From Saccostrea echinata (lineage: Eukaryota): a DNA stretch of 64,000 bases. Below, one piece after another: positions 1 to 64,000 of this stretch. The notes under the pieces were generated by a model that did no database searches, was not told the DNA's origin, and saw only the letters and a list, made by a program, of their open reading frames with translations. The translations under genes and the position numbers were made by a program. Within the stretch, counting starts at the first letter, position 1. Every line of letters starts with the position of its first letter. The stretch lies in contig NW_026889825.1 of assembly GCF_033153115.1 (NCBI RefSeq), positions 1,798,001-1,862,000 of the forward strand, written 5' to 3'.

Positions 1-11843: not shown

Positions 11844-14232
11844 AGGGTTATAGAAAAAATTTAACTCACAAACTTGTCCACTTGCATTCAACAAACCCGA
11901 AAGATTATTGGAGAATTTTAAATGCATCAAGTCAAGATAAAATATGCACTGTAGATATTCATGATATGTTCCAATTTTTAAAAGAAATGAATGAAGGTAT
12001 TACCAATTATGTTAATGATGATGAAAACCTGAATTTTACCTTAGATACAAATACAGACAATGTAGACAGTATTATCAATTGTGAAATTTTCGAAGAGGAA
12101 ATAATAGCGGCTGTTCAGAAACCTAAAAATGGTAAAGCCGCAGGGTATGATAACATTGTAAATGAACATATTTCTACAACATTGTCAACTTTTTTTACCT
12201 TTATATAAGAAGTTCTTTAATATAATTTTTGATAGTGGTTATGTTCCAGATGAATAGTTAATTGGTATTGTTAGACCAATTTATAAGAATAAGGGCGACC
12301 CAACCCAGCCTGAAAATTACCCTCCCATATCTTTGTTACATATAAGCTGTGTAGGCAAGCTTTTTACCCGTATATTGGCAAATAGACTTGAAGTTTATGC
12401 AAATAAGGTTGACCTTGATAAATAATAATCAAACAGGATTTAGGAAAAATTACTCAACTCTTGATCATATTTTGACTTTGCAATTTCTATCTGATATTCT
12501 CATGAAAAGAAAAAAAAGAGAAACTTTTTTGTGCATGCATTGATTTAAAGCAGGCATTTGACACTGTATGGAGAAATGGTTTATGGAATAAGCTATTCAA
12601 AAATGGAATAAACGGAAATGTTTTAATTACATAAGAAATATGTACATGGGAATTAAATCTTTAGTGAAACAAAATGGTATGTCCTCGGGATTTTTCGAAT
12701 GTAATGTCGGGGTAAGACAAGGAGAAAATCTGTCACCTTTTTTATTTTCTATGTACATAAACGACCTTGAAGAATTTTTGTAAGAAAAAGACATAATTGG
12801 ACTACAAGGTATTAGTAAAGAAATCGAGGATGAACTTTCGCAACATTTAAAACTTATGATTTTATTTTATACTGATGGCACTGTTATATTAGCAGAATCT
12901 GCTGATGATTTACAAAACGCATTGAATGAATTTCATACATATTGTACTCAGTGGAAACTTAATGTTGATAAGACAAAAGTCTTGGTTTTCTCCAAAGGGG
13001 CAATGTTAAAGAGGAAATTTTATTATAATACCGAAATTATTGAAAACGTAAAAGAATTTAAATATTTAGGCATTATATTATCAAGAACAGGTTCATACTG
13101 TAAAGCGAAGAAACATTTATGTGAACAAGCACAGAAAAAAATGTATGGGGTGATAAGAAAAATTAGACAATTTAATTTACCGGTTGAATGTCAGCTTGAC
13201 TTGTTTAACAAAGTAGTCGCACCCATTTTACTTTACGGGTGTGAGATAAGGGGCTATGAAAATCTCGATGTTATTGAACGTGTTCATTTAAAATTTTTAA
13301 AAACTATATTTAATTTAAAAAGCTCTACACCAAATTACATGATTTATGGAGAAACAGGATGATTCCCCATGTATATTAATGTTTTTAAAAGAATGGTTAC
13401 ATACTGGTCAAAGATGTTTACATGTACAGAACATAAAATTGTCAATATTATGCAGAAGTGTATGTATAAATAACAAGGTAACGGTGGTATTAATTGTCAA
13501 TGGATTGAATGTATCCAAAAGATTTTAAATAATTGTGGACTTTCACATATATGGCACGGACATGGTGTGGTCAATATTAAATGGATAAGTGCTATAGTAA
13601 ATCAGATTTAAAAGACCAGTTTATTCAGAAATTGTCAAATGATGTAAATTGTTCTTCTAAAGACCAGGTTTAAGGAATTTTTAAAATCAATTTGAGATTT
13701 GAAATCTATATAAAAAAATTACACCCAAAACAAAGAAAGGTATTGATGAAAATGTGTACTTCAAATCATCATCTACCTGTAGAAACAGGGAGATGGTGTG
13801 GCACCATACTAAATGAAAGAATATGTTTACTATGTAACAATGGAAAAAATAGGTGATGAATACCACTACATTTTAGAATGTACAGCTTTTTCAGAAATTA
13901 GGAAAGAATTTTTACATAGTAGTTACTGCAGTAGACCAATGTTGTAAAGTTCTATGAACTCATGTCAAATTCAAATGTTAAATCTTTAAGAAAACTTTGT
14001 AATTATTTCAAAAATCTTTACCCTTAATTGTCCTCCTGGTGTTTTTCCTTGCATTGAATACATACATACTGTTAATACTATATGTCTATTCTTTTACATG
14101 CAGTTGTAAAATATTTATTTATGTATATATATGTTGTATGTACCTCTGATGATTTAATAGATATTTTTTTATACTTTATGTCCCTCATGTACCATGTTGT
14201 ATGGTTTGAGTGAATAAACTGATTGATTGATT
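11844..14232 (+). mobile_element. 5'-truncated, degenerate RTE-X-like LINE (RT domain with stops and frameshifts)
   Basis: GKAAGYD, GVRQGENLSPFLF, YTDG (decayed YADD), TSNHHLPVETGRW motifs; AATAAA then (GATT)n tail; candidate TSD GAGTTAT (11837-11843, 14233-14239). Confidence 0.8.
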
Positions 14233-14375
14233 GAGTTATGGTATAAAATTTCATTGCAAAAGCTTCTTGAGATATCGCCCAGAAACGAAAGTGTTACACA
14301 CAGACGGAATGTATGAATTTACGACCTCAAAATCAATAGGGGTCTTTCTTAGGCCACAGGGAGTTGTTATGTAAA

Positions 14376-17217
14376 GGGGGAGTTTCGATAAGGCTGTTTT
14401 TCGGCCCCTCATGAAATATAATGAAATTGTGATATGTTGTAGATAAAAGTGTTATCTTCCTAAAAATATGAAAAAAAAAAATTATACTGCACATTTTCTG
14501 GTCACGTGATAATTAAAAATTTAAGTATACCCTCTTCCCTATATTTTTGGAGGGGTCATATTTAAAGGGGGTAATGGAGTTTATTTTACGTCAAAATCAT
14601 AAATGAAATATTACAAATGTGAATAAAAACATCAAATAACCAATTTCAATATTTGTCTTTACAGAAAATTAATGATGTTTATTTTACTTGAATGCGTTTT
14701 AAGGTGCAAGATTTTTCTCGTGTTTTAATTGTAACTCTTCTTTCAAAGAGGACGAATGTAACATATAAAACGTATATGAATAATAAAGACAGGAATTTTC
14801 AAAAAATGAATTAATCGACAGTTTATACTTAGACTTAATAATCAATATATAACATTTTCCCGTACGTAGAAAAGCAAATGTAAAGATATATAGACAAGAG
14901 ATAGATAAACTTAAACTGTCATTGACAGGTGTTTGACACTGCTTGCAACACATTTTTATCAACTAAAGTTATTGTGCTAAATATAGTATTAATAAAAAGT
15001 ACCGTAATAGCATTAAATTGAATTTTTTTAAAAATCTTGAAATTAACAGATTTCGTAATTCTGTACGAGTAAAAAATGCAGCTATTTATATTCTTAAAGT
15101 ATATTTAAAAGAATCATACTGCAATGTACATTGTATTTGATAATACCAAGCGTATTACTACCAGTCAAAACATTTTATCAAGATAGTAATTTTTAGTCCC
15201 ATATCGGAAGCCGGAGGGGTTAATAGGTTTCCTCATCGTCTGTCCGCCTGTTTGTCCGTCCGTCCCTCTGTCTATCTGTCAGTCGGTTCCACTTGGTTTT
15301 TCGCACTTTTCTCTAAACGCTTGCAGATATTGAGCTGGTTTTGGTGTTTATAGTGTATCCTGATGAGAAGCAGAGTTTGAAATTCAAGTTTGAATTTCGT
15401 TAAATTCTGCTTCATTGATTTTTGACGGAATATTACAAATTCAAAAAGAAGAAGGGGGGGGGGGTCGGCTTTTTTTTTTTTTTTTTTTTTGTTATGTTTG
15501 TTGTTGTTTTTTTTTTTAATCGCATATATTGAGCTGATTTTTGTTTTGATATATGTGTTAAACTTGAGTTATAGATCAAGTTTGTATTTTCTTCTGCTTC
15601 AATGACTTTTTTAAGTAGGGCATTTTCAATTTTTAATGGAAACCAGGTTATACTTAGTGTGCCGATAGTGGACTATTATTGCTAATGCAGTGCTTACAGA
15701 ATGTGTGAATAAATAGCCAAATGATAAAAAAAAACTAAATACATTGAGTGCATGTCTTCTATTCATTCTCAAACTTAAAAGTATTTACGCACAAAAATAG
15801 GTGCATTATGTTTTCAGCAACAATGAGACAATCAAGGCAAGCGAGGACCTACATGTAATTCCTCGCGCTTCCCAACTACCTTTTGATGCTTATGTTGTTT
15901 CACCAACTCTATTCACTATTTGATTTGCTAGACCATAGCCGCAATTTAAAATACATTTGTAAATACCAAATGTATGTGTTAAAGCATATCCTGCAGAAAC
16001 GTCCAAATCAACATCAACATCCAGTCTTAAAAGCAATCTACGTTCCCTACATGTAGACCACACGGAAATATATGTGAACCTTCTCTAACAGATTGAAGCG
16101 AGGAGAGTTTCTATTCAAAGGAATGGCTATAACCATATCCATGATAAAGAACGTTAATGAATGGACTGATTCTTAAACTTCTCTTTAGTTCAGTCAGTCA
16201 TTGCAAAATGTAAGATCCGGCATCTGTAACAGTTCTGGTAATGTGTAACCCTAAATGCATCATCGATGCACATTTCTTCAAGATAGGGATTATAGTTACA
16301 TGAAAATGAGACATGTTTCAAAATATATACCCTAAACATTCATCAAGAAGTAAGTCAGATCTAGCTTCTGAAGCAAGTCTGACAGTGTGCATCCGAAGAT
16401 GCATCATGAAGCACGTCTTCTCAATAAGTGCTTATAGCTGCACTGCTCCATAAACATTAACCTGCTTTAAAAACATTAACCTGGACATTCTTTACCTGAA
16501 AATGCAGCATCTAAAACTCGACCGATGACAAGAAAACACACTAGATCAGGCGACTCTGATGATATGAAAAAATTGATTAAAACTTTAATAACCTATACGC
16601 CTATAACGATGGTATTTCAAAAGCTCCCCCAACTTCGTGTAGGTGAGCTAAATATGTGACGTTAACGTTATACGCGAGCGACGGAATAAGTAGGGAAATA
16701 ACGATAGGATACGATTATGTTTTCTTATGTTAATATTTTCAAGAGTTCTCTTTGGTTTAGAAAAAATATGCTACTTTTGGCTTTGTATTTTAACACGGCG
16801 TCAGATCAAGTAACCAGGAGCATCTAATTTTAGATATGCAAATTTTAGACAATTTTCAATTTTTGTATATGAAGTGCACACGCGACACTCATCATATTTT
16901 AAGATATTAGTGTACAGAGTATATCTAATTACTAAGCAAAACTAGGTGAGTGTCTCTCATGCACTTCATATTCTAACCATCGATTTATAAATGCCACCCT
17001 CTTATATTTTCCCATTAGCCTAATGTTAAAGCATTTGAGGGTACATCTAAGAATGTGCCAACTACGGCGTCAATTCATCTCATATAAACTCTTGAAACAT
17101 AAATAACAAAAAATAACATATATATCTTGAATTCTAAACCAATTTTGAAAAAATAAAACGAAATTTATTTTTCATGAAAATAAGTGGGCCGATAAGTGGC
17201 CTTATCGAAACTCCCCC
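14376..17217. mobile_element. Kolobok-like non-autonomous DNA transposon
   Basis: TIR GGGGGAGTTTCGATAAGGC / GCCTTATCGAAACTCCCCC; right flank TTAA, left flank TAAA. Confidence 0.7.
15190..15700 (+). mobile_element. Helentron/HINE-like element remnant nested in the Kolobok-like element
   Basis: T-run start followed by (GTCC/GTCT)n microsatellite at about 15238-15285; end boundary approximate. Confidence 0.45.
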
Positions 17218-19889
17218 TTAAGAACATAATAATTTTAATCAGTTGTTTTTTATTACTATTATATATACCATATATATATAAAGATTCTGATAAAAGGGGT
17301 TGTTAATATCACTTTATTATCTTTAAATCTTCATAAAAAAAATTCTATTCACTATCAAAATTATACATTTATTAGCCTATTTTGGAGTGACCCATTAACT
17401 AGATATCAAAATTTTTATGCGGTTTTGTGAACATACATGTACTTTTGAGGCGAAGCCTTATTCATAATACAAGGGAATTGATCAATTAAACAGAGAGTTA
17501 AATTAATAACACCAGGTTGCTAAACCCATAAGTTTTAATTAATGACTTATACTTGTTTGGTTAACAAAGAATTACCCAGGTAGTCAAATGCTAGTGAGTT
17601 ATTGCTTCTTTCATTGACAGGCACAGAAGACTGAGTAACACAACATTTACACGTGGCGATTGTTGTGTTGTTTTATTAATATTCAATAATAAGAGCACGA
17701 TTCTACACGTCGTATACTATAAATTTTATATGCATGATAAAGAAATGATTATGTTCTTTTTAACCCCAAAAATAAATATAAAATCTTGGTGTATCTTTGA
17801 ATTCCTTTGTCAATGCCAAACTGAAGAGTTTTAAGGTAAAAAGAGCGACAACTCTGGTTTTTGTTTGTTATTTGTCAATCAAATAATTTGTCAATATTTA
17901 TCATCAGGAATATTTTTGGATTTTGTTTAATAAAAATAGTAATAAAAGAAACAATAGTTAATCTTTTAAATGAAGAAAGAAGAAATACTATCAGATAAAT
18001 TTATGAACTTATCTATAATATTCAAATATTTAACCAAAAGTAGGATTTTTCTATTAACTGACTTAATCTAAAGAAAAACAAACCCTTCTTTCGTGTGCAT
18101 TCTAATTAAATATAGAAAACAGGACCTTGTACTACTTTTTCAACGTAATTTTAGGATTTTGTAATTTACGAATTAATTAATATTTTATACATTAATTTAT
18201 ATCAATTAAGGAATTTATTAATATATCTTGATTCTTTCTTTACAGATCTGCATTATATTCAAATACAGACATATAATAAAAATTTTATTTTAGTTTCAAA
18301 ATCATTTCATAAGTTACAATTATTTGAAAATATGGGTAAATTAGGTATGTTCTCAATTTATGGACGTTTGATAGAGCTGGTCACAGTTGATTCCATACAA
18401 AATATCGAATAAATATAACTGTTACTGGTAACAGGTATTTCTTTTAATGTTTACTGAACACTCCACAGCGCGTAGCATTGACTTCCAATTTTTTAACGAT
18501 TTTCACTTTATATTTTGTATGTTGCATAGTATGTTAAACAAGTATTTCATATGTGGATGGGCTAGTTTTCATTTCCTTTATAAACAAGAACAGTCTTTAC
18601 TTTTTATTTCAACTTCGCTACTTGTAAGTAAATCGTACTTGATATTTTTAATTTGGTTTGTTAAATATTAAGATATAAAAGAGCAAAATCTTCATTCTAC
18701 ATGTATAGATCTTTTCTTTATATTCAACTTGTATTTCATGTCCAAAGCAAACGAGACGTTGCAGAGATGAAATAAAATTTAAAACTTTTCAATATTAGGA
18801 GGAAAACAGATTGAAAATCCAGGCGTTTAGTATTCATTTTTGCATCGCACTGTGTTATGATTTACAGCTGTATTAGTAGCACATAAGTATTTTAATAACG
18901 CGTCTCGCTCTTTCAACAATTTGTTTAATTTGCAAGACGTGATTAAGGATACAAGGATCGCTCAATGCTTCTTTAATTTTTTTTTTACAAGGTTACACAG
19001 GTTTTTTTGTTGTTGTTTTTTTTTTTGTATTAACCAAAAGGAAAACGCAATATAATTTATAAGTTTCATCTATATGCCTAAGTACATAAATTAGAAAAAA
19101 ATAATTGATTATAAAGATTTTTAATTAGTAACAAAAACACAAACATGTTTTACTTATTGTTAGCTTTTTATGAAATCCTCAAAGTATAAATGAAGTGTGT
19201 AAAAAAGGTTGAGGAAAAAATTGTTTCCATTTGATAAATAATTCTTGATTATACGAAAACAGATTAAACATATGTTCGAATAGCGATATCTATACAATCG
19301 CACGGTTGTATAATATATGTATATCTAATGTTTATTGGACGAAGACTATATAGTTATCTAACTTGCATCTGAAAAGGCTTAGGTTTGATTTCTTTTTCAC
19401 GAATTTTTTCCCGATTTCGTGGTAGACAAAACTGGTAGAGGAGTTTCCCAAAAGTTTTATCACTCAGACCTCTAACAAGCACTAAATATATTTCAGTAGA
19501 AAAGGGAATAGACATAGTTATCTCAAATTCTAATTTAATGAAATTTATCGAACAATTCCATACATTGATATTGATCACCATGTAAATCAAACAAGCATAT
19601 ATTCAAAGAGGCTTTGGGAAAGGCGAGGAAAACAAATAGTAATTAATCTCTTAATGTAAAGCATATATGGTACCAATTTTGATACACCAGATGCACATTT
19701 CGACAAATCATGTGATGTTAATGCCGAAAATCCGAAACATTTCAATGAAAACAAAATTGGAAGAGCTGAAAAAGGGGTGCCAAAGACTGGAGCCAAATAT
19801 GAAGGATCGAAGGATCAGCGTTATGCATGAGGGAGATAATCCTTAATTTTGAACTCTTTGAAATTCCAAATGTGCAACCGAGTGCCTCA

Positions 19890-20152
19890 AGGGAATAAGA
19901 ATTCCCTGTTGACCTCTTGTACCCATCAAAAGTCCTCTGTATTGATCAAGTGAACAGAATAAGCTGTAGTCAGAATCAGTATAAATCAATGACCTATCAA
20001 TTATTTGTCAGTCTAAATTCGACCCAAAGATAGGTTGTTATTGTAAAAGTCATTAAAACAACCATAGAATTTGCGAGATGCTAACTTTCAAGAGACTGTT
20101 GAAAGCCCTGTTACATCAACTTATTTGTCAGTGGCCTGCCTCGGTTTAAAAA
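19890..20152 (-). mobile_element. Penelope-like (Naiad-type) 3' remnant, minus strand
   Basis: Reverse complement aligns to the 3' RT end and downstream region of the copies at 20400-21100 and 34590-35230. Confidence 0.55.
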
Positions 20153-20399
20153 ATATACACAAGACATGCTCTTGAATATCGAATTTGTTTGGAGACTTGT
20201 AACACCAAATTCATGTGAAAATAAAATATTTCTATATGAATACAGGATGTTGGGGCATGAAAAACCGAAGTTATCCTGTTTGTCTTGTTGTGTTGTTAGC
20301 TTGCAATTCCTTTCAGGTAAACATCCAAATATGAAACAGATGTGTCATACTATATGATATCTTTTATTTCAAGTTCACTGGTAAATACTCAACATATGA

Positions 20400-21100
20400 A
20401 TGAAAATAATCATCTATTGTATTATCAATTAGCAATATTGACTTCCATTCATATGTCGACTCAATATATCCCAGTGAACGTGAAATAGAAGATTCCACTG
20501 AGTCTAACGCATCATATTTAGATATTTTACTAGAAAAAGATTTTAAATGGTAACCTAACAACAAAGCTTTATGATAAACGTGATGACTTCAGTTTTTCAA
20601 TTGTCAATTCCCAATATACCCAATATACCCTTATTACCTGCATATGGGGTTTTTGTCTCCCAGTTGATTCGATACGCAAGAGCATGCTGTACGTATAAAC
20701 AATTTCTAAAACGACGCAAGCTATTTACAAACAAGTTGATGAAAAAAGAATATCAAAAGACTCTTTTGAAGTCATCATTTTGCAAATTTTATGGTCGATA
20801 CAATGACCTTGTCAGCAAATACAACCTATCATTATATAAGTCAAATGCTGACTGACGTTTTTCATACTAATTGTTAGGCCATTATTTACACACTGAGTTG
20901 TGGACGGATTTTTCCATTATTTTTTCGATCATGACAAGGAGCACACGGTGGGTGTGACCCGTCGCCAGAGAATGCTCACTCCTCCATGGCACCTGATCCA
21001 ACCTCTGATGTTTTGGAGGTCCGTGTTTGCTCTGCCTCTGATTTGTATTGTCTAAATGGGTTTTGAGTTTGAATACTGTTTGTAAAATCCATATTTCATT
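20400..21100 (+). mobile_element. Penelope-like (Naiad-type, C-terminal RT) remnant
   Basis: IYPSE..I.DSTES..SYLD, LYDKRDDFSFSIVN, NIP..PAYGVFVSQLIRYARAC, KFYGRYNDLVSKY followed by the conserved GGTGTGACC..CTGATCC..CCTCTG block. Confidence 0.7.
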
Positions 21101-22662
21101 ATACCACTTCTGGACTATGTCTTAGCACAGTACATCTGAAATGTATTCTTCTCAGCACATGATATTTTTGTGAGAGGTGAAGATACGAGCTTGATAGAAC
21201 ATTTACTGGACCATCCGCTGACTCTGGAAATTTGTCTCATAAACAATAAGGGTTTTCCATACAATTTTTTTTCCTCTTATATGAGCTCTGCAAATACCCT
21301 CTTAAGATTATTATTATCTTCTAATGCACTCAAAAAAGAATCTGAAGGTGATATTTTTCTATTGTTTTAATTCCATGATGTTCGAAAATTTGAAAGTAGA
21401 AACAGAATGACATTTGACCAGAAGCAGAGTTTCTATTTACAAATATACACATACAATACAAATAATATTAAGAAAAAAAATCCATGTACAAAGTACATTA
21501 CAAACAAATTATCACACATTTGCAGTGTGAAATTCACAAAGAATTCACAAATTCACAAACGATGTCTATATTGTCTTCCAAAAAAATGATGTACTTTGTG
21601 AAAGATATGCCAGGAATTAAACATTTGAATTATTGAAATTTATATAAAAATAAAGAACAGGACGTTGTCATGCTTGACAATGAATGATGACGGAGAACCA
21701 AGTCAGTGAGTTACTTTTTTCCTCCTAGCTAAAAAAGAAAAAAAGATAACATTTTCACTATCAATTTTTTTCATTTTCATGATTTTCAGCATAGAGGATT
21801 ACAGGGGTTTTTTTCTTAGAAAAAGAACTTTATAGCAGTATTTCTGCTCTTTTAACTAAATTATTGATATCCAAATTTATCCCGTCGTTCCTAAGGTATA
21901 TTATGGTAGAGTAAAAAGATCAACATCCATAGAATAGATATTAAATAGATATCAAACAAATATATTACATATTTTCATTCAAAAAATCTACCAGATTATT
22001 CCTTTATTTACTTCTTGTAAAAATAATGATGGTGTATTGGTAAAATGATTCAATACAAGAAAAAAATATCATTTCATATGGGTGTTAAGTATGCATTATT
22101 AATCAAATTATCAGATGTTAACTTGAAATGTACATGTTATATTATTGAGATTATTCACCTGGGATAGAGAGATTATTTCTAGCATAAATCAATTATTCAT
22201 TCATACTTAGCAATGTCAAATCTCAAAATGAACAATTTTTTTTAAATGGTTAAAAAAAATCGCACACACACATACACCACACACACACACGAACCACTAT
22301 GAAAGTCATTTTCTGACTCATTAGATTAATGAATAAATCGCCTATTAAATTTATTCTGTCGATCTTCAATATGAGATATTGGGAGAAGTTTTCAAAGATC
22401 AATCATAGATTTTATCTAATGGATGCTACTTTATTGAATATATTGATCACATGAGAATATCTTATATGCCTACTTTGGTTTTTGTTTTTAAATTGACAAT
22501 TTTTTGTATCAAATTAAGTAACTGTAAGAAAATTAAATTTAATGAAGAATGTAGACTTTCCTTTTTTGCAAAGGTTTTAGGAACAAATTATTAGAAGTCT
22601 TTTGCATCTGTCTTCATAAATGTCTTAATTTCCAAAATTCGAAATTTCAAACCTATCTGCTC

Positions 22663-23655
22663 TATTCTCTTTAGAGAAGTGAACAGGCTTTCGCCTACAT
22701 CCACTTCTCTTCGCAAGCCTTCATGTTTTGATTCTGGAAAACGTGTAAATCTCGAACCGGTGACGGTCTACACTTCAACTGACATTTCGTCTAAAATACG
22801 TCTGAATGTGCGTAATAGACGTGTTATATTAACAATTTTAACATAAATACACACAACTGTCACTAGAAAACTGACCTTTAAGTATTGTTAATCCATTTTC
22901 ACAAGTTCTCCATCTCGGATTTAAACTAATGTTTATCTACCACAGCTTATTAGAAAAAATAAAAATTTTAAGTCGGATAATTTGGAAAAATTGGCGAAGA
23001 CGTATTTTAATGTTCAAAAAAAGTTTTTGACAATTCACTTTTGATTTAGCATATTATTCAAAATTAATATAATTACCTATATCTATTTTTACTATTTTAA
23101 TACAATTTCAATGTAAATTTGAGCTTAGAAAATACTTCATTACTTCCTCACTGACAATACTAAAAAATATTTTCTTTTATTTTTAAACGATATTAAATCT
23201 ACCTTTCCCGAGAAATGAAAAAAGATTTAAAACAAAGATCAAAAGAATTTGAACCAAAATTGAGGAAATACTTTCTCGTTAGTTTAAACAGAGTAGACGA
23301 TTTCTCTCGTTTCATTATTATTTTGTAAAAATAGTTTCCATTTTTATCCGAATTAGAGATTTATGAATACTTCAAGAGTTACTTGCACAAAATTTAAATC
23401 CGGGGTGGAGAACTTGTGAAAATGGATTAACAATACTTAAAGGTCAGTTTTCTAGTGACAGTTGTGTGTATTTATGTTAAAATTGTTAATATAACACGTC
23501 TATTACGCACATTCAGACGTATTTTAGACGAAATGTCAGTTGAAGTGTAGACCGTCACCGGTTCGAGATTTACACGTTTTCCAGAATCAAAACATGAAGG
23601 CTTGCGAAGAGAAGTGGATGTAGGCGAAAGCCTGTCCACTTCTCTAAAGAGAATA
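22663..23655. mobile_element. 993-bp foldback MITE, Mutator (MULE)-like
   Basis: About 260-bp near-perfect TIRs (22663-22925 vs 23393-23655); 10-bp TSD CTATCTGCTC (22653-22662, 23656-23665). Confidence 0.88.
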
Positions 23656-23704
23656 CTATCTGCTCATGAGATGACACTATAGACAGTCTATACAAAATAC
23701 TTAC

Positions 23705-23977
23705 AAAGAACTTTGATCTTAGGGGTAAACTTCGCTTTCCATTAAAACAACCTCCAAAATTACAGAAAAGCCTTTTAGGTCGCCGTTGACGTCGGTTGGA
23801 TTTCCTTTGTCTCAGCCACCATCGGCCACAACCTCTAGGTCCACAGAAACCCCTTTTTTCAAAGGAGGGACCTCGACTCTCAGGGACCTGCAGAGGGATA
23901 TATCCTGACTCGAGTTCCTCCTCTTCATCGTTGGCCAGGTCTTCATTTGGAACGATGTCTATATTGTCTTCCAATAA
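23705..23977 (-). CDS. CCAP/conoCAP-like neuropeptide precursor, coding exon 2 (KR-GFCGPRGC-GR and KR-LFCNFGGCFN-GKR)
   Basis: Acceptor tgattgtag| at 23978, donor |gtaagt at 23704, 273 nt phase 0/0; acidic spacer, dibasic sites and amidation glycines; FCNxxGC ring typical of molluscan CCAPs. Confidence 0.85.
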
Positions 23978-25720
23978 CTACAATCACATTTTTGGAAAAA
24001 AAAAATAACCGCAGGTGCATTGTAATATACGATTTTACAAAGGTTTGGTATTCGTGTCACCGCCAAATTAGTCGTACAATATTTAAAGAAAACAGGTTAC
24101 TGACAAAAACTATATCTACAATACCTCTCTGAACTTGCAACGTAGAACAAAGACGCCTTTTGTTTGAAGGAAAGAAACCGATATGAAAAAATCAAGGATA
24201 TGCATAAATATACCAAGGTCATTCCAGGGTTTTTTCTCCTCTGTCCTGGCGTCTACATGCGCCTTGGTTTTTGACACCAAATTACAAAATATACATAAAA
24301 TAAGCTTTTTCTGGGTTTTTTTCCTTTGGTTAAAACGTTTTATATTTTGTATATTTGAATTTGTATTTTTGTCGAAAATTTGTCAAATTAGGTATAAACT
24401 AAGCATGTAGTACCTTGATTTTGCAAATTTTTTTTCAAGAAATAGAATTATAAAGTAAAATCCTTGAATGATAAGTGTATGATAAACTGAGATAAAAAAA
24501 AAAAAAAATAAAAAAATGAATAAATAAAACTTGGAATGGCCCAATGTCGCGCTAATTAGGTGAATTATTTTTTTTATTTTACACTGAGATATTATAATTG
24601 CTTTAAAATAAATAAGAATTAAGAGTCAACATATAAATCTTACACTTGATATATTCGCTTAACATATAAGTGATGATCTATTTTACATTTAGTCAGAAGT
24701 TTATTTTATTCATGGTTACAGATAAAAAATGTATTTTCCAGCATCCTTTTTAAGGTACGATCTAATGGACTAAATGATACTCACACTAAAATTTATTTTA
24801 AATCTAAAAGCTTGTAATATAATAAATAGCTAGAAATGGCTTGCTGTTCTCTCATTATTAGATACTAGACATAAATTGAAATAAAATACGATACATGATT
24901 GGTCGCTTTTGGCGTTCCCAGGAGATTATTTGATAACTAGGGAACATAAATCGAGACAGACTTCTGCATACTTAATAATTCTGGTAGTGGTTACTGAACT
25001 ATTTCCTCAATTGGCAAGCATGTATATACTGTAATGTACAATTGATGAATATTCCTGACAATTCAATAATTCAATATTTAGCAAAAATTTAGAAACGAAA
25101 CTTAAGATACTTGACAAATAAAACAGAGAATTCTTGTTTTTTATTTCATTTTTTTTTTTTTTTTGCAATTTACAAATCATGGTAAAAAGAAAACCGACAT
25201 GATTCGTTCTGTGAAAGAAATTCCCTTTCCTTCCTTTTAAAATGAATTGGCTTTTAAGGGTCACCTTATAACATGTTAAAGCCTAAACGTTTCATCACTT
25301 GAACTTGTTTCCAGGAGATGAGAAGAAATAACCATCTTTGTTAAATGCATTAATTGTTAATTGGTATTCACTTTTCATTTCAGATGTAGTTAAAAATAAA
25401 TGTATTTTCAACAGGATTTTTTGTTGCGAAAACATATAAATAGTAGTAATACTAGCAAAACTGACAAAGCAATCTATTTGATAAGTATAAATCGACGGAG
25501 AGATGCCAGTTTTGAAAAAGAGTTATCATGTAATATTTAATCAAGAAATTTTGATTATTTACTTTGTTCTTCATTTATAAGTTTCGTACATACATATATG
25601 AATTATCTTTTACAGTTATCAAAAAGATTTTGATTGCAGTTAAGATATGAATTCTCTTCCTCCTTAAAATCATAAACCCTTATCAAGAAAAAAATTCTAC
25701 AACTTTCTGATAATGATTAC

Positions 25721-25831
25721 CTGTCTAAGTAGGTCGATATTTTGTTCGGACGGTTCCTGGCAATGTGTATAAGCCGCTAGAGAAAGGACAATAATTAATG
25801 CACTGATAATGGCTCCAATCGGTTGCTCCAT
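25721..25831 (-). CDS. CCAP-like precursor, coding exon 1 (signal peptide; MEQPIGAIISALIIVLSLAAYTHCQEPSEQNIDLLRQ)
   Basis: ATG at 25831, 37 codons with a hydrophobic core, phase-0 donor CAG|gtaatc matching the phase-0 acceptor of exon 2. Confidence 0.82.
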
Positions 25832-51991: not shown

Positions 51992-52509
51992 TTAACATAA
52001 CTGCGCATTGCTGACCTCGATCAGCAGAGGTTTTCACGGGATAACAATTTCCCATTTTACCCTAAAAAAAGTAATATTTTTATAAAGTGTACTACTATTT
52101 ATGCCTGTTCAAATTCTTAATAAGATTCTATTAGAATAGTAATTGCTTTAGTCTGAAATGTATAAATGTCCTTGTTATTTCTTCCCAAAATACATTTTTT
52201 ATAACAAGTTATAACTGTATTTTTAAGCATACAAGTATTGTATTATGTACAGTTTAATAGTATTTTACATCAACTCGTAAGTTGAACATATTAGCCTAAA
52301 CATTTTCTGTTTGAAATCATCCAAAAATCTAATAAAATTCTTAAAACTTACATAGTGTTCCTATAGAAGTCTTGTGATCACCAAACAAAGTTTTGTCTAT
52401 TTATGTAATATCTACGTATAATATAAATACGTAGTTCACATGACAGTTCTTATATCAGAGATGGAGACAGCTGGTAGAATTGATGACAACTCCATTTTAG
52501 GTAGAAACA

Positions 52510-52512
<3 letters not shown>

Positions 52513-52552
<40 letters not shown>
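52513..52552. repeat. (TC)n microsatellite
   Basis: Direct reading. Confidence 0.95.
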
Positions 52553-52555
<3 letters not shown>

Positions 52556-52887
52556 GATCGATCGATCAACATTCTTTCCATCAATAAATTTTCTTTTTAA
52601 ACTGATGTAGAATTTCAAAATTTATCCTCACCACTCAGTAATAGATCATATAAAATGTTTACTTCAGAATCTGCAATATCAATTGCTCTCTGGTATCAAT
52701 TTAATTACGTTTATTTTTAAGAGAAAAAAAATCTTTGGAATGTCAATATCCTATAATGCATTCTACGCCTGTATAATACAAATTTTAATATAAAATGCGA
52801 TATATAAGATATATAAGATAAATTAAATTGGTTATATCTAATATACAAAAACAGTAAGATACAGTCAGCATTGCATCTACAATATTT

Positions 52888-52962
<75 letters not shown>

Positions 52963-52963
<1 letters not shown>

Positions 52964-54023
52964 GAGGGGCGTTCAAAAAATACGCGGACTAGTTGCAGAG
53001 AAAAAATATTTAGCGACAAAAACACACAAAAAGTCACACGTATTATAATACAATCTTTACTTTAGTGGTCAACAAAATTTCATGTCAATATATTGTAAAT
53101 AAATATCAATTTTGAGTGATTACTTCAGACCTATCAAGAAATCACGGCGCAGTTAAAGTGAAATCTGCGACGTCACGACATCATATAAAATATGCGATTT
53201 CATTTTCTCAAATAGTATTCTCTTTTTTGTTTGATACACAATTCGTGTCACTCTATCCACTTATAATAGACATCAATATATCATTCCTAAACCAGCTTGG
53301 CAACTATAAAACTAGAGAATTGTTTTAAATCTTGTTTGTTCTTAAACCCCAAAACTGCATCTACTTCTGAAATATTCTGTGACGTCGGTCGCCGTTAAAA
53401 CGGTAACAGTCCAGATCACGATTTTGTCGATGATCTTCTTCCGAACCCCCCCCCCCCCCCGAACGTTTTTAATAACGCCATATCGTCTGAAATTTTCTTG
53501 TGCTATTTGTAGACAGATGTCTGGCTTATCGCTGATTTATTACATGTTTAATCAAGTATATTTTGGGTCTCTGTTTGCGTTTTCCATATTCTACACATGA
53601 TTTGACAAACGTGCGCTGCTCCGTCGAATCACTCGACGTCATTTTTGCAGTTGTTTTTATAGGGAACACATCGGAGAAAAATAACAGTATTTCTGTTAAT
53701 ACTTGAAATATTACGTCAATAATTTTAATTCATAATTATGTAACAATATAAAGAATCTTTAGAGAAAATTGTCGAATAATCTCGCGAATTATAGAAAATT
53801 AATGAGAAAAATTATGGGTTCTGTGAGTTCGTTTTTCAAAAATTATTCCGTGCTCCGTACATCACCATCGGCAATAAGAAAACAACAATAATTTTAAGAG
53901 AAAATAATTATTATCAAAAAGTTGTTCCAAACTTTTACTAAAATCATTTATAAATATGTTTCTGTAAAATTTCATCGCTATTTAACGTCAGTAAAAGTAA
54001 ATAATAGCAGAGTCCGCGTAATT
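52963..54023. mobile_element. Tc1/mariner-type MITE next to a (TA)n tract; right end lost in gap (N 54024-54200)
   Basis: TA|CGAGGGGCGTTCAAAAAATACGCGGACT at left, inverted AGTCCGCGTA just before the gap; (TA)n at 52890-52962. Confidence 0.6.
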
Positions 54024-54713
54024 NNNNNNNNNNNNNNNNNNNNNNNNNNNNNNNNNNNNNNNNNNNNNNNNNNNNNNNNNNNNNNNNNNNNNNNNNNNNN
54101 NNNNNNNNNNNNNNNNNNNNNNNNNNNNNNNNNNNNNNNNNNNNNNNNNNNNNNNNNNNNNNNNNNNNNNNNNNNNNNNNNNNNNNNNNNNNNNNNNNNN
54201 CCTATGATTCTTTACAAAATAGATTACAGTTCATTTTCTCATGAACTACCATGGATGAGCATGAATATCTCTGTAATGGTGGATGATTTATAGTATCTAT
54301 ATATGTTATTAAATCTTTGTTATTTATTACAATGTATCTAGTCACGTATTAAAATGAATAATTATTGTAATATTGTGTTGTGTAACATTATACTATTATT
54401 ATTATACTACATTTAATGTCGGGTTCGTTGCCGACTTTGCGCGTGTGTCAGGCCGTTCGGGACAACGTCTGGACGTCTGTTAACGGCCTGACCACCGTGA
54501 CGTTCGCAACGGCCAGATTAGATCAGTGCTAGACTGAGACAAGCTGCGAGTAGGTATCCACCATCCCCTAGACTTGTAATATTGTTAATTGTAACTTATT
54601 TATTTATTTATTTCATTTAATAAACCTTTGTTAACCTTTAAAAATGTGTTTCTCTCTGTAAATCACTGAATCTGGATTAACATGGAAACGTACAGGTTTC
54701 CCGTTACATTTTT

Positions 54714-54728
54714 TGGGGGCTCGTCCGG
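54714..54728 (+). promoter_or_regulatory. Primer-binding site, tRNA-Pro
   Basis: TGGGGGCTCGTCCGG is complementary to the tRNA-Pro 3' end. Confidence 0.85.
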
Positions 54729-54873
54729 TGATTTACAGTTGAGAACATTTTTCGGTCTATTGTAAAAAAAAAACAAACAAACAAACAAACGTATCAACAA
54801 TTTATGTTCAGAATTTTAGGAGGTATTTAAAGAAAAACATTTTTTTTTTCTACATTGTATTTTTATGGTTTAA

Positions 54874-56854
54874 ATGGCGTCAACACTTTTCAGTAATCTG
54901 TCCAACAAATTTAGGCAATGGTTTAGCTTTCATGAACCGGAAGCAAGGGCTAGTACTAGTGAAGAAAGGAGCGGATCTCACGGAAATAAAAATATTTCCA
55001 ACAAAACTCAGGTAATTCAAAATCAGCACAATTTCTGCGATGCGGACATAAGATCAGATAGACCTACATGTATTCAAAGACCAATTGTTGACAATGACAT
55101 ACCTGTTTCATGTTTCGTGGAAAATAAAGAAGTTCATGCTTCTTGTAATGTTAGGCCTAATGCTAGTGCACCATACCGACAAGAAAACCATGGGGTTTTT
55201 CAAACAAGTCTGGAAAACGGTCACAATGTAGGGTTTGAACGAAATGTTCAGAACAATTTTGACTCATATCTGAGTGATAACATGTCCAATCCATATGAAA
55301 AACTGTCACAAAATAGCTCAGCTTCTCAGCGTATTTTCAATCGAGGCGATCACGTGACACAAAACGGGTACTGGGGTACAGAAAGGGGAGATAAAAACGA
55401 CCCATATTACTCTGGTCGAACCAGGGGAAATTATTTTGCACATAGTACACCTATGACAAATATTGAAAATCGAAATGTGGTGTCGAATTGTGAAACAAAT
55501 AAAACCCCTCATCGGGAGGTTACAAACAAAATGCAATATTTTGAACCAGAAAATAAAATTGAAGATGAAAGAGAAAATTACTTTTTCTCAAGATGCGGTC
55601 AAGATAATGTCACTTCTCTATATCCGAGATGGTCAGATGGGGATCAAAGTTCATTGAATATACCCTTCCCCAAATGTTCACTACAGTTCAGGGTCGAGAG
55701 TAGAAAATGATTATTTCGCTGAAAATAAATACGGCGCGCAGTCGGTCTATCCATTAGACTCAGAGGTTCGAACACCTTACCGGAATTATTTTGATCGGAA
55801 TGATCAAATACCTCCTGTTAAACATTCTTTTGAACCAATGAAAAACATGCCCAACAATGTGAAAAATTTTCAGAATTCTGAATGTCGTTTGATAAATGAC
55901 AATTTTAGCAAACAAATGTTTCCAACAGGTGCACAAACGTTCGAATGCCCTGGTCAATTGAATGCAAATAATTACTTTCTAGATCAAAGACGTAGACAAA
56001 GAAAAGAAAAAGAACCCGATCTTTTTACCGGAGAAAACGTGGAATGGGCAGATTATATTTGCCATTTTGAACAGGTGTCACTTTGGAACAAATGGTCAGA
56101 AAGAGAAAAAGCAGCACAACTCGCAATGAGTTTACGAGGTGCTGCTCAGCGAATTCTCGGTGATCTGTCTCGTGACCAGTTAACAAATTACGAATCTCTA
56201 AAATCAGTTCTAACGCAAAGATTCAATCCCTTAGAGCGCGAGACTGCTTTCCGCTGCGAGTTCCGGAACCGGAAACGACTTTCAGGAGAGACAGCAGCTG
56301 ACTATGACTACTCCTTAAAAAGACTAGCTACTCGCGCATTTCCGACAATACCAGTTTCACTTCGTGAGAGTATTGTTATTGAACAGTACATTAACGGACT
56401 AGGTAGTCAAGAAATAAGAAGACATGTGCAATTTGCACACCCTACTACGTTAGACAGGGCTATATCTCTTGCCCTGGAATTCGAGGCATTTGAAGGAGTT
56501 CAAAGTAATACTCCTCGCAAACCAAAAGATACTGAAATTCAGTCTGTCCGAGCGCTGAAAGCAACAAACGAGTCTAATAATCTTGAAAATAAAAGACTTT
56601 CAGAGTTAGAAAAATCGCTTGCTCTGATGCAAAAATCTATTCAAAAATTAACAGAAAGAGAGAACCAAAATGGCAGAATAATTTCTCGCCGTACGCAAGA
56701 TGAAACTCGAAAGAAAATCGTCAAATGCTATAACTGTAACCAAACAGGTCACATTAGTAAATTTTGCCCAAAGTCATTAACACCCATACTTGCATCAAGT
56801 CCTAGAAAGGTTACATTTTCGGATTCTGTCTCAAAATCTGGTGATTTAAACTAA
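54874..56854 (+). CDS. gag: Gag of element A, split by one frameshift (between about 55658 and 55710)
   Basis: ORF 54874-55710, then an open frame from about 55658 into 55838-56854 with a capsid-like region (EPDLF.G..W.DY..HFE) and CCHC knuckle CYNCNQTGHISKFC. Confidence 0.85.
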
Positions 56855-56889
56855 GTGGGGCTGAGCTCGGGGCCAAAAGCCCAGCTCAC
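56845..56889 (+). promoter_or_regulatory. -1 ribosomal frameshift signal (slippery U_UUA_AAC plus downstream stem-loop)
   Basis: TTTAAAC in the gag frame just before TAA; -1 frame is open into pol; GTGGGGCTGAGCT pairs with AGCCCAGCTCAC. Confidence 0.78.
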
Positions 56890-59800
56890 AACGATTTAAC
56901 TACTGAAAATTTGACAAGGCCCTCTGTAAGGTTGTCGGCAATCTCTAAGAGTTGTTGGTTTTCTATTGTTGAGATTGGTGGTTTGAGCGCAAACATGCTC
57001 ATTGATACCGGCTCATCGGTGTCTCTGTTATCAAAGGAGATATATGAGACTTTGAGTTTCAGACCGATCTTAACAAAAGTAGCAGACAAGTTAACCACAG
57101 CTGACGATGAACCCCTGCGTGTTTGTGGGAAATCGAATTTCCCGCTCCGAATGAATGGAGTAAATTTTAATTACCCAATTATAATTGCAGAATTGGGTGA
57201 TCTTCATGGTATATTGGGATTAGATTTTTTGTCTGACAACGAAATGGTAGTGGATACTTGTAGAGGAATTTTGATGTCCTCGCACTTTCAAATTCAGTTA
57301 TGCAGGGAAAATAGTTTAAATCATACGTGTGCAAGAGTTCAGATTTCTGAAAATGTTCGAATACCACCTAGGTCTGAGATGTTTATTACTGGCAATGTCA
57401 AAGGTAATATTTCGGATGATGTGACGTGCATCTTAGAGCCAGATAGGGACCAGACAGGACATGATGTCCTCATACCTAAATCAATTGTCAACATCACAAA
57501 ATCATCTGTGGTGTTTTCTGTCCTTAATCCTACTGACAATGATATACATTTGAAAAAAAATAAATGCATAGCTAGTATACAAGCTGTAGATTGTATCATA
57601 GACAATGATGATTGCAAAGGTTCGGGAGTAGAAAATAAAGATATGTCTTTACAATCAAGTGTACCAGATCATTTGCAATCGCTGCTAGAAAATGTGTCAA
57701 ATAAACTTTTATCTGTTGAGAAAAACGAGTTGAAACATTTTGTTTTACAATATTCTGACGTTTTTTTCGGATCTGACGGAAACTTAGGCCGAACTGACCT
57801 CACTGCTCATAAAATTGACACAGGGGGCGCGAAACCGATTAAGCTACCCCCAAGACGACTTCCAATATCTCAGCGAGATGTTGCTGAGCACGAAATAGAA
57901 AATATGTTACAGAAAGGAGTAATAGAACCTAGTAATTCTCCATGGGCTTCGCCCATTGTTCTAGTAAAGAAAAAGGACGACTCAACGCGTTTTTGCGTTG
58001 ATTATCGGCGCTTAAATGCTGTCACTGTGAAAGACGCATATCCACTGCCTAGAGTGGATGAATCTTTTGATTCACTAGCCGGTGCCAAATATTTCTGCAC
58101 ACTCGACTTAGCCAGCGGATACTGGCAAGTGGTTATGCATCCCGATGATAGACAAAAGACAGCCTTTGCTAGTCATAAGGGATTATATGAATTTACGGTA
58201 ATGCCTTTCGGACTGTCAAATAGTCCGGCAACGTTCGAACGATTAATGGAGATTGTACTTTGCGGACTCCAGTGGGAGAAATGTCTAGTCTATTTAGACG
58301 ATGTCATTGTTTTTGGAAAAACTTTTCAAGAAACTTTAGAGAATTTAAGATCAGTTTTCGACCGATTTAGGAGCGCAAAGTTAAAACTGAAACCTAAGAA
58401 ATGCGTTCTTTTCAAAGACGAAGTGTCATTTCTCGGTCACGTAGTCTCAGCTAACGGCATTCAGTGTGATCCGACGAAAATTATCGCGATTAAGGAATGG
58501 CCGGTACCCGAAAACATTTCGGATGTTAGAAGTTTTCTGGGACTTGCGTCGTATTATCGTAAATTCATATACAATTTCTCATCAATCGCTTACCCTTTAA
58601 CAAGACTAACACAGAAAAATAAACCATTTGAATGGACCGCAGAAAGTGAAAATGCTTTCACTACTCTTAAAAAGTTACTGACAGATACCCCGATACTATC
58701 ATATCCTGACATCAAGGAAACGTTTATTCTTGATACCGAAGCTAGCGCATTTGGCGTTGGTGCAGTCTTATCGCAGATACAAAACGGTCAAGAAAAGGTT
58801 ATAGCGTACGGAAGTAAAACACTGTCCAAATCTCAAAGCAAATACTGCACTACGTATCGCGAACTTCTGGCTGTTGTCATTTTCATTAAACACTTCAAGC
58901 ATTATCTTTATGGGAGACATTTTCTCCTACGCACCGACCATTCGTCTCTCCTTTGGCTGAAGAATTTTAAAGAACCGGAAGGGATGTTGGCCCGATGGCT
59001 TTCCTTTCTAGAGACGTACGATTTCGAGATTAAACATAGGAAAGGTTCTCTGCATGGAAATGCAGACGGTTTATCTAGACGCCCCTCGCGCCGATGTAAG
59101 AGATTTGACTGTAACCAATGTTACGGTACCTTGCCAAGCAGCAAAGACAATATCTCAGAGGAGTCAGATAGGCAAAACAATGCCTGTATCGAAACCAACC
59201 AAACAGTATCAGCAGTCACAAATAAACAAAACCAGAAAAATAAAAATGATCAAACATTGTTAAGTTCAAATTGGTTAGGTATTGATGTAGATATTGAACG
59301 TTTACAGTCAGAGGATGATACAATAAAAACAGTAAGAGATTTCTTGCTTGCGTCAAATGAACGTCCTAGATTAGCAACTTCAGACAAAGAACTTGATTTT
59401 CTGTTAAAGCAATGGTGGGTACTTGAGGTTAAAAATAATATCCTTTACGGAAAATGGGAGAATGAGGACAGGTCCATTACTTTGCAATTAGTTGTTCCGA
59501 AGTCAATTAGAAAAGAAATCATGATTCAGTTGCACAACAGTAGACTTGCTGGTCATCTGGGCCACGAGAAAACCCTAAAGAAAATTCGATCGCGATTTTA
59601 CTGGCCTGGTATGTCCACGGATATTCGTAGATGGTGCCAAAACTGTATGTTTTGCCAGAAACGGAAACCAGGCCCGGGGGTGGGAAAATCTCCAATGAAA
59701 CATGTAGATGTTTCAGCGCCTTTAGATGCTATTGCCATTGACATCATGGGTCCTCTACCTATTACGGAAAATGGAAATCAGTACATAATGGTCGTTGGTG

Positions 59801-60702
59801 ACTATTTCAGCAAATGGACCGAGGCATATGCATTGCCTGTACACACAGCTCAATCTGTAGCTGACAAATTAGTAACCGAGTTCATTTGCCGATTTGGTAC
59901 ACCTCTGCGTATCCATACAGATCAGGGACGCGAATTCGAATCCAACTTATTTTCAAAATTACGTCAGCTTTTAGAAATTGATAAGTCCCGTACTACACCG
60001 TACAGACCCCAATCTGACGGCATGATAGAAAGATTTAATAGAACTTTACAGCAAATGTTATCTATGTTTGTCAATGAAAATCAAAATGATTGGGATGATC
60101 ATCTCCCATATTTAACAATGGCATATAGAGCATCTGTACAAGAGAGCACAAAGTGTACCCCAAACAGAATAATGTTAGGAAGGGAAATTTCAGTTCCTAT
60201 TGATATTATGGTGGGATCACCATTAGATATACATAGATCCCCGTGCCCTGTTCTGTATGTAGACTGGATAGAAAAAGCTATGCAATTAGCTTTTGAGTTT
60301 GCACATGACAACCTACAATGTAGTTTTCAAAAACAAAAACACTATTATGACATGAAAACGAAACCTAGACAATTTGAAGTAGGTACTTTGGTACTACGTT
60401 GGTATCCACCAACTGGAAAACAAAAATTAGACTTAGGATGGACGGGTCCTTACGAAATTGTAAGGAAACTATCTGATATTACAGTTGAAATAAGAGACTG
60501 TAAAAGTTCTAAACTCAAAATTGTTCATATTGATCATCTTAAATTGTTCAAAATAAATGAAACAGAATCTCAGAGTGAATATTCTCAGTTGTATTCGGAC
60601 AAAAACTCTGTATCTGATGACAGTGTTGAAGACATGATAGAAAAGCAGTGTTTCACAAGAGCAGGAAGACTTGTAAAACCCCCGTCCAGATTTTCCCCAT
60701 AA
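56848..60702 (+). CDS. pol: Pol of element A (protease, RT, RNase H, integrase)
   Basis: LIDTGS, SPWASP, YLDD, DTEAS, HHCC, DIMGP/TDQG/IERFN, WTGPY. Confidence 0.95.
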   Translation, partial: KLSGAELGAKSPAHNDLTTENLTRPSVRLSAISKSCWFSIVEIGGLSANMLIDTGSSVSLLSKEIYETLSFRPILTKVADKLTTADDEPLRVCGKSNFPLRMNGVNFNYPIIIAELGDLHGILGLDFLSDNEMVVDTCRGILMSSHFQIQLCRENSLNHTCARVQISENVRIPPRSEMFITGNVKGNISDDVTCILEPDRDQTGHDVLIPKSIVNITKSSVVFSVLNPTDNDIHLKKNKCIASIQAVDCIIDNDDCKGSGVENKDMSLQSSVPDHLQSLLENVSNKLLSVEKNELKHFVLQYSDVFFGSDGNLGRTDLTAHKIDTGGAKPIKLPPRRLPISQRDVAEHEIENMLQKGVIEPSNSPWASPIVLVKKKDDSTRFCVDYRRLNAVTVKDAYPLPRVDESFDSLAGAKYFCTLDLASGYWQVVMHPDDRQKTAFASHKGLYEFTVMPFGLSNSPATFERLMEIVLCGLQWEKCLVYLDDVIVFGKTFQETLENLRSVFDRFRSAKLKLKPKKCVLFKDEVSFLGHVVSANGIQCDPTKIIAIKEWPVPENISDVRSFLGLASYYRKFIYNFSSIAYPLTRLTQKNKPFEWTAESENAFTTLKKLLTDTPILSYPDIKETFILDTEASAFGVGAVLSQIQNGQEKVIAYGSKTLSKSQSKYCTTYRELLAVVIFIKHFKHYLYGRHFLLRTDHSSLLWLKNFKEPEGMLARWLSFLETYDFEIKHRKGSLHGNADGLSRRPSRRCKRFDCNQCYGTLPSSKDNISEESDRQNNACIETNQTVSAVTNKQNQKNKNDQTLLSSNWLGIDVDIERLQSEDDTIKTVRDFLLASNERPRLATSDKELDFLLKQWWVLEVKNNILYGKWENEDRSITLQLVVPKSIRKEIMIQLHNSRLAGHLGHEKTLKKIRSRFYWPGMSTDIRRWCQNCMFCQKRKPGPGVGKSPMKHVDVSAPLDAIAIDIMGPLPITENGNQYIMVVGDYFSKWTEAYALPVHTAQSVADKLVTEFICRFGTPLRIHTDQGREFESNLFSKLRQLLEIDKSRTTPYRPQSDGMIERFNRTLQQMLSMFVNENQNDWDDHLPYLTMAYRASVQESTKCTPNRIMLGREISVPIDIMVGSPLDIHRSPCPVLYVDWIEKAMQLAFEFAHDNLQCSFQKQKHYYDMKTKPRQFEVGTLVLRWYPPTGKQKLDLGWTGPYEIVRKLSDITVEIRDCKSSKLKIVHIDHLKLFKINETESQSEYSQLYSDKNSVSDDSVEDMIEKQCFTRAGRLVKPPSRFSP

Positions 60703-60787
60703 ATAAGCATTTTTTTTAAGAAGGGAGGGGGGGGTATGTCTGTGTTATAAATAGTTTATAGTATTTCTTTTTATTTTATTTTAAAGG

Positions 60788-61693
60788 ATGGACTTTGAAG
60801 ATTTTACTTTAGATCTCCTGGTGGATGATAAAGAAATGGACTTCTTAGAAGACGCCCCTGTCTTTGCACCTCTAAGTTCTGAGACATCAAAGAACATTGA
60901 GTTCTTTTTCTCATCTGACATGACTTGTCCTGTGGATGGATGTCCTCCAGCACTGACTTTCAATACAAAGGCCAAATTTCAACGACACTGGATGGAGAAG
61001 CATCTCCCAGAGGTCATATCCTATTCATGCCCAGTAGTCAACTGCAAGGTCGCCTGCCGTAGACGGTATGATATGAAAGTTCATCTACTTCGCGTCCATG
61101 GGACCAGCAAAGGATTTGTGGAAAGTATTCTTTCCAAGAGTCAGAAAACATCAAGACCCAATGCATCTTTCATTCATCCTGGAAGTTACACATTCTACGG
61201 CAGGACCAGACCACCTGTGGCTAAGGATGCTCTTCCTCCAGTGCCGTTGACTTCTACATCTGTGCCTGTGGCCTTATCCTCCTCTCCTGTGGTGCCTGAT
61301 GAGGTTCCCCTTTCCGTTTCTGATGTGTTGGAACCACCTACCAAGAAGACCCTCACAGTTCAGGAGTACTTCTCTCGACCAGTGTCCTCGATTCTGCGAC
61401 CTCTCCATGTTTCTACCCAGACCAGGTGCCAGGATTTCCCTCCTTTTTCTCTTCCTGACGTCCCTGAGACGCAAGAAGAAATCCTAGCTTACATTCATTG
61501 GTTAGACAGCCTTTTCAACTCTATCAATCTCAAGAGGAAAACGGTCGAGGAAAAACTTGCGTGTTTGAAGACTACTTCCTCTGAACTTCTCGTGGAAAGG
61601 GAGAAAAGACGCAAACTGGAGGCCGAGAACCTGCGCCTGCGGAAGGAACTGGCGGACCTCAAAGCTGTTAATCTTTTGTTTCCTGAACTGTGA
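60788..61693 (+). CDS. ORF3 of element A: acidic N-terminus, two C2H2-like zinc fingers, Pro/Ser-rich linker, C-terminal coiled coil
   Basis: 301-aa uninterrupted ORF between pol and PPT; C-x4-C-x14-H-x4-H and C-x4-C-x12-H-x4-H; polypyrimidine tract and AG directly before the ATG. Confidence 0.8.
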   Translation: MDFEDFTLDLLVDDKEMDFLEDAPVFAPLSSETSKNIEFFFSSDMTCPVDGCPPALTFNTKAKFQRHWMEKHLPEVISYSCPVVNCKVACRRRYDMKVHLLRVHGTSKGFVESILSKSQKTSRPNASFIHPGSYTFYGRTRPPVAKDALPPVPLTSTSVPVALSSSPVVPDEVPLSVSDVLEPPTKKTLTVQEYFSRPVSSILRPLHVSTQTRCQDFPPFSLPDVPETQEEILAYIHWLDSLFNSINLKRKTVEEKLACLKTTSSELLVEREKRRKLEAENLRLRKELADLKAVNLLFPEL

Positions 61694-62228
61694 GGTATTG
61701 TTTCTTTCCATCATCCTTTCATCTGTGCTTGTGATTTAGAGACTGTATCTGGTGATCTGTAACTTGCAGATTTGTTTTGTAAACTGTAATTGTAATGAAA
61801 TAATTTCAAATCCTTTGTATTATAATGATACATGTACATGTTTTATATTATGTATAATATGGACTGTTAATTGAATTTCGAATATTCTTTGTTGCCAAAT
61901 ATGATGTTGTTACATATTGTTATGTATTGCAATGAATGCTTATAGCTGTTATAAAAAATTACTATCTTTATACTTATGTACTTGACTAATGTATGTGTCG
62001 CATACATTAGGTCTTAAGAAGGGGAGAGTGTAATGGTGGATGATTTATAGTATCTATATATGTTATTAAATCTTTGTTATTTATTACAATGTATCTAGTC
62101 ACGTATTAAAATGAATAATTATTGTAATATTGTGTTGTGTAACATTATACTATTATTATATTATTATTATACTACATTTAATGTCGGGTTCGTTGCCGAC
62201 TTTGCGCGTGTGTCAGGCCGTTCGGGAC

Positions 62229-64000
62229 TGTGATGTATTCCGGATCTATTGTATCTTTGGTTTGTATATTAGAATGTACTGCACATGCGCATTCAATAAA
62301 AGTTAGTTCCGTTATGGCTGACCCACGTGTTAGTGTGATGATTTGAACAACACAACATTTTGGCGACGAGGATGCTGGTTTAGAGTCGGCAAACATACAG
62401 ATTGATACAAAATGGGTGAAGAAGGAAACGCTCAACAACTGATAGGCTTACAGGTCAGATCAATCGGTAAGATTGGATCATACGATGAATCAATCGAGAC
62501 ATGGGATGTCTACACAGAACGTGTTGATCTTTACTTTAAAGCTAACGGGGTGTCTGAAGACTTATTAGTGCCGTCATTCTTAGCAGTAATAGGACCTAAA
62601 ACGTACGGGTTACTAAAGAACATTGTTGCACCTACTAAACCTGCAGATCTCACGTACCAACAAATTCTTGGACATTTGAATAGACATCTTTGCCCCAAGC
62701 CTTCTGTTATTGCGGAGCGCTTTAGATTTCACAAACGTGAACAACGGTCAAGTGAAACTGTGCTTTCATACGTGGCGGAACTCAGAAAATTGTCAATTCA
62801 TTGTAACTTTGGAGAGACTCTCAATGACACTATAAGAGACCGATTCGTGTGTGGTATTAACAGTGAATCTGTCCAGAAGAAACTACTTGCTGAACCAGCA
62901 CTAACCCTGGATACTGCAGTAAAAATTGCACATGCAATGGAGACAGCAGGACGTGATGCAACAGAGCTTCGTGAGCAGAGAAACACCAGTACTACAGTTC
63001 ACAAGGTGAATGGTAGTCAGAAATCAAAACCTCGTTTTTCTATGAAACCTCAGACACAAAAGCATATGCCAGCACCACAACAACGTTCACACAAACCATG
63101 TTGGAGATGTGGAGGTGAGCACAGTGTAACAAGCTGTAAACATGTAAACAGTACTTGTCGTTACTGTTCAAAGAAAGGCCACATTGAGAGGGCATGTTTA
63201 AAGAAAAAGAAGGACACAGAGAGAAGGACTGGAAAAAAAGTGAACTTCTTAAATGACAATGATGAACATGATGAACATCAGTTTGAACCTATGTTACATG
63301 TGCATACTGTTAATAACATGAACAAAGTTGACCCAATTATCCTCCAGCTGATGATCAAAGGACAACAAATTAACATGGAGCTAGATACTGGATCATCTGT
63401 ATCTATCATACCTGAGGCCTTTTATAAACAAAATCTCAGTGATGTACCACTTCAGAAGACCAGAATAAAACTCAGAACTTTTACTGGTGAGAATATTAGT
63501 CCTCTAGGCACAGTGCATGTACCGGTGACATTGAATCAGCAACAGGGAAACATGGACTTAATAGTAGTCAGACAGAATGGACCAGCACTCTTTGGTCGTG
63601 ATGGACTATCACAGTTTAAAGTGAACTGGCATGAAGTGAAAGTGTTGAAGCTACAATAGACCACACAGAAAACTGACACAATGTTAAAGAAAATTCTCGA
63701 CAGACATCAAGCTGTTTTTGGGTCAGAAATTGGAAGACTGGAAGGAATTAGAGGTACACTGTACCTGGAAGATAATGCTCAACCAAAATTCTGTAAGGCT
63801 AGACCCGTGCCTTATTCCCTGAAGCCAGAAGTGGAGGAAGAACTCAAGCGCCTGGAGAAGGAGGGCATCATCAAGTCAGTTACCCACAGTAAATGGGCCT
63901 CACCTGTTGTCCCTGTAGTGAAGAAAAATGGTCAAGTACGTCTATGTGGAGACTACAAGGTAACCATAAATCCAGTAATGAAGGTGGACCAGTATCCTTT
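62229..64000 (+). mobile_element. Gypsy LTR retrotransposon B (Mag-like) nested in the 3' LTR of element A; runs off the window
   Basis: 129-bp LTR TGTGATG...CACAACA (62229-62357); PBS TGGCGACGAGGATG (tRNA-Ser-like) at 62361. Confidence 0.9.
62412..64000 (+). CDS. Gag-pol of element B (gag, two Zn knuckles, protease, RT start) with an in-frame TAG at 63657-63659
   Basis: CWRCGGEH..C and CRYCSKKGH..C, ELDTGS; same frame continues after TAG with KARPVPY, SKWASPVVPV.KKNG.VRLCGDYK. Confidence 0.88.

Follow-up and report, generated by a model that had tools for sequence, protein, structure and literature searches.

The open reading frame that follows pol in the Ty3/Gypsy element described here is an accessory gene conserved throughout a large Gypsy lineage of molluscs. 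We analysed a stretch of 64,000 nt of Saccostrea echinata DNA (the window), in which this frame, ORF3, encodes a protein of 301 aa with a pair of C2H2-like zinc fingers. Between families ORF3 is under purifying selection, and in at least one of them, family B, its mRNA is made by splicing from a donor in the LTR, with gag and pol skipped. By analogy with Rev and CERV, the protein may be a nuclear regulator of RNA fate that frees unspliced genomic RNA for export, a reading to which we give a probability of about 0.45.

The element spans from position 54272 to beyond the end of the window and shows every mark of a Ty3/Gypsy LTR retrotransposon: LTRs with a target-site duplication (TSD), a primer-binding site, a polypurine tract (PPT), gag, and pol in the order PR-RT-RH-IN. 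The parts of the element listed below lie on the plus strand of the window. The 5-bp duplication ATCTC (54267..54271; its partner is outside the window, after L050:5128) is followed by a 5' LTR of 437 bp with TG...CA ends (54272..54708) and by the primer-binding site TGGGGGCTCGTCCGG (54714..54728), presumably of the tRNA-Pro type. The LTR holds a poly(A) signal AATAAA with its cleavage site (54619..54644). The gag gene (54874..56854), with capsid and zinc knuckle, is broken in this copy by a frameshift near 55.66 kb; pol (56845..60702; PR, RT, RNase H, IN) is open over 1285 codons, and a slippery-type heptamer TTTAAAC (56845-56851) lies within the gag/pol overlap. A weak dUTPase-like region (57340-57600, E 0.038) was seen between protease and RT. 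Just past the pol stop stands an inner PPT-like purine tract (60718..60734), present in family B too, and the PPT itself is at 62016..62028.

The first part of the 3' LTR (62029..62228) is broken at 62229 by a nested, unrelated Gypsy element (62229..64000; RT 39% identical, TSD GGGAC) that is outside the ORF3 system; the remainder is at L050:4879-5128. Compared to the 5' LTR, the two halves have 1 mismatch and one 8-nt indel, so the insertion, flanked by its ATCTC duplication, is young, as the preliminary description had held. Elsewhere in the window (45233-49624) we observed a ~1.7-kb inverted repeat (99%) of RT-bearing sequence with (TA)n flanks and a weak RVT_1 match, which we take to be Penelope-like.

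ORF3 (60788..61693; ATG 60788-60790, stop 61691-61693) starts 86 nt past the pol stop, upstream of the PPT and the 3' LTR. The preliminary description had placed the feature at 60740..61693; the 301-aa frame between pol and the PPT/3' LTR was correct, but position 60740 is in non-coding sequence. The acidic-hydrophobic N-terminus that had been described is MDFEDFTLDLLVDD, with a net charge of -11 over aa 1-45. The motif (60788..60862) is disordered in the structure model, and an acidic N-terminus is common to all ORF3 families. The region of the fingers, on the other side, has a net charge of +10.

The two fingers, their flanking strands and an N-x(2-3)-F-I-x-P-G element form one compact domain (60893..61207). 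The Pfam zf-C2H2 match is weak (E 0.0013, below the cut-off). Still, the ligands follow the C-x2-4-C...H-x3-5-H spacing with a beta-beta-alpha fold, so that the tandem C2H2-like fingers read from the letters hold up, and the eight Cys/His ligands are 90-100% conserved among 74 homologues. In the full-length model the N-terminus and the linker are disordered, residues 41-133 are folded and residues 229-297 form a helix. When residues 30-145 were modelled with the 74 homologues, a single domain was predicted with pLDDT 94 and pTM 0.77; its 105 residues would comprise the finger pair plus an extra helix and strands. The nearest structures to the fingers were tandem C2H2 pairs, those of Tramtrack (2drp) and CTCF. 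The best fold match was DNA-bound Tramtrack (rmsd 1.9 over 51 columns, prob 0.99, E 0.055), the ORF3 profile matched CTCF at E 6e-8, and the best VIA Z was 5.1. No fold match reached E<=0.001 or Z>=8, which indicates neither novelty nor its absence. No Pfam family matched more than 10 of the 74 homologues, which leaves the finger module without a named family, and the TGEKP linkers that mark Kruppel-type fingers were found neither in ORF3 nor in any of the long homologues (0 of 38).

The linker is of the Pro/Ser/Val type, as proposed (60% P/S/V/T), and the C-terminal coiled coil corresponds in the model to a long predicted helix (61472..61678, aa 229-297). Ahead of this helix is a TQT sequence of the LC8 type (61415..61423). 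Among 19 long type-I proteins, 14 have a TQT core before the helix, compared to 4.0 in shuffles (max 10); among 8 type-II proteins, 7 have a TQT core, compared to 1.2 in shuffles (max 5). The core agrees with the LC8 motif definition [T/V/I]-Q-[T/V] given in the available text of PMC3078936. By its sequence pattern ORF3 thus resembles an LC8 client, with TQT in a disordered stretch beside a predicted coiled coil, and an LC8 protein was found in the host.

The maximal 19-residue hydropathy of the window ORF3 is 0.98, so the protein has no TM helix; in the 13 family representatives this maximum varied from 0.11 to 1.07. Neither a signal peptide, a fusion peptide, a TM anchor nor an env Pfam match was found in ORF3 (hydropathy in the 13 representatives). 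Its position and spliced mRNA are env-like, but with no TM helix, signal-like stretch or env match the product is not env, in agreement with the preliminary description.

A search of the species' own genome with the window ORF3 gave 53 matches among 88 candidates. We observed that 17 of the 19 strong loci had pol directly upstream (one had gag only and one neither). The 20 weak loci all matched the profile, and 15 of them had pol upstream, at 43-65% identity. Trees of RT and integrase, built from own-genome copies only, sort the ORF3-bearing elements into about ten families. From an integrase search (131 scored matches) we fetched 20 unexamined in-clade and 20 more distant matches; as these were chosen by integrase, the sampling is independent of ORF3. 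A finger ORF was present in 16 of the 20 in-clade copies, and the four copies without it adjoin near-identical copies that bear it, so a general lack of ORF3 in sister copies is not what we found. Two deletion derivatives (L047, L063) were seen, one keeping gag and ORF3 without pol and one having lost the pol end and ORF3.

Families A (that of the window) and B are near-identical from the pol end to ORF3 codon 53 (window 60300-60945 and L034) and saturated elsewhere. This tract is the product of a recent recombination that split ORF3 inside finger 1. In family D (L040, L044) the reading frame of ORF3 begins right at the AG of the acceptor and lacks an ATG at the homologous start, where an Ostrea edulis homologue (P0018 cluster) has Met; a search for an upstream exon that would donate the ATG to family D identified no donor.

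The distant integrase matches showed a variation on the same arrangement, with 16 of the 20 carrying a different zinc-finger ORF in the same slot, one a type-I remnant and three none. For one sister clade, with integrase 43-46% identical to that of the window (L150-L154, L156, L161, L162, L165, L167), ORF3 is ~200-240 aa long with a basic start, C2HC and C2H2 fingers, an acidic WLxQDPG and TQT, and a pyrimidine tract with AG ahead. In four loci (L160:2099-3382(-), L163, L164:1275-2030 and L168) the fingers are fused to a KCTD-type BTB/POZ domain, with Pfam BTB_2 above the cut-off in 4/4 (E 1e-14 to 1e-18). Two others (L157:960-2876(-), L166:1071-2774(-)) have a long ORF3 of 568-639 aa with N-terminal fingers, and its conserved middle and C-terminal blocks had no Pfam match. 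The fingers of L157, L160, L163 and L164 were assigned by eye. At L158:3338-3940 (element orientation) a 201-aa ORF past pol is unrelated to the finger types. All 12 sister-clade ORF3 starts inspected had, as judged by eye, a T-rich tract and AG within ~25 nt upstream.

Selection was estimated from Nei-Gojobori counts, with families A and B compared outside their shared tract. For this pair the ORF3 dN/dS was 0.15, with dS near saturation, and pN/pS was 0.44 (95% 0.36-0.53); by part, pN/pS was 0.34 in the fingers, 0.31 in the C-terminus and 0.80 (0.63-1.01) in the linker. The pol genes of A and B gave a dN/dS of 0.16. Other ORF3 comparisons were similar, with 0.20 for L081 and L088, 0.17 for L040 and L044, and 0.19 for L081 and L084; one more pair, L087 and L089, gave 0.50 with an interval that spans 1. 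Values of 0.15-0.20 between families do not fit the neutral decay that the preliminary description had named as a possible outcome. Within family A, the window copy gave 0.64 against L031 and 1.28 against L032, each value resting on 2 synonymous changes.

Directly before the ORF3 ATG is a polypyrimidine tract with a splice acceptor (60763..60787; AG at 60785-60786, exon start 60787), which reads ...TTTTAAAG|GATG. The acceptor had been described as strong, and it is the starting point of two RNA contigs. In 10 of 13 family representatives, compared to 42 of 359 control ATGs, the start is preceded at 0-8 nt by an AG and its pyrimidine tract, under a rule that was defined after the sites had been seen. 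The RNA data came from six runs, all as assembled contigs; in run X3 a poly(A) tail behind 54644 indicates that this study holds RNA, and a contig of this run crosses the ORF3 acceptor unspliced.

Runs X1 and X4 each had one contig that starts at 60785 with a loose end. The loose end in X4 is the LTR of family B, that in X1 is a single-copy host exon, and both precede AG|GT in the genome; hence two different donors meet the predicted acceptor, which is what the proposed check for junction reads at 60787 had looked for. These junctions come from one sample, have a donor side of 29-30 letters, below the 31-letter bridge rule, and for the LTR junction a depth of 4. Downstream of the junction the X4 contig reads as family A, so that it may stem from a hybrid copy or from a chimeric assembly across the shared tract. 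In the alignment, the donor used in family B falls at most a few bases from AG|GTATCC at 54553/54554 of the window. This candidate (54552..54559; the intron would start at 54554) is the sole AG|GTR in the LTR, and had been proposed at about 54553. It exists and is the counterpart of a used donor, but the family-A LTR donor joined to the ORF3 acceptor was not seen in the six runs. The second proposed donor, GAG|GTATTT at about 54823, was discarded as it has no counterpart in family B. The independent-study runs X5 and X6 cover most of the element with a related family (about 88-92%), with no LTR-to-ORF3 joint among the matches listed.

The deepest ORF3 contig (X1, depth 112) starts from the host exon, which lies in another reading frame than ORF3, and equals copy L031 at 6 of 7 variants; it says nothing on expression of the window copy. 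The host exon is a single-copy coiled-coil exon (L051 / G000:C9:37684456-37684483 (-)). No element copy is present within 30 kb downstream of it in the assembly, and therefore the splice likely reflects a polymorphic intronic insertion that acts as a gene trap. The strong ORF3 acceptor thus also traps host exons. A 34-nt skip at 61721-61754 in RNA contigs was considered as an intron and rejected: its AT..TG ends and a 6-nt repeat point to a deletion in the expressed copy.

The closest named homologues of ORF3 are in Crassostrea angulata and Magallana gigas (61-64% over the C-terminal third). A profile search gave 462 proteins at E<=0.001, of which 150 were listed. Among the matches listed, Ostrea edulis and, in multiple copies, Mytilus have single-domain ORF3-like proteins whose annotation is 'uncharacterised'; metagenome scans for the genomic context of the homologues yielded nothing. 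Long mollusc host proteins carry the finger module many times over. For example, P0016, P0017, P0040, P0072, P0087, P0114 and P0120 (including proteins of Sinanodonta, Gigantopelta and Haliotis) have from several to ~20 module repeats along with RRM, G-patch/DUF7819, RS-rich or P-loop parts. No Pfam family covered the module in these repeat-bearing proteins. One more protein, P0118, joins the module to a LINE-type exonuclease/endonuclease/phosphatase domain and may be a prediction chimera.

RNA-processing marks were present in 12 of the 38 listed matches of at least 430 aa, two of them near duplicates, and absent from 26. The marks were RRM (3), G-patch (1), RS-rich (5), P-loop start (3) and a DEIG motif (1); the P-loop start is presumably of the YLPM1/N4BP2 type, and the DEIG motif we take to be of the matrin type. 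Within the S. echinata genome no host multi-repeat gene was found, as a host-protein query matched element ORF3s only (17/17). A resemblance by eye between C-termini of RRM host proteins and the ORF3 helix was dropped, as it gave no profile match at E<10. The tree of finger domains is poorly resolved and gives no direction of transfer between host and element. A host origin of the module is plausible, as an ancient event and not as the recent capture of a host exon that had been considered.

Some homologues have an N-terminus of a particular kind, with [LVI]LDY[DEN]E in 10 of 50 (shuffle max 1), in two of them as ELLDY. The proteins with these LDY-type N-termini (e.g. LLDYEE) fall into a single subclade (SH-aLRT 96) within the element ORF3s; other N-terminal motifs were LxL[MHYF]A[DE] in 14 of 50 and EEGE[IL] in 2 proteins. 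The LDY pattern matches residues E9, L10, L11, D12 and Y13 of UAP56. According to the available parts of two papers, these residues bind TREX-2 and favour export (PMC12823420), and TREX-2-like complexes are bound by this N-terminal domain as well (PMC13391367). The window ORF3, with DLLVDD, lacks the Tyr. The N-terminal peptide of P0019, a query too short for such a search, had no UAP56 match among PDB sequences.

We prefer the Rev/CERV-like reading because of the RNA-processing company of the finger module and the UAP56-like motif in homologues. Early on, splicing between the LTR donor and the strong acceptor would by default yield ORF3 mRNA, and full-length RNA would therefore need help. The ORF3 protein would be a nuclear dimer whose head binds nucleic acid and whose tail docks to the host: the finger domain may bind RNA of the element itself or, at the locus, the transcript as it is made; LC8, through the TQT motif and the long helix, would dimerise the protein; and the acidic N-terminal motif may dock a host factor of RNA packaging or export. 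Once accumulated, the protein would switch the output to full-length RNA that escapes splicing or retention. Several observations weigh against this: DLLVDD lacks the Tyr, the LDY type is confined to a single subclade, the protein (P0001) has no NES match, 26 of the 38 long matches bear no RNA-processing mark, the fingers superpose on DNA-bound pairs, this genome has no host multi-repeat gene, and simple env-bearing elements splice alike without a Rev.

The preliminary description had proposed a DNA-binding regulator or anti-silencing factor acting on the LTR. Its notion of a conserved, spliced, element-encoded non-env gene stands, but RNA processing or export is at least as strongly indicated as LTR DNA. 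In its present form, which we consider a close rival though on balance improbable, an ORF3 dimer would be a Tas/Tax-like transactivator or anti-silencing factor on a CpG-rich inverted repeat of the LTR, and the acidic N-terminus kept in all families would recruit the transcription machinery or block methylation. The repeat (54448..54491; GC-rich, arms GTCAGGCCGTT / AACGGCCTGAC) could be an RNA hairpin or a DNA palindrome, and in the family B LTR its arms are kept and its loop is replaced. CpG o/e is 1.0-1.44 in LTRs A-D compared to 0.42-0.96 in six other LTRs, and R(-1) and D(+3) of finger 2 and R(+6) of finger 1 are retained in families A-D. The DNA-bound Tramtrack and CTCF pairs that are the best structure matches, with the CTCF profile match, also suit such a role. 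The finger code predicts CGG as the site, but CGG is not above shuffles in LTRs A, B and C (p 0.34-0.75), and LTRs A-D have no common GC-rich 7-mer despite like recognition residues. As CGG is not enriched in LTRs A-C and is enriched in LTR J, whose fingers differ, it was rejected as support for DNA binding. Further, TGEKP linkers are absent, and the same fold binds RNA too (TFIIIA and WT1 are among the matches). ORF3 could instead be Tat-like, promoting elongation by binding the inverted repeat as a 5' hairpin in the nascent RNA. One RNA contig begins at 54444, 4 nt before the repeat (contigs cannot show a start site), and the z of the hairpin is -4.4 in A and -4.2 in B, each being the best of many windows. 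With no two-sided compensatory change seen by eye, and no equivalent hairpin in C, D and most other LTRs, this is very unlikely.

A role as a counter-defence adaptor is unlikely. In this reading a host silencing protein or complex would be the target of the fingers, and the C-terminal part would serve to oligomerise or to bring in a ubiquitin ligase. The reading draws on the BTB_2 domains fused to fingers in the sister clade (4/4 loci), as KCTD-type BTB domains bind Cullin-3 in many proteins, and on the short acidic motifs that differ among subclades, as host-targeting motifs do. The ORF3 type of the window, however, has no BTB, its finger domains are under strong purifying selection, no comparison made here pointed to positive selection, and the basic surface of the fingers suits nucleic acid. 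Finally, we regard it as highly improbable that ORF3 is a passenger, either an exon taken recently from the host or a relic in decay. The homologous modules in mollusc host proteins, the within-A dN/dS values and the 4 of 20 copies that lack ORF3 could be taken in that sense. Those values, however, reflect 2 synonymous changes, the lacking copies have near-identical ORF3-bearing neighbours, and the frame has stayed open in families whose pol is 43-77% identical and whose synonymous sites are saturated; the between-family dN/dS contradicts a passenger.

On a broader scale, and as a rather doubtful extension, a whole animal branch of Ty3/Gypsy might consist of 'complex' retroelements. Their env-slot zinc-finger regulator would have been repeatedly swapped or remodelled (finger pair with coiled coil; C2HC/C2H2; finger with BTB), with at least one lineage mimicking the UAP56 motif for TREX-2 docking. 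If true, TREX-2 docking of the unspliced genome would be an export route not described for retroelements in the literature searched. What we observe is a zinc-finger family that occupies the place of env in many element families of one mollusc genome, with relatives in oysters and mussels. ORF3 bears on the way in which unspliced RNA of LTR elements leaves the nucleus and evades silencing, and the recurrence of the module in mollusc host proteins, together with an acceptor that traps exons, gives it relevance to gene exchange between element and host.

Regulatory genes are regarded as a mark of complex retroviruses. The retroviral Rev/Rex/Rec and Tat/Tax/Tas proteins are, like ORF3, spliced regulators, and the NES pattern was not found in P0001; to our knowledge none of them uses a tandem C2H2 domain. 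The env genes of simple elements are spliced in the same way without a Rev. The CTCF ZF6-7 (2ct1) and Tramtrack (2drp) pairs share with ORF3 the tandem C2H2 geometry and the finger-2 helix pattern; ORF3 differs by the extra helix and strands of its 105-residue domain, and the best VIA Z is only 5.1.

An accessory family of zinc-finger ORF3s was not found as already described in the literature searched, where supplements or Repbase could hold a prior note. In their main text, surveys of mollusc and annelid elements take up neither ORFs nor zinc fingers (PMC6238403, PMC8556966). Non-env ORF3s as such are already known, by the available parts of the sources (PMC5408684, PMC8220671, PMC2774666, PMC11952523). 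Those of bdelloid rotifers are family-specific, placed after pol, spliced and in part coiled-coil, as in the window, but their types (GDSL, DEDDy, CC, TM, env) differ, and the available text mentions no zinc finger (PMC5408684). The sORF1/sORF2 of the Drosophila MDG1-group are likewise accessory genes of env-less Gypsy elements; according to the accessible text they are short and mostly upstream of gag, and sORF2 is a TM fusogen (PMC11952523). Errantivirus env shares the position and the subgenomic splicing with ORF3, which differs in having no TM or signal-like stretch; zinc is unmentioned in the available portion of the errantivirus survey (PMC13524379).

The one tested Ty3/Gypsy regulatory gene that we found in the literature searched, as far as the sources were available, is CERV of Cer1 in C. 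elegans. The accessible text reports that CERV is needed for export of unspliced RNA and, like ORF3, is a non-env ORF in the env position with a spliced mRNA (PMC10309623). By the same text CERV differs in its 517 aa, its G, M and C-terminal domains, a ring-forming M and a proposed C4 finger (PMC10309623), compared to the C2H2 pair, disorder and long helix in the model of ORF3. The two are thus likened by their working and not by sequence; with its own nuclear location, multimerisation and Cys-rich loop, as given in that text, CERV is the best working analogy for ORF3 (PMC10309623).
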